In this document: in pieces, positions 1-64,000 of the stretch
Layout of the letters: each line of letters opens with the position of its first letter
How positions within the stretch are numbered: position 1 is the first letter of the stretch
DNA from: an uncultured Dehalococcoidia bacterium
Lineage (GTDB): Bacteria > Chloroflexota > Dehalococcoidia > SZUA-161
Length of the DNA: 64,000 bases
NCBI GenBank assembly: GCA_964453665.1
Contig: CAYVQT010000004.1
Span: 4,142 to 68,141, forward strand
Direction of reading: 5' to 3'
Translations under genes and position numbers: made by a program
Notes under the pieces: generated by a model
What the model was told of the DNA's origin: nothing
Database searches by the model: none
Seen by the model: only the letters and a program-made list of their open reading frames with translations

Positions 1-1382
1 ACGACATAGCAGGAGACGGTACTACAACCGCTGTGGTACTAGCTCAAGCCATGCTGCATGAGGGCATGAAAAATGTAGCCGCGGGGGCGAATCCTATGGC
101 CCTTAAAAGGGGCATAGAAAAGGCTGTCTCTACAGCGGTTAAAGAAATCGGCAGACTATCAACTCCAGTCGCGGGGAAGGAGCAGATATCCCAGGTCGCC
201 GCAATCTCGGCGGCTGATAAGGAGATCGGAGACCTAATCGCTGATGTCATGGAAAAAGTCGGCAAGGACGGCGTTATCACAGTAGAGGAGTCCAAGGGAA
301 TAAAGTTCGAGACCGAGTATGTTGAAGGAATGCAGTTCGATCGCGGTTACGTAAGCGCTTACTTCATTACCAACGCTGATCGTATGGAGACCGTCCTCGA
401 AGACCCGTACATACTGATAACCGATAAGAAGATATCAGCAGTTTCTGATATTCTGCCCTTACTGGAGAAGCTGCTACAGGTCTCAAAGACCCTCGTTATT
501 ATCGCTGAGGATGTAGATGGTGAAGCTCTAGCCACTTTGGTAGTCAACAAGCTCAGGGGGACAATAAGCTGCCTGGCCGTTAAGGCACCTGGGTTTGGAG
601 ACAGGCGCAAGGCTATGCTTGAAGATATTGCCATACTCACCGGCGGAACCGTGATTAGTGAGGAGGTAGGCAGAAAGCTTGATTCAGCTACTATAGAAGA
701 CCTGGGTCGTGCCCGAAAGGTGACCTCGAACAAAGACGATACCGTAATCATTGAGGGCAAGGGCTCTGACGATCAGATCCAGGGTCGAATTAAGCAAATC
801 AAGGCTCAAGTTGATGAGACTACCTCAGACTTCGACCGTGAGAAGCTCCAGGAGAGATTAGCTCGACTGGCGGGCGGGGTAGCAGTTATCAAAGTCGGCG
901 CAGCTACAGAGGTCGAACTCAAGGAGAAGAAGCACAGGGTGGAGGATGCTCTTTCCGCAACCAGGGCTGCCGTGGAAGAGGGAATAGTCCCCGGCGGCGG
1001 CAGCGCTCTGCTGAGTATCATACCCGCCCTAGAGAAGATCAAGGCAGCCGGCGACGAAGCAACGGGCGTTAAAATCGTTAAATTAGCTCTTGAAGAGCCA
1101 CTGCGCCAGATTGCGTCAAACGCAGGCAAAGAGGGCTCCGTGGCAGTGGACTTCGTCAAGAAGAGCAAAAAGTTAATCGGATATGATGCCGAGAAGGATG
1201 AATATGGCGACTTAGTGCAGCGCGGGATCATTGACCCTGCCAAAGTTACGCGTGCAGGTTTAGAGAACGCCGCCAGTATCGCTGCAATGGTTCTGACAAC
1301 AGAGGCGCTGATTACTGATATCCCTGAGAAAGAGAAGATGCCTCCAATGCCGCCCGGTGGTGGGATGGAGGGAATGTACTAA
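1..1382 (+). CDS. groEL: Chaperonin GroEL (60 kDa), 5' end cut by the window edge
   Basis: The reading frame is already open at base 3 ([17 protein letters not shown]...). GroEL-typical sequence runs throughout, with a C-terminal [10 protein letters not shown] Gly-Met tail and a stop at 1380-1382. Confidence 0.97.
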
Positions 1383-1418
1383 GGCAAAATTAGATACGAT
1401 TGAGTCCAGTCTATAAGT

Positions 1419-1456
1419 GTGCAGCTGCGGCTTTTACCGCAGCTGCACCTTTTTTT
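1419..1456 (+). terminator. Rho-independent terminator of groEL
   Basis: Perfect 12-bp stem GTGCAGCTGCGG / CCGCAGCTGCAC with loop CTTTTA, followed by a run of 7 T (1450-1456), 37 nt after the groEL stop. Confidence 0.85.
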
Positions 1457-1502
1457 AAATGCAAATCCATTGTACAATGAGGACTGCCATAAAGGGGGTC
1501 AG

Positions 1503-3701
1503 TTGGAACAGCGCGTTCTTAAAGATGATGAACTCGTGTTTGTCTGCGACGAGCTGGGTGATATACCTGAGGGAAGACGTCGCCTCGGCCTTTATTACCG
1601 CGATACCCGTTACCTATCCACCTTTGAATTGACTATCAATGGACACAGGCTGCGACATCTGTCTTCATCATGCCAGAGGGGTTGTATCTGCGAGTCACAA
1701 CTGGCCAATCCCACCATTAACGCCAGGGACGATACAACTATACTCGCACGTACAATCGGTATTCAACGGACACGCTTCCTGAGCAAAGCATTTAATGAGC
1801 GCATCACCTTGTACAACTACAACCAGTTCCCTGCGTGTATAGACCTTACCTTATACTTAGGCAGTGATTTCTCTGACATCTTTGAGGTAAGGGGTTTTCA
1901 GAGAGAGAAGGCAGGTATTGTTTCCGAACCTCGATTCCAAGATTCTAAGCTGACCCTTGAGTATACCGGGCTGGATGGAATAAAGCGCAGCACGGAATTT
2001 ACCTTTGACATATCCCCCTCAAAGGTGGATATAGAAAAGGATACTCGTCTATTGATGCAGAGACCAAGCACCTTTTTGCCAGAGTCCACTGATATTATCA
2101 GCAGCACAATGGTGCGTCCCCCGAGTGCCAGGGCAATCTGGAACTTGACCATTGAACCAATGAAGTCAATGTCCTTGACCTTCAGTATCTTACCTATTGA
2201 AGACCAGTCCCAAGCTGAAGTTACCTCATTCGATTACGGGCTCTCGTGCTCATGCTGCCGTTTTGAGGATTGGCATGACGAATGTACTAAGATCGAGACC
2301 GATAATGAGTTATTCAACCAACTCCTGCAGCGTAGCATCGTCGATCTTAGGCTGCTCCTGGAGCAGACTACCGATGGTCTGGTTCCAGATGCCGGTATAC
2401 CCTGGTTCTGCTGTATATCTGGGCCTAATAGTTTGATCACCTCACTACAGATTCTAATGCTTAACCCCCAAGTGGCAGTCAACACTCTGCGCTATCTGGC
2501 AAGACACCGGGGCACCAAAGTAAACCCATGGCGAGATGAGGAGCCGGGCAAGATTGTCCATGAGATGCGTAAGGGAGAGATGGCAAGGACAGAAGAGATA
2601 CCCCATACTGCCTATTATGGAAGTATTGACGCAACCCCCCTATTCCTGATTCTTTTTACCGAGGCTATGAAGTGGCTTGATGACGACAATCTATTTCAGG
2701 AGATACTCCCCGCAGCGAAGCTCGCCTTGGAGTGGATGCAGCGTTATGGGGACCTCGATGGAGATGGCTATCTGGAGTATCTCAGCCGCTCAACAGGAGG
2801 AATTCAGGAGCAAGGCTGGAAGGATAGCCGGGGATTAATATCCTATCCTGATGGGACTCCGGTTTCATCCCCCATAGCGCTGGCTGAGGTTCAAGGATAC
2901 GCCTACATGGCCATGAAGGAGATGGCGTCTTTATTAGAAATGAAAGGGGAATCCAAGCTCGCTCGTGAGTTAGACCTTAAAGCAAAAACACTGAAGGACA
3001 ACTTCAACCGGGACTTCTGGCTGGAAGAGCAACTCTATTTTGCTCAAGCCCTCGATTCTAATAAAGAACCGGTTAAGAACGTTACCTCAAGCATTGGCCA
3101 CTGCCTTTTTTGCGATATTATAGATGAGGAAAAGGCAAATTATGTTGTTAATCGGCTTACCAGTTCTGATATGACTTCGGGGTGGGGTATTCGAACCCTG
3201 AGCAGCAGGGCCCCAAGATATAACCCTATGAGCTACCGCCAGGGTAGTATATGGCCGCATGACAACGCATTCATTGTCGCAGGTATGCAACGCTACGGTT
3301 ACCATTGGGAGGTCGAGGAGACAACGTCACAGGTCTTCGAAGCGGGTGCGTTCTTTACCTACAACCGCCTGCCTGAGCTATTTGGAGGATTCCATCGCAA
3401 CAGGGAGGCATACTCTGTACCTGCAGAATACCCCGCCAGTTGTAGTCCACAAGCCTGGGCAGCAGGCAGTATTTTCTTGCTCTTTCAGTCTATGCTTGGC
3501 CTTCAAGTAGATGCCGTTGCTAAACGGGTCTATCTGAGCCCCAGGCTGCCCGGTTGGCTTCGGTACGCATCAGTGCAAAATCTGCGCGTAGGAAGAAAGA
3601 CAGTAAGTCTTTATTTTGAGCGTCAAATGCCAGATGAGGAAACACGATTCGAGATAAGCGACAACGATGCCGGAGTCGAGGTTGTAATTCCGCCGCGCTG
3701 A
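1503..3701 (+). CDS. Amylo-alpha-1,6-glucosidase / glycogen-debranching-enzyme family protein (GDE_N + GDE_C type)
   Basis: 732-aa frame with an N-terminal LGLYYRDTRYLS region and a C-terminal six-hairpin glycosidase-like region (EQGWKDS, GSIWPHDNA). I chose the in-frame TTG at 1503 after the AAAGGGGG RBS, because the track start at 1419 lies inside the groEL terminator. The start is uncertain. Confidence 0.8.
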   Translation: MEQRVLKDDELVFVCDELGDIPEGRRRLGLYYRDTRYLSTFELTINGHRLRHLSSSCQRGCICESQLANPTINARDDTTILARTIGIQRTRFLSKAFNERITLYNYNQFPACIDLTLYLGSDFSDIFEVRGFQREKAGIVSEPRFQDSKLTLEYTGLDGIKRSTEFTFDISPSKVDIEKDTRLLMQRPSTFLPESTDIISSTMVRPPSARAIWNLTIEPMKSMSLTFSILPIEDQSQAEVTSFDYGLSCSCCRFEDWHDECTKIETDNELFNQLLQRSIVDLRLLLEQTTDGLVPDAGIPWFCCISGPNSLITSLQILMLNPQVAVNTLRYLARHRGTKVNPWRDEEPGKIVHEMRKGEMARTEEIPHTAYYGSIDATPLFLILFTEAMKWLDDDNLFQEILPAAKLALEWMQRYGDLDGDGYLEYLSRSTGGIQEQGWKDSRGLISYPDGTPVSSPIALAEVQGYAYMAMKEMASLLEMKGESKLARELDLKAKTLKDNFNRDFWLEEQLYFAQALDSNKEPVKNVTSSIGHCLFCDIIDEEKANYVVNRLTSSDMTSGWGIRTLSSRAPRYNPMSYRQGSIWPHDNAFIVAGMQRYGYHWEVEETTSQVFEAGAFFTYNRLPELFGGFHRNREAYSVPAEYPASCSPQAWAAGSIFLLFQSMLGLQVDAVAKRVYLSPRLPGWLRYASVQNLRVGRKTVSLYFERQMPDEETRFEISDNDAGVEVVIPPR

Positions 3702-3746
3702 GTTCGGCGAACAACCGCCCAACTAACAACTACCTGGCCACTATCT

Positions 3747-5012
3747 TTAGAGCTTAAGCAACTTTTGCAGACGCCCTTCTTTGAAAGAAGGCCCAACCAG
3801 AGCCATACTAAGCTTCTCAGTCAGGAACAATTTTTTTGCCAGCTGCTGTAAGTCGCTGGCAGTTATAGCATCCAGTATCGAAACCACTTCGTCCACTGTG
3901 CGTATATGTCCCAGAAGTAGCTCCTGTCCACCTGTCCAGCCGGCTACGCTACGCGTATCTTCCATGCGCAGCATTAGCCGTCCTTTCCCCAGCTCCTTAG
4001 CTTTAACTATTTCAGCCTCTGAAACCCGGTTATCTCTAAGCTTCACTAACTCCAGCAGAATAGCTTCGACGACTTCTTCAACCCTGCTGGGGTCTACACC
4101 CGCGCAGATATTTACGGAGCCCGAATCATGGAAATGGCTGACATGGCTATTAACCTCATAAGCCAGTCCACGCCGCTCACGGATTTCCAGGAAGAGGCGG
4201 CTGCTCATCCCCTCACCCAGTATCAAGTTCAGTAGATCGAGTGTAAACCGGTCGGGATGTGAGTGAGCTATTCCTCTTACTGCCAGGCACACGTGAGTTT
4301 GCTCCGTCTTTCTTCTCTCGGCCACAAAACGAGACTCATCCTGCCCGTTATCCGCAGGAAACCAATTACCGGGGGTTCCATCTGTCCAATCACCGAGAAC
4401 TTCCGCAACTGAGTCGACCACTTCCCGGTGGTTGATGTCTCCAGCTACCCCGACCACCGTATTACTGGAGAGATAGGTGTTAGGCAAGTAATCCAGCATC
4501 ATGTTACGATCAATAGCGGTTACAGTTTCCTTACTCCCGGCAATGTCGCGCCCCAGAGCTTGCGCCGGCCACATTACTTCATCAATCAGCATATCAACAC
4601 GGTTCTGTGGGGAATCCATGCACATATTCAGCTCTTCAATAATTACCTTTCGCTCGTTTTCTATATCAACGGGGTCGTACTTCGAGTTTCTGAGCATGTC
4701 AACAAGCAAGTCCAAAGCCAGCAGGAAATGCGGCCGTGCAACCTTGGCCCAGTATACTGTCAATTCCTTATCTGTCCCGCCGTTCAGTACACCACCGATA
4801 CCGTCTATTGTCTCCGAAACCTCCTTGCCAGTAGGACGTCGCTCCGTTCCTTTAAAGCAAAGGTGCTCTATAAAGTGAGATAGGCCAGCTTGCTGCGGCG
4901 TCTCGTACCTTGACCCGGCCCCGATAAAGATACAAATACACACAGAGCGTGTATTAGGCATATCGCTAGACACTACCCTAAGGCCATTACCTAGAACTGT
5001 CCTTTGATACAT
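3747..5012 (-). CDS. M16-family zinc peptidase (insulinase-like)
   Basis: Inverted zinc motif HFIEH in GLSHFIEHLCFKGT, 421 aa, typical two-domain M16 length. Confidence 0.88.
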   Translation of the reverse strand: MYQRTVLGNGLRVVSSDMPNTRSVCICIFIGAGSRYETPQQAGLSHFIEHLCFKGTERRPTGKEVSETIDGIGGVLNGGTDKELTVYWAKVARPHFLLALDLLVDMLRNSKYDPVDIENERKVIIEELNMCMDSPQNRVDMLIDEVMWPAQALGRDIAGSKETVTAIDRNMMLDYLPNTYLSSNTVVGVAGDINHREVVDSVAEVLGDWTDGTPGNWFPADNGQDESRFVAERRKTEQTHVCLAVRGIAHSHPDRFTLDLLNLILGEGMSSRLFLEIRERRGLAYEVNSHVSHFHDSGSVNICAGVDPSRVEEVVEAILLELVKLRDNRVSEAEIVKAKELGKGRLMLRMEDTRSVAGWTGGQELLLGHIRTVDEVVSILDAITASDLQQLAKKLFLTEKLSMALVGPSFKEGRLQKLLKL

Positions 5013-5128
5013 AGTTTTTACTCCTAAATAATGAAAGGGGCTCTACGCCCCACTGTCAAAATTCTAACTGGGTTAGGATGTTCTGTCAAACCACCCAACG
5101 ACTTAATGGAATCTCATGAAGAGTTGAT

Positions 5129-6298
5129 TTATCTTGTCATTGAACGAATAGCCTTGCCCAGGGCCTTATGTTTCAGAACTCTCAGTATAGAGCTCCCGTG
5201 CCAATCGAAAGAGAAATCAGGAGACTGGAGTAACTCCTCGTGAATGTTATTAGATATGATAAGGTCGAATATACGATCGATTTGATTATCGCTTAAATTC
5301 TCATATAGCTTTCGTCCCCAGTAGCCTATTTGAAGCTCTTTGGCAAGCATTTTTCTCCACCGGCGTTCATATCGAGCTATCCTTTTCGCTGACAGGTCAT
5401 CTGAGCGTAATGCCTCATGGATAGTATCAGCAGCGATATCGGCACACAGTAACCCGTAATATATTCCACCGCCTGTTGTTGGCTTAACATGCCCGGCCGC
5501 ATCCCCTATAACAACCGTTCTCTCAGCATAGGTCTTACGCAATGGCATCAAGGGAATAACACCGTAAGTGAAATCCGTTTCGACGCAATCTATCTTACCC
5601 TGAGCGTTAAGCGTCGTAATCAACTTCTTTAAATACGCTCCCGCGTTGCGCCGTGTAAGTAGTCCCACCAGCGCCTTCCCTTCTGAAGTAGGGACAAGCC
5701 AGGCAAAAAATCCCGGCGCTATACTTTGGCCGAAATAGACCTCGACTTCGCCCACGGTATCAGTAGGCACTTCTGTCTGCGCCCCGGCAACGTAGTCATC
5801 GATTTTCCCCAGCCCAAGTGCTTTAGTGAGAGAGCCGCCAAAACCATTGCAGATTGCCACCACTTTGCTGTCGAAATCTGTCATTGTTCCAGCATGCTCG
5901 ACGCTTAACCTGACACAACGATTAACTATTTCGATATTGTCCACCCTGGCAGACAAACGGTATTCAGCACCTTCATCCTGTGCTCTCTGTGCCAGCGCGT
6001 TATCGAAAGCAGTGCGATCGACTATATAGGCCTGTACTGTTTCTTTGTGCAGGTTGAGCACCTTTCCTGACGGTGAAAATAAGCTGGCCGAAGTCGTCTC
6101 GGCTAATACAGCATTGAGTGCAACGGGGAATTTATCAAAGCATTCTTTACCTACAATACCCGTGCAGCAAACCGAACTGCCTATCTCCGGCTGTCGCTCG
6201 AAAACAATCACCTGATTTCCAAGCTTAGCCAGCTTATAAGCGAAGTAGCTGCCAGCGGGCCCTGCTCCTACTACCACTGCGTCATATAACTCGGCCAA
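5129..6298 (-). CDS. FAD-dependent geranylgeranyl reductase family oxidoreductase
   Basis: N-terminal dinucleotide fold YDAVVVGAGPAGSYFAYKLA, an internal GDAAGHVKPTTGGGIY motif, 389 aa, TTG start. Confidence 0.78.
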   Translation of the reverse strand: MAELYDAVVVGAGPAGSYFAYKLAKLGNQVIVFERQPEIGSSVCCTGIVGKECFDKFPVALNAVLAETTSASLFSPSGKVLNLHKETVQAYIVDRTAFDNALAQRAQDEGAEYRLSARVDNIEIVNRCVRLSVEHAGTMTDFDSKVVAICNGFGGSLTKALGLGKIDDYVAGAQTEVPTDTVGEVEVYFGQSIAPGFFAWLVPTSEGKALVGLLTRRNAGAYLKKLITTLNAQGKIDCVETDFTYGVIPLMPLRKTYAERTVVIGDAAGHVKPTTGGGIYYGLLCADIAADTIHEALRSDDLSAKRIARYERRWRKMLAKELQIGYWGRKLYENLSDNQIDRIFDLIISNNIHEELLQSPDFSFDWHGSSILRVLKHKALGKAIRSMTR

Positions 6299-6386
6299 CT
6301 TCTGATAATCCTCCTACGTTCAGGCGCATATCCAGGTTAATGCTAACATCAAATAGCACACCACTCAAGGGGAAGTAGCCCAGGGC

Positions 6387-6415
6387 TTGCCTTCCTTGAA
6401 TGCGCTGGTTATACT
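6387..6415 (+). promoter_or_regulatory. Putative sigma-70 promoter of ilvE
   Basis: TTGCCT, 17-nt spacer, TATACT, about 30 nt upstream of the ilvE start. Confidence 0.4.
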
Positions 6416-6444
6416 TAGCAGAAGTTACAAGAGGGAGCTGAATA

Positions 6445-7377
6445 ATGCCGTCATACGCTTTTTTTCAGAAAAAATTCGTTCCCCTTTCGGAAGCTAAGAT
6501 AGGTGTCATGACCCATGCCCTCCATTATGGCACTGCTTGCTTCGAAGGGATTCGCGGCAACTGGAATTCTGATGACAACCAGCTTTATATATTCCGTTGT
6601 AAAGAGCACTACAAAAGGTTGCTCAACAGTTGTAAGCTTTTAAAAATCAGCCTTCCATATACCATTGATGAGCTCTGTCAATTGACGATAGACCTGGTTC
6701 AGAAATCAGAGTATCGAGAGGATGTCTACATACGGCCTCTGGCATACAAGAGTTCGGAGGTCTTCGGGGTCAGACTGCATGACCTTGAAGACGACTTTCT
6801 TATAATCGTCACGACATTCGGGCCTTACCTTGACATTACCAAAGGCATTAGATGTTCAACTTCGCCCTGGATAAGGATAGACGACAATATGATACCGCCC
6901 CGGGGCAAGATTTCGGGAATTTATGTAAACAATGCTTTTGCCAAAACCAATGCCATAGAAAACGGGTATGCCGAGGCTATAATGCTCACTTCGGATGGTT
7001 ATGTTTCCGAAGGCAGCGGAGAGAATATCTTTCTGGTGATTGACGGGCAACTGGTTACCCCTGCCTGCTATGACAGAATCCTTATAGGGATCACCCGGAA
7101 TACCGTTATGGAACTCGCGAAGAAAGAGTTGGGCATAGCCACCATAGAGAGGCATATTGACCGCAGCGAAATGTATCTGGCCGATGAGTGCTTTCTAACT
7201 GGTACAGCAGCCCACATAACCCCGGTGGTAGAGGTCGACCACCGCAAGATAGGGGAAGGCACCATTGGAAGCTTAACGAAAAAGCTACAGAAGCTATATT
7301 TCGATATCGAGTGCGGAAAGAACAAGAAATATCTCCACTGGTGTACGCCAGTCTATTCAGACAAAGGTAATTCCTGA
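6445..7377 (+). CDS. ilvE: Branched-chain amino acid aminotransferase (fold-type IV PLP enzyme)
   Basis: 310 aa. HALHYGTACFEGIRG near the N-terminus and EGSGENIFLV plus GITRNTV motifs typical of IlvE. Confidence 0.9.
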   Translation: MPSYAFFQKKFVPLSEAKIGVMTHALHYGTACFEGIRGNWNSDDNQLYIFRCKEHYKRLLNSCKLLKISLPYTIDELCQLTIDLVQKSEYREDVYIRPLAYKSSEVFGVRLHDLEDDFLIIVTTFGPYLDITKGIRCSTSPWIRIDDNMIPPRGKISGIYVNNAFAKTNAIENGYAEAIMLTSDGYVSEGSGENIFLVIDGQLVTPACYDRILIGITRNTVMELAKKELGIATIERHIDRSEMYLADECFLTGTAAHITPVVEVDHRKIGEGTIGSLTKKLQKLYFDIECGKNKKYLHWCTPVYSDKGNS

Positions 7378-7472
7378 AAATTTCGAATATCACAGCGCAG
7401 CATTATTGCCATCGTCTGTAAGAAATGCCTGCCAGTCCCGAATGATTGGGGATCTGCCTTAGGAATTCACGA

Positions 7473-8600
7473 ATGGGATCTCAGATTGCGTCAACCGTTG
7501 AACTCTCACTGATTGCGCCCACCTACAACGAGAAGGAAAACATAGTTCCTCTGGTAGAGAGAGTCCACAAAGCACTCTCTCAATATAACTATGAGCTAAT
7601 CATAGTCGACGACGACAGCCCGGACGGGACCGCAGAGCATGCTGACAGCCTCACCGCAAGATACCCTCTCAAGGTAATTGTGCGCAAGAACGAGCGTGGT
7701 CTGGCTTCAGCAGTTGTCGCTGGCTTCGACCAGGCTCGCGGACAGGTTTTAGGGGCCATAGATGCCGATTTGCAGCACCCTCCTGAAGCTATACCCGCCC
7801 TTCTGGACGCAATAAGAGGGGGGGCAGATGTAGCCATCGGGAGCCGTTATGTTGAAGGTGGCGGTATCGAGGGCTGGAGCACAAAGAGAGAGATTATTTC
7901 CATCGGGGCCAAAACTATAGCACGGATACTCCTGGCCTCGGTCAGGAAAATCAATGACCCCCTCGCCGGCTTTTTCCTGTTCAGGAGAGAGGTCATAGAA
8001 GGTACAGTGCTTACTCCCACCGGATACAAAATACTGCTGGAGGTGCTGGTAAGAGGAAGCGCCAAACAGGTGGTAGAAGTACCTTATATATTTAAAGAGA
8101 GGGAAAGAGGAAAAAGCAATCTCACCATGAAAGAGCAGCTAAATTTCCTCAAACATATTTCCCGTTTGGCGTGGTTTGAAGGCGAGATAAAACGTTTTAT
8201 TAAATTCTGCATAGTGGGAGCTAGCGGATTCTGCGTTAATTTAGGGCTGCTGGCTCTTTTTGTTGAAGTCGTTCATATGCATAAAGTCTGGGCTCAAATA
8301 CCAAGTTACCAGATCTCCATACTGACTAATTTTGCGTTTAATGAATTCTGGACATTCAGCGATCGCCGAACTCCAGGTCTGAAATCATTTCTGATACGAG
8401 CAATTAAATTCAACCTAATCAGCCAGGTTGGCTGGGGCATAAATATCAGCGTGTATTACCTTGCTTTGAATATCGCCGGAATATACTACATCGTTTCCCA
8501 GATAATAGCGATAGCGGTTGCCACACTGTGGAATTTCTTCTCTAATGTAATATGGACATGGAGAAAAAGGCCGGGTGAAGCTCTGGCTGATGGAAACTGA
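7473..8600 (+). CDS. GT2 polyprenol-phosphate glycosyltransferase (Dpm1/PpmS-like) fused to a C-terminal GtrA-like membrane domain
   Basis: LSLIAPTYNEKENI, IIVDDDSPDGT and DADLQHPP GT2 motifs, followed by about 130 aa with 4 TM segments (FCIVGASGFCVNL...NFAFNEFWTF) typical of GtrA. ATG at 7473 preferred over TTG at 7446. Confidence 0.85.
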   Translation: MGSQIASTVELSLIAPTYNEKENIVPLVERVHKALSQYNYELIIVDDDSPDGTAEHADSLTARYPLKVIVRKNERGLASAVVAGFDQARGQVLGAIDADLQHPPEAIPALLDAIRGGADVAIGSRYVEGGGIEGWSTKREIISIGAKTIARILLASVRKINDPLAGFFLFRREVIEGTVLTPTGYKILLEVLVRGSAKQVVEVPYIFKERERGKSNLTMKEQLNFLKHISRLAWFEGEIKRFIKFCIVGASGFCVNLGLLALFVEVVHMHKVWAQIPSYQISILTNFAFNEFWTFSDRRTPGLKSFLIRAIKFNLISQVGWGINISVYYLALNIAGIYYIVSQIIAIAVATLWNFFSNVIWTWRKRPGEALADGN

Positions 8601-8618
8601 AATAGGAGCAATAGTGAC

Positions 8619-9032
8619 ATGGCTTTAGATTATTTCGTGCTGGTCTTTATAGCTGCTATAGGCGTCTACCAGATAGCTTCAATACCCGCCGGTCTCAGGG
8701 GGCTGTGGTTCTTCAGGCAACACAAAGTTCAGTATTTCTTCGGCATCCTGGCAATTCTGGGCGTTTTCGGATGGTTCTATACCAGTGAGGAACGAAATAT
8801 CCAGCACACAGTGGAGGGGGCCCAACAGCTATGGTTGTTCCTCGGCGCAATCGTTTTTGCGTATTTCATAAACGCCATCCTGGCATCAGTCATCCAGGCC
8901 GCCGTCAGTAAGCGTGGTGACAGCCCTATCAGGGGAAAGCAACAGGACCGGGGAATGGAGACGTTAAAGACTATGACTCTATTAGATGGCATCCTCAGCA
9001 GTTGGAGAAAGAAAAAGGGGATTGAGGATTGA
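8619..9032 (+). CDS. Hypothetical small membrane protein (3 predicted TM segments)
   Basis: 137-aa ORF with hydrophobic stretches and a basic C-terminus. Its stop overlaps the next start (TGATG). No family recognised. Confidence 0.6.
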   Translation: MALDYFVLVFIAAIGVYQIASIPAGLRGLWFFRQHKVQYFFGILAILGVFGWFYTSEERNIQHTVEGAQQLWLFLGAIVFAYFINAILASVIQAAVSKRGDSPIRGKQQDRGMETLKTMTLLDGILSSWRKKKGIED

Positions 9033-9643
9033 TGCCGCCGCTCTCCGGATGGACTTTGTGGATAACGGGATTCGTGGGCAAAGCGCCCGCCCTGGATCAC
9101 GTGATGGGATTTCTGGCCAATGATTTCTTCGTTCCCGTTGCCATAGCGCTTATCATGCTGGGCCTCTGGATAGGGCACCCTGACCTAACCCGAAGAGGGC
9201 AGCTCCAGAAAGCCATTATGAACGCCTCCGTTGCCATTGGAATATCCACACTGGTCGTACGTACCCTGAACGTGTTTGATTTTTGGCCCCGGCCTTTTCT
9301 TGTTGATGACATTGTTATTCGCGAGAGTGCTACGTACGCTGCTCAAACCGTCTTCTATCTGCCCCACGACCCTTCCTTTCCCAGCAACGCAGCTACAATA
9401 TCGTTCGCTGCCGCTACCGGCATCTGGTTCAGTCATCGTACAGCAGGCGCTGTTCTTTACTTCATCGCCTTCCTCTGGGTTTTCGCACGATTCTATGCCG
9501 GTATACACTTCGCTGTAGACCTCGCCGGTGGTGTCATGATAGGTATCGTCACAAGCACCATGATTTCCAAGGTATTTATGCCCAGAACCGAGCCCGTACC
9601 AACATGGGCTCTCAAGTTAGGAAGGTTCTTGTACTTGGCGTGA
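9032..9643 (+). CDS. PAP2-family (type 2 phosphatidic acid / polyprenyl-diphosphate) phosphatase
   Basis: PAP2 signature pieces PSFPSNAAT and FARFYAGIHFAVD, polytopic membrane protein, translationally coupled to the upstream ORF. Confidence 0.8.
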   Translation: MPPLSGWTLWITGFVGKAPALDHVMGFLANDFFVPVAIALIMLGLWIGHPDLTRRGQLQKAIMNASVAIGISTLVVRTLNVFDFWPRPFLVDDIVIRESATYAAQTVFYLPHDPSFPSNAATISFAAATGIWFSHRTAGAVLYFIAFLWVFARFYAGIHFAVDLAGGVMIGIVTSTMISKVFMPRTEPVPTWALKLGRFLYLA

Positions 9644-9649
9644 CGGTGG

Positions 9650-11515
9650 CTATTCTCCGGCAGTAACCCTACGACTGCGCCCGGATGCCGTTTTCAACGC
9701 ACTATACTTACTCTGGCAGCTACTCATTTTCCCCTGAAGTCCACAGGCATTGCACGGCCCCGAACTACAATTAGGGGTTTCTTCTCCTAGCATAGTTCGT
9801 TCGTATTCTTTCCTGAGGAAACCGTGACTGATGCCGGTGTCTATATGTGTCCAGGGTAATATCTCATCCAGTGAGCGCTCCCGGCATGCATAGAAGCAGG
9901 GATCAAGGCCGCATCTACCGAAAGCCGTTTGCCACTTCTCATAGACAAAGTGTTCGCTCCAGGCATCGAACCTGCTCCCCAGTCGCCACGCGTGTTCGAT
10001 TGCCCCGGCCAGTCGCCTGTCACCACGCGACAGCACTCCCTCTAACAGGCTCGCATCAGGGTCATGCCATGACAATTGAACCCCCGACTTTTTCAGACCG
10101 TTTCTGAGAATCTGCTGTTTCGCAGCCAGCTCATCCTCGGACACTTGAGCCACCCACTGAAATGCGGTATGAGGTTTGGGAACGAAGGTAGAGGCATTAA
10201 CCCTGACATTAATTCTGCCCTTGCCCACACTCTTTATCCTGCGTACCAGATATACTATGCCCTCTATGTCGCTCAGCGTCTCGGTTGGCAGCCCGATCAT
10301 AAAGTAAAGTTTTACGCTTTTCCAACCTCTCTCCCAGGCAGTCTCAATAGTCTGCAGTATGTCTTCCTCAGAAATACCCTTATTAATCGCCCGGCGCAGC
10401 CGTTCTGTCCCTGCTTCAGGAGCGAAGGTAAAACTGGACTTCTTTCCATCCCGTAAGGAATCGGCTAATGCCACGGAAAAGGTATCAAGGCGCAGGCTGG
10501 GCAGCGACAGGATAATATTGTTTCCCCTGTACCGCTCTGATATAACGTTTACCAGATTCGCAATATCCGGATAATCGCTGGTACTCAGAGAAAGGAGAGA
10601 AATTTCGTCATAACCGCAGTTTCTCGCCAGGTCACCTACTGCCCTGACAATCTCCTCCCGGGAACGCTCCCTTACAGGTCGGTAGATTATGCCCGCCTGA
10701 CAGAAACGACAACCCTGATAACAACCGCGCTGTATCTCGACTGCGGCCCGGTCATGTACCACCTGAAGGTAAGGCACCAGGGTATTTGTCAGCGCGGGGG
10801 GTAAATTAGACACAATACGCCGCTCAATGGCCGGTTTCGCTTCAGCAACCATAGGTGTTATTGCTGCCACGGTCCCATCGTCATGATAGTCAACGCTGTA
10901 AAAACGGGGCACATAAATACCCTGTATCTGCGCTGCTTCACGAAGCAGTTCCTCCCTCCGCCCCGTCCCCTCTCTCTTCCATTCTCGGTATATATCAAGC
11001 AGCTCCAGGACCACCTCTTCGCCCTCACCTACAACAAACAGGTCTATAAATTCTGCCACTGGCTCCGGGTTAAGAGCGCAGCTACCACCCGCGATAACCA
11101 GTGGCATAGAGTCATCTCTTTCCGCAGCATTTATCGGCAGCCCTGCCAGGTCCAGTAGGTTGAGCACGTTGCTGTAGGTCAGCTCATATCCCAGTGAGAA
11201 CCCGATAATATCGAAGTCTTTTACAGGCCGTTTCGATTCCAGGCTGAAAAGGGGGTAGCCATCGCTGCGCATCTCAGCTTCCATATCGACCCAGGGGGAA
11301 AAGACCCGCTCTGCGAGCACATCGGTCTGCCTGTTCAGCAGATCATATATGATAGCCAGTCCGAAATTGGACATGCCGATCTCGTAGAGGTCGGGATATG
11401 AAATAACTACCTTTATCGCTGTCGATTCCCAGTCCTTTGAGACGCTGTTCCATTCTCCACCTGTGTAGCGGGCAGGCCTTTTTACTCTGGAAAGAATACT
11501 ATCTAGATTTACCAT
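9650..11515 (-). CDS. B12-binding-domain radical SAM protein (TIGR03960-like, function unknown)
   Basis: 621 aa. N-terminal B12-like domain, then EIQRGCYQGCRFCQAG (a CxxxCxxC radical SAM cluster motif). Confidence 0.85.
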   Translation of the reverse strand: MVNLDSILSRVKRPARYTGGEWNSVSKDWESTAIKVVISYPDLYEIGMSNFGLAIIYDLLNRQTDVLAERVFSPWVDMEAEMRSDGYPLFSLESKRPVKDFDIIGFSLGYELTYSNVLNLLDLAGLPINAAERDDSMPLVIAGGSCALNPEPVAEFIDLFVVGEGEEVVLELLDIYREWKREGTGRREELLREAAQIQGIYVPRFYSVDYHDDGTVAAITPMVAEAKPAIERRIVSNLPPALTNTLVPYLQVVHDRAAVEIQRGCYQGCRFCQAGIIYRPVRERSREEIVRAVGDLARNCGYDEISLLSLSTSDYPDIANLVNVISERYRGNNIILSLPSLRLDTFSVALADSLRDGKKSSFTFAPEAGTERLRRAINKGISEEDILQTIETAWERGWKSVKLYFMIGLPTETLSDIEGIVYLVRRIKSVGKGRINVRVNASTFVPKPHTAFQWVAQVSEDELAAKQQILRNGLKKSGVQLSWHDPDASLLEGVLSRGDRRLAGAIEHAWRLGSRFDAWSEHFVYEKWQTAFGRCGLDPCFYACRERSLDEILPWTHIDTGISHGFLRKEYERTMLGEETPNCSSGPCNACGLQGKMSSCQSKYSALKTASGRSRRVTAGE

Positions 11516-11617
11516 TTTCGCCTCAAGCAGTCATTATAGCTTCATGGTGTTAACGGCGCAAATTGGAGACCGAACATTCTTGACTTATACCGCTTTTGGC
11601 CTTAGTCTAAAACCGCA

Positions 11618-12274
11618 ATGAGCTTCCGCGAACTGGACCAGCCCCTCGAACAAGTGCAGGAAGAAACAGGTTTGGATGAGGGGAAAATCGTAAAACCAGA
11701 GGTAAGAATACCGGGCAAAGGGCGTTGGAAATACATACTTCTGCTGGCAGCGGGCGCCCTGGCGATGATACTGGTGAGCATCCTTATTAAGAAGCCGACC
11801 AACTTCGAAGAGTACATCACCGCCTCTGGTTACGGAGGCGTATTTCTTATGGCGGTCATCGGCAGTGCATCCCCGGTCTGGCCTCTCCCCGGTTCGTGGG
11901 CAGCCTTCATCGCCGGAGGCCTGGGACTGAACCCGTTTCTACTGGGACTGGCTGCGGGATTCGGTGAGCCTATAGGAGAGCTTACCGGCTACACGGCGGG
12001 CTACGGCGGACAGATAGCCATCAACAAATGGAAGAGATATGAGAAAATAGAGAACTGGATGAGGCGGCACGGCGGTATCACCATATTCTTCATATCCGCA
12101 ATACCAAACTTTTTTATAAAGCTGGCAACCGTAGCCGCCGGCGCCCTCTGCTATCCTCTGTGGAGGTTCTTCATTTTCTGCTGGGCGGGCAAGACAGTCA
12201 AGTCACTGGCTTTCGCCTTTGCAGGCGCCGGTCTTTTCGACGGGATCAAGGCTCTTATCGAGCGCGTCTTTTAG
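11618..12274 (+). CDS. DedA/YqaA-like (VTT domain) membrane protein
   Basis: 218 aa, multiple TM segments, GGVFLMAVIGSASPVWPLPG segment resembling the VTT/SNARE-associated domain. Moderate certainty on the family. Confidence 0.6.
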   Translation: MSFRELDQPLEQVQEETGLDEGKIVKPEVRIPGKGRWKYILLLAAGALAMILVSILIKKPTNFEEYITASGYGGVFLMAVIGSASPVWPLPGSWAAFIAGGLGLNPFLLGLAAGFGEPIGELTGYTAGYGGQIAINKWKRYEKIENWMRRHGGITIFFISAIPNFFIKLATVAAGALCYPLWRFFIFCWAGKTVKSLAFAFAGAGLFDGIKALIERVF

Positions 12275-12403
12275 TATACTTTCCATTACAACGTTCGACT
12301 GCGTTATATACCTTCCAGCCATCTCCTCAACACCCGTAGCATTTGCCCCTGAAACGCTGTTGCGTTAAAATCACCTCAACATCTCCCCCAAGAGGATAAT
12401 ATA

Positions 12404-12889
12404 ATGGAAACACTTCTCATCGCGCTCGTTTCTATATTGTTGCTGCTATTGATAGTGGTGCTGGCGCTGCTGCTGAGGCCGAGGAGGGTTGAGGTGCCCG
12501 CTATAGAGGAAATGGAGAACAAGCTCCGCTTCGCCCTCGCCTCCGCGGACTCGGTAAAGCAGATTCAGGAAATCCTGGAGGACCTGCCCAGCGACCTTCT
12601 GCAGTCGATTACCAGGAGCCTGGGCAAGAGGACGGGCAAGCTCAACGAGCTGATGGCCACCTTCGAGCTGACCCAGTACGACAGGCTGTTCTACCTGGGC
12701 GACCCCATCGACTTCGTCGGCATCAAGTACGACGAGAGCATCGACTTTATCGAGGTCAAGACAGGGAGGTTTCGCCTCACCGAGGACGAGAGAAAGCTGA
12801 GGGAGCTTATCGAGACCGGGCGGGTATGCTACGTGCCGCTGACCGTTCAGCGCATCGGCATCGCCGAAGAGGTCGAGACGGGGGAGTAG
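12404..12889 (+). CDS. Membrane-anchored endonuclease related to archaeal Holliday junction resolvase (COG4741 / PF10107-like)
   Basis: N-terminal TM helix (LLIALVSILLLLLIVVLALLL), a helical linker, then GDPIDFVGIKYDESIDFIEVKTGRFRLTEDERKLRELIETGRV. This matches the D...E-x-K PD-(D/E)xK pattern of Hjc-like nucleases. About 62% GC by spot count. Confidence 0.7.
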   Translation: METLLIALVSILLLLLIVVLALLLRPRRVEVPAIEEMENKLRFALASADSVKQIQEILEDLPSDLLQSITRSLGKRTGKLNELMATFELTQYDRLFYLGDPIDFVGIKYDESIDFIEVKTGRFRLTEDERKLRELIETGRVCYVPLTVQRIGIAEEVETGE

Positions 12890-12917
12890 GGTTCTAATTA
12901 GGCTTAGGAGGTGGGAA

Positions 12918-14222
12918 ATGGTACTAATGATAAGGTGCCCACTTACTGGATTGACTTGCGGCAAACCTATCGCTATTCAAGAAAAGACCTTCTTTCTTTC
13001 AGAAGCTGATGAACCCCGCGATGCGACAGATCGGCGGCGTAAAGCCATAAAAGAAGCGCTAGGAAAGAAATATCAGATAAGAAGCGCGCTTCTCGAGAAG
13101 CAGCCAATTGCGTTTAATTGCAAGATTTGTGAAATGATACAATCTTGTGCCTATGGCATAGCTGACATTACAGGACAAAAACCTAACGTGCTACTGGAAT
13201 TAGGGATGATGTTCGCACTTGGTAAGCCCACAATAATACTGTGTAAAAAGGGAGAAGAATGGCTATTGCAACTGCCTTCGAATCTGAATGCAATAGAAGT
13301 AGTTCCCTTCGAAGACTATATCGACATAATAGATGATGTCAGACAAATTGCTTCATCACTTCCACCATCAGTAACGCCGCTGTTACCTTTTGAGGAAACA
13401 GAGAAGGTTTTACAAGAGTTTAACCCTCAACTTGCTAAAGATATAAAAAAGGCGTTAGACGAACACAAAATTACACTGGTTGCAGAATTCGAGAAGGTCA
13501 TCAAAGAAGCCAAACTGGACACCACTGTTTCTGAGAAGGAGCGGATTCAAATTACACCGAAGCTAGAAGAAAGACTGGCTAAGCTTGAAGAGTCGCTAAA
13601 GAAGTACGAGAGGCTGGGATTTGCATCGGACGCAACGACCGCTTTTTACAGGGGTAATTTCTACTATGACAGGCAAGAATACGAGGCTGCTATCGAGCAA
13701 TACGATTGGGCTTTTACACTGAATCCTCATTATACATCAGCACTAAACAACAGGGGCAACACCTATCATGAACTGGAACGCTACGATGAAGCCATCGCTG
13801 ACTACAACCGCGCCATCGAGCTAAGGCCCGATTACCCCGAAGCACTAAACAACAGGGGCAACACCTATCATGAACTGGAACGCTACGATGAAGCCATCGC
13901 TGACTACAACCGCGCCATCGAGCTAAGGCCCGATGACCCCGTAAAACTCAAGAACAGGGGTACTACTTACACTAAAATGGAGCGTTACGATGAGGCCCTC
14001 GCTGACTTCAACAGGGCCCTCGAGCTAAGGCCCGATTTCTCCGGTGCGCTATACAATTTAGCGTGCTTTTTCTCACTGACTGACAGGCCGGATGATGCTA
14101 TTTCTAATTTAGTGAAGGCCATACGGCTGGGTCAGAAGTACCTCGAAATGGCGAAAACAGACAGCGACTTCGACAAAATTCGCAATGACCCCAGATTTCA
14201 AAATTTAATTGAAGAAGACTAG
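12918..14222 (+). CDS. TIR-like (PF10137-like / nucleoside 2-deoxyribosyltransferase-like fold) domain, coiled coil and five TPR repeats; function unknown
   Basis: AGGAGGTG RBS 5 nt before the ATG. N-domain: KTFFLSEAD ... [53 protein letters not shown], which matches the NVxFELG...G..PSDL signature of bacterial TIR-like effector domains. Residues about 150-235 are K/E-rich helix. The C-terminal half holds 34-aa TPR units and a DPRFQNLI cap. The N-terminal half is about 37-40% GC by spot count. Confidence 0.65.
13739..13942 (+). repeat. Tandem 102-bp duplication (2 copies, 100/102 identical) equal to exactly one TPR unit
   Basis: 13739-13840 and 13841-13942 differ only at offsets 95 and 102. 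Both encode [31 protein letters not shown]. Confidence 0.95.
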
Positions 14223-14224
14223 CT

Positions 14225-16195
14225 ATGCCACCATTTAAAATCGTCTCCGATTTCGGGCTTACGGGCGACCAGCCCCAGGCGGTGGACAAGCTCGTCGATG
14301 GGCTAAAACAGGGCCACGGGCAGCAGACGCTTCTCGGCGTGACCGGAAGCGGCAAGACCTTCACTATGGCCAACGTCATCGAGCGCGTCCAGCGCCCCAC
14401 GCTGGTCATTGCCCACAACAAGACTCTCGCCGCCCAGCTATGCTCCGAGTTCCGCGACTTCTTCCCCGATAACGCCGTGGAGTACTTCGTCAGCTACTAC
14501 GACTACTACCAGCCGGAGGCCTATATACCACGCACCGACACCTACATCGAGAAGGAGATAGATATCAACGACGAGATAGACAAGCTGCGCCACGCCGCCA
14601 CCCGCTCCCTCTTTACCAGACGCGACGTGGTCATCGTAGCGTCGGTGTCCTGCATTTACGGTTTAGGAGACCCTGACGAGTACTACGGCTTCGTGGTGAG
14701 CCTCTCAAAGGGAGAGAAACGGAACCGGGACCGGCTCGCCCGTCAACTGGTTGACATGCAGTACGAGCGCAACGACATCGACTTTACGCGGGGACGCTTC
14801 CGCATAAGAGGGGATACCTTGGAGATACAGCCCGCTTACGAGGAGCTGGCGGTACGAGTCCAGTTCTTTGGCGACGAGGTCGAGCGCATCCTGGAGATAG
14901 ACCCGCTCACGGGAGAGCTCCTCGCCGATCGCGAGCAATTAGAGATATACCCCGCCAAGCACTTCGTTACCTCATACGACAAGCTGATGGCCGCTATCGC
15001 CGACATACAGGTCGAGATGGGGGAGAGGGTCGCCGAGCTCAAGGGCCAGGGCAAGCTGCTCGAGGCGCAGAGGCTGGAGGCGCGCACCAACTACGATATC
15101 GAGATGCTGCGCGAGGTGGGCTACTGCACGGCGGTGGAGAACTACTCACGCCACCTCGCCCGCAGAGCCCCGGAAAGCAGGCCGTGGACGCTCCTGGACT
15201 ACTTCCCCGACGATTTCCTGCTCTTCGTCGACGAATCACACATGGCGCTGCCCCAGGTCAGGGGCATGTACCACGGCGACCGCTCCCGCAAGGAGACCCT
15301 TGTTGAGTACGGCTTCCGCCTGCCCTCGGCGCTGGATAACAGGCCGCTGAACTTCGGCGAGTTCGAGGACCTCATCAACCAGGTTATATACGTCTCGGCC
15401 ACTCCGGGGCCCTATGAGTACGAGCACAGCGTTCAGGTGGTGGAGCAGGTTGTGCGACCCACCGGACTCCTCGACCCCACGGTCGAGGTCAAGCCCACAA
15501 AAGGACAGGTCGATGACCTCCTCGACCAGATAAAGACCAGAACCGACCGCGGCGAGCGCTGCCTGGTCACCACCCTGACCAAGAGGATGGCTGAGCAGCT
15601 TGCCGATTACCTTATCGAGATGGGCATAAAGACCCACTACCTCCACTCGGAGATAGATACGCTGGAGCGGGTGGAGATTCTGCGCGACCTGCGCCTGGGC
15701 GTCTACGACGTTGTGGTGGGCATCAACCTGCTGCGCGAGGGGCTCGACCTGCCCGAGGTGAGCCTTGTCGCCATCCTCGACGCCGACAAGCAGGGTTACC
15801 TCAGGTCATGGGGGGCTCTCATCCAGACAATGGGCCGCGCCGCCCGCCACATCGAAGGGCATGTCATAATGTACGCCGACACGGTTACCGACTCCATGAG
15901 GCGCGCGATAGACGAGACCGACCGCCGCCGCAAAATTCAGGAGGCTTATAACCTCGAGCACGGCATAACCCCGCAGGGCATCAGGAAAGCGATAAGGGGC
16001 ATCACCGACCAGCTTAAGGCAGTCGCCGAGACGCGCGCCCCGTACACCGTGGACGCCGCCATCCCTAAAGATGAGATAGCACGCCTGATTAAGAACCTCG
16101 AACACCAGATGAAAGCGGCGGCCAAGAACCTTGAATACGAGAAGGCGGCCCTTCTTAGAGACCAGATCGTAGACCTGAGGAGAGAGCTGGTTTAG
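14225..16195 (+). CDS. uvrB: Excinuclease ABC subunit B
   Basis: 656 aa. [16 protein letters not shown] start, Walker A GVTGSGKT, helicase motifs, C-terminal UVR domain ([18 protein letters not shown]). The ATG lies 2 nt after the upstream stop. Confidence 0.97.
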
Positions 16196-16226
16196 AGATA
16201 AGGCAAACATAAGAATTTATGCGGTT

Positions 16227-16263
16227 CTCCCTCCCGCAAGGGGAGGGAGTTAGAGGGAGGGGG
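16227..16263. repeat. GC-rich hairpin repeat, type A copy 1
   Basis: CTCCCTCCC-gcaag-GGGAGGGAG followed by TTAGAGGGAGGGGG. Near-identical copy at 16899-16935 and a partial copy at 16859-16877. Confidence 0.85.
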
Positions 16264-16266
16264 CAG

Positions 16267-16302
16267 TTCACCCTCACCTAACCTCTCCCGTCAAGGGAGA
16301 GG
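16267..16302. repeat. Hairpin repeat, type B copy 1
   Basis: TTCACCCTCACCTAA then CCTCTCCC-gtca-AGGGAGAGG. Repeated at 16671-16732. Confidence 0.85.
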
Positions 16303-16322
16303 TACATTTAGAGTAGAAAATT

Positions 16323-16667
16323 ATGAAAGGACAGAGGCCAACTTTTATCGCCCGAAAGCTACGTCAGAATCAAACTGACGCTGAGGGTCTACTTTGGATG
16401 AGGATGAGGAACAATCAGCTAGAAGGCGCTAAGTTCAGACGACAACAACCTATAGGTTCATACATCGTTGATTTTATAAGCTTTGAGCGAAAGCTTGTAA
16501 TTGAAATCGACGGCGGTCAGCATAATGAGAAGGAATCTCGGGAAAGGGATCATGATAGGACAACCTGGCTTGAGAATAGAGGCTATCATGTACTGAGGTT
16601 CTGGAATAACGATATTCTTACGAATATCGAGGGTGTTCTGGAAAGGATAGGTGAAGTTCTAGGATGA
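16323..16667 (+). CDS. DUF559 endonuclease-domain protein (Vsr/restriction-endonuclease-like fold)
   Basis: 114 aa. ARKLRQNQTDAEGLLW ... FRRQQPIGSYIVDF ... KLVIEIDGGQH ... D..RTTWLENRGYHVLRFWNNDI is the canonical DUF559 pattern. About 35% GC by spot count. Confidence 0.88.
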   Translation: MKGQRPTFIARKLRQNQTDAEGLLWMRMRNNQLEGAKFRRQQPIGSYIVDFISFERKLVIEIDGGQHNEKESRERDHDRTTWLENRGYHVLRFWNNDILTNIEGVLERIGEVLG

Positions 16668-16670
16668 AGT

Positions 16671-16732
16671 TTCACCCTTACCTAACCTCTCCCGTTCGGC
16701 TGAGCTCACGGCCGAAGCCGTCAAGGGAGAGG
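16671..16732. repeat. Hairpin repeat, type B copy 2, carrying a nested 26-nt hairpin insertion
   Basis: Same arms as 16267-16302, but the loop contains an extra palindrome of the type TTCGGC..GCCGAA. Starts 4 nt after the DUF559 stop. Confidence 0.85.
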
Positions 16733-16858
16733 AATATGCGATAGGATTTTCGCCAAGCATTAATATCAAACATAGATTACCGATAAAGGTATTATTAAAG
16801 AGCCTTAAATAGAAAGAGGCTTGTAAATATTTTTCGCTTTCCTACCTACTCTTGCAGA

Positions 16859-16935
16859 AGGGAGTTAGAGGGAGCGGTAGATAGAGAGTCTTACTGTCCT
16901 CCCTCCCTTGGCGGGAGGGAGTTAGAGGGAGGGGG
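16859..16935. repeat. Type A repeat: partial copy (16859-16877) plus full copy 2 (16899-16935)
   Basis: AGGGAGTTAGAGGGAGCGG, then CTCCCTCCC-ttggc-GGGAGGGAGTTAGAGGGAGGGGG. Same orientation as copy 1. Confidence 0.85.
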
Positions 16936-17145
16936 AAGGTCATTGGAAGAGGATAAGACCAGACAGGAGAGACGCGAGGAGCGGCAGCGTAAGAGCAGAT
17001 ATAAGATGCTTAAGCACGGACGGGGCCTCGTCCGTGTGTATAAGGACGCCATACTCAAACGAATCGGGAAAGGAAATAAAAAGGCATAGCGTTTGAAATG
17101 AGATTCTTCGCTACGCTCAGAATGACACAGGGGTAAGGAGAGCAT

Positions 17146-17967
17146 TTGAAGAGAACTGGTATCTTTTTTCTCTACCTGATCGGAGAGCGTCTTAATGACT
17201 TCCCCGAAGAGCTTGCGGGTATACTGGACAGACCCAATATCAGCTTCTATGAAGCCTTCTACGAGCTCACGCCGACGCCCGAGGAGCTGCTCCTGAAAGT
17301 CCACACGCCTCAAATGATAGAGAGTGTTAAACAGACCATCTACTACGAGACAGCCCTTTACTCAACGGGCGGCACAGTACAGGCTGCGGAGCGAATATGG
17401 CGCAGCGAGATAGACAACGCCTTCGTTTTTACGGGTACCGGCGACCACCACGCCGGGAGGGATTACTTCGGCGGCGGCTGTCACTTCAACGGAGCAGCGC
17501 TGGCTATAGCTAAACTGAGGGGAGAGTTCGGGGCGAGGAGATTCGCCATACTCGATACCGACTCTCATCACGGAGACGGCACCAGGGACATATTCAAGGA
17601 TGATAAAGACGTTCTCCACATCTGCCTCTGCGGCTATGACCACGACGATGGCACCAACGTGGATGTTGCTGTCCCTTACTCCATCACCGACGAGCGATAT
17701 CTGGGCATACTGGAAGCCGAGTTTACCCCCCGGATTGCTGATTTCAGGCCGGAGATAATATTCTGGGAGTTCGGCTATGACGCCACCAGCGGTGATTACG
17801 GGAGCAAAGGGCTGTCCATTGACTGTCACCCGCAGATAGCCGGAATTGTGCGTCGGGCAGCTGATAGCGTATGCCGTGGAAGGGCGGTTGCCATTCTCTG
17901 CGGCGGCAGCAGGCGTGACATAGCCCGATACTGCATCCCGAGAGTCATAAACCGCTTTTCGGAATGA
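17146..17967 (+). CDS. Histone deacetylase / acetoin-utilisation (AcuC-like) family deacetylase
   Basis: GTGDHHAGRDYFGGGCHFNG and AILDTDSHHGDGT zinc/active-site motifs of the arginase-deacetylase superfamily. TTG start after AAGGAG. Confidence 0.85.
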   Translation: MKRTGIFFLYLIGERLNDFPEELAGILDRPNISFYEAFYELTPTPEELLLKVHTPQMIESVKQTIYYETALYSTGGTVQAAERIWRSEIDNAFVFTGTGDHHAGRDYFGGGCHFNGAALAIAKLRGEFGARRFAILDTDSHHGDGTRDIFKDDKDVLHICLCGYDHDDGTNVDVAVPYSITDERYLGILEAEFTPRIADFRPEIIFWEFGYDATSGDYGSKGLSIDCHPQIAGIVRRAADSVCRGRAVAILCGGSRRDIARYCIPRVINRFSE

Positions 17968-18014
17968 GTCCGGTTATCTCCAAAAATGACCAGTAGATAT
18001 ATATCATTTGGGCG

Positions 18015-18044
18015 TTGAGCGCTGGCTGTCTCATATGCTATAAT
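18015..18044 (+). promoter_or_regulatory. Putative sigma-70 promoter of the atp operon
   Basis: TTGAGC, 18-nt spacer ending in TGC (extended -10), then TATAAT, 16 nt before atpZ. Confidence 0.55.
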
Positions 18045-18059
18045 CTCTAAGGCTGTCTG

Positions 18060-18305
18060 GTGATGGGGAAAAGATGGGCTGATGTATTCAGATTCGTAGG
18101 AATCGGATGGTATATAGCTGTCTGCATACTCTTAGGAGCACTGGGCGGACGTTGGATAGGGCAGCAGCTTGATTTCAGCAGCAGCGATGTCATATTCACC
18201 ATCCTGGGATTGTTCTTAGGCCTGATAGTGGCCTTCTTGGGCATCTACCGCATGGTCAAGGCGATTGTATCCAATAAGGAAAATAAGGGTGAGGAAAATA
18301 GCTAG
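18060..18305 (+). CDS. atpZ: AtpZ/AtpI-like small membrane protein of the F1Fo operon (PF09527-like)
   Basis: 81 aa, two TM helices (FVGIGWYIAVCILLGALGG, FTILGLFLGLIVAFLGIY), first gene of the atp operon. Confidence 0.75.
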   Translation: MMGKRWADVFRFVGIGWYIAVCILLGALGGRWIGQQLDFSSSDVIFTILGLFLGLIVAFLGIYRMVKAIVSNKENKGEENS

Positions 18306-19264
18306 TGCCTAAACTCGGTCTGAAGAGCAAAGTGGCAATCGGGCTTGTTCTTGCTCTTCTATTGATCGTAATTGGCGGGCTCTTTTTCCCCGTCCATCAG
18401 CCTGGAGTCCATCTTTCCTCTAATTACGGCGGCACTGCGCCCGATCCATTTTACAAACTGGGTCCCATCTATATTACCAATACACTCATCACCACGTGGT
18501 TAACCATCGTTGTCCTGGTCGGTCTCTTTTACCTGGCTACCCGCAGGATGAAGCTTGTCCCCAGAGGACTGCAGAACATGGTGGAGACAGCAATTGAGGT
18601 ATTGCTCGGTTTCGTCGAGGGGGTAGCAGGCAAGGAGAACGGGCGCAGGTTCTTTCCTGTGTTAGCAACAATCTTTCTATATGTGCTCTTTAACGCCTGG
18701 TTGGGGCTGCTTCCCATCTTTAATTTTATCGGAACCGGTGAGACGGGTACGGCATCCGGCGCATTCTTCGGCGATTACAGCGGTTTTATAGTTCATACCG
18801 CGCTCTTTCGCGCCGCCAACACCGACATCAATGTCCCGCTTATGCTGGCGCTGGTATCATTCATCAGCGTTGAGTACTGGGGATTTACCTCACTCGGCGT
18901 CCGCCACTATGCGGGCAAATTTCTGAGATTTCGGCAGTTTATCCAGGGTATTGGCTATCTTTTAAAGGGCCGTGTCAAGTCCGCCTTGAGTGCCATATTG
19001 TTCGGCGCTATCGACATCTTCGTAGGTGCCCTTGAACTGCTCAGCGAGTTTGTACGTATCATCAGCTTCACCTTCCGTCTCTTCGGTAATATGACCGCTG
19101 GCGAGGTATTGCTGTTGATGATGGCTTTCCTAATCCCCTGGATTGTTGCTATACCGTTCTACGGTCTGGAGATACTCCTCGGGGCTATACAGGCACTCAT
19201 ATTCTGTGCATTGACGCTGGTATTTGCGACCATGGCGGTCACCCCGCACGAATCAGAACATTAG
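18305..19264 (+). CDS. atpB: ATP synthase Fo subunit a
   Basis: Polytopic protein with the essential-Arg segment ISFTFRLFGNMTAGEVLL. Sits between atpZ and atpE. Confidence 0.93.
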   Translation: MPKLGLKSKVAIGLVLALLLIVIGGLFFPVHQPGVHLSSNYGGTAPDPFYKLGPIYITNTLITTWLTIVVLVGLFYLATRRMKLVPRGLQNMVETAIEVLLGFVEGVAGKENGRRFFPVLATIFLYVLFNAWLGLLPIFNFIGTGETGTASGAFFGDYSGFIVHTALFRAANTDINVPLMLALVSFISVEYWGFTSLGVRHYAGKFLRFRQFIQGIGYLLKGRVKSALSAILFGAIDIFVGALELLSEFVRIISFTFRLFGNMTAGEVLLLMMAFLIPWIVAIPFYGLEILLGAIQALIFCALTLVFATMAVTPHESEH

Positions 19265-19290
19265 AATCTCAAGGAAAGGGGTTGTGAGAA

Positions 19291-19518
19291 ATGGACGCTG
19301 AAGCAATGAAAATGCTGGGCGCAGGGCTGGCTATGGGGCTGGGTGCCCTGGGGCCGGGGATCGGAATCGGCATTCTGGGCTATGGAGCTATGCAGGCGCT
19401 GGGCCGAAACCCCGAGGCCAGAGGGCCGATTATGACCAACATGATCCTGGCCATCGCTTTCGCTGAAGCCATTGGCATTTACGCCCTGATTGTAGCTATC
19501 ATTCTCGGTATGCTTTAG
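19291..19518 (+). CDS. atpE: ATP synthase Fo subunit c
   Basis: 75 aa hairpin protein, GxGxGxG helix 1, loop RNPE, carboxylate in AFAEAIGIYAL. Confidence 0.95.
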   Translation: MDAEAMKMLGAGLAMGLGALGPGIGIGILGYGAMQALGRNPEARGPIMTNMILAIAFAEAIGIYALIVAIILGML

Positions 19519-19544
19519 GCCGGGAGACAGAAGGAGGCACAGTT

Positions 19545-19661
19545 ATGCAGGACGAAGGCCTACCTCCGTTCATCGCAGTTCTAGCTTCAACTGCACTCAT
19601 TATTGGGGTTATTGTCGCAGGGATTATCCTGGGCGCTGTCCTCATCATAGCAGGCAGCTAA
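19545..19661 (+). CDS. Unannotated 38-aa single-TM ORF between atpE and atpF
   Basis: GAAGGAGG RBS 6 nt before the ATG. Product MQDEGLPPFIAVLASTALIIGVIVAGIILGAVLIIAGS. Below the ORF-track size cut-off. It fills most of the gap between atpE and atpF. Confidence 0.55.
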   Translation: MQDEGLPPFIAVLASTALIIGVIVAGIILGAVLIIAGS

Positions 19662-19748
19662 CCGCAATCTATATTTTTATAGACATCGCGGCCTGGCTAT
19701 TCGAGGAGCAGGCAGTTGTTACCCAGGCTAAACAAAGGGAGTCGCGCA

Positions 19749-20321
19749 ATGATGTATCTTATCGGCCTTGCCTTTGCCATTATCTCGCTTTCGCTGCTGC
19801 TGAGCGGCTGTGACGCGATGGGAGAACTCGGCATAAACTGGCATGGTCTGCTTGGGCAATTTATAAGCTTCGGCATTCTATTAGCACTTCTCTTTATTAT
19901 CGGATACAAGCCAATAACGAAGATGCTCGATGAACGATCCCAGCGTATCAAGGAAAGCATGGATCAAGCCGATTTCATAAAGCAGGAAACCGCCAAAACC
20001 GAGCAGATGGTACAGGAGCAACTCGCGCAAGCACGCAAGCAGGGGCAGGACCTCGTGGCCCAGGCGGAGCAGATCGGCGAGAGGCTCAAAGAAGAAGCCA
20101 GACAGCAAGCCAGGCTTGATGCCGAGGCCATTGTTGCCAGAGCACGGAGCGAAATCAAGGCCGAGAACGAAGAGGCCATTGCCCAACTGCGTAAGGAGTT
20201 CGTCGATGTAGCCATTCAGGCTGCGGAGAAGGTGATTAACAGGGCGCTGGATAAGGAAGCCCATCGACAGCTCATTGAAGAGACATTGAGAGAGAGCAGG
20301 GACCTGAAGGAGGAAGGCTAG
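19749..20321 (+). CDS. atpF: ATP synthase Fo subunit b, with an extra N-terminal hydrophobic segment
   Basis: Canonical b-subunit start INWHGLLGQFISFGILLALLFIIGYKPITKMLDERSQRI, then a long charged helix. ATG at 19749 follows AAGGGAG. ATG at 19818 is an alternative start. Confidence 0.88.
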   Translation: MMYLIGLAFAIISLSLLLSGCDAMGELGINWHGLLGQFISFGILLALLFIIGYKPITKMLDERSQRIKESMDQADFIKQETAKTEQMVQEQLAQARKQGQDLVAQAEQIGERLKEEARQQARLDAEAIVARARSEIKAENEEAIAQLRKEFVDVAIQAAEKVINRALDKEAHRQLIEETLRESRDLKEEG

Positions 20322-20857
20322 TGGCAGCAGTCGGCTCCGCTAAGCGATATGCTCAGGCAGTATTTCAAATCGCCCTGGAAAACAATGAGGTTGGTAAATG
20401 GCGGTCTGAACTGGAGACCATTGCCGCTACCCTGGGAGACCCCCAATTGACAGCAATTCTTGAGGACCCGAAAGTGCATCTCAACAATAAAATTCAACTA
20501 ATCAATGAATGCCTTCCGGGGATAAGCCAGCTTGCCTTAAACTTCGCCTACCTCATCGCTGCAAAGCAGGTGCTCGGTATACTGAGCCAGATCGCAGTCG
20601 AATACAACAGCATGGCTGACAGCCACGAGGGACTGGATCATGCTAACGTGGTTACAGCTATAGCCCTCGGTGATGCGGATAAGGAAAGTCTTGCCGCTCA
20701 TCTGGCCACGATAACCGGCAAACAGGTATCACTCGACACTGAAGTAGACCCATCCATAATAGGTGGCTTCGTTGCCAGAATTGGCGACAGGTTGATAGAT
20801 GGCAGCACGAAGGCAAGGCTCGAGTTACTGAGGAAGAAATTGATCGAAGCAGCGTAG
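20321..20857 (+). CDS. atpH: ATP synthase F1 subunit delta (OSCP)
   Basis: 178 aa, AKRYAQAVFQIALE start, C-terminal IIGGFVARIGDRLIDGS. GTG start overlaps the atpF stop. Confidence 0.92.
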   Translation: MAAVGSAKRYAQAVFQIALENNEVGKWRSELETIAATLGDPQLTAILEDPKVHLNNKIQLINECLPGISQLALNFAYLIAAKQVLGILSQIAVEYNSMADSHEGLDHANVVTAIALGDADKESLAAHLATITGKQVSLDTEVDPSIIGGFVARIGDRLIDGSTKARLELLRKKLIEAA

Positions 20858-20896
20858 GACTGGTACCCGGATAACACTAGTAAAGGAGTAATACCC

Positions 20897-22446
20897 ATGG
20901 CACGGGCTCAGGATATCGCTTACGTTATCAAGCAGCAAATAGAGAAGTTCGGTGCCGCTGTTACCGAGGTTGATGTGGGCACTGTGGTCGAAGTGGGCGA
21001 CGGTATCGCTCATATCCACGGGCTCTCTGGAGTCAAGTATAACGAGTTGCTTGAATTCCCCCACGATATAACAGGGCTTGCACTTAACCTGGAAGAGGAC
21101 AGCGTCGGGGCTATCCTGCTTGGCGAATACTCAGAGATCAAAGAGGGTGATGAGGTAAGATGCACCGGCAGAATCGTTGAGGTACCGGTAGGCGATGGGC
21201 TCATAGGTCGTGTAGTGAACCCGCTGGGCGAGCCCATCGACGGCAAAGGGCCGATCAGCCATCAGACAACGCGTCCCGTTGAACGGGTAGCGCCTAACGT
21301 AGTCACCCGAATGCCGGTGGATACGCCAGTTCAGACCGGCATCAAGGCCATTGACAGCATGATACCTATTGGCAGAGGGCAGCGCGAGCTGATAATCGGC
21401 GATCGTTCCACAGGGAAAACGGCAATCGCCATCGATACCATTATCAACCAAAAGGGTGGCGATCTTGTCTGTATATACGTAGCCATAGGGCAGAAATCCT
21501 CGAAGGTGGCACAAATAGTCGCTATACTTGAGAAATACGGTGCTATGGAGCACACCATCATAGTTTCCGCCAATGCCTCGGAATCCGCAGCTCTGCAGTA
21601 TCTGGCGCCTTACTCCGGCTGTACCTTCGGCGAAGAGTTCATGGAGCAGGGGCGCGATGCCCTTGTAATCTATGATGATTTGTCAAAACACGCGTGGGCC
21701 TATCGGCAGATATCTCTGCTGCTGCGCCGCCCCGCGGGGCGTGAAGCATATCCCGGAGATGTCTTTTACCTCCATTCAAGGCTGCTGGAAAGAGCTGCGA
21801 AGTACAATACCGAGCACGGCGGCGGCTCTCTTACCGCTCTGCCAATTATCGAAACCCAGGCTGCCGACATATCGGCCTATATTCCGACTAACGTAATATC
21901 CATCACCGACGGCCAGATTTATCTTGAAACCGACCTTTTCAATGCTGGAATCAGGCCCGCGATGAACGTTGGGCTCTCAGTATCACGGGTAGGTGGCTCA
22001 GCCCAGACCAAGGCCATGAAGAAAGTGACTGGCAGGCTCCGCATCGATCTCGCTCAATACCGTGAAATGTCGACATTCGCCCAGTTCGGCACCGCTGACC
22101 TCGATAAAGCTACCAGAGCGCAGCTTGATCTCGGTCAACGTATCACCGAGATACTTAAGCAGCCACAGTATGTGCCCTTGCCTATCGAAAAGCAGGTTAT
22201 GATTCTCTACGCGGTGATAAACGGCTACCTGGATGATGTCCCTGTGAACAGTATTGGCGCGGTAGAAGAATCCTTCTATAGATTTCTGGACACAAATCAT
22301 CCCGATATCGGTAAGTCTATTGCCTCTGAGAAAGCATTGAGTGACGCTACTGAAGAGATGCTAAAGAAAGCTGTTTCCGATTTCAAACAGACTTTATCGT
22401 TCACTGATGACCAGAGCTGTATTCTACCGGATGAAAAGACGGCACA

Positions 22447-22450
<4 letters not shown>
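20897..22450 (+). CDS. atpA: ATP synthase F1 subunit alpha
   Basis: Walker A GDRSTGKT, 517 aa, typical alpha sequence throughout. Confidence 0.98.
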
Positions 22451-24724
<2,274 letters not shown>

Positions 24725-24725
<1 letters not shown>

Positions 24726-25147
24726 TGGCAAAGCTGAGTCTTGATATCGTAACTGCCGAGCGGGTTGTTTACTCCGAGTCTGTCGATGTGGTGGTAGCAC
24801 CGGGCATTGAGGGACAACTCGGTATATTGCTACAGCATGCCGCACTTATGACTATGCTTCAGCCCGGTGAGCTCATGGTTAGACGAGATGGCGAAGAGCA
24901 ATCGATCTTTGTCAGCGGTGGATTCCTCGAGGTGCAGGGTGATAAAGTAACAGTGCTGGCTGACACCGCTGAGAGAGCTGAGGAGATCGATATCGCTCGT
25001 GCTGAAGAAGCCAAGCGGCGCGCCGAACGGAGGGTTACACAATCACCTTCAGAGGCTGACCATGCTCGCGCCCAGGCAGCGATGCTTCGCTCCCTGATGA
25101 GGCTTAAGGTGGCTGAGAAGAGTCGAAAGAGGCGTCCCAGGCCTTAG
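24725..25147 (+). CDS. atpC: ATP synthase F1 subunit epsilon
   Basis: 140 aa, [11 protein letters not shown] start, C-terminal helical hairpin. Last gene of the operon. Confidence 0.93.
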
Positions 25148-25226
25148 GCCACTGACATTTAATCATCGAGCACAAACGTATGCCGAACATCCCTGCCAAT
25201 CTTTCTTACGAATAGGCCAAGCGCCT

Positions 25227-25862
25227 TCACCTGTAATCCCGGTTTTTGGCCAGATAGTATGTCATGCTTTGCAGGGCCAGTACCGGGTCAATCGATTCCA
25301 GACGCACGCCCTCAGGGGCGTTCGCACAGATTGGAGCGTAGTTCAGGATAGACTTAATCCCGCTCCGAACTAACTTATTGATAACTTCCTGCGCCTCAGT
25401 GGAAGGCACCGCAACAATTGCGATATCCACTTTTTTCTCTATTACACCTATCTCAAGTTCCGCCATATCCTGAATTACCACACCACTTACCCTTTCTCCA
25501 ATCACATCGCTGTCTTTGTCAAACGCGGCAACTATCTTGAATCCACGGGGGATAAAACCTCTGTAATCAAGAATCGCCCTCCCCAGTCTTCCGACACCGA
25601 CAATTGCCATCAGCCATTGCCGGTCCAAGCCTAAAATCTGCCTCAATTCATCAAGCAGAAGAGCTACATTATAACCCCTGCCCTGCCGGCCAAACTTCCC
25701 GAAGTAACTCAGGTCCTTCCTGATCTGATCCGATGACATACCGAAACGATATCCCAAATCCTTGGAATTAATGAAGTCGATACCGTCCTTGTGCAATTCC
25801 GTAAGCCCGCGGACATACATCGGCAGTCTCGATACAACTACCTCGGGAATTTGTCTCTCCAT
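25227..25862 (-). CDS. rex: Redox-sensing transcriptional repressor Rex
   Basis: RLPMYVRGL, SSDQIRKDLSYFGKFGRQGRGYNV winged-helix segment, then Rossmann IVGVGRLGRA. Confidence 0.93.
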   Translation of the reverse strand: MERQIPEVVVSRLPMYVRGLTELHKDGIDFINSKDLGYRFGMSSDQIRKDLSYFGKFGRQGRGYNVALLLDELRQILGLDRQWLMAIVGVGRLGRAILDYRGFIPRGFKIVAAFDKDSDVIGERVSGVVIQDMAELEIGVIEKKVDIAIVAVPSTEAQEVINKLVRSGIKSILNYAPICANAPEGVRLESIDPVLALQSMTYYLAKNRDYR

Positions 25863-25947
25863 CTCCTACTCCCGCGACAATCAATCAATGCTGTATTTTA
25901 AAAGAGGGCAATATTTAACGATGGATTTTATGCCCGAGGGAAAGCGT

Positions 25948-27465
25948 TCATTTGGGCATGTTCACCATTTTATCCTCTTTCATGCGCTCACGCCAACGGT
26001 ATATTAGATATCCGCCCAATCCAATACCCATCCAGCCAAATCCCACCCAGCGACTGTAATCTTGAACAACTATTATCACCAGCCATATGGCAATCGTAGC
26101 AGCAAGTCCGATTACAGCAGTTACCGGTATCTCATGTCCTCTTATCATAATGTTCCCTCTAAGCTTGAACGGTCGGGCTAAATCAGGCTTTCTGATCCTC
26201 AGAGCTATAATTGAGGCATGTGCAAAGCCAAATGCAAGAAGCGAGCCGAAAGTATATAAACCGCCCATATTACTGAATATCTCCGTAATATCACCACGGA
26301 AAAGACCCGGGATTAGAATAAGAATCGCCACAACGCTAAAGACGATGATTGATACGTAGGGTGTCCTGAAACGGGGATGCACTCGTTGGAACGCGGATGG
26401 TAGCTGTCGATATGTACCCATAGAGAATGCCAGCCGGGATATGCCCATGAGCCCGGCGTTGGTAGCAATAAGTAGAATGGTAGCTGCAAGTATTGCCACC
26501 AGTGGTTCGAATATTGCGCTCAACCAAGGGTATGGAAAGGCGTTAGCGATACCCGCTACAGGGTCCCGAGCCCACTCTGTGGCCAGACTATCTGGCGTTA
26601 TCGCAGAGAGGGCAACAACAGATACGCCTGAGAACATTACCAGGACCGTAAACATCATCATAATCATAGCCCGGGGCACACGTATTTGCGGCAAGCGGGT
26701 TTCCTCAGACATCTGCGATACAGTTTCAACCCCTGTGTATGCTAAAGCAGCAAGAGCAATCCCAAATATCAGGTTGGTTGCAGTCGGCCAGTTCCCGTTG
26801 CCAAACATATTATCGACCAGCTGTGAGACGCTGAACGCGATAACCCCCGGGCTTAAAAGAAGTACAAGTCCTATTATTACCAGCAGAGCCTGTACGCTCA
26901 CATCCAGTATCGCCGCTCCTATGTTTACAAATGCGGTCTCCTTAACCCCAATAACATTAATCACCGTTAGAAACAGTACAATCCCTACCGAGAAAAGCGT
27001 ACCTATCCACGGGTCAGTCTTCAAAGGTTCCCAGAAGTACCCCAGGTATGGCGAGATGGTGAATGCTGAAATCGAGATAGTTACGATATAGCTTAATAGA
27101 AGAGCCCATCCAGCCGCAAAGCCAACGTGCTCGTTAAATCCATGACGGGCAAAGCTAGCCGAGCCCCCTGCTTCGGGGAACATAGTCGCCCCTTCCGAAT
27201 AGGTAAGCGCAGTAAATACAAATAGGATACCTGCGGCAACCAGTGCTATCGGGGTAGCCCCCATAGCCACTAAGGCAACTATGCCTAAGGCATAATAGAT
27301 AGATGAGCCTACATTACCATAGCCCGCGCTATAGAGGGCTGCAACGCCCAACACTCGACGGAGTCTTTGCGTTGCCCCCCTGGGGCGACGAATAATTCTA
27401 TCTCCTGGTTTCCTGTGCGGAAGCTCACGCAGTTGATCATGCTGCGAATTCTTTTTAAATTTCAA
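25948..27465 (-). CDS. APC-superfamily amino acid permease
   Basis: 505 aa, about 12 TM segments, GAGILFVFTALTYSE-type N-terminal APC motif region. Overlaps the gmk 3' end by 11 nt. Confidence 0.85.
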   Translation of the reverse strand: MKFKKNSQHDQLRELPHRKPGDRIIRRPRGATQRLRRVLGVAALYSAGYGNVGSSIYYALGIVALVAMGATPIALVAAGILFVFTALTYSEGATMFPEAGGSASFARHGFNEHVGFAAGWALLLSYIVTISISAFTISPYLGYFWEPLKTDPWIGTLFSVGIVLFLTVINVIGVKETAFVNIGAAILDVSVQALLVIIGLVLLLSPGVIAFSVSQLVDNMFGNGNWPTATNLIFGIALAALAYTGVETVSQMSEETRLPQIRVPRAMIMMMFTVLVMFSGVSVVALSAITPDSLATEWARDPVAGIANAFPYPWLSAIFEPLVAILAATILLIATNAGLMGISRLAFSMGTYRQLPSAFQRVHPRFRTPYVSIIVFSVVAILILIPGLFRGDITEIFSNMGGLYTFGSLLAFGFAHASIIALRIRKPDLARPFKLRGNIMIRGHEIPVTAVIGLAATIAIWLVIIVVQDYSRWVGFGWMGIGLGGYLIYRWRERMKEDKMVNMPK

Positions 27466-28063
27466 TCGATCTCGCCCTTACCCTGCATTTCTCAGCAGTA
27501 ATAATAGCCTCGATCTCAGAAACAGCTTTTTCCAGCTCGCCTTCATAATTAACAATCACGTAGTCAAACATAGGCAAGCTTCCCATTTCTTCCTCTGCAG
27601 CTTTTATTCTCAGCTCTAAATCAATGCTGGACTCGGTCTTGCGCTGCTTCAATCTCTCTTTCAACTCACTAATTGAAGGAGCAGCCACGAAGATGAATAC
27701 AGCCTCTGGAAGTATTCTCTTAATATTAGCAGACCCCTGAACGTCAACTTTTACCACTGCATCTAATCCTTTACCCAGAGCCTGCTGTAAATCTTTTTTC
27801 GGAACACCGTAGTAATTACCATAGACATTGGCCCATTCCAGCAGCTCACCTTCGTCAATCATACGCTCAAACTCGGACCTGGATATGAAATGATAGTCGC
27901 TTCCATCTGTCTCCCCTCGCCTCCGGGTACGGGTTGTCACCGTCACAACGAAATGCAATGGTAGCCTCGATTTTCTCATCTCATGCAGCAGGGCATCCTT
28001 GCCCACTCCTGAAGGGCCTGAGATTACAATTAGCAACGGTCTTCCAACTATGTTAAGCTCCAC
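27455..28063 (-). CDS. gmk: Guanylate kinase
   Basis: P-loop GPSGVGKDAL, TTRTRRRGETDGSDYHF, 202 aa. Confidence 0.95.
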   Translation of the reverse strand: MELNIVGRPLLIVISGPSGVGKDALLHEMRKSRLPLHFVVTVTTRTRRRGETDGSDYHFISRSEFERMIDEGELLEWANVYGNYYGVPKKDLQQALGKGLDAVVKVDVQGSANIKRILPEAVFIFVAAPSISELKERLKQRKTESSIDLELRIKAAEEEMGSLPMFDYVIVNYEGELEKAVSEIEAIITAEKCRVRARSIEI

Positions 28064-28067
28064 TCAT

Positions 28068-28352
28068 CTACTCCCTGTAACGCTTTGTCTGTCCCAGAAA
28101 CGAGCCATTACGGCTGGCCTCTACCCTCGTAGCAATCGTCTTGGAACCAATAGCAGTTAGAGCGATATGCCCGCTGTCCATAATAATGATTGTCTTTGTC
28201 CTTTTACCATTCGTCATATCAATCAGCATCCCCTGTCCTCCCGCATGCTCGACCAAGCGCTTAATAGGTGCTGAACCTGGCGACACAATAGCGACAACCT
28301 TATTAATAGCCAAGATGTTACCAAAACCAACGTGAATTAACTCCGTGTTCAA
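28068..28352 (-). CDS. remA: RemA (DUF370) extracellular-matrix regulatory protein family
   Basis: 94 aa. LIHVGFGNILAINKVVAIVSPGSAPIKRL ... TKTIIIMDSGHI is the RemA/YlzA pattern. Conserved position upstream of gmk. Confidence 0.9.
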   Translation of the reverse strand: MNTELIHVGFGNILAINKVVAIVSPGSAPIKRLVEHAGGQGMLIDMTNGKRTKTIIIMDSGHIALTAIGSKTIATRVEASRNGSFLGQTKRYRE

Positions 28353-28376
28353 TCCCTTCTCCTTTGTCTGTATTAT

Positions 28377-29666
28377 CTATTTCTCCGCACTGACCCGCTT
28401 CAGGTCCTCCCAGAATGTGGGATATGATATATCTGCTGCTTCCGATTTGTCAATCTCTGTTTCACCGTCAGCAATAAGAGCAGCCACACCGAGCATCATA
28501 GCCAATCGATGGTCTCCGTGGCTGGTGCAACTGGCACTATGTAGCCTCTGACCCCCACGGACTATCATGCCGTCGGGATATTCCTCAACATCCGCACCCA
28601 TCTTCGAAAGTTCCCTTACAGTCGCACTTATTCTGTCAATTTCCTTCACACGGAGTTCCTCGGCATTCCTTATTACTGTTTTACCCTGCGCCACAGAAGC
28701 AGCCAGAGCTACCAGCGGAATTTCATCGATAATCCGAGGGATTAATTCTCCTCCAATCTCTACTCCCTTGAGCGGACTCGACCGTATCTCCAGGTCAGCG
28801 ACAGGTTCCCCGCTCAATACATGCTCATTGCTGACCGTCAGATCGCCTCCCATCATGCGTAGAACATCGATAATGCCGCTCCTGGTTATATTAATACCCG
28901 TATCCAGCAATCTAATTCTAGCCTGATGATGGATAGCACCGGCAACAAGCCAGAAAGCGGCAGCGCTGATGTCCCCGGGTGTGTTTAAATCAACAGCCTT
29001 TAACGAACCTGGAGACAGAGTTATCGAATTCTCCGAAACATTTATCCTGGCTCCCATTTCCTTAAGCAGTCTTTCAGTATGGTCGCGCGAGTGCACAGGC
29101 TCCGTTATTATCGTATCTCCTTCAGAGAAAAGACCTGCGAGTAAAAGAGCCGACTTTATCTGAGCGCTGGCAACCGGAAGCTTATAGTGAATCCCGTGAA
29201 GCTTCCCTCCGTGGATAACCAATGGTGCCCTGCTATCATCCTGCCGGCCCCAAATGCGGGCACCCATCAGCCTGAGAGGTATAATCACACGGTCCATAGG
29301 ACGTGAGCGCAATGAGCTGTCTCCGGTTATGATCGATAAGAACGGTTGTGCTGCCAGAAGGCCTGCGAGCAGGCGCATCGTAGTTGCGCTGTTTTGAGCA
29401 TTAAGCACGTCCTCGGGCTCTCTCAAGCCCTTTCTACCACATCCGTGTACAAGGAGCCTCCCATCATCGCTTTGCTCTATCTCCGCACCCAGCGCACGCA
29501 GACAATTTACCGTAGCCGAGCAATCGTCGGCTTGCGAGAAATTGCTGATCCTTGAATTTCCTTCAGCAACGCTGTTCAGAATTACAGCACGGTGGGATAT
29601 CGACTTATCACTGGGAGGACGCATCTCGCCTTCCAGGGTACGTGCTCCCGTCACCTTCCGTTTCAC
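28377..29666 (-). CDS. aroA: 3-phosphoshikimate 1-carboxyvinyltransferase (EPSP synthase)
   Basis: PSDKSISHRAVIL, NSATTMRLLAGLL, 429 aa. Confidence 0.96.
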   Translation of the reverse strand: MKRKVTGARTLEGEMRPPSDKSISHRAVILNSVAEGNSRISNFSQADDCSATVNCLRALGAEIEQSDDGRLLVHGCGRKGLREPEDVLNAQNSATTMRLLAGLLAAQPFLSIITGDSSLRSRPMDRVIIPLRLMGARIWGRQDDSRAPLVIHGGKLHGIHYKLPVASAQIKSALLLAGLFSEGDTIITEPVHSRDHTERLLKEMGARINVSENSITLSPGSLKAVDLNTPGDISAAAFWLVAGAIHHQARIRLLDTGINITRSGIIDVLRMMGGDLTVSNEHVLSGEPVADLEIRSSPLKGVEIGGELIPRIIDEIPLVALAASVAQGKTVIRNAEELRVKEIDRISATVRELSKMGADVEEYPDGMIVRGGQRLHSASCTSHGDHRLAMMLGVAALIADGETEIDKSEAADISYPTFWEDLKRVSAEK

Positions 29667-30526
29667 AGACCCCCCTCTTTGAGCCAGCTTTCCCTTGCCT
29701 CCTGAGCACGAGCAAGCGCATCTCCAAGACCTTCACCACGCTTATCAACAAGAGAACGGAGCTTCTTTAACTCTTCGATATAACGGTCAATCCAGTGTAT
29801 GATCTCCTCACGATTGCTCAGGCATATATCGCGGTTCATATCAGGGTTCCCCGAAGCCAACCGCGATAGATCCCTATAACCCCTGGCCGCGAGCCTGGAC
29901 ATCTCCGGCCACGATGGACTATTCATCGTACTGGAAACGAATGCCGCTGAAAGAAGTATGGGCAAATGACTGATACCAGCCACTAAATTATCGTGCTCGC
30001 CGGCATCAATAGTAAGGGGTTTGGCTCCTATAGACCGCACGATACCCTCAAGCTTTCGCACCGCTTCAGGACTCGTTCTAGAAGTGGGAGTCAGGCAGTA
30101 CACACAACCACGAAAGATATCTGGATCAGCTTCGTCGATGCCGGAAGTTTCTTTCCCTGCCATAGGATGCCCTCCAATGAAATCAGCATCACGCGGTAAA
30201 TATTCATCCGCCCACTGCATAACCTTTACCTTGGTGCTGCCGACATCGGACACTATACACCCTGATAAAAGGTGGGCGGATATCTCCTCAAGCACCCCTC
30301 TGATGGTCATGACTGGCGTTGCTATTATTACCAAACTCGTGTCTTTTACCGCCGATGCCATGTCGTCTGCTGCACTATCTATAATATTTTCCTTCTTTGC
30401 CCTGGCAACTATCTCCGAGCGCCTGCTGAATCCAATAATCTCCGCCTCGATTTCTCCTGACTCCTTCAAAGCCAACGCGAGTGATCCTCCCATCAGGCCA
30501 AGTCCTATTATGGCAATCCTTTCCAA
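29663..30526 (-). CDS. tyrA: Prephenate dehydrogenase
   Basis: RIAIIGLGLMGGSLALAL Rossmann start and a GGHPMAGKE catalytic region. TTG at 30526 after GGGGGGAT is preferred. The longer track start (30661) would overlap the upstream M50 gene by 121 nt. Confidence 0.88.
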   Translation of the reverse strand: MERIAIIGLGLMGGSLALALKESGEIEAEIIGFSRRSEIVARAKKENIIDSAADDMASAVKDTSLVIIATPVMTIRGVLEEISAHLLSGCIVSDVGSTKVKVMQWADEYLPRDADFIGGHPMAGKETSGIDEADPDIFRGCVYCLTPTSRTSPEAVRKLEGIVRSIGAKPLTIDAGEHDNLVAGISHLPILLSAAFVSSTMNSPSWPEMSRLAARGYRDLSRLASGNPDMNRDICLSNREEIIHWIDRYIEELKKLRSLVDKRGEGLGDALARAQEARESWLKEGGL

Positions 30527-30540
30527 TCTATCCCCCCAAA

Positions 30541-31236
30541 CTAGAATCCCTGCCCCGTAAAAAGACGCATAAACCCATCGACCGGCCGTATCAGTATATC
30601 CCATAATATTCCAGTGAAGTATCCTAAAAAGAGAAGCAATAATAAGAACAAAGGCCCCCAACGCTCCATTTTTGCGAAGGCGTAAGCCTGACGTGAGGGC
30701 AGTAGTCCAACAGCAACCTTGAACCCGTCCAACGGTGAAATTGGAATTAGATTAAAGACCGCCAGTATCAAGTTAAAGAAGATTATATACCCCACTAAAT
30801 CGGCAGCAACAGAACCCAATTCCCAGCCATCCACGTATAGATATCGTGGCGAATGCCAGTCTACAACCCCCGCTCTTACCAGCGCTCCGAACAACGCAGC
30901 CAACACAATATTGGACATTGCTCCCGCGATAGCCACCATCGCCATTCCTCGCCGCGGGTTTCGACCCAGTCGTTGATAATCTATAGGAACGGGCTTGCCC
31001 CATCCGAATCCAACCAGGAATATCATCAAGGTGCCCATTGGATCGAGGTGCTTGATAGGGTTTAATGATAGCCTCCCCATCCTCTTCGCTGTGTGGTCTC
31101 CCAGCAAGTAAGCTACTAAAGCATGGCCAAATTCATGTATTGTAATCGCAACCAGCAAACCTACAATGACAATACCTACGAGATAGAAGAACAGCGCAGG
31201 ATCATCTACTAGCAATCTGAAATAGCGAAGGAGCAT
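30541..31236 (-). CDS. Site-2 protease family (M50) membrane metalloprotease
   Basis: HEFGHALVAYLLGD zinc motif and the second motif NLIPISPLDG. 231 aa polytopic protein. Confidence 0.88.
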   Translation of the reverse strand: MLLRYFRLLVDDPALFFYLVGIVIVGLLVAITIHEFGHALVAYLLGDHTAKRMGRLSLNPIKHLDPMGTLMIFLVGFGWGKPVPIDYQRLGRNPRRGMAMVAIAGAMSNIVLAALFGALVRAGVVDWHSPRYLYVDGWELGSVAADLVGYIIFFNLILAVFNLIPISPLDGFKVAVGLLPSRQAYAFAKMERWGPLFLLLLLFLGYFTGILWDILIRPVDGFMRLFTGQGF

Positions 31237-31307
31237 AGGTACGCCTTACCGCGCTATTATAGCATAGTTATCCTTCCCCTCAAGTTCAACCGCTTTAGCT
31301 GATGCAC

Positions 31308-31336
31308 TTGACAGCACATTGCTATGTTGGTAGACT
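31308..31336 (+). promoter_or_regulatory. Putative sigma-70 promoter
   Basis: TTGACA, 17-nt spacer, TAGACT, about 30 nt upstream of the 31368 start. Confidence 0.4.
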
Positions 31337-31367
31337 TCCCAGAGTTGGATTCCCCTAAAACGATCAC

Positions 31368-31886
31368 ATGACCCTTGCCGATTTTCTCAAGGTGTTCTTT
31401 ACCGCAGCCGCCCCTATCTCCGAACTCAGGGGGGCAATACCGCTCGCCATAGTTGACCTGGAAATATCCTGGCAGCTTGCCTTCCTGGTTGCCTTCGCGG
31501 GCAACCTGCTGCCTGTACCATTCCTTTTGCTATTCCTGGGCCCTGTATCCAGGTTTCTAAGCAAGATAGGGCTATTTGAGCGCATACTCAACTTTATATT
31601 CAGGCTGTCGAGGCGTCGCGGAGGACTCGTAGAACGATATGGTACGATGGGGTTGGTGCTCTTCGTTGCCATCCCGCTGCCGGTTACAGGAGCCTGGACG
31701 GGCTCCATCGTTGCATTTCTGCTCGGACTGAGTTTCTGGCATGCCTTTCCTGCGATTGTTCTTGGGGTAATTATTGCCGGGGTGATAGTCACCACTCTGA
31801 CTGTCATCGGCTGGTGGGGAGCCATAATTGCCGGAATTGGGCTATTCGCACTAGCGATCCTCAGCTTGCGAAAGTATCGGCAGTAG
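31368..31886 (+). CDS. Small multidrug-export-like membrane protein (COG2426 / PF06695-like)
   Basis: 172 aa, AAAPISELRGAIPLAI start typical of this family, 4-5 TM segments. Confidence 0.7.
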   Translation: MTLADFLKVFFTAAAPISELRGAIPLAIVDLEISWQLAFLVAFAGNLLPVPFLLLFLGPVSRFLSKIGLFERILNFIFRLSRRRGGLVERYGTMGLVLFVAIPLPVTGAWTGSIVAFLLGLSFWHAFPAIVLGVIIAGVIVTTLTVIGWWGAIIAGIGLFALAILSLRKYRQ

Positions 31887-31961
31887 AGTAATAAGTGCTG
31901 TTACCCGGCTTTACATCAGACACTAATACGCGTATCATTCGGTTTTGCATGGAGTTGAAAC

Positions 31962-32450
31962 ATGGGGATTAATCTTCTAAGGGCCTTGCGCCGAAACCAC
32001 GCTATAGAGCACGCCACTGCCACCGTGTTGACAACCAAGATGAAGGCAAAACCAAGATTGGTCGGCAGAGCAACTACGGACGGATTCTATATCTATGGAG
32101 ACGTCTCAGCCGAAGCAGTATCACAAGCCGCTGAGGAGGGACTTGCGAGACTGAAGCACGGCGAACACGACCTTGCCGTATCGCCTCAATGTGGAACAAA
32201 TATTTCCGTGGCAGTGCTGCTTGCCGGATTGGCATCTACGCTTATTTTTAGGGGTAAGCGGCAAAATAACCAGCTGCCCAATATGATTCTCGCCTCCCTC
32301 GTATCGATTGCATTAGCTCAACCGTTGGGCAAACTGGCCCAGAGATACCTGACTACATCATCCGATGTCACCAGTGTTACTATTTCGGAAATCATCTCCA
32401 AAAGACATGGAACACGCACTCGACACAAAATAAAAACTCTGCAAGGCTAG
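31962..32450 (+). CDS. Conserved hypothetical protein (possibly DUF6391-like)
   Basis: 162 aa with NHAIEHAT and SPQCGTN motifs and one hydrophobic stretch. The family recall is tentative. Confidence 0.55.
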   Translation: MGINLLRALRRNHAIEHATATVLTTKMKAKPRLVGRATTDGFYIYGDVSAEAVSQAAEEGLARLKHGEHDLAVSPQCGTNISVAVLLAGLASTLIFRGKRQNNQLPNMILASLVSIALAQPLGKLAQRYLTTSSDVTSVTISEIISKRHGTRTRHKIKTLQG

Positions 32451-32554
32451 CCATTATCTACAACTCAATAAAGCCTCGCAGAGTTCAATTTACGGTCTAA
32501 CGATACTGGCACCTGACGCGCAGGAGCTCATCAATACTGGTAAGTCGCCTTCAA

Positions 32555-33556
32555 TCAGCCGGCAAGCAGCTCTTTAACCTTATCGATAAATGGAGGTAGT
32601 ATCTTCTTGTAATCTCCAACCACACCATACTGACATACACCGAAGATATTGGCTTCCGGGTCTTTATTGATTGCAATCATGTTTTTCGACCCCGAACATC
32701 CAGCCAGATGCTGGCTTGCTCCCGACAGCGCTATCCCGATATAGAGTGTAGGAGTAACAAGCTTTCCCGTAAGTCCTACCTGGGTAGTCGCGGGCACCCA
32801 ACCCGAATCACACGGCGGACGGGTCGCTCCGACAGCTCCACCCAGAAGCTTAGCCAATGTAATAAGCTGGTCGAAAGGTTCAGGGCCACCCATCCCCCTT
32901 CCGCCACACACCACTACCTCGGCATCCTCAAGCTTCACCCCTTCTACTTCTTCCTTTACCTTCTCCAACCATTTCACCCTTATCGCGGAAGCATCTAACC
33001 CGGCATCAAATGCAATTACCTCGCCTTTCCGGGAGTCATCCTTCTCCAACGGCTCCATACATTTTGGCCTGACCGTTGCCATCTGAGGTTTAGTCTGCTC
33101 ACAGACTATTTCCGCCAGAGCATTCCCACCGTATACCGGTTTCGTCTGTACCATCAGTTTTGTATCACTATCGATCTTCAGTTCCAGGCAGTCTGTGGTC
33201 AAGCCCGTATCCAACCTGAATGCCAGCCTCGGTCCCAAATCGCGGCCTACTGCATTCTGTCCCATTAACAATATATTAGGCTTAACCTGCTGGCAAAGCT
33301 TTTCCATCGCAGCCACATATGAATCAGTTACATAGTCCTTGAGCAATGGGCTCTCTATAACGTATACCTTATCCGCTCCGAAGCGTATAGCCTCCTCAGC
33401 CATATTGCCGACTTTCTCACCGATCAGAACTGCCGCCAGTTCTTCACCGAGATCGTCAGCAAGTTTCCTGCCGACTCCAAGCAGTTCTAACGTTATTGCT
33501 GCCAGACTATCATTTATGCACTCACCGTAGACCAGAACCCCTTTATCGTCAGCCAT
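32555..33556 (-). CDS. etfA: Electron transfer flavoprotein subunit alpha
   Basis: C-terminal FAD-binding region VVCGGRGMG ... [11 protein letters not shown] ... [25 protein letters not shown]. Confidence 0.95.
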
Positions 33557-33591
33557 CTAATTTACCTCCTAATTGTCCTTCAGGCATTGCC

Positions 33592-34398
33592 CTATATTAG
33601 CTTTACCTCTCTTAGTTTAAGAGCCAGTTTAATCGCAGCATCCTCCTCATTTTCCCCCTCGATCATCTCGCATTTGGCTTCCCGAACCGGGATAAACAAT
33701 TTCGTCATCTTGGTGCGTGTCCCGGCGGCTCCTACTTTGGACGTGTCGGCGCTGATTTCCTGCGCGTTCCAGACGGGAACCGTTTTCTTGGCCGCAGCCA
33801 TAATTCCCTTGAGTGTAGCATATCTTGGCTCACCCAGTTCACTGCTTATAGTTATAAGCACGGGAAGCGACACCTCAACGACTTCATAGCCGTCGGGCAG
33901 GATACGCTCCACCCTGGCTTTGCCGTCACTTATATCGATCTTCTTAGCAACCGTCACATTAGGGATACCTAAATATTCAGCGATACCCGAGCCTACTTGG
34001 CCTGCGTCGAAGTCGCCTGCCTGCCTGCCACAGAAGACAATATCGTATTCACCCACCTTCTTTATGGCCTGGGCCAGTGCATATGCACTGGATGTGCTAT
34101 CCGAGTTCTCGAATGCACTGTCATTAAGCAAGAACGCTTCATCAGCACCCATCGATAGCGTGTGCTTTAACACCTTCTCCGCAGAAGGCGCGCCCATGCT
34201 TAATACGGTCACTTTTCCACCAAGCTCATCCTTCAGACGAAGAGCAGCTTCAACCGCTTGCTCGTCGAAGGGACTGATTACCGGAGGCGTATCCTTGGCA
34301 GGGATAGCCTTCTTGGCCTCTGCGTCGATAGCGAAGGCCGAAGCCGGGGTCTCAGGGTCGGGAATCTCCTTCACACAGACGATCAAATTCACAATCAT
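33592..34398 (-). CDS. etfB: Electron transfer flavoprotein subunit beta
   Basis: MIVNLIVCVKEIPD start after GAAGGAGG (ATG at 34398 preferred over 34425), and a VFCGRQAGDFDAGQVG motif. Confidence 0.94.
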   Translation of the reverse strand: MIVNLIVCVKEIPDPETPASAFAIDAEAKKAIPAKDTPPVISPFDEQAVEAALRLKDELGGKVTVLSMGAPSAEKVLKHTLSMGADEAFLLNDSAFENSDSTSSAYALAQAIKKVGEYDIVFCGRQAGDFDAGQVGSGIAEYLGIPNVTVAKKIDISDGKARVERILPDGYEVVEVSLPVLITISSELGEPRYATLKGIMAAAKKTVPVWNAQEISADTSKVGAAGTRTKMTKLFIPVREAKCEMIEGENEEDAAIKLALKLREVKLI

Positions 34399-34521
34399 AC
34401 CTCCTTCGGCACCACGTGCCTTCATCTACACATAATTAAAGCTCTCTTAGAGCCGTATACAAATTTAGCATAGTGCACATAGAGTGTCAAGCAAACTGCC
34501 CCCCCGAATAGTGGCTTTTAC

Positions 34522-34550
34522 TTGGCATCGCAGTTTCCGTATGTTAAGAT
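34522..34550 (+). promoter_or_regulatory. Putative sigma-70 promoter of the first cvpA paralog
   Basis: TTGGCA, 17-nt spacer, TAAGAT, 35 nt before the ATG. Confidence 0.4.
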
Positions 34551-34585
34551 AGGCCTCAAATTCCGACTTAAATGGCGGTCTAAGT

Positions 34586-35320
34586 ATGAACTGGCTTGAT
34601 GCTGTAGTAATCCTTATTCTGGTTATACCCACATTTATCGGCTTTAAAAGAGGGCTGGCTAAAACGGTTATTCCTCTGGTCGGTATTATCGCCAGTGTTG
34701 TTCTGGCAGGGGTATTTTACAACGCAGTGGCCGATTGGTTATCTTCATGGCTCGAAAGCGACGCTCAGGCCAAGATAGCCGGATTTATCATTATTTTCGT
34801 AGTATCCATAACGGCAGGCATTATATTACTTTCACTGCTGCGTAGATTCACACGTGTATTCAGCTTCGGTTGGGGGGGAATGACGAGAACCATTCTGCCA
34901 CTGGCGGGTATTATACTTGGTATAGCACTGGCAGGTCTCTTCTACAACTCGGTTGCCGACTGGCTTTCCTCATGGCTTGAAAGCCGCAACCAGGCTACGG
35001 TAGTTGCTTTCCTTATCATCTTTGTCCTTGTAATGGCAGCATCTATCGAACTTTTTTTAATACTATCCTCCATAGCAGGTAAGCCCTCAAAGATGCCTCT
35101 ATTTGGCTGGACCGACAAACTCGGTGGAGTGGCATTTGGATTGGCCATCGGAGGGATAATCTCAGGTGCTATCCTGACTCTGATCGCCAAGTACTACTCG
35201 CCAGAAATGGAAACAACTATAAGGGATTCAGGCCTTGCCTCCTTTTTCCTCGATCATTTTCCTTTTGTGCTCCATCTCCTGCCCGACGAGTTCGATACGG
35301 TACGCGAGTTCTTTGGCTGA
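34586..35320 (+). CDS. cvpA: CvpA-family membrane protein with an internally duplicated core
   Basis: MNWLDAVVILILVIPTFIGFKRGL start. The module LAGxFYNxVADWLSSWLES + TM helix occurs twice (residues about 40-95 and about 115-170). Confidence 0.82.
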   Translation: MNWLDAVVILILVIPTFIGFKRGLAKTVIPLVGIIASVVLAGVFYNAVADWLSSWLESDAQAKIAGFIIIFVVSITAGIILLSLLRRFTRVFSFGWGGMTRTILPLAGIILGIALAGLFYNSVADWLSSWLESRNQATVVAFLIIFVLVMAASIELFLILSSIAGKPSKMPLFGWTDKLGGVAFGLAIGGIISGAILTLIAKYYSPEMETTIRDSGLASFFLDHFPFVLHLLPDEFDTVREFFG

Positions 35321-35459
35321 AACATCTGGAATTCTTCTAACACAATCCAACACACTCAGTCTGATCTCAAAGCAAGCTTAAAATCATACTAAATGTTTGG
35401 TAAAACACTGTTGTGTGTTAAAATAATCCCGATATCACAAATTGCATCAATGATTAAGC

Positions 35460-35957
35460 ATGAATTGGCTTGACATAGTAATAATTATCATACTTATTAT
35501 TCCCATGTACTTGGGCTTCAGAAGGGGCCTTATCGGGACCCTGGTGCCTCTTGTAGGAATTATCCTGGGTATCATCATCGCGGGACTATACTACGACTCT
35601 ATAGCCAATTGGCTGTCTAATTGGCTGCACAGCCCCGCGCAAGCTAAGATAGTTGCCTTTGTCCTAATCTTCATTCTGTTTATGATAGCAGTAACATTAG
35701 TAACAAAATTTGTGCGTGGGTTTCTCAGTCTGCTGCTCCTGGGCTGGGTTGATACCATAGGCGGGCTCGTTTTCGGTCTGGTGATGGGCGGAATAACCGC
35801 AGGAGCCCTCCTATCCATAGTCAGTAAGTTCTTCTCCTCAAGTGTTGGGGCTACTGTTTCAGATTCCGTTCTTGCCGCCTTCTTACTGGATAAATTTCCC
35901 TTTGTGCTCTATCTTCTCCCCAAAGAGTTCGATGCCGTACGCCAGTTTTTCAGTTGA
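35460..35957 (+). CDS. cvpA: CvpA-family membrane protein (single-module paralog)
   Basis: MNWLDIVIIIILIIPMYLGFRRGL, FPFVLYLLPKEFDAVRQFF. Collinear with its neighbour's N- and C-termini. Confidence 0.85.
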   Translation: MNWLDIVIIIILIIPMYLGFRRGLIGTLVPLVGIILGIIIAGLYYDSIANWLSNWLHSPAQAKIVAFVLIFILFMIAVTLVTKFVRGFLSLLLLGWVDTIGGLVFGLVMGGITAGALLSIVSKFFSSSVGATVSDSVLAAFLLDKFPFVLYLLPKEFDAVRQFFS

Positions 35958-35973
35958 AAGCTCCAGATAATCC

Positions 35974-36675
35974 ATGAAAGCCAAACATTTTCATAACTGG
36001 CAGATTACACCCCGTGAAGCCAGGCAGAAACAATTAGAGATGGCTGCTATGGTCTCCAAACGGAACGAAGTAAACGATGTCCACTTAATTGCAGGAGTTG
36101 ATATTTCCGCACCCGATACTACGGGGATCGCGCGAGCAGCGGTTGTCGTCATCAGCTATCCTGAGCTTGAAACATCGGAAGTTAAAGTTATAAAACATCA
36201 GGTCACTTTCCCCTATGTTCCAGGGCTTCTCTCTTTCAGAGAGGCGCCACTTATTCTGGCGGCCTGCGATGAGCTGGACTCCGAGCCCGACCTAATACTG
36301 GTCGATGGACAGGGTATTGCTCATCCCAGAAGGCTAGGTCTTGCCTCACATCTGGGTATAATCTGGGATAAACCAACCATAGGCTGTGCCAAATCCAGGC
36401 TCTGCGGAAAACATGACTTGGTGCCATTAGAAAAAGGCTCTTATGCCGAGATTACTGATAATGGTGAGGTTATAGGAGCAGCGCTTCGCACAAAGCACGG
36501 AGTATCTCCAATATATGTGTCCATAGGGCACAAAGTAGACCTGCAAGCTGCAATAGCCTGGGCACTTCGATGCTGCTGCGGTTTCCGCATACCGGAACCT
36601 ACGAGGCTCGCACATCTAGCTGCGGGGAAACAACCTGAAGCCGTGTTGAGTAACGAAATCAAGAGCAGCATATAA
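35974..36675 (+). CDS. nfi: Endonuclease V (deoxyinosine 3' endonuclease)
   Basis: AGVDIS, PYVPGLLSFREAP, VDGQGIAHPRRLGLASHLG, IYVSIGH motifs. Confidence 0.94.
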   Translation: MKAKHFHNWQITPREARQKQLEMAAMVSKRNEVNDVHLIAGVDISAPDTTGIARAAVVVISYPELETSEVKVIKHQVTFPYVPGLLSFREAPLILAACDELDSEPDLILVDGQGIAHPRRLGLASHLGIIWDKPTIGCAKSRLCGKHDLVPLEKGSYAEITDNGEVIGAALRTKHGVSPIYVSIGHKVDLQAAIAWALRCCCGFRIPEPTRLAHLAAGKQPEAVLSNEIKSSI

Positions 36676-36716
36676 CTACCTCTACTGTAAATCTGATATA
36701 GAACGCTGGGGGCATT

Positions 36717-37815
36717 ATGGAAGAATACAAACAAAGATTGGACGACCTGCATAGACGCATCACTAATGTAATGGTGCATCTTTGACATCGCTACGAAAGA
36801 AAAACAGATAGCCAGGCACGAGCGAGAGACATCTCATCCTGATTTCTGGAAAGATCAGGAGAAGGCACAGCAGTCTATGCGCCAGCTTTCCTATCTAAAG
36901 GAAATTGTAGACACCTGGCGCAATCTGGAGAAAAAGGTTTCAGACCTATCCACCTTGATCGACGTATCCCTTGCCGAAGACGACAGTTCTCTGGAAAATG
37001 AATTCTCCCAGGAAATGCACAGCATCGAGCTTTCTCTCGAAGATTTGGAGTTCCAATTACAGCTCGGTGGCAGGTATGACCAGAGAGGCGCTATACTGGC
37101 GATACATGCTGGAGCGGGGGGTACTGAATCCCAGGACTGGGCCCAGATGTTGCTTCGAATGTACCTCCGGTGGGCTGAACAGCACAGCAGGCATAGTGAA
37201 GTTATTGAGGTCTCTCCGGGAGAGGAAGCGGGAATAAAAAGCGTTCTCGTTGAAATTGGCGGTGATTATGCTTACGGCTACCTCAAGGGAGAGCGGGGAG
37301 TACATAGATTAGTTCGAATATCTCCTTTCGATGCCTCCCATAGCCGTCATACTTCCTTTGCCCTGGTAGAGGTCATGCCGGTGGTGGAGAGCGAGGTGGA
37401 TGTTACCATCAACCCGGACGACCTCAAAGTGGAAGCTTTTCGCTCCAGTGGTCCCGGTGGCCAGCACATGCAGAAAACCAGCAGTGCGGTTCGTCTGACA
37501 CATTTGCCAACAGGTATAGCTGTTGTTTGTCAAAATGAGCGCTCACAATACCGAAACAAGGAAGTAGCAATGAAAGTCCTGCGCTCACGACTCCTGGAAA
37601 TGGAGTTAGAAAAGAAAGCCGAGAAACAAGCAAAGTTGAAGGGGGAACATATCACAGCAGAGTGGGGCAATCAGATTAGGAGCTACGTGATCCATCCATA
37701 CAAGCTAGTTAAAGACCATCGAACGGGACACGAGACCAGCGATACTTCAGCCGTGCTCGATGGTGATCTTGATGATTTGCTCAAAGCCTACCTTAGATCT
37801 AACATACAAGGATAA
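36717..37815 (+). CDS. prfB: Peptide chain release factor 2, requiring a programmed +1 frameshift
   Basis: Frame 0 runs ATG 36717 ... CAT CTT TGA (stop 36783-36785). Frame +1 from 36784 (GAC ATC ...) continues into the 312-aa track ORF, which contains SPF and GGQ (SGPGGQHMQKT). Confidence 0.93.
36780..36786 (+). promoter_or_regulatory. prfB +1 frameshift site CTT TGA C
   Basis: Exact match to the canonical RF2 autoregulatory slippery site CUU UGA C, at codon 22-23 of the gene. Confidence 0.9.
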
Positions 37816-39101
37816 TGAAAAAGCTAATACCAATCACGCTGGTACTTATTCTTCTCATCACTGCCGCCATTGAGCCGATTCGCGCTCAAAATGAGATATC
37901 CGCGTTTTCCACCGCCAGCGTTCAATATCCTACAGAATTGACCTTCAACCTGGTAGCCGAAAGCTCTGCCGATATTACCCAGATCTTCCTCCGCTACCGG
38001 ATAGGCAAAGTAACCAACGTAAAAGTGACAACTGTTGTCCAACCCGATTTCGAACCCGCTCCCACAGTTGAAACAAGCTGGACCTGGAATATGAAGAAGA
38101 CGCTCGGCAGCCTGCCACCGGGCGCTGAGGTTCAATACAGCTGGAGAATTCAGGACGCCACGGGCTATGAAATTGAGACTGCATGGGCAACTGTCAAATA
38201 CGATGATCATCGCTACCTCTGGGATAGCCTGACAGCGGGCGATATAACCCTGTTTTGGTATGAGGGGGAAATGTCCTTTGCGCAGGCCCTGCTGGATTCC
38301 GCCGATGATGCACTGGAAATTTTGGCACGCGACGCGGGCGTTTATCTTGAGCAAGCGGTTGTTGTGTATATTTATGCCAACTCTGACGATCTGCGTGACG
38401 CATTACTATATCCCCCGGAGTGGATTGGTGGAATCGCTTTTACCCAGTACGGCATTGTAGCGATAGGAGTGAGTACTAACAATTTATCATGGGGGAAACG
38501 GGCTATTGCACACGAATTGGCACACCTGGTTACACACCAGATGACCTCAAATCCCTACAACGATATACCAACTTGGCTTGATGAAGGCATTTCCCTATAT
38601 GCTGAAGGCGATCTGCGATTCGATCTCCAGTCCACACTCGATAAGGCAATATCTGAAGACAGCCTTATATCGGTGCAAAGTATATCCAGCAGTTTCCCAT
38701 CAGACACCTATGAAGCAATGCTCTCTTACGCTGAGAGTTTCAGTATAGTCGAGTTTCTACTTCAACAATATGACAGGGAAAAAATGCTGCAACTATTGAA
38801 CGTCTTCAAACAAGGGTCAAGCTATGAGGATGCACTCCTGGAAGTATACGGCTTTGATACATCCGGCTTGGATAACCTCTGGCGTCTAAGCCTGGGGCTT
38901 GAACCCCGACAATCACCTCCGGGCACAACCCCACAATATACGGCGACACCTGAGCCCGATACCGGGCTATTCGGTTGTCAGTCCGCATCCGGAACAACAA
39001 GCCATAGCAGTTCAACATTTTTCGTTGTTATAGGTTTCCTTTTTATCCCCTGTACAACCGAGATCATTCGCCTAAGTGCATGGAGGATCAGAAAGCGCTA
39101 A
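37815..39101 (+). CDS. Secreted peptidase-MA-like (PF13485-like) zinc metalloprotease homolog with a C-terminal TM anchor
   Basis: Signal peptide MKKLIPITLVLILLITAAIEPIRA, HELAHLVTH zinc motif, downstream WLDEGISLYAEG, C-terminal FFVVIGFLFIP helix plus RIRKR. Confidence 0.75.
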   Translation: MKKLIPITLVLILLITAAIEPIRAQNEISAFSTASVQYPTELTFNLVAESSADITQIFLRYRIGKVTNVKVTTVVQPDFEPAPTVETSWTWNMKKTLGSLPPGAEVQYSWRIQDATGYEIETAWATVKYDDHRYLWDSLTAGDITLFWYEGEMSFAQALLDSADDALEILARDAGVYLEQAVVVYIYANSDDLRDALLYPPEWIGGIAFTQYGIVAIGVSTNNLSWGKRAIAHELAHLVTHQMTSNPYNDIPTWLDEGISLYAEGDLRFDLQSTLDKAISEDSLISVQSISSSFPSDTYEAMLSYAESFSIVEFLLQQYDREKMLQLLNVFKQGSSYEDALLEVYGFDTSGLDNLWRLSLGLEPRQSPPGTTPQYTATPEPDTGLFGCQSASGTTSHSSSTFFVVIGFLFIPCTTEIIRLSAWRIRKR

Positions 39102-40693
39102 TGAAATTACGGTTGCTGATACAAATCTCTTGTATCTTAATAATTCTGTCACTGTCCGCCATCGCTTGTCCTTCAGGGACCCAAAGCCCTGATGCCACCA
39201 CGCCCAACGGGATGCTGACACTCTTCGATGTTAGCCCACTAACTCTCGATCCGGCGCTAGCACGTTCCGGTACATCACTAACCTATATTGTCGAAATCTT
39301 CAGCGGACTGGTCAGCTTCGACCCGGAACTCAACCTGATACCTGACATCGCTGAGAGGTGGGAGGTAAGCAGCGACGGCAAAACCTATACCTTTTACCTG
39401 CGCCGGGACGTAACGTTCCACGACGGCAGTGAAGTCACCGCAAGCGATTTTAAGTATTCTATGGAACGCGCCTGTAACCCGGCAACCGGATCACAGACCG
39501 CTGAGACTTACCTCGGCGATATAGTCGGCGCTACAGAGAAACTGTCCAACGAGGCTGGAGAGGTCAGCGGTATCCAGGTTATTGACGACTATACCCTCCA
39601 GATTACCATCGACGCCCCCAAGGAATACTTCCCATCGAAGCTAGCCCATCCTGTAGCTTATGTCGTCGACCGATCCAATGTAGAATCGGGAACAAATTGG
39701 TGGTACGACCCCAACGGTACAGGGCCATTCCAGCTCAAAGAATGGCAAATAGATGACTTTATAATTCTGGAGAGAAATAGCTTCTACTACCTTGAACCGC
39801 CCAAAGTGGAACAGGTCGCCTTCCTTCTCTGGGGTGGAGTGCCAATGAGTATGTATGAGACAGATGAAATAGATATCACTGATGTCTATCTGGGAGACAT
39901 CGAGAGGGTGCTCGATCCTGATAACCCCCTGAATAAGGAGCTTTCGGTCATACCTCAACTAAGCATCTCTTTTATTGGCTTCAACTCGGCCAAACCACCC
40001 TTTGATGATGCTAATGTGCGCCAGGCGTTCTGCCATGCTATCGACAAGGATAAGCTGGTTAAACTGGTACTCAAAGACCTGGTAATCACTGCTCATGGCA
40101 TACTTCCTCCGGGCATGCCCGGCTATAATGAAGATGTTCAGGGACTGGATTTCGATGTGGACTTGGCAAAGCGTTTGCTCGCCGAATCAGAATATGGCAG
40201 TGCCGCTAATTTGCCCCCTATCACACTGACCTCATATGGCAGAGGGACTGCTTCAAATATAGAGGCAGCCCTTGTTGACATGTGGCTGCAAAATTTGGGG
40301 GTAGAAGTAGAGATCAGACAGTTGGAGCCGGAGAAATACCCATTCCTTCTAATGGAAGAAAAAGACGAGATGTTTACTCTTGGCTGGGGAGCCGACTACC
40401 CTGACCCTCAGAATTTCCTGGACGTATTGTTTCACAGTGACACGTCGGACAACATCGGTGAGTATACTAGCTCCGACGTAGATTCTTTACTTGAAGAGGC
40501 ACGGGAGGAAAAAGATTTCAACGCTCGTATATATCTTTACCAGCAAGCGGAGCAAATTATTGTCGACAATGCTGCCTGTCTCCCTATTTATTTCGATGTC
40601 GCCTATGTACTTATCAAACCCTACGTTAAAGACCTTCCTCTAGTCCCCCTGTGGATACCCAGCCTTAAGTACGTCACTATCGAACCTCACTAG
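39080..40693 (+). CDS. ABC-transporter substrate-binding protein, family 5 (peptide/nickel type), probable lipoprotein
   Basis: Signal and lipobox-like ILSLSAIAC, family-5 SBP features (FHDGSEVTASDFKYS, GWGADYPDPQNF). An alternative start at ATG 39101 overlaps the upstream stop (TAATG). No permease or ATPase genes are adjacent. Confidence 0.85.
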   Translation: MEDQKALMKLRLLIQISCILIILSLSAIACPSGTQSPDATTPNGMLTLFDVSPLTLDPALARSGTSLTYIVEIFSGLVSFDPELNLIPDIAERWEVSSDGKTYTFYLRRDVTFHDGSEVTASDFKYSMERACNPATGSQTAETYLGDIVGATEKLSNEAGEVSGIQVIDDYTLQITIDAPKEYFPSKLAHPVAYVVDRSNVESGTNWWYDPNGTGPFQLKEWQIDDFIILERNSFYYLEPPKVEQVAFLLWGGVPMSMYETDEIDITDVYLGDIERVLDPDNPLNKELSVIPQLSISFIGFNSAKPPFDDANVRQAFCHAIDKDKLVKLVLKDLVITAHGILPPGMPGYNEDVQGLDFDVDLAKRLLAESEYGSAANLPPITLTSYGRGTASNIEAALVDMWLQNLGVEVEIRQLEPEKYPFLLMEEKDEMFTLGWGADYPDPQNFLDVLFHSDTSDNIGEYTSSDVDSLLEEAREEKDFNARIYLYQQAEQIIVDNAACLPIYFDVAYVLIKPYVKDLPLVPLWIPSLKYVTIEPH

Positions 40694-41286
40694 TCTTCTT
40701 CCTTATGCGCTTTCCTTGTCTGTTGCCATACATATAACAATCGCTGCCACGCAACCAGATTGGAGAGCACTGCTATTACCCACAATATAACCAGCATTTG
40801 GTCAGAGAAAAGGCCTATTGCCAATAAGATAACCCTCTCGGGACGGGTGAATAGTCCCACCTCGCACTTAAGTCCCAGTCCTTCAGCCCTTGCTCTCACA
40901 TAGCTGGTCATCATCGAGCCCACCAGCGCCGCGCCGACCAGCACTACCTCCTGAAATGAGCTTTGCTCGGCGTAAAAGGCCAATAAGCCCAAAAACAGAG
41001 CCGCCTCGGAGAGTCTGTCGAACGTTGAATCGAGTACAGCTCCAAATCGAGTACCCCCCCCGCTAATTCTAGCAACCGCTCCGTCAAGCATATCGAAAGC
41101 TCCGGAGACCAATACCAGGAAACCACCTAAAAAAAAGTGGCCCGTGTATAACACCCAGGCCGTAACAAGCGCTATTAATAAGCCAACAGCAGTTATAATA
41201 TTTGGACTTATCCCCGTTTTTGCAACCAGCTCCGCTGGTATTTTATTGACACTCTGTGCCAAGGTGCGTCGAGCCTTGTTGAGCAC
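40690..41286 (-). CDS. CDP-alcohol phosphatidyltransferase family protein (candidate phosphatidylinositol-phosphate synthase)
   Basis: D-G-x2-A-R...G...D-x3-D motif seen as DMLDGAVARISGGGTRFGAVLDSTFDRLSE. 198 aa polytopic protein. GTG start after GGAG. The specific substrate is inferred from its neighbours. Confidence 0.8.
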   Translation of the reverse strand: MLNKARRTLAQSVNKIPAELVAKTGISPNIITAVGLLIALVTAWVLYTGHFFLGGFLVLVSGAFDMLDGAVARISGGGTRFGAVLDSTFDRLSEAALFLGLLAFYAEQSSFQEVVLVGAALVGSMMTSYVRARAEGLGLKCEVGLFTRPERVILLAIGLFSDQMLVILWVIAVLSNLVAWQRLLYVWQQTRKAHKEED

Positions 41287-42442
41287 AGGTCATCTCCTCA
41301 CTTACCTTACCGGGGTAGCCCTGTAACAAATCTTTGTAATATGACATCACCTGCTCAGCTACGGTCTCCCAGTTGTAGTCCCTGGCCTCCAACTCAGCCA
41401 TGTTACCCATACTCTCACGCAGGTGACTGTCCTGAAGTAACTGAAGGAGAGAGTCGGCAAGAGCTTTCTCATCCCTGGGGCGAACTAACAGTCCATTAAC
41501 TCCGTGGTCTACAACAGCGGCATAACCTGCGATATCCGAGGCAACAGTTGGCGTACCAACAGCCATCGCCTCCAGTAAAACTATGCCAAAGCTCTCTTTG
41601 TCCGTAGCTGGGGAACAGAATATGTCAGCGCTTTTATAATAGCGAGGCAAATCCTCATAAGATACATAACCAGCGAAGATAATATCCTTCAGCTTGCGCT
41701 TCTCTGCTATTCTCCGGTATTTCTGCCAGGAGCGGCCCTCAGGGCCCACCACGATAAGCCGGCATTCAGAGAATTCCCTCTTCACTCTTTCATAGGCACC
41801 GAGTAAATATTTGAAACCTTTCCTTTTCTCCATCCGTCCCACAAACAATATGTTTAACTTGCCATCGCAGTACTGCGGAAAAGGAGTCACGCCAGTTGTA
41901 AAGTGCCTGAGGTCTATACCATTGGGAATTATCTTGTAATCGGCAGGGAAATACCTTCTAACAAACTCTAGTGCAGCTTTAGATACAGCTATTCTGCCAT
42001 CTAGTTTATCGAACCATCTGTTAAGGCATATCGGTTTCCAGAATGGATAGCCCCAGCTACGGTTCCGACTGGCATGGAAAGTTCCCACTGTGAGTTCCTG
42101 CGATGCATGGTGCAATACGGCGGTGGCTAGCGTTGGCATCAATGGCTCATGTATATGGATGACATCGAACCTCTCTTGTCTGAGCATATCCTTAATGCGG
42201 CTTGAGAAAACCAATCTCGGCGATACCGGACTCCTTACAACCGAGCCACTGGCACGAATTGGTATTGGCCGGCCAAAGAACATAATATCTCCATTTTTCT
42301 GCGTATCACTGGGTTTAGATGAAGGAGCAATAATCTTTACCTGGTGTCCCATTCGGGTAAAATTCTCATAGAGACGTGAAATATGAATATTCACCCCGCC
42401 GGGGTATGCGTAATCGTAAGGTGAAACCAGAGCTATCTTCAT
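41243..42442 (-). CDS. GT4-family glycosyltransferase (PimA/MshA-like)
   Basis: MKIALVSPYDYAYPGGV start, C-terminal E-x7-E region SFGIVLLEAMAVGTPTVASDIAG. 399 aa. Confidence 0.85.
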   Translation of the reverse strand: MKIALVSPYDYAYPGGVNIHISRLYENFTRMGHQVKIIAPSSKPSDTQKNGDIMFFGRPIPIRASGSVVRSPVSPRLVFSSRIKDMLRQERFDVIHIHEPLMPTLATAVLHHASQELTVGTFHASRNRSWGYPFWKPICLNRWFDKLDGRIAVSKAALEFVRRYFPADYKIIPNGIDLRHFTTGVTPFPQYCDGKLNILFVGRMEKRKGFKYLLGAYERVKREFSECRLIVVGPEGRSWQKYRRIAEKRKLKDIIFAGYVSYEDLPRYYKSADIFCSPATDKESFGIVLLEAMAVGTPTVASDIAGYAAVVDHGVNGLLVRPRDEKALADSLLQLLQDSHLRESMGNMAELEARDYNWETVAEQVMSYYKDLLQGYPGKVSEEMTCAQQGSTHLGTECQ

Positions 42443-42448
42443 AGTTAT

Positions 42449-43579
42449 TTATTTTCGCTTCCGCCGTTTTACCGCTTTGCTTCCGTCAGATGGTGAATTT
42501 TTTCTAGTGGGACGCCCTGCAATGAAATCCTCAGTCAAATTTCTAGCTTCATCATCTGTATATTGGACCGGGGGTGATTTCATAAAGTAGGCAGATGGAC
42601 TTACCAGTGCTCCAGCCATGCCTCTGTCCATAGCCAGTTTGCAACACCTTATCGCGTCGATCACTACTCCCGCTGAGTTAGGGCTGTCCCACACCTCCAT
42701 CTTAAGTTCCACATTCAGCGGCACATCACCAAATGTGCGCCCTTCCATCCGTAGATAGCACCATTTACGGTCTTCCAGCCAGGGCACATGGTCACTGGGG
42801 CCTACATGGATATTACCCTCCCCCAGGTCGTAATCCAACTGAGAAGTTACAGACGTGGTCTTTGATATTTTCTTCGACTCTAATCTCTCCCGCTCGAGCA
42901 TGTTGAGGAAATCCGTGTTGCCGCCAAAGTTCAACTGGTATGTCCTCTCCAGCCTAACACCACGGTCACGGAAAAGCCTGGTGAGTACGCGATGTGTGAT
43001 AGTTGCACCTACCTGAGACTTGATATCATCACCTATGACCGGCAAACCCGCGGCCTCGAATCTGCTTTGCCAGTATTTCTCACGGGCTATAAACACCGGG
43101 ATGCAATTTATAAAGGCACAACCGGCAGTAAGTACCTGCTCCACATACCACTTGGTTGCTTCTTCACTACCCACAGGTAGATAGTTAATTACTACGTGGG
43201 TCTCCCTTTCTTTAAGTATCTTGACTATATCTGCGGTCGAACCCGGCGCTTTTGTAACAACCTGAGAGAGGTATTTCCCCAGACCGTCGTGAGTCATACC
43301 TCTATCAACCGTTACGCCAGTTAAAGGAGTCTCACAGAACTTGATTGTATTGTTCGGGTGGGTCGATATAGCTTCTGCTATATCCTTGCCTACTTTGTTG
43401 CGGTCTATGTCAAAGGCAGCCACAAAGTTAATATCACTTATGTGATAGCCGCCTAAATTAACGTGCATAAGCCCGGGCACGAAATCATCTTCAGATGCGT
43501 CTTGATAGTAATAAACCCCCTGAACTAGTGACGAAGCACAATTCCCAACCCCGACTATAGCCACATTTATCTTACCCAA
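42449..43579 (-). CDS. ino1: myo-Inositol-1-phosphate synthase (inositol-3-phosphate synthase)
   Basis: [22 protein letters not shown] fold, conserved core ([20 protein letters not shown]), 376 aa. Ends in a basic tail KAVKRRKRK. Confidence 0.88.
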
Positions 43580-43598
43580 TTTACAGCACTCCTTTCCT

Positions 43599-43629
43599 TT
43601 GACATTAAGGCGTTAAATTTGCCTAATAT
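43599..43629 (+). promoter_or_regulatory. Putative sigma-70 promoter of the PHP-domain gene
   Basis: TTGACA, 18-19-nt spacer, (C)TAATAT. It encloses the TTG at 43619 that the ORF track uses as the start. Confidence 0.35.
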
Positions 43630-43660
43630 AGAATCTTCTGCTATTCTCGATACTGTAAAG

Positions 43661-44323
43661 ATGGTTTACGATTTCCATACCCATACTTGTATAAGCGACG
43701 GCGCCCTCTCGCCACTAGAACTAGTACGAAGGGCGCTCGTTAATAATTACCGCGCAATTGCAATCACTGACCATGTCGGTACCGGATATCTAGAACGGCT
43801 TATTACCGAGATTGCCGCAGATTGTGTCCTGGCAGAACAGCATTGGGACATAGACGCTATCCCCGGTGTCGAACTTACCCACCTCCCGGCAGCAGCGATC
43901 GCAGAAACTGCAAAAAAAGCCAAGCAAATCGGTGCTAAAATTGTGGTGGTTCACGGTGAAACCACTGCAGAACCCGTTGAACAGGGTACAAACCTGGCTG
44001 CGGTAAAGTCACCATACGTTGATATCTTAGCACATCCTGGATTAATAACTCTCGAAGAAGCCCAACTCGCAGCTGCCAATGATATCTACCTCGAAATCAC
44101 TGCACGGCGCCTCCACTCATCGACTAATCAACACGTGGCCCAGGTTGCTCGCCTTGCTGGAGCAAAACTCCTTATTAACTCAGACGCTCACACCGAACTA
44201 GACCTTCTTACCCCCGAGCTAGCCAACTCCATCGCTACTGCTGCCGCACTAACTCAAAACGAAATTGCTGATGTTCTACACAATAATCCTTTGAACCTCA
44301 TTAGTAAGCTGCTCGCGAGATAA
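43661..44323 (+). CDS. PHP-domain (histidinol-phosphatase-like) metal-dependent phosphoesterase
   Basis: MVYDFHTHTCISDG start (the H-x-H PHP motif), later AITDH, VVHGE and NSDAH metal-ligand motifs. ATG at 43661 chosen. Confidence 0.8.
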   Translation: MVYDFHTHTCISDGALSPLELVRRALVNNYRAIAITDHVGTGYLERLITEIAADCVLAEQHWDIDAIPGVELTHLPAAAIAETAKKAKQIGAKIVVVHGETTAEPVEQGTNLAAVKSPYVDILAHPGLITLEEAQLAAANDIYLEITARRLHSSTNQHVAQVARLAGAKLLINSDAHTELDLLTPELANSIATAAALTQNEIADVLHNNPLNLISKLLAR

Positions 44324-44348
44324 GCTTCTTTGGATCTTTAATCAGAAA

Positions 44349-44489
44349 TTATCCTTTGCCGATCCTAAATACCGTAGTCCCACACTTTCCACATTTCCCC
44401 TTGGTTGCGGGCTTACCATTCTTCAGTGTGACATTCGCCGCGTTCTGGATATCAACCTTTTTTCTGCACTTAAAGCAATACGCCTGCAC
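44349..44489 (-). CDS. DUF5679-like mini zinc-ribbon protein (46 aa), absent from the ORF track
   Basis: GTG start after AGAGGGGGTG. Product MQAYCFKCRKKVDIQNAANVTLKNGKPATKGKCGKCGTTVFRIGKG, with CxxC...CxxC and an FRIGK ending. Confidence 0.72.
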   Translation of the reverse strand: MQAYCFKCRKKVDIQNAANVTLKNGKPATKGKCGKCGTTVFRIGKG

Positions 44490-44549
44490 TCTTTCACCCC
44501 CTCTCTGGTTTGGTAAGAATATACACACCTGCGATAGGAAATGTCAAGT

Positions 44550-45452
44550 TTAGGCATGTGCATTCATAATAACTTTCTTCGGCTTCCAGTACTCATCCTC
44601 CTTGCCGCGCGAAAGGACAGCGATAAAGCGTCCATTACTAGAATAAACTCTGCATTGCCCCTCATATGGGCAGCCTTGTACATCTAATATGAGCGGGCGT
44701 CCGTTAATTATTGACAACTCATCCTCATCTCCAACTGTCACAGCCGGTAAATGTTTAACAGCGATATCGATTGAATGTATGAAATCATGCCAGCGATTGT
44801 CCCGAAAGGCACTTTCGACCTCGTTAATTTTTATCGCGTCTTTAACATGAAAAGGCCCGCTACTTATGCGGACCAGATCCTTAAGATGAGCGCCACATCC
44901 CAGTTTTTCCCCTAAATCATGTGCCAGCGACCGTATATAAGCCCCCTTCCCACTCTCTACCTCTAACTTGAGCACAGGCGGACGCCATTCCAACACATCT
45001 ATGCGGTAGAACTCCACCTTTCTGGTTTTTCTAGGAAGTTCAATCCCGGCTCTGGCCCAGCGGTACAGCGGCACACCTTTATGCTTGATAGCACTGTACA
45101 TAGGAGGAATCTGCTCTATTTGACCTTTAAAAGAGGATGTTGCGGTCTCTAAATCTTGTCTGTTCAGCTCTGAAGTATCGCCTGTCCTAACAATCTTTCC
45201 AGCGGCATCATAGGTATCTGTTGATACTCCCAGTTCGATCTCAGCCTGGTAAACCTTCCTGGTATTGAACAAGAATTCTACCAGCCTTGTACCTTGTCCA
45301 AGACAAATCGGCAGAACGCCAGTAGCTTCAGGGTCCAGGGTCCCACCATGCCCCACCCTCCGCTCTCCGCTTACCCTCCTGACGAGGGCCACAACCTCAA
45401 ATGACGTTCTTCCCTTTGGCTTATCCAGATTCAGGATCCCGTCAATTGCCAC
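44550..45452 (-). CDS. truB: tRNA pseudouridine(55) synthase
   Basis: GILNLDKPKGRTSFEVV, catalytic Asp in GHGGTLDPEATGVLP, C-terminal PUA-like region. Confidence 0.95.
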   Translation of the reverse strand: MAIDGILNLDKPKGRTSFEVVALVRRVSGERRVGHGGTLDPEATGVLPICLGQGTRLVEFLFNTRKVYQAEIELGVSTDTYDAAGKIVRTGDTSELNRQDLETATSSFKGQIEQIPPMYSAIKHKGVPLYRWARAGIELPRKTRKVEFYRIDVLEWRPPVLKLEVESGKGAYIRSLAHDLGEKLGCGAHLKDLVRISSGPFHVKDAIKINEVESAFRDNRWHDFIHSIDIAVKHLPAVTVGDEDELSIINGRPLILDVQGCPYEGQCRVYSSNGRFIAVLSRGKEDEYWKPKKVIMNAHA

Positions 45453-45454
45453 CT

Positions 45455-45823
45455 CTAGTCCACTTCACCAGGACTGTCATCTGGAGCCACCTCATTAATC
45501 AATTCAAGTAAGCGACTCCCTCGCTCGATAGATTCATCTCTTAGGAAGGTTAACTCCGGTGTATAGCGTATTGTTAGACGTTCGCCCAATCCTCGACGCA
45601 AGAAACCGGAGGCAGCAGCGAGCCCTTCTTCCACCTGCCTCTTCTCTTCTTCAGAACCCATAACGCTCACAAATACCTTGGCATACCTTAGATCGGGAGA
45701 AGTATCCACCTCCGTTACGCTCAATAAGCCACTTAGCCTGGGATCCCTTATCTCACGCATCAGCAGCCCACTTATTTCCCTGCGTATAACATCGTTTACC
45801 CTAGCTATGCGCCGTGTACTCAT
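45455..45823 (-). CDS. rbfA: Ribosome-binding factor A
   Basis: 122 aa, RIARVNDVIRREIS ... VTEVDTSPDLRYAKVFVS pattern. Located between infB and truB. Confidence 0.94.
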   Translation of the reverse strand: MSTRRIARVNDVIRREISGLLMREIRDPRLSGLLSVTEVDTSPDLRYAKVFVSVMGSEEEKRQVEEGLAAASGFLRRGLGERLTIRYTPELTFLRDESIERGSRLLELINEVAPDDSPGEVD

Positions 45824-45845
45824 TTAAGCCCCAGCCATCTGGCTT

Positions 45846-47675
45846 TCAGCCCTTTTTCTCTTTTCTATAGGACTCTATAACATCGCCAACCTCGCATGAT
45901 GCTAGGCCCTCGATGCCTATTCCGCACTCAAATCCGGCTGTCATTTCACGAACGTTTTCTTTGAAGTGCTTCAAGCTGGAAATGGATGACTCATGAATAA
46001 CTTCGCCACCACGAATAACTCTGGCCATTGCACCACGACTTAACTTCCCGTCAGTTATATATGCACCGGCTATCTTCCCCTTCCTAACGTTGAAAATAGC
46101 CCTCACCTCAGCATGGCCCTCAATAACATCCACGTATGTCGGTTCCAGCAGACCCGTCATTGCCTTCTCAATATCCTCAACCAGCTTGTATATCACGTCA
46201 TAGCAACGAATATCAACGTCCTCCTGGTCAGCCAGTAGTTTTGCCCCTGGTTCCGGACGGGTATTAAACCCAATAATTATCCCCTTAGAGGCAACAGCTA
46301 GCATGACATCGTTCTCGGTGATATTACCGCTGCCCGAATGGACGAGCCTCACTTTGACCTTATCGCTTCCCAGTCGTTCCAGAGAACTTTTTATAGGTTC
46401 CAGACTTCCCTGGACATCAGTTTTCAGCACGATATCCAGCTCTTTTACCTGCCCTTCCTGAATCTGAGCGAAGAGATTGCTTAATCTAGGAGCCTGTGAT
46501 TCTCCTATTCTATCCCTCTCAGTCTGGCGTCGTTGTGCCTCGACCCGTGCTTCTCTCTCGCTGCCGAACACGGTTAAAAGATCGCCTGCTTGTGCAACAC
46601 TGTTCAGACCTAATATCTCAACAGGCATAGAAGGCCCCGCCTTCCTCACCCGCCTGCCATTGTCATCGAACATCGCCTTAATCCTTCCCCACGTACCACC
46701 CACCACTACATTATTACCTATGCTTAATGTCCCGGTTTGTACTAACACGGTAGCCAGAGAGCCCCTGCTGCTATCCAGGCTTGCTTCAATAATCACTCCT
46801 ATTGCCGGCCGTGCGGGATTAGCCTTGAGCTCTTGAACCTCAGCTACAATAAGCAAATTATCCAGAAGATCAGATATAGCATCTCCCCGTTTTGCCGAGA
46901 CTGGAACACAGACAATATCACCACCCCACTCCTCGATAAGAAGGTTGTTATCAGCAAGCTGCTGCTTTACACGGTCCACATTAGCATCCGGCTTATCGAT
47001 CTTGTTAATAGCTACCACTATAGGCACATCCGCTGCACGCGCGTGGTCAATAGCTTCCACCGTTTGTGGCATAACACCGTCATCAGCTGCGACAACCAGT
47101 ATTGCAATATCAGTAACTTTCGCTCCGCGAGCACGCATCGCTGTAAAAGCCTCGTGGCCAGGAGTATCAATGAAGGTAATTTTCTGACCATGGACTTCGA
47201 CCTGATAGGCACCGATGTGTTGGGTGATGCTTCCAGCTTCTGTATCCATAACGTTAGTTTGTCGTATTGTATCAAGTAGTTTAGTTTTACCATGGTCAAC
47301 GTGTCCCATAATAGTTACTACGGGAGGACGCGGTTTCTGAGCTTTTTTATCCTCTTTTATATCGTACTTCTCAACGTCTCCTTCAGCAGACTGCGCTTCC
47401 TCTTTAACTTCATAGCCAAGCTCGGTTGCCACAGCCGCCGCGCTATCGAAGTCGATAACCTGGTTGATGTTAGCCATGATGCCGTTTCGCATCAAATGCT
47501 TGATCACCTCAATGCCGCTAATACCTAGAATATCCGCCAACTGCTTAACCGTTAGCGCACGTGAAATCACTACACATGGCCTTGTTTCTGACTTGCCAGC
47601 TGCAGATGCCTCGGCCCGCGCATCGTCCTTTCTGCCCCTTACCTTACCTCGGCTGACTCTCTGGCTCATCCACAA
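45846..47675 (-). CDS. infB: Translation initiation factor IF-2
   Basis: G domain [29 protein letters not shown]. 609 aa with a short N-terminal region. Confidence 0.97.
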
Positions 47676-47711
47676 ACTCCTAGCCTACAGACTTCAGGTA
47701 TATAATTCATT

Positions 47712-48011
47712 TCATTCAGTATTTAAAGGCAGAGTCTTGCTGTACGCTATAAGGTTCGCACGCTGCTCCCCGCTGATCTCAGATTTTAAAGCATGTTCAA
47801 GCTTTTTCCTTTTCAATCCGATCTCCCAGCATTCTTGCATTTTACAAATATAGGCGCCCCTTCCCGCTTTCTTTCCTCTCAGGTCAATCTCCAGGTCTCC
47901 CGGAAAGGTGCGTACAATCCTTATCAGCTCCCATTTTGGCCTTTTTTCCCCACAAGCTATGCATGTACGCTCAGGTATATGCTTAATACGCCTCTGTGAT
48001 ATTGCAACCAA
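47712..48011 (-). CDS. ylxR: YlxR/RnpM (DUF448) RNA-binding protein
   Basis: 99 aa, PERTCIACGEKRPKWELIRIV ... GRGAYIC motif. Located between nusA and infB. Confidence 0.92.
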   Translation of the reverse strand: MVAISQRRIKHIPERTCIACGEKRPKWELIRIVRTFPGDLEIDLRGKKAGRGAYICKMQECWEIGLKRKKLEHALKSEISGEQRANLIAYSKTLPLNTE

Positions 48012-48018
48012 TTAAATT

Positions 48019-49710
48019 CTACTCCTCCGATAAATCATCGTACTCACTGCCTGTTTCCACCACACTTATCTTTCGCCCTTTCCTCGTCCTTCTATCCTCC
48101 AACTTCTCTTCGCGACTAGACTTCTTCTTTTTCCTGCCTTTCTTACCCCCTTCAATTGCGCTTACAGTGGTCTTGGCACCAAAAATGTCCTCCGCAAAGC
48201 GAATCTGAGGTTTTTCTGGCACTATTTCTTCAGTTGGAGCTTCATAAGGGACTAACTCTACCTCTTCTTCTAATTCCTTAGTCGTCTCCAGTATTTCCTC
48301 AACACCTATCTCTATCTCAAATCCCGGTAATACCGGCACTTCCTCCAATGGCCCGGGACGCTTCTTAAGACCCTCAAGTCGTTTTTTTACTTCATCTAAA
48401 GATTTCTTACCAAATCCCTTCAGCTCAAGCAATTCCTTATCGCTCTTTTCAACAATCTCTCCCAGCTTAGTTATGCCACTTCCGATCAGCAAGTTAAAGG
48501 TACGTGCTGATATACCAACCTGTTCTAACGGCATTTCATACAACTCCGGTGGTATTGCAACAAGCAGCTCCTTAGCCCTTTCCCCTGCCGTAATCGCTTC
48601 CTCAGCCAGAACAGCCTCTGCAGATACCTCCGGTGCTACTTCAACCTCTTTTCTTACTACCTCTTCCTTCTCCGCCTCCGCAGCACTCAAACTCTTTATG
48701 TCAATTCTCCAGCCGCTTATCCTCGCTGCGAGTCTAGCATTCTGGCCCTCTTTACCTATTGCCAGGGAAAGCTGATTATCTGGCACAATAACTACAGCGG
48801 TGTTTTCGTCCTGATTAATATCCACGCTAACCACCTGCGCCGGGCTCAGTGCATTAGCTATGAATACCTTAGGATCATCACTCCACTCGATAACATCTAT
48901 GCGTTCACCGTTGAGTTCATTAACCACGTTCTGTATGCGCACGCCCCTCAGACCAACGCAGGATCCCACGGGGTCTAACCCCTCCTGCATCGCTGCAACC
49001 GCTACTTTACTGCGATATCCGGCCTCCCTGGCAACCGCCTTGAGTTCTACATTCCCGTTAAAAATTTCAGGGACTTCCAATTCGAACAGGCGACGCACTA
49101 AATTGGGGTGCGTTCGCGACATTATCAGCCTTGGTCCTCTGTTTGTTCGATTAACCTCCAGCAGGAACAATTTAAGCCTTTGTCCTACACGATAGCGCTC
49201 ATTCCTTACCTGCTCGCTGCCCGGAAGTATACCCTCAGTTTTACCCAGATCGATGACAACCTGCCTCGGCTCTATTCGCTGTACCGCCCCGCTGATAATA
49301 TCCCCTTCACGGTCGGCATACTCACCGAATATAAACTCGCGTTCTGCCTCTCTAAGACGTTGTAACACAACCTGCTTGGCAGTTTGCGCCGCAATTCTCC
49401 CTGAATGGAACTCTGCGGTCTCAAGAGTAATCAAATCGTCTAACTGCGCATCTTTCTTAAACTTTTGAGCTTCCTTCAGTGATATCTCCTGGTAGGTGTC
49501 GGCTGGTTCTTCTACAACTACCTTTGTAGTGTAAACCTTAACATCACCGCTAGCCGGGTGTATCTTTACTGAGATATTCTGGCGTGCTCCGATCTCATCC
49601 TTCTTAAAAGCAGTGGCCAGCGCCGCTTCAACCGCTGAGAAGACCACATCTTTGGGCAAATTCCTCTCAGCAGCCAGCTGCGTAATGGCAAGTAGAAAAT
49701 CAGTTTTCAT
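48019..49710 (-). CDS. nusA: Transcription termination/antitermination factor NusA with a long charged C-terminal extension
   Basis: ATG at 49710 after GGAGG. Product starts MKTDFLLAITQLAAERNLPKDVV and contains S1 and two KH regions (GVRIQNVVNELNGERIDVI), HhH-like repeats, then a K/E-rich tail (KKGRKKKKSSREEK). Confidence 0.95.
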   Translation of the reverse strand: MKTDFLLAITQLAAERNLPKDVVFSAVEAALATAFKKDEIGARQNISVKIHPASGDVKVYTTKVVVEEPADTYQEISLKEAQKFKKDAQLDDLITLETAEFHSGRIAAQTAKQVVLQRLREAEREFIFGEYADREGDIISGAVQRIEPRQVVIDLGKTEGILPGSEQVRNERYRVGQRLKLFLLEVNRTNRGPRLIMSRTHPNLVRRLFELEVPEIFNGNVELKAVAREAGYRSKVAVAAMQEGLDPVGSCVGLRGVRIQNVVNELNGERIDVIEWSDDPKVFIANALSPAQVVSVDINQDENTAVVIVPDNQLSLAIGKEGQNARLAARISGWRIDIKSLSAAEAEKEEVVRKEVEVAPEVSAEAVLAEEAITAGERAKELLVAIPPELYEMPLEQVGISARTFNLLIGSGITKLGEIVEKSDKELLELKGFGKKSLDEVKKRLEGLKKRPGPLEEVPVLPGFEIEIGVEEILETTKELEEEVELVPYEAPTEEIVPEKPQIRFAEDIFGAKTTVSAIEGGKKGRKKKKSSREEKLEDRRTRKGRKISVVETGSEYDDLSEE

Positions 49711-49752
49711 CTTGCCCCGCCTCCTTTTCGAACACCGCTTTCCTCCGACCAA

Positions 49753-49777
49753 CAAAAAAGTGGGTGAAACCCACTTT
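49753..49777 (-). terminator. Intrinsic terminator / attenuator in the nusA leader
   Basis: On the minus strand: AAAGUGGGU-UUC-ACCCACUUU followed by UUUUG, about 40 nt upstream of the nusA ATG and about 18 nt downstream of the predicted transcription start. Confidence 0.6.
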
Positions 49778-49798
49778 GCTCCGAATCCTTATTTGCGC

Positions 49799-49827
49799 AG
49801 TATAGCACTTTTTTGGCTTTAATGCAA
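49799..49827 (-). promoter_or_regulatory. Putative sigma-70 promoter of the nusA operon
   Basis: Minus strand: TTGCAT, 17-nt spacer ending in TGC (extended -10), then TATACT. Confidence 0.55.
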
Positions 49828-50026
49828 CCCCCTTCACTCGCCCATCACAATCGCATCCGAAGCCAAAAAATTATAACTCTGTCCCGTACCGTAATTTTAC
49901 ATTCTTTACACCTGACTCATTATTGGCTCTACACTCGACCTAAATCAAATAGCAAATGAATAATGTGAGCAATGCCTTTCTTCAATAACTACACGTTAAC
50001 CGAAGTAGTCTATGAACCGTACTTTT

Positions 50027-50602
50027 TTAAAACAGAGCGCCTGCTCCAATCACCAATCCTATTACCAGGAATACCAGCAGCATATATAGCACCCAGCCAA
50101 TTATACAGGTACCAATGGCGCGTAAAGTAGTAAAGTCCAGCGCTTGTCTTACGGCTATAATACCCGCTACCAGGAACCATATCGAAGCTGCAAAAGAGAT
50201 CAGTCCCCCTACGAAAGGTATGAAGGAAAATATCCTGAGAGTTCCGGGCGAATGAGCAAACCCAAGGGTCCGTAGTAATTGTCCGTAGGTCGCCTCCGTC
50301 TCAGGCCCTGCGAATATCGTTGTCCCTATCCAGTACGTAAACAGTGCCCATAAAAGCCATCCCACAACAGTGGTCACCAGACCTATGATAAGTCCCCATA
50401 AAAACCAGATGGCGTCGTTTACGATAATACCGCCTATGCCCGACCCGATGCCCGTGGCTAAACCCGCGATCAGCACAACTGTAAAAGCCTGACCGGTGGC
50501 TTTCTCATCTGCTTCTACTTCTTCGTACAGGTTCACATCTAACTGTGCCGCACGAACCATCTTGTTCCACAGCGAAGACGATGGTGAAACATCTATAGTC
50601 AT
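50027..50602 (-). CDS. Yip1-domain family membrane protein
   Basis: 191 aa. Cytoplasmic N-terminus (LDVNLYEEVEADEKATGQA), then 5 TM segments, typical of bacterial YIP1/DUF1282 proteins. Confidence 0.7.
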   Translation of the reverse strand: MTIDVSPSSSLWNKMVRAAQLDVNLYEEVEADEKATGQAFTVVLIAGLATGIGSGIGGIIVNDAIWFLWGLIIGLVTTVVGWLLWALFTYWIGTTIFAGPETEATYGQLLRTLGFAHSPGTLRIFSFIPFVGGLISFAASIWFLVAGIIAVRQALDFTTLRAIGTCIIGWVLYMLLVFLVIGLVIGAGALF

Positions 50603-50887
50603 CTATCCCCCTTCGTACCTGGACTATTCCAGTGCTGTTACTGTCACGCCGGTGTTTCGTCTTTTAATATTAGAAGTTAACCTATACCAAGCCAATTTAT
50701 CGTCAAAGATGATAATCACGCAGGAATGCTCTGTCAAGCCTGAATTTGGCTTACGAGCAGCCATCCCACCGTGGCAACTTTTTAATTTTCAACTCTACTT
50801 ATATACCAACCCGATCCAGGCTGTTACATCCCCATAAAAGTCCTTTTTTATCTCTATTTCGGTTATCCCACTTAATAAGTTAATAAG

Positions 50888-50917
50888 GTGGAGGGCACTC
50901 TGTAAAGTGCCCTCCAC
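50888..50917. terminator. Strong 11-bp hairpin (possible terminator for minus-strand transcription)
   Basis: GTGGAGGGCAC-8-nt loop-GTGCCCTCCAC. On the minus strand it is followed by CUUAUUAACUUAUU, and on the plus strand by UAAUUGGUCUUUU. Confidence 0.45.
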
Positions 50918-51162
50918 TAATTGGTCTTTTCAAATGTAATCTTTTTCGAGTTCGCTTCCTTTCGATGTCTATCACCGAACGGGCCTTTTACCTTAAATTC
51001 ACTGGCCTCCTTTTATACTAAACAAAGCCGAACCCGAAACTTTATCCCGCCCTGCCAAGAGGCAGGGCATCACTTGTCAACTTGCCACACTCCATACAGC
51101 CCGTGAAGCCTCATTGTGCACCTCCTCTGGTCAGACTCGGCGCCTCGTGGCTCCGTATACAG

Positions 51163-51191
51163 ATATTATCACCAACAGCTTCATTTGTCAA
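51163..51191 (-). promoter_or_regulatory. Near-consensus orphan sigma-70 promoter immediately downstream of proS
   Basis: Minus strand: TTGACA (51191-51186), 17-nt spacer, TAATAT (51168-51163), preceded by TG. No annotated gene within 500 nt downstream. Confidence 0.55.
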
Positions 51192-51218
51192 TGATCGGAC
51201 GCGAGGCATAATAGCTCA

Positions 51219-52919
51219 TCAGCGTTTTTGTAATAAATTTGTAAGCCTGCCCCCCACTTCATTCAAAGGCACTATTTCGGTTTCCTTCTCTCTTCGCAGT
51301 TTTACTTCAGCACTGTCCGACTTAAGGGCACGCTGACTCACAATTATTCTTACCGGCATTCCCAGAAGATCAGCGTCATTGAACTTGATCCCTGCCGATT
51401 CGTTGCGATCATCAAAGAGCACCTCAAACCCCTCCTTCTCAAGTTCAATGTAAAGCTTCTCCGCACTGGCAGCAACCACTTCATTCACCATATCCAGGCC
51501 ACACAGATAAACATGATATGGCGCAATAGGGACAGGCCAGATGATGCCCTTCTCATCGTGGTTCTGCTCTATAGCTGCTGCTAAAAGCCTACCTACCCCG
51601 ATTCCGTAACACCCCATAACTATAGGTTTTTGACTTCCATCCCTGTCGAGGTAAAACGCTCCCTGCTTCTCGCTGAATACGGTCCCCAGCTTAAAGATAT
51701 GACCAACCTCAATCCCCCTTGTCGACAACAACTCGCTACCGCATTTAGCACATCGATGTCCTGCTGAAGCCAGCGTGATATCCGTCATCAGATCCACCTT
51801 GAAATCTCGTGGATAATTGGCGTTCCTGAGATGAGTATCCGGTTTGTTTGCGCCAACAACAAAGTTCTGCCCCATAGTTATGGAGTCATCAGCGACTACC
51901 TTTACTCCACTCAAGCCTATCGCGGATGCTGATCCCGCTATCACCCCTGCAACCCTCACCTCATCGTCATTAGCCAGTCTCAGCTCAGAGCATTTGAGAG
52001 CATTCCTGAGCTTAATCTCGTTCACCCCCAGGTCTCCCCTGATTGTGACAAAGACCAGGTCACCGTCCACCATGTAAAAAACAGCCTTCAGCGTGCGGTC
52101 TTCAGTAACGTTAAGGAATCCAGCTACCTGCTCGATAGTCCTTGCACCTGGCGTTGCCACCTCATCAAGCGGCATTTGCGGTTCTTGCCCTGCGCTCATC
52201 TTGGCAATAACTGCCTTCTCCACATTGGCTGAATAGTCACAGCCATTGCAGTATATAATCTCATCTTCTCCCGTTTCCGCTATCACCATGAACTCATGCG
52301 AGTCCTTACCTCCTATAGCGCCGCTATCAGCTTCTACTACCACAGTATTCAGACCGCAACGCTCATAGATATTCTTATAGGCCTGCAGCATTTTCTTGTA
52401 GCTTACATCAAGGGCTTTCTCATCAATGTCAAAGCTATAGAGGTCTTTCATGGTGAACTCACGAACCCTCACCAGTCCACCCCGGGGACGCGGCTCATCG
52501 CGGAATTTGGTCTGTAGCTGGTAAAGCATCAACGGTAAGTCCCTGTAGCTTTTTACATTGCGGCGGACGAGGTCGGTAATCACCTCCTCGTGGGTAGGAC
52601 CGAGCACGAGCTTCCGCTCACGTCGGTCCTGCAATGTAAACAGCCCTTTGCCGAAAGCAAGGTCTCGTCCGCTTCCCTCCCAAATCTCGAATGGCTGCAG
52701 GACGGGCATGCTTAGCTCCTGTCCCCCGGCAGCATTCATCTCCTCGCGAATTATCCGCTCTATCTTGCGCGTCACCCGCCACGCCAGTGGAAGGTAGGAA
52801 TATACACCGGCAGCCACCTGCTGTATCATCCCTGCCTTCATCAATAGCCGGTGACTTACCGTCTCAGCCTCAGCGGGTACATCACGCAGGGTCTTGCCAA
52901 ACATCTTAGACAGGCGCAC
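51219..52919 (-). CDS. proS: Proline--tRNA ligase (bacterial type with INS editing domain)
   Basis: 566 aa, MRLSKMFGKTLRDVPAEAE start, class II motifs (FRDEPRPRGGLVRVREF, GCYGIGVGRL). GTG start. Confidence 0.96.
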   Translation of the reverse strand: MRLSKMFGKTLRDVPAEAETVSHRLLMKAGMIQQVAAGVYSYLPLAWRVTRKIERIIREEMNAAGGQELSMPVLQPFEIWEGSGRDLAFGKGLFTLQDRRERKLVLGPTHEEVITDLVRRNVKSYRDLPLMLYQLQTKFRDEPRPRGGLVRVREFTMKDLYSFDIDEKALDVSYKKMLQAYKNIYERCGLNTVVVEADSGAIGGKDSHEFMVIAETGEDEIIYCNGCDYSANVEKAVIAKMSAGQEPQMPLDEVATPGARTIEQVAGFLNVTEDRTLKAVFYMVDGDLVFVTIRGDLGVNEIKLRNALKCSELRLANDDEVRVAGVIAGSASAIGLSGVKVVADDSITMGQNFVVGANKPDTHLRNANYPRDFKVDLMTDITLASAGHRCAKCGSELLSTRGIEVGHIFKLGTVFSEKQGAFYLDRDGSQKPIVMGCYGIGVGRLLAAAIEQNHDEKGIIWPVPIAPYHVYLCGLDMVNEVVAASAEKLYIELEKEGFEVLFDDRNESAGIKFNDADLLGMPVRIIVSQRALKSDSAEVKLRREKETEIVPLNEVGGRLTNLLQKR

Positions 52920-52991
52920 TTTCTACATACCTCTCATAATTGTTTAGATGATAATTTAATGATCATATGTCGCAGCCAACAGACTGTTGTC

Positions 52992-54041
52992 TTACCAAGC
53001 TTCCACCTCCGCCATCAAATCCTCCAGAAAATCGGCCTCCTCCACCGTCCGCACCTTCTCCCCCTTCTTAAAAAGCACTCCCCTGCCCCTGCCGCAGGCG
53101 ATGCCTATATCGGCATCCCTGGCTTCACCCGGGCCGTTTACCACACATCCCATCACCGCCACCTTAATCGCTTTCTCGACGTTTTTCAGCCTTTTCTCAA
53201 CATCTTCGGCCAGTTTCACGATTTCAGTCTCAGAGCGCCCGCATGAAGGACAGCTGACCAGTATCGGGCCTCTCTCCCTGAGCTTCAGCGCCTTCAGTAT
53301 CTCGTACGCGCACTCGACTTCCTTACAGGCATCTTTACCGGTTAGAGATACCCTTATGGTATCGCCGATGCCCTCGTAAAGCAGGACTCCCAGCCCCACT
53401 GCGCTCCGGATTGCCCCCCTCCAGGGCAAACCGGCCTCCGTTATACCCAGATGCAGGGGATACGGCATCTTCGCTGCGATCGCTTCATACGCTTCAACAG
53501 TCGTCGGCACATCGAAAGCTTTCACCGACACCTTAATCAGTTCGAAGTCAAGACTTTCCAGCAAGTGAACTTCCTCAAGCGCAGCTTCTACCATGCGCTC
53601 CACCACAGAAACATCGCGGGTAGGCGCCCCGGGCAAGCTGCCGGCATTAACCCCGACACGTATCGGTACCTCCCTCTCTTTGGCCGCACTTACCACAGCA
53701 GCAATCTGTTGTCTATCGCTGATGTTGCCCGGGTTTAATCTCAGGCCATCGAGACCGGCATTCAGCGCTTCCAGTGCGAGTTGGTAGTCGAAGTGAATGT
53801 CAGCTATCAGGGGAACCGATACCGCCTTCTTTATTTCCACAAGAGCCTGTGCCGCTTCCATATCGGGTACCGCAACCCTGACAATCTCACAGCCGCATTC
53901 TTCCAATCTCTTTATCTGAGTTATCGTAGCTGGCACATCACGGGTATCCGTTTTAGTCATCGATTGAACCACTACAGGCCCAGCGCCTCCTATCTCCACC
54001 TGGCCAACCCTTATAACCCTTGATGCCCTGCGTTTGATCAT
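52992..54041 (-). CDS. ispG: 4-hydroxy-3-methylbut-2-en-1-yl diphosphate synthase
   Basis: VQSMTKTDTRD, LHLGITEAG, CPSCGR and GCVVNGPGEA cluster-ligand motifs. Confidence 0.96.
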   Translation of the reverse strand: MIKRRASRVIRVGQVEIGGAGPVVVQSMTKTDTRDVPATITQIKRLEECGCEIVRVAVPDMEAAQALVEIKKAVSVPLIADIHFDYQLALEALNAGLDGLRLNPGNISDRQQIAAVVSAAKEREVPIRVGVNAGSLPGAPTRDVSVVERMVEAALEEVHLLESLDFELIKVSVKAFDVPTTVEAYEAIAAKMPYPLHLGITEAGLPWRGAIRSAVGLGVLLYEGIGDTIRVSLTGKDACKEVECAYEILKALKLRERGPILVSCPSCGRSETEIVKLAEDVEKRLKNVEKAIKVAVMGCVVNGPGEARDADIGIACGRGRGVLFKKGEKVRTVEEADFLEDLMAEVEAW

Positions 54042-55099
54042 TCCACTAAACTCTCTCCCCTTATCACACGCAATATATCGACATAAGTTATTACTATCAT
54101 CAGGCCTATTAACATCGCAAAGCCGATCAGATGAACAAACCCCTCAGTTCTTGCCGAGACGCGTTTGCCGCGCCTTGCAACTTCCAATAGAACGAAAACA
54201 ATCCTTCCCCCATCCAGTGCCGGCAGTGGAAACATATTTATAATAGCCAAATTTAAACTGAGAAACGCGGCAAACTGAAGCAGGTATGAAGGTCCGGCTT
54301 CACTCGCTTCGCCAGTGAGCTGAAATATAGCAACGGGGCCACCAACCTGCGGTGCGGTGCCTTTCGCGAACCAGCTCCTTACCTCGTTCCTCAGCAATTC
54401 AAAAGTATCCCATAACGTTGTCGCACTCTTCGGTACAGCTTCCCAAAAAGGGTCGGACTCGCTAATCTCATAAGTATTCACCAATTTGAGCGACACACCC
54501 ATCGCCCCCTCCCCCTCCGGAGGATCCCATCTTGGCACCAGCGTTACAGTTTTCTGGCTTCCATCAACCCCTTCGATCTCCAGAGTAGTCTCCTCTCCAA
54601 GGCTAAGATGGGTATCATATATCAAATCTCCTATATTCCCCACCGATTGGCCGTTTATACTCAAGATTGTATCACCCTTCTCTATTCCCGCCTCCGCTGC
54701 CGGTGAGTTCGGAGCAACCTCCTCTATTCTGACATCCCCTAGAACAACCTGTCGCGGTATCATAAAGGCAATAGACAGAAGAACAATAGGGAGCACCGCA
54801 TTCATGAACGAGCCTGCGCCAAGGACAAACAATCTAACCAAAGGCCTTTTACTGGCAAGACTTCTCGGCTCGCTGGGGTCCTCCTCTCCAAGGAGCTTGC
54901 AAAACCCACCCAGTGGAAGAAGGTTGATCGAATATTCTGTCTCACCACGCTTGACAGCGAAAAGTCTGGGCGGGTATCCCATGGCGAACTCCTCAACCTT
55001 AACGCCTGTCAATCTGGCAGCTACGTAATGCCCCAGTTCATGGACGAAGATCAAGAGTCCCAGGATAAGGATAAACACTATTATGGTTACTATAATCAC
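54038..55099 (-). CDS. rseP: RIP zinc metalloprotease RseP (M50 with PDZ domain)
   Basis: HELGHYVAAR, PDZ segment (AAEAGIEKGDTILSING), NMFPLPALDGG. Confidence 0.94.
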   Translation of the reverse strand: MIIVTIIVFILILGLLIFVHELGHYVAARLTGVKVEEFAMGYPPRLFAVKRGETEYSINLLPLGGFCKLLGEEDPSEPRSLASKRPLVRLFVLGAGSFMNAVLPIVLLSIAFMIPRQVVLGDVRIEEVAPNSPAAEAGIEKGDTILSINGQSVGNIGDLIYDTHLSLGEETTLEIEGVDGSQKTVTLVPRWDPPEGEGAMGVSLKLVNTYEISESDPFWEAVPKSATTLWDTFELLRNEVRSWFAKGTAPQVGGPVAIFQLTGEASEAGPSYLLQFAAFLSLNLAIINMFPLPALDGGRIVFVLLEVARRGKRVSARTEGFVHLIGFAMLIGLMIVITYVDILRVIRGESLVE

Positions 55100-56223
55100 T
55101 CCGCTTCCTCAAACACCTTCCGTGCCGTTTCCCTGGCCCAGGTATCCGCGGTAAAAATGTCTTCTATAGAGGGACGTTTTATCCCCACATGGCGGTCAAG
55201 GGTTTTAGCCACCACCGCAGCTATATCTGTAAAGCTGATCTTCTTTGCCAGGAAAAGTTCCACAGCCACTTCATCTGCGGCACATAATACTGTGGGATAA
55301 GTACCTCCCTTCTCCCCGGCCTCTCTGGCCATTCCCAAACAGGGAAACCTATCCATATCTACCGGCTCAAAGTTAAACGTACCTATACTTCTAAAATCTA
55401 GCTGCTGCCGAAAAGGGCTCTCCCACCTTTCAGGGTTAGTCAGCGCATATTGGATAGGCAACCTCATATCTGGCATACTCAGCTGTGCCTTCGATGAGCC
55501 ATCAATAAACTCCACTACGGAGTGAACTATACTCTGGCGATGAATCACTACCTCGATCTTCGAATAAGGTATATCAAACAACCAGTGAGCCTCTATAACC
55601 TCCATCCCTTTGTTCATCAGTGTAGCAGAATCAATAGTTACCTTTGTCCCCATTCGCCAGGTAGGATGATTCAGTGCATCTTCAGATGTAACTGCGGCCA
55701 GCTGAGACTGTGTGCTCTGCCTAAAAGGACCGCCCGAAGCAGTCAGGATGAGCCTCGAAACAGCCCCTCTTTCTTCGCCACTCATACACTGCCAGATAGC
55801 GCTATGCTCGCTATCAACGGGGATGATTGCGGCATTATACCGTTTAGCCTCTTCTACCACGATCCGCCCGGCCATCACCAACACCTCTTTGTTAGCTAAA
55901 GCTATTTTCTTTCCGGTGCGAATTGCGGCTAGCGTAGCGCCCAGTCCTGCTTTCCCCGATGTGGCTATGACGACAAGGTCGACATCGGGATGCGCCGCTA
56001 TCTCCTCTAGAGGAAGCAATGCAGCTCCAGGAATCTCATCGACACCTGCTGTTTCAGTGCATACTAATCTTGACTTGAACTCTGCAACCTGTTCCTTCAA
56101 TAAAGAAACATTCCTGCCGCATGCCAGGGCTACCACTTCAAATCTGTCGGGGAAAGAACGCACAACCTCCAGTGTCTGCCGACCTATCGATCCTGTTGAA
56201 CCGAGGATTGCCAGCCTTTTCAT
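55096..56223 (-). CDS. dxr: 1-deoxy-D-xylulose 5-phosphate reductoisomerase
   Basis: MKRLAILGSTGSIGRQTL start chosen (ATGA overlap with the cdsA stop), plus LANKE, DSEHSAI and NKGMEVIEA motifs. Confidence 0.95.
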   Translation of the reverse strand: MKRLAILGSTGSIGRQTLEVVRSFPDRFEVVALACGRNVSLLKEQVAEFKSRLVCTETAGVDEIPGAALLPLEEIAAHPDVDLVVIATSGKAGLGATLAAIRTGKKIALANKEVLVMAGRIVVEEAKRYNAAIIPVDSEHSAIWQCMSGEERGAVSRLILTASGGPFRQSTQSQLAAVTSEDALNHPTWRMGTKVTIDSATLMNKGMEVIEAHWLFDIPYSKIEVVIHRQSIVHSVVEFIDGSSKAQLSMPDMRLPIQYALTNPERWESPFRQQLDFRSIGTFNFEPVDMDRFPCLGMAREAGEKGGTYPTVLCAADEVAVELFLAKKISFTDIAAVVAKTLDRHVGIKRPSIEDIFTADTWARETARKVFEEAE

Positions 56224-57056
56224 CCTATGAACCATCTGAGACAATAGTACACTACTACCCCAGTGAAGACAACGCTATCAAGACGATCAAGAATGCCGCC
56301 ATGCCCGGGTATGAGCTTCCCGGACTCCTTAACCCCGGTGCTTCTCTTCAACTTTGACTCCGCAAGATCGCCTATCTGTGCAAAGAGACCGACCAGCAGT
56401 CCAATCAATACCAGTTTCCCATAACCCATATTTATATCCAATGCAAATGCCAAAATAAGAACAGCCGCCATTCCCCCTATCAGACCACCAATGGCCCCCT
56501 CCCATGTCTTCCCCGGAGATATTGTCGGCGCTAATTTACGCTTTCCAATGGCGCGCCCTACAAAATATGCAGTTGTGTCAACAGCAAAAGTGGAGAAAAT
56601 GGCGAGCAGCACCCAGTCCCTGCCATCCCAGTCAGGCGAGTTCATCAACAGAACCCAGTAGCTCAACAGCCAACCCATGTAGAATATGCCAGCCAGGCTC
56701 CATGACCAATTGATAAAAACTCTTTCTCTCGGTGAGTGTAGAAATAGCGCCAGCAGCAGAGATAAAACCACTGCGGTGGTCACCAGTGCTGAGGTTACCA
56801 GTATTTGTGTAGTCTCTGAGCCGTATGAATGCGCATAATACGCATTACAGATGAAAAACAGCGTCCATAACGTGCCAAAAAAGGTCAGGGGCTGCCACCT
56901 CTCTTGAGCATATAAAGTATAGAACTCTACCACTCCCAAAAGTGCAGCAACAGCTACTATTAGAGAAAACCAGGGGTCACCAAACCATATGGTTACAAAG
57001 AGGATGGGCAGGAGGATTACCGAACTTAGTACTCTGTGCCGGAGCATTCGCCGCAA
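56220..57056 (-). CDS. cdsA: Phosphatidate cytidylyltransferase
   Basis: C-terminal signature SKLKRSTGVKESGKLIPGHGGILDRLDS. 278 aa polytopic protein. Confidence 0.94.
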   Translation of the reverse strand: MRRMLRHRVLSSVILLPILFVTIWFGDPWFSLIVAVAALLGVVEFYTLYAQERWQPLTFFGTLWTLFFICNAYYAHSYGSETTQILVTSALVTTAVVLSLLLALFLHSPRERVFINWSWSLAGIFYMGWLLSYWVLLMNSPDWDGRDWVLLAIFSTFAVDTTAYFVGRAIGKRKLAPTISPGKTWEGAIGGLIGGMAAVLILAFALDINMGYGKLVLIGLLVGLFAQIGDLAESKLKRSTGVKESGKLIPGHGGILDRLDSVVFTGVVVYYCLRWFIG

Positions 57057-57078
57057 AGAGACTGGGGACCAAGTCGTC

Positions 57079-57834
57079 TCAGTCCTCTCTCGTCTCTCCT
57101 TCTGCTTTCAATCCACCGAAACGTCTCTCTCTCCGACTGTATGCAATCAAAGCCTTTTCGACTTCTTTCTCGTTGAAATCCGGCCATAAGGTAGGCGTGG
57201 CGTAGAACTCACTATATGCTGCCTGCCAGATGAGGAAATTGCTTAGCCTCATCTCCCCGGCAGTGCGGATGATAAGGTCCGGGTCTGGCACATCCGCAGT
57301 ATAAAGATAATTGCTGAACAGCGATTCAGTTATATCCTCAGCGGGGAGCCCATTATGGATAATTCGGCGGACTGCCTCCAATATCTCAGCTCTGCCACCA
57401 TAGTCAAAAGCTATACTAAGTGTTATACCTTTATTGCTCTTGGTCAGTTCTATCGCTTCATGTACCTTATCCTGCAATTCAGGTGCCAACTCATCAACTC
57501 TTCCTAAATGAGCCAGCCTGACACCCTTTTTATGCAGAGCACTCGTCTCACGGTCGATCATTTCCGCCAATATGCGCAGCAACCCGCTAACCTCCACCCC
57601 AGGACGTCTCCAGTTTTCCGTAGAAAAAGCGAAAAGCGTCAGATATCTCACCTTATATCGGTCTAAAGAATCAACAACGCGGCGAACATTATCTGTTCCC
57701 GCACGATGCCCATAAAGACGCGGCATGCCTCGCTTCGCAGCCCACCTGCCATTCCCGTCCATAATAATCGCAACATGACCCGGTAGCGGGAATATTTTCT
57801 TCACGGGTGCTGTCGCTACCTTTGTCCCTACCAC
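57079..57834 (-). CDS. uppS: Isoprenyl transferase (undecaprenyl diphosphate synthase family)
   Basis: HVAIIMDGNGRWA, TLFAFSTENWRRP, RLSNFLIWQAAYSEF. Confidence 0.95.
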   Translation of the reverse strand: MVGTKVATAPVKKIFPLPGHVAIIMDGNGRWAAKRGMPRLYGHRAGTDNVRRVVDSLDRYKVRYLTLFAFSTENWRRPGVEVSGLLRILAEMIDRETSALHKKGVRLAHLGRVDELAPELQDKVHEAIELTKSNKGITLSIAFDYGGRAEILEAVRRIIHNGLPAEDITESLFSNYLYTADVPDPDLIIRTAGEMRLSNFLIWQAAYSEFYATPTLWPDFNEKEVEKALIAYSRRERRFGGLKAEGETRED

Positions 57835-57852
57835 AAGCCACTCCTCACCAGA

Positions 57853-58419
57853 TCAGAATTCCATTAACTCAGACTCTTTACTCTGAGCTACCTGATCGAT
57901 TTCCTCAACGTATCTATCGGTGATCTGCTGCAGTCGTCCTAAAGCTCGCTTCTGCTCATCCTCGGATATCTCTTTGCTATCTTTCAGTTCTCTGAATTTT
58001 TCAAGACCCTCTCGCCTTACGTTACGAACTGCTACTTTACCCTCTTCGACCCTCTTCCCCACCATCTTTACCAACTGGTTACGCCGCTCTTCCGTAAGCT
58101 GTGGAATAACTAACCTGATCACATTTCCATCGTTTGTCGGTGTTAGGCCAAGGTCCGATTTAAGTATAGCTTTCTCTATGCTTGACAGAACATCCCTCTC
58201 CCACGGTTGAATCACAAGCATCCTGGCCTCAGGCACCGAGACACTCGCAATTTGGTTAACTGGCACAGGGACTCCATGATAATCAACTCGTACGTTACTC
58301 ACAAGGCCGGGGCTGGCTCTGCCAGTGCGAATGGCAGCCAAATCCTCTTTCAAAACATCTATTGCCTTGCGCATCTTCCCCTCTACATTCAGCAGAATAT
58401 CCTCTGCGCCCATCATCAA
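57853..58419 (-). CDS. frr: Ribosome recycling factor
   Basis: 188 aa, IRTGRASPGLV ... LTEERRNQLVK ... VRNVRRE pattern. Confidence 0.96.
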   Translation of the reverse strand: MMMGAEDILLNVEGKMRKAIDVLKEDLAAIRTGRASPGLVSNVRVDYHGVPVPVNQIASVSVPEARMLVIQPWERDVLSSIEKAILKSDLGLTPTNDGNVIRLVIPQLTEERRNQLVKMVGKRVEEGKVAVRNVRREGLEKFRELKDSKEISEDEQKRALGRLQQITDRYVEEIDQVAQSKESELMEF

Positions 58420-58479
58420 TCTCCCGTGTGGTAATTCACCGAACCATAGATTTTATTTAGAGGACCGGCTTTCAGCCGG

Positions 58480-59214
58480 CTATTCACCGCTATGCACAAG
58501 TGTGCCTACAAGCTCTCCAGCGATAACCCTCTCAATGCTGTCCGGAGCTTGAAGATCGAACACCTTTATAGGTAAATTATTGTCCATACATAGAGAGAGA
58601 GCAGTAGAGTCCATCACCTCAAGCCTCATTCTCAGCGCATCCAAATAGCTAATCTGATCATATTTCTTCGCCCCGGCATTGGTTAAAGGATCCGAGTCAT
58701 AAACACCATCAACCTTATTCTTGGCCATAAGCAGAATATCAGCGTTGATCTCCACAGCCCGTAAAGCTGCCGCCGTATCTGTCGTCATATATGGATTTCC
58801 TGTCCCTGCGGCAAAGATAACCACCCGGCCTTTTTCAAGATGCCGTATGGCACGTCGACGTATATAGGATTCCGCAACCGCCTGTACCGCTATTGCGCTC
58901 TGGCTTCTTGTAACGATTCCATTTTTTTCCAGAGCATCCTGAAGAGCGAGTGCGTTAATTATGGTCGCCAGCATACCCGCATAGTCAGCGGTAGCCCGGT
59001 CCATACCCTTTGCCGCGGCAGCATCTCCCCTCCAAATATTGCCCCCACCGACAACCACAGCGACCTGTACCCCACTTTCCACCACGCTCTTTAACTGCTT
59101 AGCGATAGTCTCAACTGTTGAAGTATCAATGCCATATTCGCTACTGCCCATAAGGGCTTCGCCACTAAGCTTCAGAAGGACTCGCTTATAAACTGAATCA
59201 CTCATCCCGTCCAT
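58480..59214 (-). CDS. pyrH: UMP kinase
   Basis: [43 protein letters not shown]. Exact start ambiguous (ATG at 59214 or 59205). Confidence 0.95.
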
Positions 59215-59713
59215 CTAATCCCAGCTCAAATCGGATGAACCTTCTTACCTTTACATTCTCCCTGAACTTGGCCACTGTTTCAGCAATAATATCCTGCACA
59301 TTTTTATTCGGGTCCTTTATGAAAGGCTGGAGCAGAAGGCACTCTTCATCATCGAATTCCTGCCCTTCGGGTACGTTCTCAGGACTGAGGTAGCAGGGGC
59401 AGGTAGCCACTACCTGCATTGCCAGATTGTGTGCCAGATCCTTGAACTCCGGAGTACGTGCCACGAAATCGCTTTCACAGTTGACTTCCACCAGGGCTCC
59501 AATCCTCCCCCCGGTATGCACATAGGACTCCACCAGCCCCTGCTCAGTAGCACGATTCTCCTTCTTCCTAGCGATGGCATATCCACGCTCTATCAGCTTT
59601 GCCTCAGCAGCTTCAATATCGCCGCTTGTTTCTTGCAAGGCCCTTTTGCACTCCATTATCCCAGCACTGGTCTTTTCTTTCAGTGCCTTTATAGCTTCAG
59701 TAGTAACCTGCAT
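59198..59713 (-). CDS. tsf: Translation elongation factor Ts (short form)
   Basis: [22 protein letters not shown]-like N-terminus and ESDFVA core. 171 aa. Confidence 0.92.
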
Positions 59714-59722
59714 TTAGCCTCC

Positions 59723-60529
59723 CTAATTTTCATGCTCAACAGAAGTCTGTTGAACCTCGTCAGGTTCGAAAACGGCCTCATAGTGAGCTGGCAACTCCAT
59801 CTCTTCCTCTTCTTCCACCTCTTCCTTCTCGGCCAGAGCCTCAATAGCTTGCCTGCTTTCCAAAATAGCGTCAGCGATAACACTACAGAAAAGAGCTACA
59901 GCCCTGATCGCATCGTCATTTCCCGGAATGGGATAGTCAATTTCATCAGGGTCACAATTCGTATCTACAATAGCAACAATGGGAACGCCGACTCGCTTGG
60001 CCTCAGCAATAGCATTCCTTTCCTTGGTAGGATCGACTATAAATAATGCTCCTGGAATCCTCTCCATCTCCTTAACACCACCAAGCAACCTGTTTAGATG
60101 CGCTATCTCCTTTTCCAACTTCATTGCTTCCTTCTTGGGCAATCGTTCCAATTCTCCCCTGACTTTACGATCCTCCAAACGAACTAAGTAATCAATACGT
60201 GACTGAATAGTCGTGAAATTCGTTAGCATTCCCCCAAGCCATCGTTGATTTACGTAAAAGACCCCGCACCGCTTTGCCTCTTTTTCTAAAGCTTCTTGCG
60301 CTTGCTTCTTGCTACCAACGAAAATAATATCTTCGCCCCTCTCGATCACTTCTTTCAGGAATTCACAAGCTTTGCCAAGTAAGACAACAGTTTGCTCTAA
60401 ATCAATTATGTGAATGCCATTACGCTGGCTAAATATATAAGGCTTCATCTTGGGATTCCAGCGTGCTACTTGATGCCCGAAGTGAACCCCAGCCTCTAAA
60501 AGCAATTTCATCGAAACAGGTTCTGCCAT
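59723..60529 (-). CDS. rpsB: 30S ribosomal protein S2 with an acidic C-terminal extension
   Basis: [19 protein letters not shown] start, [12 protein letters not shown], then [12 protein letters not shown]. Confidence 0.97.
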
Positions 60530-60627
60530 CTTCTAAAGACCCTAACCCTCTCCAGTCTACCCAGCCTGCCTCAGTATTATGCAGACCAGCAATAATTTAC
60601 CAATTACCAAAATTGGCCGACTGGATG

Positions 60628-60656
60628 AGTTTACCATAGGCAGATACAAAAGGCAA
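60628..60656 (-). promoter_or_regulatory. Putative sigma-70 promoter of rpsB-tsf
   Basis: Minus strand: TTGCCT, 17-nt spacer, TAAACT, about 100 nt upstream of the rpsB ATG. Confidence 0.4.
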
Positions 60657-60670
60657 GAGTGAGCACACAC

Positions 60671-60700
60671 TTGACAAATACCAGTCCAAGGTGCTAAATT
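60671..60700 (+). promoter_or_regulatory. Putative sigma-70 promoter preceding the CIRCE element
   Basis: TTGACA, 18-nt spacer ending in TGC, then TAAATT. CIRCE begins 8 nt downstream of the -10 hexamer. Confidence 0.6.
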
Positions 60701-60708
60701 ACGTTTGG

Positions 60709-60735
60709 TTAGCACTCGATTACATAGAGTGCTAA
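60709..60735 (+). promoter_or_regulatory. CIRCE operator (HrcA binding site), perfect consensus
   Basis: TTAGCACTC-gattacata-GAGTGCTAA equals the canonical TTAGCACTC-N9-GAGTGCTAA inverted repeat with zero mismatches. Confidence 0.9.
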
Positions 60736-60793
60736 TATTGGGCGGTAAAGACAGCGGCTACTATCATGAGCCGTTTATTGTGTGAGGTGCAAA

Positions 60794-61120
60794 TTGCCTA
60801 TTTACGAATATGAATGTAGTGCTTGCGGTATCAGGTTTGACAGGAGGCAGAAGTTCGATGAAGAACCCACAGCTATCTGTCCCGAGTGCGCAAGCAAGGC
60901 GCGTCGCGTCATTCACTCCGTGCCTGTTCTTTTCAAGGGGAGCGGATTCTATTGTACTGATCACGGCAGAGGTACGAGATACAACGCCGGCCAGAAAAAA
61001 GAAGAGGCAGAGATAAAAGAAGAGACTAAAGCTGAGACTAAAGCTGAGACTAAATCAGAGGTCAAGCCTGACAACAAGTCCGAAACTAAAAAAGAGACTA
61101 CAGCCGGGAAAAGTAGTTGA
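60794..61120 (+). CDS. FmdB-family zinc-ribbon protein with a K/E/T-rich disordered tail
   Basis: TTG start after GAGGTG gives (M)PIYEYECSACGIRFD ... CPECAS ... GSGFYCTDH, the FmdB/CxxC_CxxC_SSSS pattern. The tail is KKEEAEIKEETKAETKAETKSEVKPDNKSETKKE. Confidence 0.85.
   Translation: MPIYEYECSACGIRFDRRQKFDEEPTAICPECASKARRVIHSVPVLFKGSGFYCTDHGRGTRYNAGQKKEEAEIKEETKAETKAETKSEVKPDNKSETKKETTAGKSS
61022..61057 (+). repeat. Three tandem 12-nt units (GAGACTAAAGCT x2, GAGACTAAATCA)
   Basis: Direct reading of the sequence. Encodes ETKA-ETKA-ETKS within the FmdB-like tail. Confidence 0.9.
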
Positions 61121-61578
61121 GGGCTCTTATCCAACGAGTCTCTCAAGCGTCGGTCAGTATCGAAGGGCAGAGCGTCGCTGCCATTAAACAAGGCTTTGTA
61201 ATTTTTATTGGTGTAGGTAAAGGTGACTCAGAAGACGACGCGCGCTATCTAACAGAGAAGATATCTAACCTGCGTGTTTTCGCTGACGATTCAGGAAAAT
61301 TCAACCTCTCCATACTGGATATCGCTGGTGAGGCATTGGTAGTCAGCCAGTTCACTCTTTTTGCCAGCACCCGCAAAGGACGCCGCCCCGGTTTTACTGA
61401 CGCTGCCCCGCCCGAGGTTGCCGAGCCTCTCGTAAACACATTCGTTCAACTCGTTCGCGCTACCGGTCTAAGGGTTGAGACAGGTCGCTTCCAACAATAT
61501 ATGCAGGTCGAGATTCATAATGACGGACCGGTCACTATTTTCATAGATAGCTCGGAACGTCTGAAACCAAGGCATTAG
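61117..61578 (+). CDS. dtd: D-aminoacyl-tRNA deacylase
   Basis: MRALIQRV start, SQFTL and NDGPVT motifs. TTG start overlaps the upstream stop. Confidence 0.94.
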   Translation: MRALIQRVSQASVSIEGQSVAAIKQGFVIFIGVGKGDSEDDARYLTEKISNLRVFADDSGKFNLSILDIAGEALVVSQFTLFASTRKGRRPGFTDAAPPEVAEPLVNTFVQLVRATGLRVETGRFQQYMQVEIHNDGPVTIFIDSSERLKPRH

Positions 61579-61594
61579 TTGCAAACCTCTTTCT

Positions 61595-62395
61595 CTACTT
61601 ACCACGGTTATCTACAGTGCTCGCTCTGAATCTTGCTGCACGATTTGCAATCAAGGCCGCTATGGCTCCCGCCGGTATCCCACCATCTATATTTACCACC
61701 GCCAATCCCAGAGAACAGGACTGCAACATGGCCATCAGAGCGCCGACTCCCTTTCCGCCTAACCCGTATCCATAAGAAGTTGGGACCGCTATCAAGGGAA
61801 CATCCACCATACCAGCCAGCAAGGTGGGTAGTGCCCCCTCCCTTCCAGCCACCACAATAATCACATCTATGTCCGCTGTCATCATCTCACTTAGAGCAGG
61901 AAACAGCCTGTGGATGCCTGCTGCCCCTACGTCATAGGCAGTTGTTACCTCGCACCCCATCTCCGACGCCATCACCTTGGCCTCTTCAGCGATTGGAATA
62001 TCAGAAGTTCCAGCAGTGATAATCCCTACTCTCCCTCCTGTAGCACTCGGCGAGAAATCCCTGCTCTTTATCACTACTGTTCCACCGGGCCAGCTCTTGT
62101 GAATAAATTCACCCCCGGTTATTACCGTCTTAATAGCCCTGATATGTTTCTCACTACCCCGGCTTATTATCACCCGCCCCTTTTTAGCAAGCACCTTCGA
62201 GGCTATTTTAGCTACATCCGACGGTATCTTCCCTTCCGCAATAACCACCTCCGGTATGCCATGTCTTATCTCTCTTCCTATGTCCAGCCTCGCTAATTCT
62301 CCCACTTCCTCCACAGTCAGCATCTTAAGAGCCCTCTCAGCCTCATCAAGCGATATATCGCCTCTCGCCAGCCTCTCCAGCACCTCTCTTAACAA
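61595..62395 (-). CDS. larB: Nickel-pincer cofactor biosynthesis protein LarB (PurE-like NaAD carboxylase/hydrolase)
   Basis: N-terminal helical region, then a PurE-like domain (IITAGTSDIPIAEEA ... VVAGREGALPTLLAGMVDVPLIAVPTS). Confidence 0.85.
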   Translation of the reverse strand: MLREVLERLARGDISLDEAERALKMLTVEEVGELARLDIGREIRHGIPEVVIAEGKIPSDVAKIASKVLAKKGRVIISRGSEKHIRAIKTVITGGEFIHKSWPGGTVVIKSRDFSPSATGGRVGIITAGTSDIPIAEEAKVMASEMGCEVTTAYDVGAAGIHRLFPALSEMMTADIDVIIVVAGREGALPTLLAGMVDVPLIAVPTSYGYGLGGKGVGALMAMLQSCSLGLAVVNIDGGIPAGAIAALIANRAARFRASTVDNRGK

Positions 62396-62483
62396 AGGAT
62401 TCCTCCCTCTACACGCAAATACATAGCATATAATATATACAAGTAGTATACTAGGCTAAATTCGTTAATAAAAGAGGGGCCAA

Positions 62484-63743
62484 ATGCCGACCGATTCCAA
62501 ACGCATCCTGATTGTCGACCCACAGATAGCAGGGGTATCAGGGGACATGATGGTTGCCGCCCTGCTTGATCTCGGCGCAGACCATACGAAGGTAATAGAT
62601 GCTATGAAAACCCCCGGGCACATCTTACGAGGATGCAACGACCTTGAGATAACAGTAAAGGACACCGTCAGGCAGGATATTAGAGCCAAGCAAATCGACG
62701 TCAGAATTGACGAGGATGCTATCCACAGAACAGCCGCCGAGCTTCTGGACGCGGCGTCCTCATGCCTTCAAAGGCTGAAGCTTTCAGAAAACGCCAAGGA
62801 GTTCGCTTTAAATTCTATCAACACGCTTGTATCTGCCGAGGCGGTAATTCATAGCCAAAATATCCAGGAGGTTGTCCTTCACGAAACCGCATCAGCAGAT
62901 ACCCTGGCTGATGTACTCGGCACCGCCACAGCTCTGGACGATCTAGGGCTTCTCACTGATACTTCCATCTACTCAACCCCCATCGCGCTCGGCGGCGCTC
63001 TCTTTCAGTCCTCACATGGCACAATTTCATCGCCCGCACCGGCCACTCTGGAGATATTGCGCTCTAAAAGCTTCCTCACAATCGGTGGCCCGTCCGAAGC
63101 CGAGCTGGCAACTCCCACCGGGGTCTCGCTCCTCACCAATCTGGCATCAGAATCCGTCAGATTCTACCCGCCGATGATTCCAACACGCATCGGCTACGGT
63201 GCCGGAGCAAAAGAATTAGCTGAGATGCCAAACGTTCTCAGGGTTGTTCTTGGAGAACCGTCCGATTTCGGGCTATTAAAAGATGAGGTATACGTGATTG
63301 AGACGAACCTCGATGACGTCACCGGGGAATTGATCGGTCATGTCATGCAGAAGCTGCTTCAGGAAGGCGTCAAGGATGTAACAGCAATCCCCACATTGAC
63401 CAAGAAAGGCAGGCCCGGACACCTCATCGAAATAATCGTAGACAGGCCTATCCTGGAGAGCGTATGCAGAGTCTTGATAGAGGAGACAGGAACACTGGGC
63501 GTAAGAATTCATAGCTGTGAGAGGCGTGTCCTCGCCAGACATTCTATCCCTATCGAGGTAACCGTTGGAGACGTGAAAAGGGTCATCAGGGTCAAAGTGG
63601 CTAAAAGCAGTGGCGGCCAGGTCGTTCAAATAAAACCGGAATACGATGATGTTAAAAGCCTTGCTGATGAAACAGGCAAGCCTCTGAGGGAAATCGAGGA
63701 ATCCATAAAAAGAAAAGCCGGGGAAGCTTTAGACCAATACTGA
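62484..63743 (+). CDS. larC: Nickel insertion protein LarC (DUF111)
   Basis: ILIVDPQIAGVSGDMMVAALLDLGAD N-terminus typical of LarC. 419 aa. Confidence 0.88.
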   Translation: MPTDSKRILIVDPQIAGVSGDMMVAALLDLGADHTKVIDAMKTPGHILRGCNDLEITVKDTVRQDIRAKQIDVRIDEDAIHRTAAELLDAASSCLQRLKLSENAKEFALNSINTLVSAEAVIHSQNIQEVVLHETASADTLADVLGTATALDDLGLLTDTSIYSTPIALGGALFQSSHGTISSPAPATLEILRSKSFLTIGGPSEAELATPTGVSLLTNLASESVRFYPPMIPTRIGYGAGAKELAEMPNVLRVVLGEPSDFGLLKDEVYVIETNLDDVTGELIGHVMQKLLQEGVKDVTAIPTLTKKGRPGHLIEIIVDRPILESVCRVLIEETGTLGVRIHSCERRVLARHSIPIEVTVGDVKRVIRVKVAKSSGGQVVQIKPEYDDVKSLADETGKPLREIEESIKRKAGEALDQY

Positions 63744-63747
63744 ACCC

Positions 63748-64000
63748 ATGAACAATACCGATAACAAACCTTATTCAGACAAAATAGACGGGATAATAGA
63801 AGCCCTCGGGCAAAGGCACTCTGCCATAGTGGCTCTCTCGGGTGGTGTTGACAGCACGCTTGTGGCGGCTCTAGCACACAGGGCTCTAGGGCAAAAAGCG
63901 CATGCCGTCACTATTGATTCGCCCCTGGTGTCATCAAAAGACCTGGAAAGCGCTATAAGTATAGCTGGCGAAATCGGTATAAAACTTACGACTTTGGAGC
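63748..64000 (+). CDS. larE: ATP-dependent sacrificial sulfur transferase LarE (PP-loop ATPase), 3' end beyond the window
   Basis: ATG at 63748. Product MNNTDNKPYSDKIDGIIEAL...VALSGGVDSTLVAALA carries the SGGxDS PP-loop. Not in the ORF track because no stop lies in the window. Confidence 0.8.
   Translation, partial: MNNTDNKPYSDKIDGIIEALGQRHSAIVALSGGVDSTLVAALAHRALGQKAHAVTIDSPLVSSKDLESAISIAGEIGIKLTTLE

Follow-up and report, generated by a model that had tools for sequence, protein, structure and literature searches.

Effector heads of the TIR-like fold class are joined to separate sensing domains in the CAP12/PycTIR proteins of CBASS and Pycsar (Pfam family PF10137), which carry an NVxFELG-type motif with a conserved Glu and are associated with STING, SAVED or cNMP-binding domains. 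The PF05014 N-glycosidases and transferases (the CMP hydrolases BcmB and MilB, DNPH1/Rcl, and NDT/PDT) are small, stand-alone enzymes with no TPR fusion. The DUF4062 proteins of Swarozyc and Evangelion are also TIR/NDT-like, have a conserved catalytic Glu and are anti-phage NADases (bioRxiv 10.64898/2026.05.01.722283); these recently described families show that divergent members of the TIR/NDT-like clan are immune NADases. Among nucleases, PF10107/COG4741 has been published as a family of endonucleases predicted to be secreted or membrane-bound (PMC3424549).

Here we compare with these systems a 434-aa protein, hereafter referred to as X, whose gene lies just upstream of uvrB in the window, that is, in the whole 64,000-nucleotide stretch of Dehalococcoidia DNA that was analysed. 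X resembles CAP12/PycTIR in the fold class of its head, in the NVxFELG-type motif with its conserved Glu, and in the joining of an effector-like head to a separate presumptive sensing domain, but it has no STING, SAVED or cNMP-binding domain and its candidate sensor is a coiled coil followed by TPR units. No CBASS/Pycsar-type cyclase or cyclic-nucleotide sensor was detected with Pfam and NCBIfam in X or its neighbours. X also has a four-cysteine signature (C7, C14, C68, C71). The best Foldseek matches of the head are to the PF05014 enzymes, from which X differs in the fusion of the head to TPR units and, with regard to DNPH1, in the glycine-rich phosphate loop after strand 1, which is absent by eye from X (the sequence reads FFLAEAEEP). 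The head of X gave no match to DUF4062 in Pfam scans, and both the partner domains and the genomic setting differ from those of Swarozyc and Evangelion. PADLOC found no full-length match to a protein of a named anti-phage system; the PADLOC matches of X are partial and at the domain level (PDLC00733, a TPR model, and PDC-S35). The absence of a named defence system call and of an X homologue in viral contigs both count against the sensor-effector reading of X given below.

The three genes are encoded on the forward strand: the 161-aa nuclease gene at positions 12404-12889 (PF10107, Hjc-like, PD-(D/E)xK, with a putative membrane anchor), the gene of X at 12918-14222, and uvrB at 14225-16195 (656 aa; Pfam domains UvrB_inter, UvrB, Helicase_C and UVR). 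By the ORF coordinates, 28 nt separate the nuclease gene from X and 2 nt separate X from uvrB. The X ORF is preceded by a AGGAGGTG ribosome-binding site, and the junction with uvrB reads TAG-CT-ATG. The neighbours of X in the window, as seen from ORFs and Pfam matches, are VTT/DedA, the Hjc-like gene, uvrB, and a DUF559 gene with a Vsr-like endonuclease fold (16323-16667, forward strand; PF04480, E = 2.2e-42). An Rfam scan of positions 11000-18000 yielded no match. Promoter-like matches were no commoner than in shuffled sequence, and a sequence scan for terminator-like sites found none in either the Hjc-X or the X-uvrB spacer; both scans constitute weak evidence. Because the gap is only 2 nt and no terminator-like site occurs at the junction, X is probably co-transcribed with uvrB and hence co-expressed with nucleotide excision repair. 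The preliminary description had pointed to this apparent co-transcription, and the recurrence of the 2-nt spacer in 14 loci fits it. The gene arrangement, spacers and domains reported there are likewise borne out by the ORFs and profile matches, as is the order of head, coiled coil and TPR units in the 434-aa protein (from Pfam and NCBIfam, with the coiled coil predicted from the sequence).

Residues 1-150 of X (12918-13367, forward strand) constitute a TIR-like/NDT-like head that retains the Glu of the NVLLELG motif, in agreement with the preliminary description; the assignment derives from profiles, an AF2 model, Foldseek and residue conservation. Residues 65-132 scored 25.4 bits against PF05014 and 16.1-17.3 bits against PF10137, which is below the respective curated cut-offs of 28.8 and 24.7 bits. 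PF05014 was matched by all 13 relatives that were compared (E ≤ 0.1; best 6e-7) and PF10137, weakly, by 12 of the 13. The head is a clan-level relative of PF05014 and not a curated member of that family. It also matches the PADLOC "Effector TIR" model PDLC00733 with E = 9.5e-7 over 48 residues, and NCBIfam has no model for it. An AF2 model of residues 1-170 based on a 106-sequence alignment (pLDDT 82), which replaced an unusable early model from 13 sequences (pLDDT 40.7), fits the flavodoxin-like alpha/beta fold of NDT, DNPH1 and BcmB. Foldseek matched the modelled head with BcmB (4jen; E = 1.7e-4, TM 0.78-0.81, rmsd 3.2) and further with DNPH1, 1s2l, NDT, SpbK, the SPARTA TIR domain and TIR-STING, as well as with models of viral NDT and CMP hydrolases.

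The conserved positions of the head are C7, C14, C68, C71, D83, N90, E94, G102-K103-P104 and LPS(D/N). The X family, like 146 representatives of a wider family, shows near-invariance at E94, N90, G96, K103 and all four cysteines. E94 lies within NVLLELG, and its position is occupied by Glu in 96 of the 97 X-family sequences that cover it and in 135 of the 146 wider representatives. In an alignment of the Rcl segment VVAEVTQPSLGVGYELGRAVALGKP with GIADITQNNANVLLELGLMLALGKP of X, E94 falls on the Glu of rat Rcl YELG, which is the catalytic Glu; E94 is also aligned with the Glu of MilB VEIG, in agreement with the catalytic Glu of an E-x-G motif where the helix after strand 3 begins. The PDB sequence matches obtained with family profiles are non-significant (E = 0.3-2) and served solely to place E94. 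The four conserved cysteines are a probable binding site for a metal, for instance zinc. They define a larger family of heads, in which 52 of 93 representatives match PF10137 (best 7.3e-10), 35 of 93 match PDLC00733 (best 3.9e-25), and 11 of 93 are fused to response regulators; grouped at 50% identity, the four-cysteine subfamily amounts to at least 2407 clusters, with both response-regulator and TPR fusions among them.

The X encoded in the window departs from its relatives at two positions, having K88 where 99 of 104 relatives have N, and N122 where 89 of 104 have D. Because these residues replace the usual N and D, the activity of this particular protein could be altered. Together with the Pfam scores below the curated cut-offs, they count against an effector function in the window, and both observations would suit a non-catalytic TPR adaptor, with a head that merely binds a nucleotide or a metal, and with a regulatory or scaffold role that lies outside defence and repair, so that its position would reflect inherited gene order only. 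The response-regulator fusions in the wider family point in the same direction, suggesting signalling output roles. On the other side, the Glu at the catalytic position and the surrounding motif are near-invariant, and enzymes make up the nearest profile families whose members have been assayed, judging by Pfam and PDB names. We consider an adaptor of this kind unlikely.

The head is followed by a linker and stalk (residues 151-235; 13368-13622, forward strand), in which a Pro-rich LPPSVTP segment precedes a K/E-rich helix that resembles a coiled coil in sequence. The segment is conserved across family members, and its K/E-rich part is predicted to form a coiled coil; the AF2 model, which ends at residue 170, contains a helix at residues 157-168 and thus shows the first part of the stalk only. 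The tail (residues 236-434; 13623-14222, forward strand) consists of five TPR units and a TPR end-cap (five TPR_1 stretches in Pfam, E = 3.8e-47; NCBIfam NF047558 TPR_END_plus, 111 bits). Tandem Repeats Finder detected a repeat with a 102-bp (34-aa) unit at 13739-14037 on the forward strand (2.9 copies, 88% match), which records a recent duplication of a TPR unit inside X. The lengths of family members peak at 358, 392 and 426 aa, that is, in steps of 34 aa, and the number of TPR units varies among them from 4 to 7. X has homologues in about 120 clusters with 54-71% identity, and the order of head, coiled coil and 4-7 TPR units recurs in more than 100 homologues from Dehalococcoidia. As about 120 homologue clusters exist for X and 1207 for the nuclease, both are real genes and not chance ORFs. 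No homologue of X was found in the viral contigs scanned, the distant homologues P0107 and P0111 are on short contigs with uninformative contexts, and no description of the X family or of the gene cluster was found in the literature.

The 161-aa protein scores 37.2 bits against PF10107 Endonuc_Holl, above the gathering score of 23.8, and is a member of this family of endonucleases related to archaeal Holliday junction resolvases (COG4741), with which it shares the PD-(D/E)xK core and an N-terminal hydrophobic segment. Its hydrophobic N-terminal stretch LLIALVSILLLLLIVVLALLL is followed by RPRR, and its PD-(D/E)xK motif DFVGIKYDESIDFIEVK follows the pattern D..(11)..D-F-I-E-V-K. The positively charged RPRR after the helix suggests that the nuclease domain faces the cytoplasm. 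We found no PADLOC match for the 161-aa protein and no meaningful match in a sequence search of PDB; to our knowledge, the PF10107/COG4741 family has no experimentally defined function. In Dehalococcoidia the Hjc-like gene is found either immediately ahead of uvrB or following ruvA.

The preliminary description proposed that the nuclease and the TIR-like protein might act as a pair, either as two effectors or as a sensor and an effector. Eleven loci contain both genes (the window, L002, L017, L029, L035, L041, L044, L056, L063, L065 and L068), and in every one of them the Hjc-like gene precedes X, at a distance of 30-114 nt in 10 of the 11, the sole exception being L056 with 674 nt. This constant order speaks for a two-gene module. 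Against it, the Hjc-like gene adjoins uvrB without X in L014, L073, L076, L077 and L078 and occurs without X also in L015/L016, L072, L075 and L079, while L011 and most ruvA-clade loci have X but no Hjc-like gene beside it. The two proteins also differ in conservation (75-97% identity among the best 120 of the 1207 nuclease clusters, compared to 54-71% for X) and their genes in GC3 (0.85 compared to 0.37-0.56), and the missing PADLOC match of the nuclease adds to this. Because the two distributions are independent, the proposed module is largely refuted, and we regard it as very improbable. The gene of the Hjc-like nuclease is very conserved, is usually present where X is missing and, in most relatives found by searching with the nuclease, adjoins uvrB with no X; it is not an obligate partner of X. 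The most likely role of X is that of an accessory effector in stress or defence, and not that of a partner to the adjoining nuclease.

The Hjc-like gene instead forms the upstream boundary, and uvrB the downstream boundary, of a variable slot. The locus census used here comes from a metagenome scan; a scan of genome contigs by exact peptide patterns gave 6 loci. The slot is empty, with the Hjc-like gene followed directly by uvrB, in the five loci L014, L073, L076, L077 and L078, the last three of which are the closest relatives of the window (UvrB 93-95% identical) and lack X. In L015/L016 the slot is occupied by PifA (E = 7e-77). In L017, GmrSD_N (NsnA/PD-T4-2_A, E = 2.6e-71) and HEPN lie between X and uvrB, and a duplicated 5' fragment of uvrB fused to an Hjc-like tail is located beside them; this fusion is a recombination scar. 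In L074 and L080 the head of X is replaced by an unrelated domain of ~130 aa on the TPR part. The last 149 aa of X share 81% identity with the TPR part in L074, and the alternative head there has no Pfam match. None of the distinct genomes found via the Hjc-like protein carries a full X, and two carry the head-swapped TPR variant only; among these genomes X is not universal next to uvrB/ruvA. The synteny comparison around uvrB that had been suggested for this locus thus shows that the presence of X varies between close relatives at one fixed chromosomal site, which elsewhere holds the known defence genes PifA or GmrSD and HEPN, which is the behaviour of accessory cargo. On the other side of uvrB, only a 45-65-aa ORF separates uvrB from a deacetylase gene in L011, L015, L073 and L074, and the DUF559 gene of the window, which relatives lack at this position, is after X the second insertion of low GC3 beside uvrB. 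In the clade of the window X appears to be dispensable cargo, and the junction of the Hjc-like gene and uvrB is a hotspot at which cassettes are swapped through flanking homology. The GC3 of X, which is lower than that of its repair neighbours, the varying number of its TPR units and the recent duplication of one of them also speak for accessory status. These results lead us to read X as a single-chain sensor-effector that forms dispensable cargo of a slot prone to recombination and placed immediately before uvrB, and we would give this reading about an even chance of being correct.

Base composition was noted in the preliminary description as a caveat, with high GC in the nuclease gene and uvrB and much lower GC in X, and the GC3 values substantiate it: 0.85 for the nuclease gene and 0.81 for uvrB, compared to 0.37 for the head, 0.45 for the coiled coil and 0.56 for the TPR part of X. 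The DUF559 gene has a GC3 of 0.41. In most loci the GC3 of X is below that of the neighbouring repair genes, as is also the case for PifA, GmrSD and HEPN. Recent foreign acquisition was rejected as the sole cause, as the GC3 of X is low across many lineages and X nevertheless co-diverges with RuvA.

In the ruvA clade X keeps a constant place, at a distance of 7-39 nt behind ruvA, in 29 of 62 loci (some of them redundant); a gap of exactly 2 nt between X and uvrB is found in 14 loci; L040 has both spacings (RuvA-21 nt-X-2 nt-UvrB), and the fullest gene order, ACPS-YebC-RuvC-RuvA-Hjc-X-UvrB, is found in L035 and L041. The divergence of the X head correlates with that of RuvA (Spearman 0.62; mean identity 71.5% and 71.9%, respectively), and the divergence of X with that of UvrB (Spearman 0.49); X shows both operon-like spacing and co-divergence with repair genes. 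Its co-divergence with RuvA suggests that X is inherited vertically and kept by purifying selection, as would sooner be expected of a housekeeping gene. A core repair gene was the interpretation first favoured on account of the position after ruvA, and it was dropped in view of the empty, PifA-filled and head-swapped slots. The fixed position after ruvA, the co-divergence with RuvA and the 2-nt coupling to uvrB in 14 loci all count against the reading of X as dispensable cargo.

Another reading would make X an accessory factor in DNA repair or recombination that is specific to its lineage, with a TPR part that docks on a repair protein encoded alongside (UvrB, RuvA, RuvC or the Hjc-like nuclease) and an NDT/DNPH1-like head that processes a damage-linked nucleotide, for example through hydrolysis of damaged or modified dNMPs or signalling through NAD+. 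Besides the gene order, spacing and co-divergence just described, the top structural matches of the head to the nucleotide N-glycosidases BcmB and DNPH1 are consistent with such a factor, and so is the retention of the TPR part beside uvrB despite the head swap in L074 and L080. The closest relatives of the window, however, manage with an intact Hjc-UvrB pair and no X, as do, with regard to full X, all distinct genomes found via the Hjc-like protein; X has about 120 homologue clusters compared to 1207 for the Hjc-like protein, bona fide defence genes take its place in relatives, and its GC3 is low relative to repair genes. The conserved synteny may also in part reflect shared descent within one class. 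We regard an accessory repair factor as possible but less likely than not. In a further variant, X would be a damage-coupled nucleotide N-glycosidase, or equivalently an enzyme of excision repair that signals DNA damage, and not an NADase immune effector; the substrates of its DNPH1/BcmB-like head with four conserved cysteines would be pyrimidine nucleotides that are damaged or hypermodified (hydroxymethylated, for example), with the TPR part holding X on UvrB or RuvA. This variant appears quite unlikely to us.

If X is a sensor-effector, it is probably a TPR-sensor/TIR-like N-glycosidase effector co-expressed with uvrB, a prediction made from its sequence and position, and its mode of action could be as follows. 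The TPR array would bind a protein trigger, either phage-derived or induced by DNA damage. Binding would alter the oligomeric state through the stalk and bring the heads together, and the joined heads would cleave the N-glycosidic bond of NAD+ or of another nucleotide, resulting in cell arrest or altered nucleotide pools. Given the coiled coil and the TPR array, NAD+ hydrolysis activated by oligomerisation is plausible.

X is a real and previously uncharacterised Dehalococcoidia gene. Our overall claim is a modest one, in that the kind of domain and the logic of the architecture were already known and the function is inferred. The domain identities, residue conservation, architecture, synteny, variable presence of X, nearby defence cargo and base composition are observations, and metal binding, enzymatic activity, substrate, activation by oligomerisation, trigger and co-transcription are predictions. 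If X serves in repair, a TIR/NDT-like enzyme would for the first time be found as part of a ruv/uvr operon, and if X is coupled to damage, ruvCA-hjc-X-uvrB would be a previously unrecognised repair-plus-nucleotide-sanitation operon in Dehalococcoidia. If the sensor-effector reading is true, the head of X would define a large TIR-like subfamily with four conserved cysteines and a presumed metal site, and X itself would represent a compact, NTPase-free TPR-sensor/TIR-like effector, a format that is not in PADLOC-DB 2.0.0, in a class of uncultivated and environmentally important bacteria whose immunity is almost unstudied.

The three-gene locus of the window consists of an Hjc-like nuclease gene (12404–12889, plus strand, 161 aa, PF10107), a gene here called X (12918–14222, plus strand, 434 aa, encoding a TIR-like head, a stalk and a TPR array) and a complete uvrB (14225–16195, plus strand, 656 aa). 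The three same-strand reading frames, their spacers (28 nt between the Hjc-like gene and X, 2 nt between X and uvrB) and their domain content are all present as a preliminary description of the sequence had stated. X is preceded by a strong ribosome-binding site (AGGAGGTG) and meets uvrB in the junction sequence TAG-CT-ATG, and a scan for terminator-like sites, which is weak evidence, detected none in either spacer. Co-transcription of X is predicted. Just 3' of uvrB lies a gene for a DUF559 protein (Vsr-like endonuclease fold; 16323–16667; GC3 0.41), whose PADLOC matches (DpdF, PDC-S37) are weak and at domain level only. Its absence from this position in the compared loci L011, L015, L073 and L074 indicates a second small insertion flanking uvrB.

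The score of the 161-aa protein against PF10107 (Hjc-related endonuclease) exceeds the curated cut-off, and in the protein a hydrophobic helix at the N terminus precedes RPRR; the motif DFVGIKYDESIDFIEVK is also present, and a PADLOC scan of the protein gave no match. PF10107 homologues form 1207 clusters, the best 120 of which are 75–97% identical to the window protein. Whether or not X is present, the Hjc-like gene adjoins uvrB or ruvA, and X is mostly found without the Hjc-like gene (as in L011), which shows that the conserved pair is the Hjc-like gene and uvrB. X is an insertion between the two. A two-gene module of nuclease and X, proposed in the preliminary description, is not supported by these independent distributions, as each gene occurs without the other.

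The linkage of X to repair genes was surveyed in 6 loci from reference genomes, 55 from metagenomes and the contexts of individual homologues, mapped by tblastn. X lies 7–39 nt 3' of ruvA in 29 loci (some redundant), in the order ACPS-YebC-RuvC-RuvA-X, and exactly 2 nt 5' of uvrB in 14 loci (the window, L011, L026, L029, L035, L036, L040, L041, L044, L048, L051, L054, L056 and L065). The fullest order, YebC-RuvC-RuvA-Hjc-X-UvrB, is found in L035 and L041, and L040 reads RuvA-21 nt-X-2 nt-UvrB. Pairwise identities of the X head correlate with those of RuvA (Spearman 0.62, 25 loci; means 71.5% vs 71.9%) and of UvrB (0.49, 16 loci). Taken alone, this linkage and co-divergence make X look like a vertically inherited member of the repair cluster. 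The fixed positions beside ruvA and uvrB, the 2-nt coupling to uvrB and the divergence in step with RuvA are also points in favor of X being a repair accessory, a reading that we consider rather improbable. The usual bacterial successor of ruvA, ruvB, does not follow it in the Dehalococcoidia loci L001, L003–L007, L009 and L010 or in many metagenome loci, where the next gene is instead X, a PCC-domain gene or the Hjc-like gene.

Different evidence comes from the slot between the Hjc-like gene and uvrB, whose contexts were gathered by searching with the Hjc-like protein and are therefore independent of X. The window backbone (M16 peptidase, geranylgeranyl reductase, aminotransferase IV, GT2, PAP2, radical SAM on the minus strand, VTT, Hjc, slot, UvrB, deacetylase, ATP synthase) recurs in many genomes. 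The slot is empty in L014, L073, L076, L077 and L078, the last three being the closest relatives of the window (UvrB 93–95% and Hjc-like protein 91% identical). In L015 (8492–11209; the same in L016), where both proteins are 90% identical, it is filled by a 905-aa KAP-family NTPase that matches PADLOC PifA over nearly its full length (E 7.3e-77). L074 (7419–8282) and L080 (979–1761) carry a TPR protein of 260–287 aa with a different head, located in L074 2 nt 5' of uvrB. The TPR part is 81% (L074) and 68% (L080) identical to the 149 C-terminal residues of window X, and the heads, helical and ~130 aa long, are unrelated to the X head and 53% identical to each other; a Pfam scan of the L074 head gave no match. 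These head-swapped proteins may represent an alternative effector. The Hjc-like protein of L080 is the same in sequence as that of L077, whose slot is empty. Synteny around uvrB had been named earlier as a check on whether X is accessory, and X indeed proves variably present among near-identical backbones.

The X closest to that of the window (heads 71% identical) is in L017. A scar begins 2 nt after this X, and a GmrSD_N gene, a RiboL-PSP HEPN gene and a complete uvrB come next. The scar (2006–2160) is a duplicated 36-codon 5' fragment of uvrB fused to an Hjc-like C-terminal tail, ERIGIAEEVGTEE; the GmrSD_N protein matches NsnA/PD-T4-2_A (E 2.6e-71). The scar shows that recombination at this site exchanges cassettes whose borders are the 3' end of Hjc and the 5' end of uvrB, and it identifies the junction of the two genes as a hotspot of cassette exchange. 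Separately, L072 (7555–7641) retains only 29 uvrB codons 3' of the Hjc-like gene.

In the window, GC3 is 0.85 in the Hjc-like gene and 0.81 in uvrB, compared with 0.37 in the head, 0.45 in the stalk and 0.56 in the TPR part of X, bearing out a caveat in the preliminary description. Other sampled window genes range from 0.47 to 0.64, leaving aside the low-GC3 insertions X and DUF559. X also falls below its repair neighbors in most other loci (L011 is an exception), as do PifA (0.44), GmrSD (0.45) and HEPN (0.42). The unusually high GC3 of the Hjc-like gene and uvrB also holds in L015, L074 and L077. The presence or absence of X among near-identical backbones, the exchange of the head over a constant TPR part, the sharing of the slot with known defense cargo and a recombination scar, and the cargo-like GC3 all count against a repair accessory and for an accessory effector.

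The head of window X scores below the curated cut-offs of PF05014 (25.4 vs 28.8 bits) and PF10137 (16–17 vs 24.7 bits), and the PADLOC "Effector TIR" model PDLC00733 matches X with E 9.5e-7 across 48 residues. Among the relatives in the first alignment, PF05014 was matched by 13/13 (best 6e-7) and PF10137 by 12/13. An AF2 head model from 106 sequences has a five-stranded alpha/beta fold (pLDDT 82, pTM 0.79); one from 13 sequences was unusable (pLDDT 40.7). Foldseek comparison with the PDB matched the model to the CMP N-glycosidase BcmB (E 1.7e-4, TM 0.78–0.81) and further to SpbK TIR, DNPH1, SPARTA TIR-APAZ, purine deoxyribosyltransferase, TIR-STING and SARM1, and a viral structure library yielded CMP hydrolase, NDT and CAP12/Pycsar-TIR models. 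The similarity to DNPH1 and BcmB would suit a repair accessory, whereas the place of the head in the family of CBASS/Pycsar-type TIR-like effectors favors the effector reading.

E94 (in NVLLELG) aligns with the Glu of Rcl YELG and MilB VEIG in profile-to-PDB alignments that are themselves non-significant. Conservation was counted in 104 aligned X-family sequences and 146 wider-family representatives: E94 is present in 96 of the 97 X-family members covering it and in 135/146 wider representatives. C7, C14, C68 and C71 are invariant or nearly so in the X family where covered (C71 98/101); in the wider set, C7 and C14 are invariant where covered, and C68 and C71 occur in 124/146 and 130/146. The four cysteines probably constitute a metal (zinc) site linking the N-terminal hairpin to helix 2. 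Window X has K at residue 88 (13179–13181), N in 99/104 relatives, and N at residue 122 (13281–13283), D in 89 of 104; its nearest relatives retain N88 and D122. Such substitutions could alter catalysis or regulation in the window's copy.

An exhaustive HMM screen covering 1.84 billion representatives retrieved 2407 of them at E ≤ 1e-3 (191 at E ≤ 1e-10), sharing the signature CKIC, 22 residues, NVxxELG. The four-cysteine domain is thus present in at least 2407 representative clusters, at either the N or the C terminus of differing architectures, and 93 scanned representatives included matches to PF10137 (52/93), PF05014 (29/93) and the PADLOC TIR effector model (35/93, best 3.9e-25), with TPRs and response-regulator receiver domains in 11/93 each. 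The shared signature and profile matches place the X head within a large TIR-like subfamily with four conserved cysteines, whose nearest named relatives are immune NADase effectors. Some proteins of the wider set (P0124–P0255) contain tandem domain copies, e.g. P0149.

X itself has five TPR_1 units and a TPR end-cap domain. A profile search of a word-indexed database yielded ~120 clusters of X homologues, most of 358–441 aa; where a source name is given, it is "tetratricopeptide repeat protein", with Dehalococcoidia or Chloroflexota as the origin. Every full-length member is built of a head, a PPPxSPP linker, a K/E-rich helix, TPRs and an end cap, and their lengths peak at 358, 392 and 426 aa, in 34-aa steps of one TPR unit. 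A 102-bp tandem repeat within X (13739–14037; 2.9 copies, 88% match) is a recently duplicated TPR unit. The variable unit number and the build of effector, stalk and repeat sensor again speak for an effector rather than a repair accessory. X is broken into two ORFs of 191 and 205 aa in L001 (6001–7280) and truncated in L002 (5971–7035), representing either pseudogenes or assembly/frameshift errors. Beyond Dehalococcoidia, distant homologues (41–47% identity) with the head-plus-TPR architecture occur in L008/L070 (an Archaeoglobales MAG, contig end; the one archaeal MAG among them), L012, L013 and L071, in short or uninformative gene contexts. No relatives of X were found in the viral contigs scanned.

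We give about even odds to X being an accessory conflict or stress effector, and weight this somewhat above a repair accessory because it draws on comparisons not seeded on X and on the test named in the preliminary description. The fold, the catalytic logic and the joining of a TIR-like effector to a repeat sensor are already known; unlike the CBASS/Pycsar TIR-like effectors, X has no cyclic-nucleotide sensor and also no NTPase. PADLOC does not call X as a system, and in the searchable literature we found no description of the X family, its four-cysteine signature, its NTPase-free, cyclic-nucleotide-sensor-free format or its location in the Dehalococcoidia ruvA-hjc-uvrB interval. The enzymatic activity, substrate, metal binding and trigger of X are predictions. 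Recent work (bioRxiv 10.64898/2026.05.01.722283) has shown DUF4062, another divergent TIR/NDT-like family whose Glu is conserved, to be an immune NADase, which supports the proposed mechanism solely by analogy. The effector and repair readings are compatible; a damage-linked abortive or stress response could come from a TIR-like effector that shares its transcript with uvrB. The pairing of a membrane-anchored PF10107 nuclease with uvrB across Dehalococcoidia may merit separate study.

Follow-up and report, generated by a model that had tools for sequence, protein, structure and literature searches.

The closest described counterpart of the locus analysed here is Ruc (Rv0991c) of Mycobacterium tuberculosis, a holdase described in 2020 that binds zinc, is activated by oxidation and has a disordered tail (Becker et al., mBio, PMC7448276). 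Ruc binds one zinc and cooperates with DnaKJE, and its disordered tail is required for its holdase activity; the ruc gene is heat-induced and controlled by both HrcA and SigH, HrcA directly repressing only three other genes in this organism (PMC7448276). Two statements of a previous, sequence-only reading of the present DNA have therefore to be corrected: that CIRCE regulons normally comprise the groESL and dnaK operons only, which has an exception in Ruc, a direct HrcA target in M. tuberculosis, and that the zinc-ribbon family is of unknown function, a homologue having been characterised in that same study (PMC7448276). In Proteobacteria and Firmicutes, the functional analogue of Ruc is Hsp33 (HslO), which has four zinc-binding cysteines, is activated by oxidation and passes its clients to DnaK; in Chloroflexi, Ruc is dominant and Hsp33 is rare or absent (PMC7448276).

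The window, that is, the whole stretch of 64 kb analysed here, comes from an uncultured Dehalococcoidia bacterium and carries at 60709-60735 a perfect, palindromic CIRCE element, the predicted HrcA binding site, with the form TTAGCACTC-N9-GAGTGCTAA and zero mismatches; in full it reads TTAGCACTC-GATTACATA-GAGTGCTAA. No other site in the 64 kb matches when up to three mismatches are allowed (0.02 expected), the second-best having five, so that the perfect operator claimed from the letters alone is confirmed and is unique in the window. The promoter proposed in front of it is also found as described, with the addition of a TG that makes the -10 an extended one: on the plus strand, the -35 hexamer TTGACA (60671-60676), a match to the consensus, is separated by 18 nt from the -10 hexamer (60695-60700), which belongs to the element TGcTAAATT (60692-60700, TG at 60692-60693), and the pair scores 10 of 12 consensus positions. 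This promoter is a match to consensus as opposed to a mapped start site, and its spacing would place the start of transcription at about 60707. The gap between the -10 and the operator is 8 nt (60701-60708), while 58 nt separate the operator from the ruc start codon; the inverted repeat thus lies just 3' of a sigma-70-type promoter and 5' of a start codon, the placement by which CIRCE elements are recognised. In an alignment of 11 sequences of the clade (A1), CTTGACA at the -35 is invariant, AAG.TG.TA.ATTA around the extended -10 is nearly so, and G.GGT is invariant within the Shine-Dalgarno region, GTGAGGTG in the window (60782-60789, plus strand).

The first gene behind the operator (60794-61120, plus strand) encodes a 108-residue zinc-ribbon protein of the Ruc/FmdB family. 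The preferred start is the TTG at 60794 (MPIYEYEC...), which has GTGAGGTG in front of it and agrees with the alignment of orthologues and with one public gene call of 108 residues (L085). The protein matches PF09723 (E 2.7e-15, 56.5 bits, cut-off 34.4) and TIGR02605 (66.1 bits, cut-off 31.3), the latter being the model that residues 1-49 of M. tuberculosis Ruc match at 58.4 bits. Direct alignment of the two is gapless, with 37% identity over 49 residues and a pairwise E of 6e-13, the N-terminus of Ruc having been rebuilt for this comparison from the primer sequences in PMC7448276, with five residues missing; the four cysteines (C8, C11, C29 and C32, CxxC-N17-CxxC) are in register. On these similarities the window protein is a homologue of Ruc. 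The tail of 51-59 residues (residues 58-108), 94% polar or small with three hydrophobic residues, is rich in lysine, glutamate and threonine (K11, E10, T7), and part of it, the ETKA repeats, is coded by a 12-nt tandem repeat of 2.8 copies (61022-61054, plus strand); the tails of the zinc-ribbon homologues cannot be aligned with each other. A single-sequence AlphaFold2 model (pLDDT 51) has no secondary structure past residue 37, at a confidence too low to count, and a PDB sequence search with the protein gave no meaningful match. Its homology to the mycobacterial protein makes an ATP-independent holdase the most likely role of the window protein.

The second gene, dtd (61117-61578, plus strand, TTG start), encodes an intact D-aminoacyl-tRNA deacylase of 153 residues, matching PF02580 (E 2e-55, 187 bits) and, over its full length, the equivalog model TIGR00256 (172 bits, cut-off 101.5). 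Enzymes of this type strip D-amino acids and some other mischarged species off tRNA; the SQFT and NxGPxT motifs, which matter in catalysis, are present at residue 77 and, as NDGPVT, at residue 135. Among the papers searched, a temperature omics study of Streptococcus agalactiae is the only one to mention both HrcA and 'D-aminoacyl-tRNA deacylase'. The dtd start codon overlaps the ruc stop by 4 nt (TTGA), an arrangement from which dtd is judged to be translationally coupled to ruc; the earlier description of a 108-residue zinc ribbon with a K/E/T-rich tail overlapping dtd accordingly stands, with the family now given by PF09723 and TIGR02605.

The window opens within the 3' part of groEL (1-1382, plus strand), whose groES-groEL operon begins upstream of it, and a second perfect CIRCE lies on the same contig 46 nt upstream of groES (L081 7933-7959). 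The source contig, 146 kb long, was followed for 8.5 kb beyond the upstream end of the window and for 10 kb beyond its downstream end; it is also on record as ena:ERZ27256770:k141_143065 and as JGI 3300017987 Ga0180431_10000105. The roughly 84 kb that were read contain two sites only at up to four mismatches, those of groES and ruc, and no hrcA was found in them. A tblastn search with Chloroflexus HrcA, verified as a probe by PF01628 at 142 bits, gave no match near any ruc locus in all the DNA retrieved, and among the matches listed by genome-wide hrcA pattern scans the window's own clade is absent. At least three Chloroflexota assemblies (CALLPC01, DAOUCS01 and CAZYLL01) possess both CIRCE-hrcA-grpE-dnaK and CIRCE-ruc...dtd, and the 18 arm bases of the operator are identical at groES on the window's contig and at hrcA-grpE-dnaK of other Chloroflexota.

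Within the window's Dehalococcoidia clade, both arms of the operator, the -35 and the extended -10 are kept in all 25 distinct loci, while the 9-nt spacers vary among them; 8 of the 10 pairs of the stem never vary in the 25 sequences, and mismatches to CIRCE at the orthologous loci are zero or one throughout, despite divergent spacers and flanks. To judge from this pattern, the element is under selection. In a metagenome sample, the operator is present in 8/8 loci whose Dtd is at least 68% identical and in 0/43 of those below this value, and mismatches at ruc-dtd loci are bimodal, being either 0-1 or at least 6. At ruc-dtd the operator is all-or-none between sublineages, a feature that appears unreported. 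Many related ruc-dtd loci have an ordinary promoter without CIRCE, and HrcA control is thus not essential to the gene pair. On a wider scale, 185,579 species genomes were scanned for Ruc-type starts preceded at 40-70 nt by a perfect CIRCE. Of the 115 matches, 109 are genuine Ruc-type genes, in as many genomes, mostly from Chloroflexota and Actinomycetota with a few from other phyla. One Armatimonadia locus (L056), whose CIRCE has a divergent NIF3-like gene on one side and the ruc promoter on the other, was set aside as ambiguous. In Chloroflexota, dtd lies downstream of CIRCE-ruc in 62 of the 88 assessable genomes. The check suggested earlier, whether relatives also carry CIRCE upstream of their FmdB-like genes, is positive in 25/25 clade loci and 109 species genomes, and the proposal of HrcA control over ruc and dtd gains support from the conservation of the whole module at orthologous loci and from the same operator at groES.

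Between CIRCE and the ribosome-binding site, the leader contains a further hairpin, AGCGGCT..AGCCGTT (60753-60775, plus strand), followed by a T-rich tract (60774-60783). In the 25 distinct clade sequences, its seven pairs are 88% paired and six of the seven have changed on both sides; covariation amounts to 0.164, whereas shuffles average 0.128 and 1 in 500 of them attains the observed value. Most members of the clade have a clear stem and T-run, as in GGCGACCTC-N6-GAGGCGC-TTTTT; in the window itself the stem has a GC core of 5 bp, the tail reads TTTATTGTGT, the T-run is weak, and a terminator scan does not flag the hairpin. The groES leader lacks both hairpin and T-run. A conserved alternative fold that could act as a mutually exclusive antiterminator was sought in leader folds and none was found, and a permissive Rfam scan of 60500-61200 returned no relevant family match. 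A model in which the hairpin sequesters the Shine-Dalgarno region was rejected: the 5' arm ACCUCAC complements that region in several relatives and does not do so in the window. By its form, the hairpin resembles a terminator or attenuator and, with its T-run, it probably sets or attenuates the output of the operon.

Taken together, these data make it likely that ruc-dtd is a two-gene stress operon under negative HrcA control. The strong sigma-70-type promoter TTGACA-18-TGcTAAATT would fire at about 60707, where CIRCE overlaps the start site; under non-stress conditions, according to the HrcA/GroEL titration model, GroESL would keep HrcA active and HrcA bound to CIRCE would block the promoter, while under stress unfolded proteins would titrate GroEL, HrcA would be released and ruc-dtd mRNA would be made, in an amount that the conserved leader hairpin and its T-run would probably set or attenuate. 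By homology, the Ruc-type protein would release its zinc on oxidation, become active and pass its clients to DnaK/DnaJ/GrpE, while Dtd, its translation coupled to that of ruc, would clear D-amino acids from tRNA; since ruc would serve the capture of unfolded proteins and dtd the prevention of faulty synthesis, the operon would combine both. A more ambitious joint reading, which is tentative and on balance doubtful, holds that Dtd proofreading, chiral and of aminoacyl-tRNA, is a genuine HrcA-controlled heat-shock arm in Chloroflexota, functionally coupled to the Ruc holdase (during heat or oxidative stress Ruc could, for example, shield Dtd or the translation machinery, or act as a partner of either), and that the covarying hairpin and U-run of the clade form a second, undescribed control layer, either an attenuator or a thermosensor.

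As regards the nature of the first gene product, the zinc-ribbon protein could be a regulator that binds nucleic acids or proteins, modulating HrcA, the ribosome or Dtd, instead of a chaperone, in which case HrcA control would amount to feedback or translation control. The historical name 'FmdB regulatory protein' and the many functions served by the zinc-ribbon fold (PMC7448276) speak for this, as do the position of ruc among translation genes (rpsB-tsf, dtd) and the conservation of the dtd link across Chloroflexota; in Chlamydia, a small, lineage-specific, heat-induced protein feeding back on HrcA has been described (PMC12154930). However, the sole biochemically characterised member of the family, M. 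tuberculosis Ruc, is a holdase that needs its disordered tail, the window protein is built of the same two parts, and a literature search found no evidence of DNA or RNA binding for the FmdB/Ruc family; a regulator is thus an improbable alternative to a holdase.

Of somewhat poorer prospects still is the proposal that the palindrome is mainly an RNA-level 5' stem-loop acting on mRNA stability or processing, perhaps with the downstream hairpin. Placed immediately 3' of the predicted start site, the element would be transcribed and folded, giving a 10-bp stem, with the second conserved hairpin further along the leader; in Bacillus subtilis, CIRCE reportedly affects mRNA stability. Nevertheless, the sequence of the arms is fixed (8 of the 10 pairs without variation in 25 sequences) while the leader hairpin covaries, which is the behaviour of a protein-binding site, and the identical 18 bases recur at groES and at the hrcA-grpE-dnaK operons of other Chloroflexota. 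The two roles, RNA stem and HrcA operator, are compatible with each other.

The third proposal, that the operator serves rpsB-tsf-pyrH-frr, the operon transcribed the opposite way, or the genes on both sides, and not ruc-dtd specifically, takes its appeal from the symmetry of CIRCE, from its location in a divergent intergenic region of 264 nt (rpsB start 60529, ruc start 60794) and from the rpsB synteny retained in the window's clade. The sole promoter-like site on the minus strand, however, lies at 60603-60576, leaving CIRCE about 105 nt upstream of it, a poor position for a repressor, whereas CIRCE is directly 3' of the plus-strand -10; moreover, genes other than rpsB lie upstream of CIRCE-ruc in L006, L012 and about 90 other genomes, and most of the 109 species genomes have CIRCE-ruc without rpsB. 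On position and on the loss of synteny elsewhere, rpsB was rejected as the target, and the proposal seems very improbable. Finally, a chance match or a decaying relic without function, for which the many related ruc-dtd loci devoid of CIRCE might plead, has next to no probability and is effectively refuted by the conservation data, given about 0.02 sites expected per window even at up to three mismatches, 0-1 mismatches at every orthologous clade locus despite divergent spacers and flanks, and a bimodal distribution (0-1 or at least 6) that is the opposite of gradual decay.

Under the preferred reading of an HrcA-controlled stress operon, since the Ruc family was already known to be HrcA-repressed, what is new lies in the co-transcribed dtd and in the conserved leader hairpin. 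CIRCE-ruc is common (109 species genomes in the perfect-match scan), and both the presence of dtd behind it in Chloroflexota and the covarying hairpin and T-run in the ruc leader of the clade appear to be unreported; in a literature search, no paper was found joining FmdB with HrcA, or CIRCE/HrcA with 'zinc ribbon', nor one in which dtd belongs to an HrcA or heat-shock regulon. The HrcA-Ruc link, experimental only in M. tuberculosis, is extended by sequence to at least 109 species genomes, and its spread supports the view of Ruc-type zinc ribbons as core proteostasis factors in lineages without Hsp33. The recruitment of a translation-fidelity enzyme, Dtd, into a class I heat-shock regulon across a phylum is a testable idea, and Tepidiforma flava YIM 72310, cultured and fully sequenced, is an organism suited to testing the control of ruc-dtd; its genome (NZ_CP115149.1) has the gene order CIRCE-ruc-tetR-tetR-dtd near 2.474 Mb. 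As to annotation, genes for an 'FmdB family zinc ribbon protein' preceded by CIRCE may reasonably be named Ruc-like chaperones.

Compared with M. tuberculosis Ruc, whose function is demonstrated for the mycobacterial protein alone, the window protein, 37% identical to it in the zinc ribbon and from an uncultured Dehalococcoidia host, shares the N-terminal ribbon with CxxC-N17-CxxC at identical positions (TIGR02605) and a hydrophilic tail, in both cases with predicted disorder; lying directly behind an HrcA operator, its gene would so be a member of the chaperonin regulon, as in M. tuberculosis. Unlike its mycobacterial counterpart, it has a canonical perfect CIRCE with a sigma-70-type promoter, no overlapping SigH-type promoter being seen, a predicted co-transcribed dtd, a hairpin and T-run in the leader, and a repetitive K/E/T-rich tail unrelated to the mycobacterial one. 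Hsp33, a two-domain protein of about 30 kDa, has no sequence or fold kinship with Ruc and is not known to be under HrcA control in the model organisms. Housekeeping dtd genes, such as those of E. coli and of B. subtilis (downstream of relA), belong to the same family as the one described here (TIGR00256, SQFT and NxGPxT), which differs from them in lying behind CIRCE-ruc, in the window as in 62 Chloroflexota genomes. With the canonical groES-groEL and hrcA-grpE-dnaK(-dnaJ) operons, the locus has in common the 9-N9-9 repeat between promoter and start codon; its targets, however, would be a holdase-type zinc ribbon and a tRNA proofreading enzyme in place of ATP-dependent chaperones.

A perfect CIRCE operator, TTAGCACTC-GATTACATA-GAGTGCTAA (60709-60735, 0 mismatches), lies behind a promoter-like site composed of a -35 TTGACA (60671-60676) and, after an 18-nt spacer, a -10 TAAATT (60695-60700) extended by a TG two bases upstream; the sequence-only reading, which had described this arrangement ahead of a zinc-ribbon gene and dtd, is borne out. 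The operator is the sole site at ≤3 mismatches in the 64-kb window (0.02 expected), the next-best candidate having five, and, since only eight bases separate it from the -10, it overlaps the inferred transcription start (~60707). The zinc-ribbon gene, here named ruc after Mycobacterium tuberculosis Ruc (Rv0991c), is best read from the TTG at 60794 to 61120 (108 aa, MPIYEYEC...), with a ribosome-binding site, GTGAGGTG, before the start; its stop codon is overlapped (TTGA) by the TTG start of dtd (61117-61578), whose product is an equivalog-level D-aminoacyl-tRNA deacylase carrying the SQFT and NDGPVT motifs. Upstream of ruc lies the divergent rpsB-tsf-pyrH-frr cluster; downstream of dtd are larB and larC (61595-63743) and, just past the window's end, a larE-like gene (fetched locus L084, 11265-12098), all nickel-pincer cofactor genes. 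The stop codons of dtd and the convergent larB are 16 nt apart, and no terminator-like hairpin was seen between them (61578-61597), so that larB transcripts could read antisense into dtd-ruc.

The product of the zinc-ribbon ORF is recognised by two family models, Pfam Zn_ribbon_8 and NCBIfam TIGR02605 ('FmdB family zinc ribbon protein'). M. tuberculosis Ruc is small and binds one zinc; it has a zinc ribbon (CxxC-N17-CxxC) at the N-terminus, and its C-terminal half is hydrophilic and intrinsically disordered (Becker et al. 2020, PMC7448276). Residues 1-49 of Ruc, reconstructed from primer sequences printed in that paper, align without gaps to the window protein (37% identity, the four cysteines all in register), and both exceed the TIGR02605 cut-off; in the tail of the window protein (51-59 residues) polar or small residues make up 94%, and a tandem repeat at 61022-61054 (12-nt unit, 2.8 copies, 100% match) encodes its ETKA repeats. 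The gapless alignment, the common family match and the polar tail together identify the window protein as a Ruc homologue. Upon oxidation Ruc becomes a holdase, an activity which requires the tail, and passes its clients to DnaK/DnaJ/GrpE (PMC7448276); that the window protein is a regulator and not a chaperone is the less likely reading. Among orthologues the tails vary widely in length and sequence, which suggests repeat-driven evolution. A fifth cysteine, Cys54 (60953-60955), follows the zinc ribbon closely, in GSGFYCTDHG; many members of the window's clade share it and others have Ser in its place, and it could bear on redox activation. In one clade MAG, CAWHAI01 (L183, 5377-5772), the Ruc-type ORF is frameshifted after about residue 28, by either assembly error or pseudogene formation, and CIRCE and dtd are intact.

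The ruc-dtd pair is kept in many Chloroflexota. As to whether the operator is conserved at orthologous loci, a check proposed in the sequence-only reading, the answer within the window's clade is positive: all 25 distinct sequences, drawn from species genomes and metagenomes, retain CTTGACA-N17/18-TGcTAAATTA-N7-G-TTAGCACTC-N9-GAGTGCTAA, with variable 9-nt spacers and flanks. It is less likely that the palindrome acts at the RNA level; indeed, 8 of its 10 stem pairs are invariant across the 25 sequences, a pattern better matched by a protein-binding site than by a simple RNA stem. Control of the divergent rpsB is likewise less likely, since in L006, L012 and most other genomes CIRCE-ruc occurs with unrelated upstream genes; CIRCE associates with ruc and not with rpsB. 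In a metagenome sample, CIRCE is present at ≤1 mismatch in 8/8 loci whose Dtd shares ≥68% identity with that of the window, against none better than six mismatches below 68% identity (0/43), a split indicating that the operator is all-or-none between sublineages, with no gradual decay. The CIRCE-ruc feature is real and under selection, a chance match being less likely. At L012 (3950-3976), a Dehalococcoidia MAG, the operator upstream of ruc-dtd is a variant, TTAGCAGTC-N9-GGCTGCTAA, with a C-to-G change mirrored in both arms, which could reflect co-evolved HrcA specificity or RNA pairing. Dehalococcoidales-type ruc-dtd loci (L004, L005, L007, L011, L020) have plain promoters without CIRCE, often beside a tRNA gene; a MAG labelled uncultured Dehalococcoides sp. 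(L463) retains CIRCE-hrcA, so operator loss at ruc-dtd is not simply HrcA loss.

The source contig comes from a metagenome (ENA ERZ27256770), and near-identical contigs occur in JGI and Logan samples; the genomes most closely related to it are uncultured Dehalococcoidia/Chloroflexota MAGs. Window position 1 falls inside groEL (1-1382), whose groES-groEL operon begins upstream; there, in L081, which extends the contig, a second perfect CIRCE, TTAGCACTC-TCCACTAGA-GAGTGCTAA (7933-7959), is found ~650 nt before the window begins and 46 nt before the groES start, so the organism uses CIRCE at its canonical target. Within ~84 kb of the 146-kb contig, these two are the only sites at ≤4 mismatches, and hrcA was not found. 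With Chloroflexus HrcA (Pfam-verified) as probe, CIRCE-hrcA-grpE-dnaK operons were confirmed in many Dehalococcoidia, and at least three assemblies (CALLPC01, DAOUCS01, CAZYLL01) hold both such an operon and CIRCE-ruc...dtd.

Across one genome per species (185,579 species), a search for a perfect CIRCE with, 40-70 nt beyond it, a start that opens the motif M-P-x-[YF]-x-[YF]-x-C gave 115 loci, 109 with genuine Ruc-type proteins, a lower bound given the perfect operator and fixed distance range demanded. The majority are Chloroflexota (Dehalococcoidia, Tepidiformales, Anaerolineae, Thermoflexus, Chloroflexia), among them Tepidiforma flava YIM 72310, a cultured organism with a fully sequenced genome; Actinomycetota (such as Arthrobacter, Glycomyces, Acidimicrobiia, Nanopelagicales) supply many of the rest, and a few belong to other phyla. 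In an Armatimonadia MAG (L056, 3884-3910) the target of a perfect CIRCE is ambiguous: on one side of it a divergent NIF3-like gene starts at a distance of 19 nt, and on the other stands the promoter of a Ruc-type gene; dtd is absent from this locus.

Where the downstream region could be assessed (88 CIRCE-ruc genomes), dtd directly follows ruc in 35; in 27 it is on the same strand, 1.2-1.5 kb farther down, and in 26, mostly Actinomycetota, it is absent downstream. In Tepidiforma-type genomes, T. flava among them (L194, NZ_CP115149.1, 571-2629, minus strand), two tandem TetR-family genes stand between CIRCE-ruc and dtd; the four genes share a strand, and their stops and starts overlap. The linkage thus survives insertion. 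The Ruc paper (PMC7448276) makes no mention of dtd, and in the literature searched no paper was found that assigns it to an HrcA regulon; its carriage behind CIRCE-ruc seems to be new.

Between CIRCE and the ribosome-binding site lies a leader hairpin with a T-rich tract (60753-60783; hairpin 60753-60775), for which the clade consensus reads GGCG.CCTC-loop-GAGG.CGCC with a T-run behind it, weak in the window's own sequence, and often an A-tract in front. Over the 25 clade sequences the proportion of paired cells is 88%, and 6 of 7 pairs show changes on both sides, a covariation exceeding slid controls and a shuffle control (reached by 1/500 shuffles), in an alignment made to fit the model. Neither the groES leader of the source contig nor the other CIRCE-ruc lineages have this hairpin; it has no Rfam match, and no alternative fold was found. 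In form it resembles an intrinsic terminator or attenuator, and as a clade-specific element it seems new.

We infer that, very probably, the sigma-70 promoter of ruc-dtd is repressed by HrcA bound at CIRCE; proteotoxic stress would titrate GroEL and relieve this repression, and a single bicistronic mRNA would then yield a putative Ruc-type holdase together with Dtd. The sequence-only reading had set an HrcA-controlled zinc ribbon outside the normal CIRCE regulons; it is no anomaly but already a published paradigm, ruc being one of only four genes under direct HrcA repression in M. tuberculosis, with strong heat induction, and Ruc homologues having been reported in 22 of 22 Chloroflexi genomes surveyed, often adjoining chaperone genes (PMC7448276). 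The points worth experiment are the recruitment of dtd, the all-or-none distribution of the operator and the leader hairpin, set against a core, the probably HrcA-controlled Ruc-type gene, which belongs to a kind already known.
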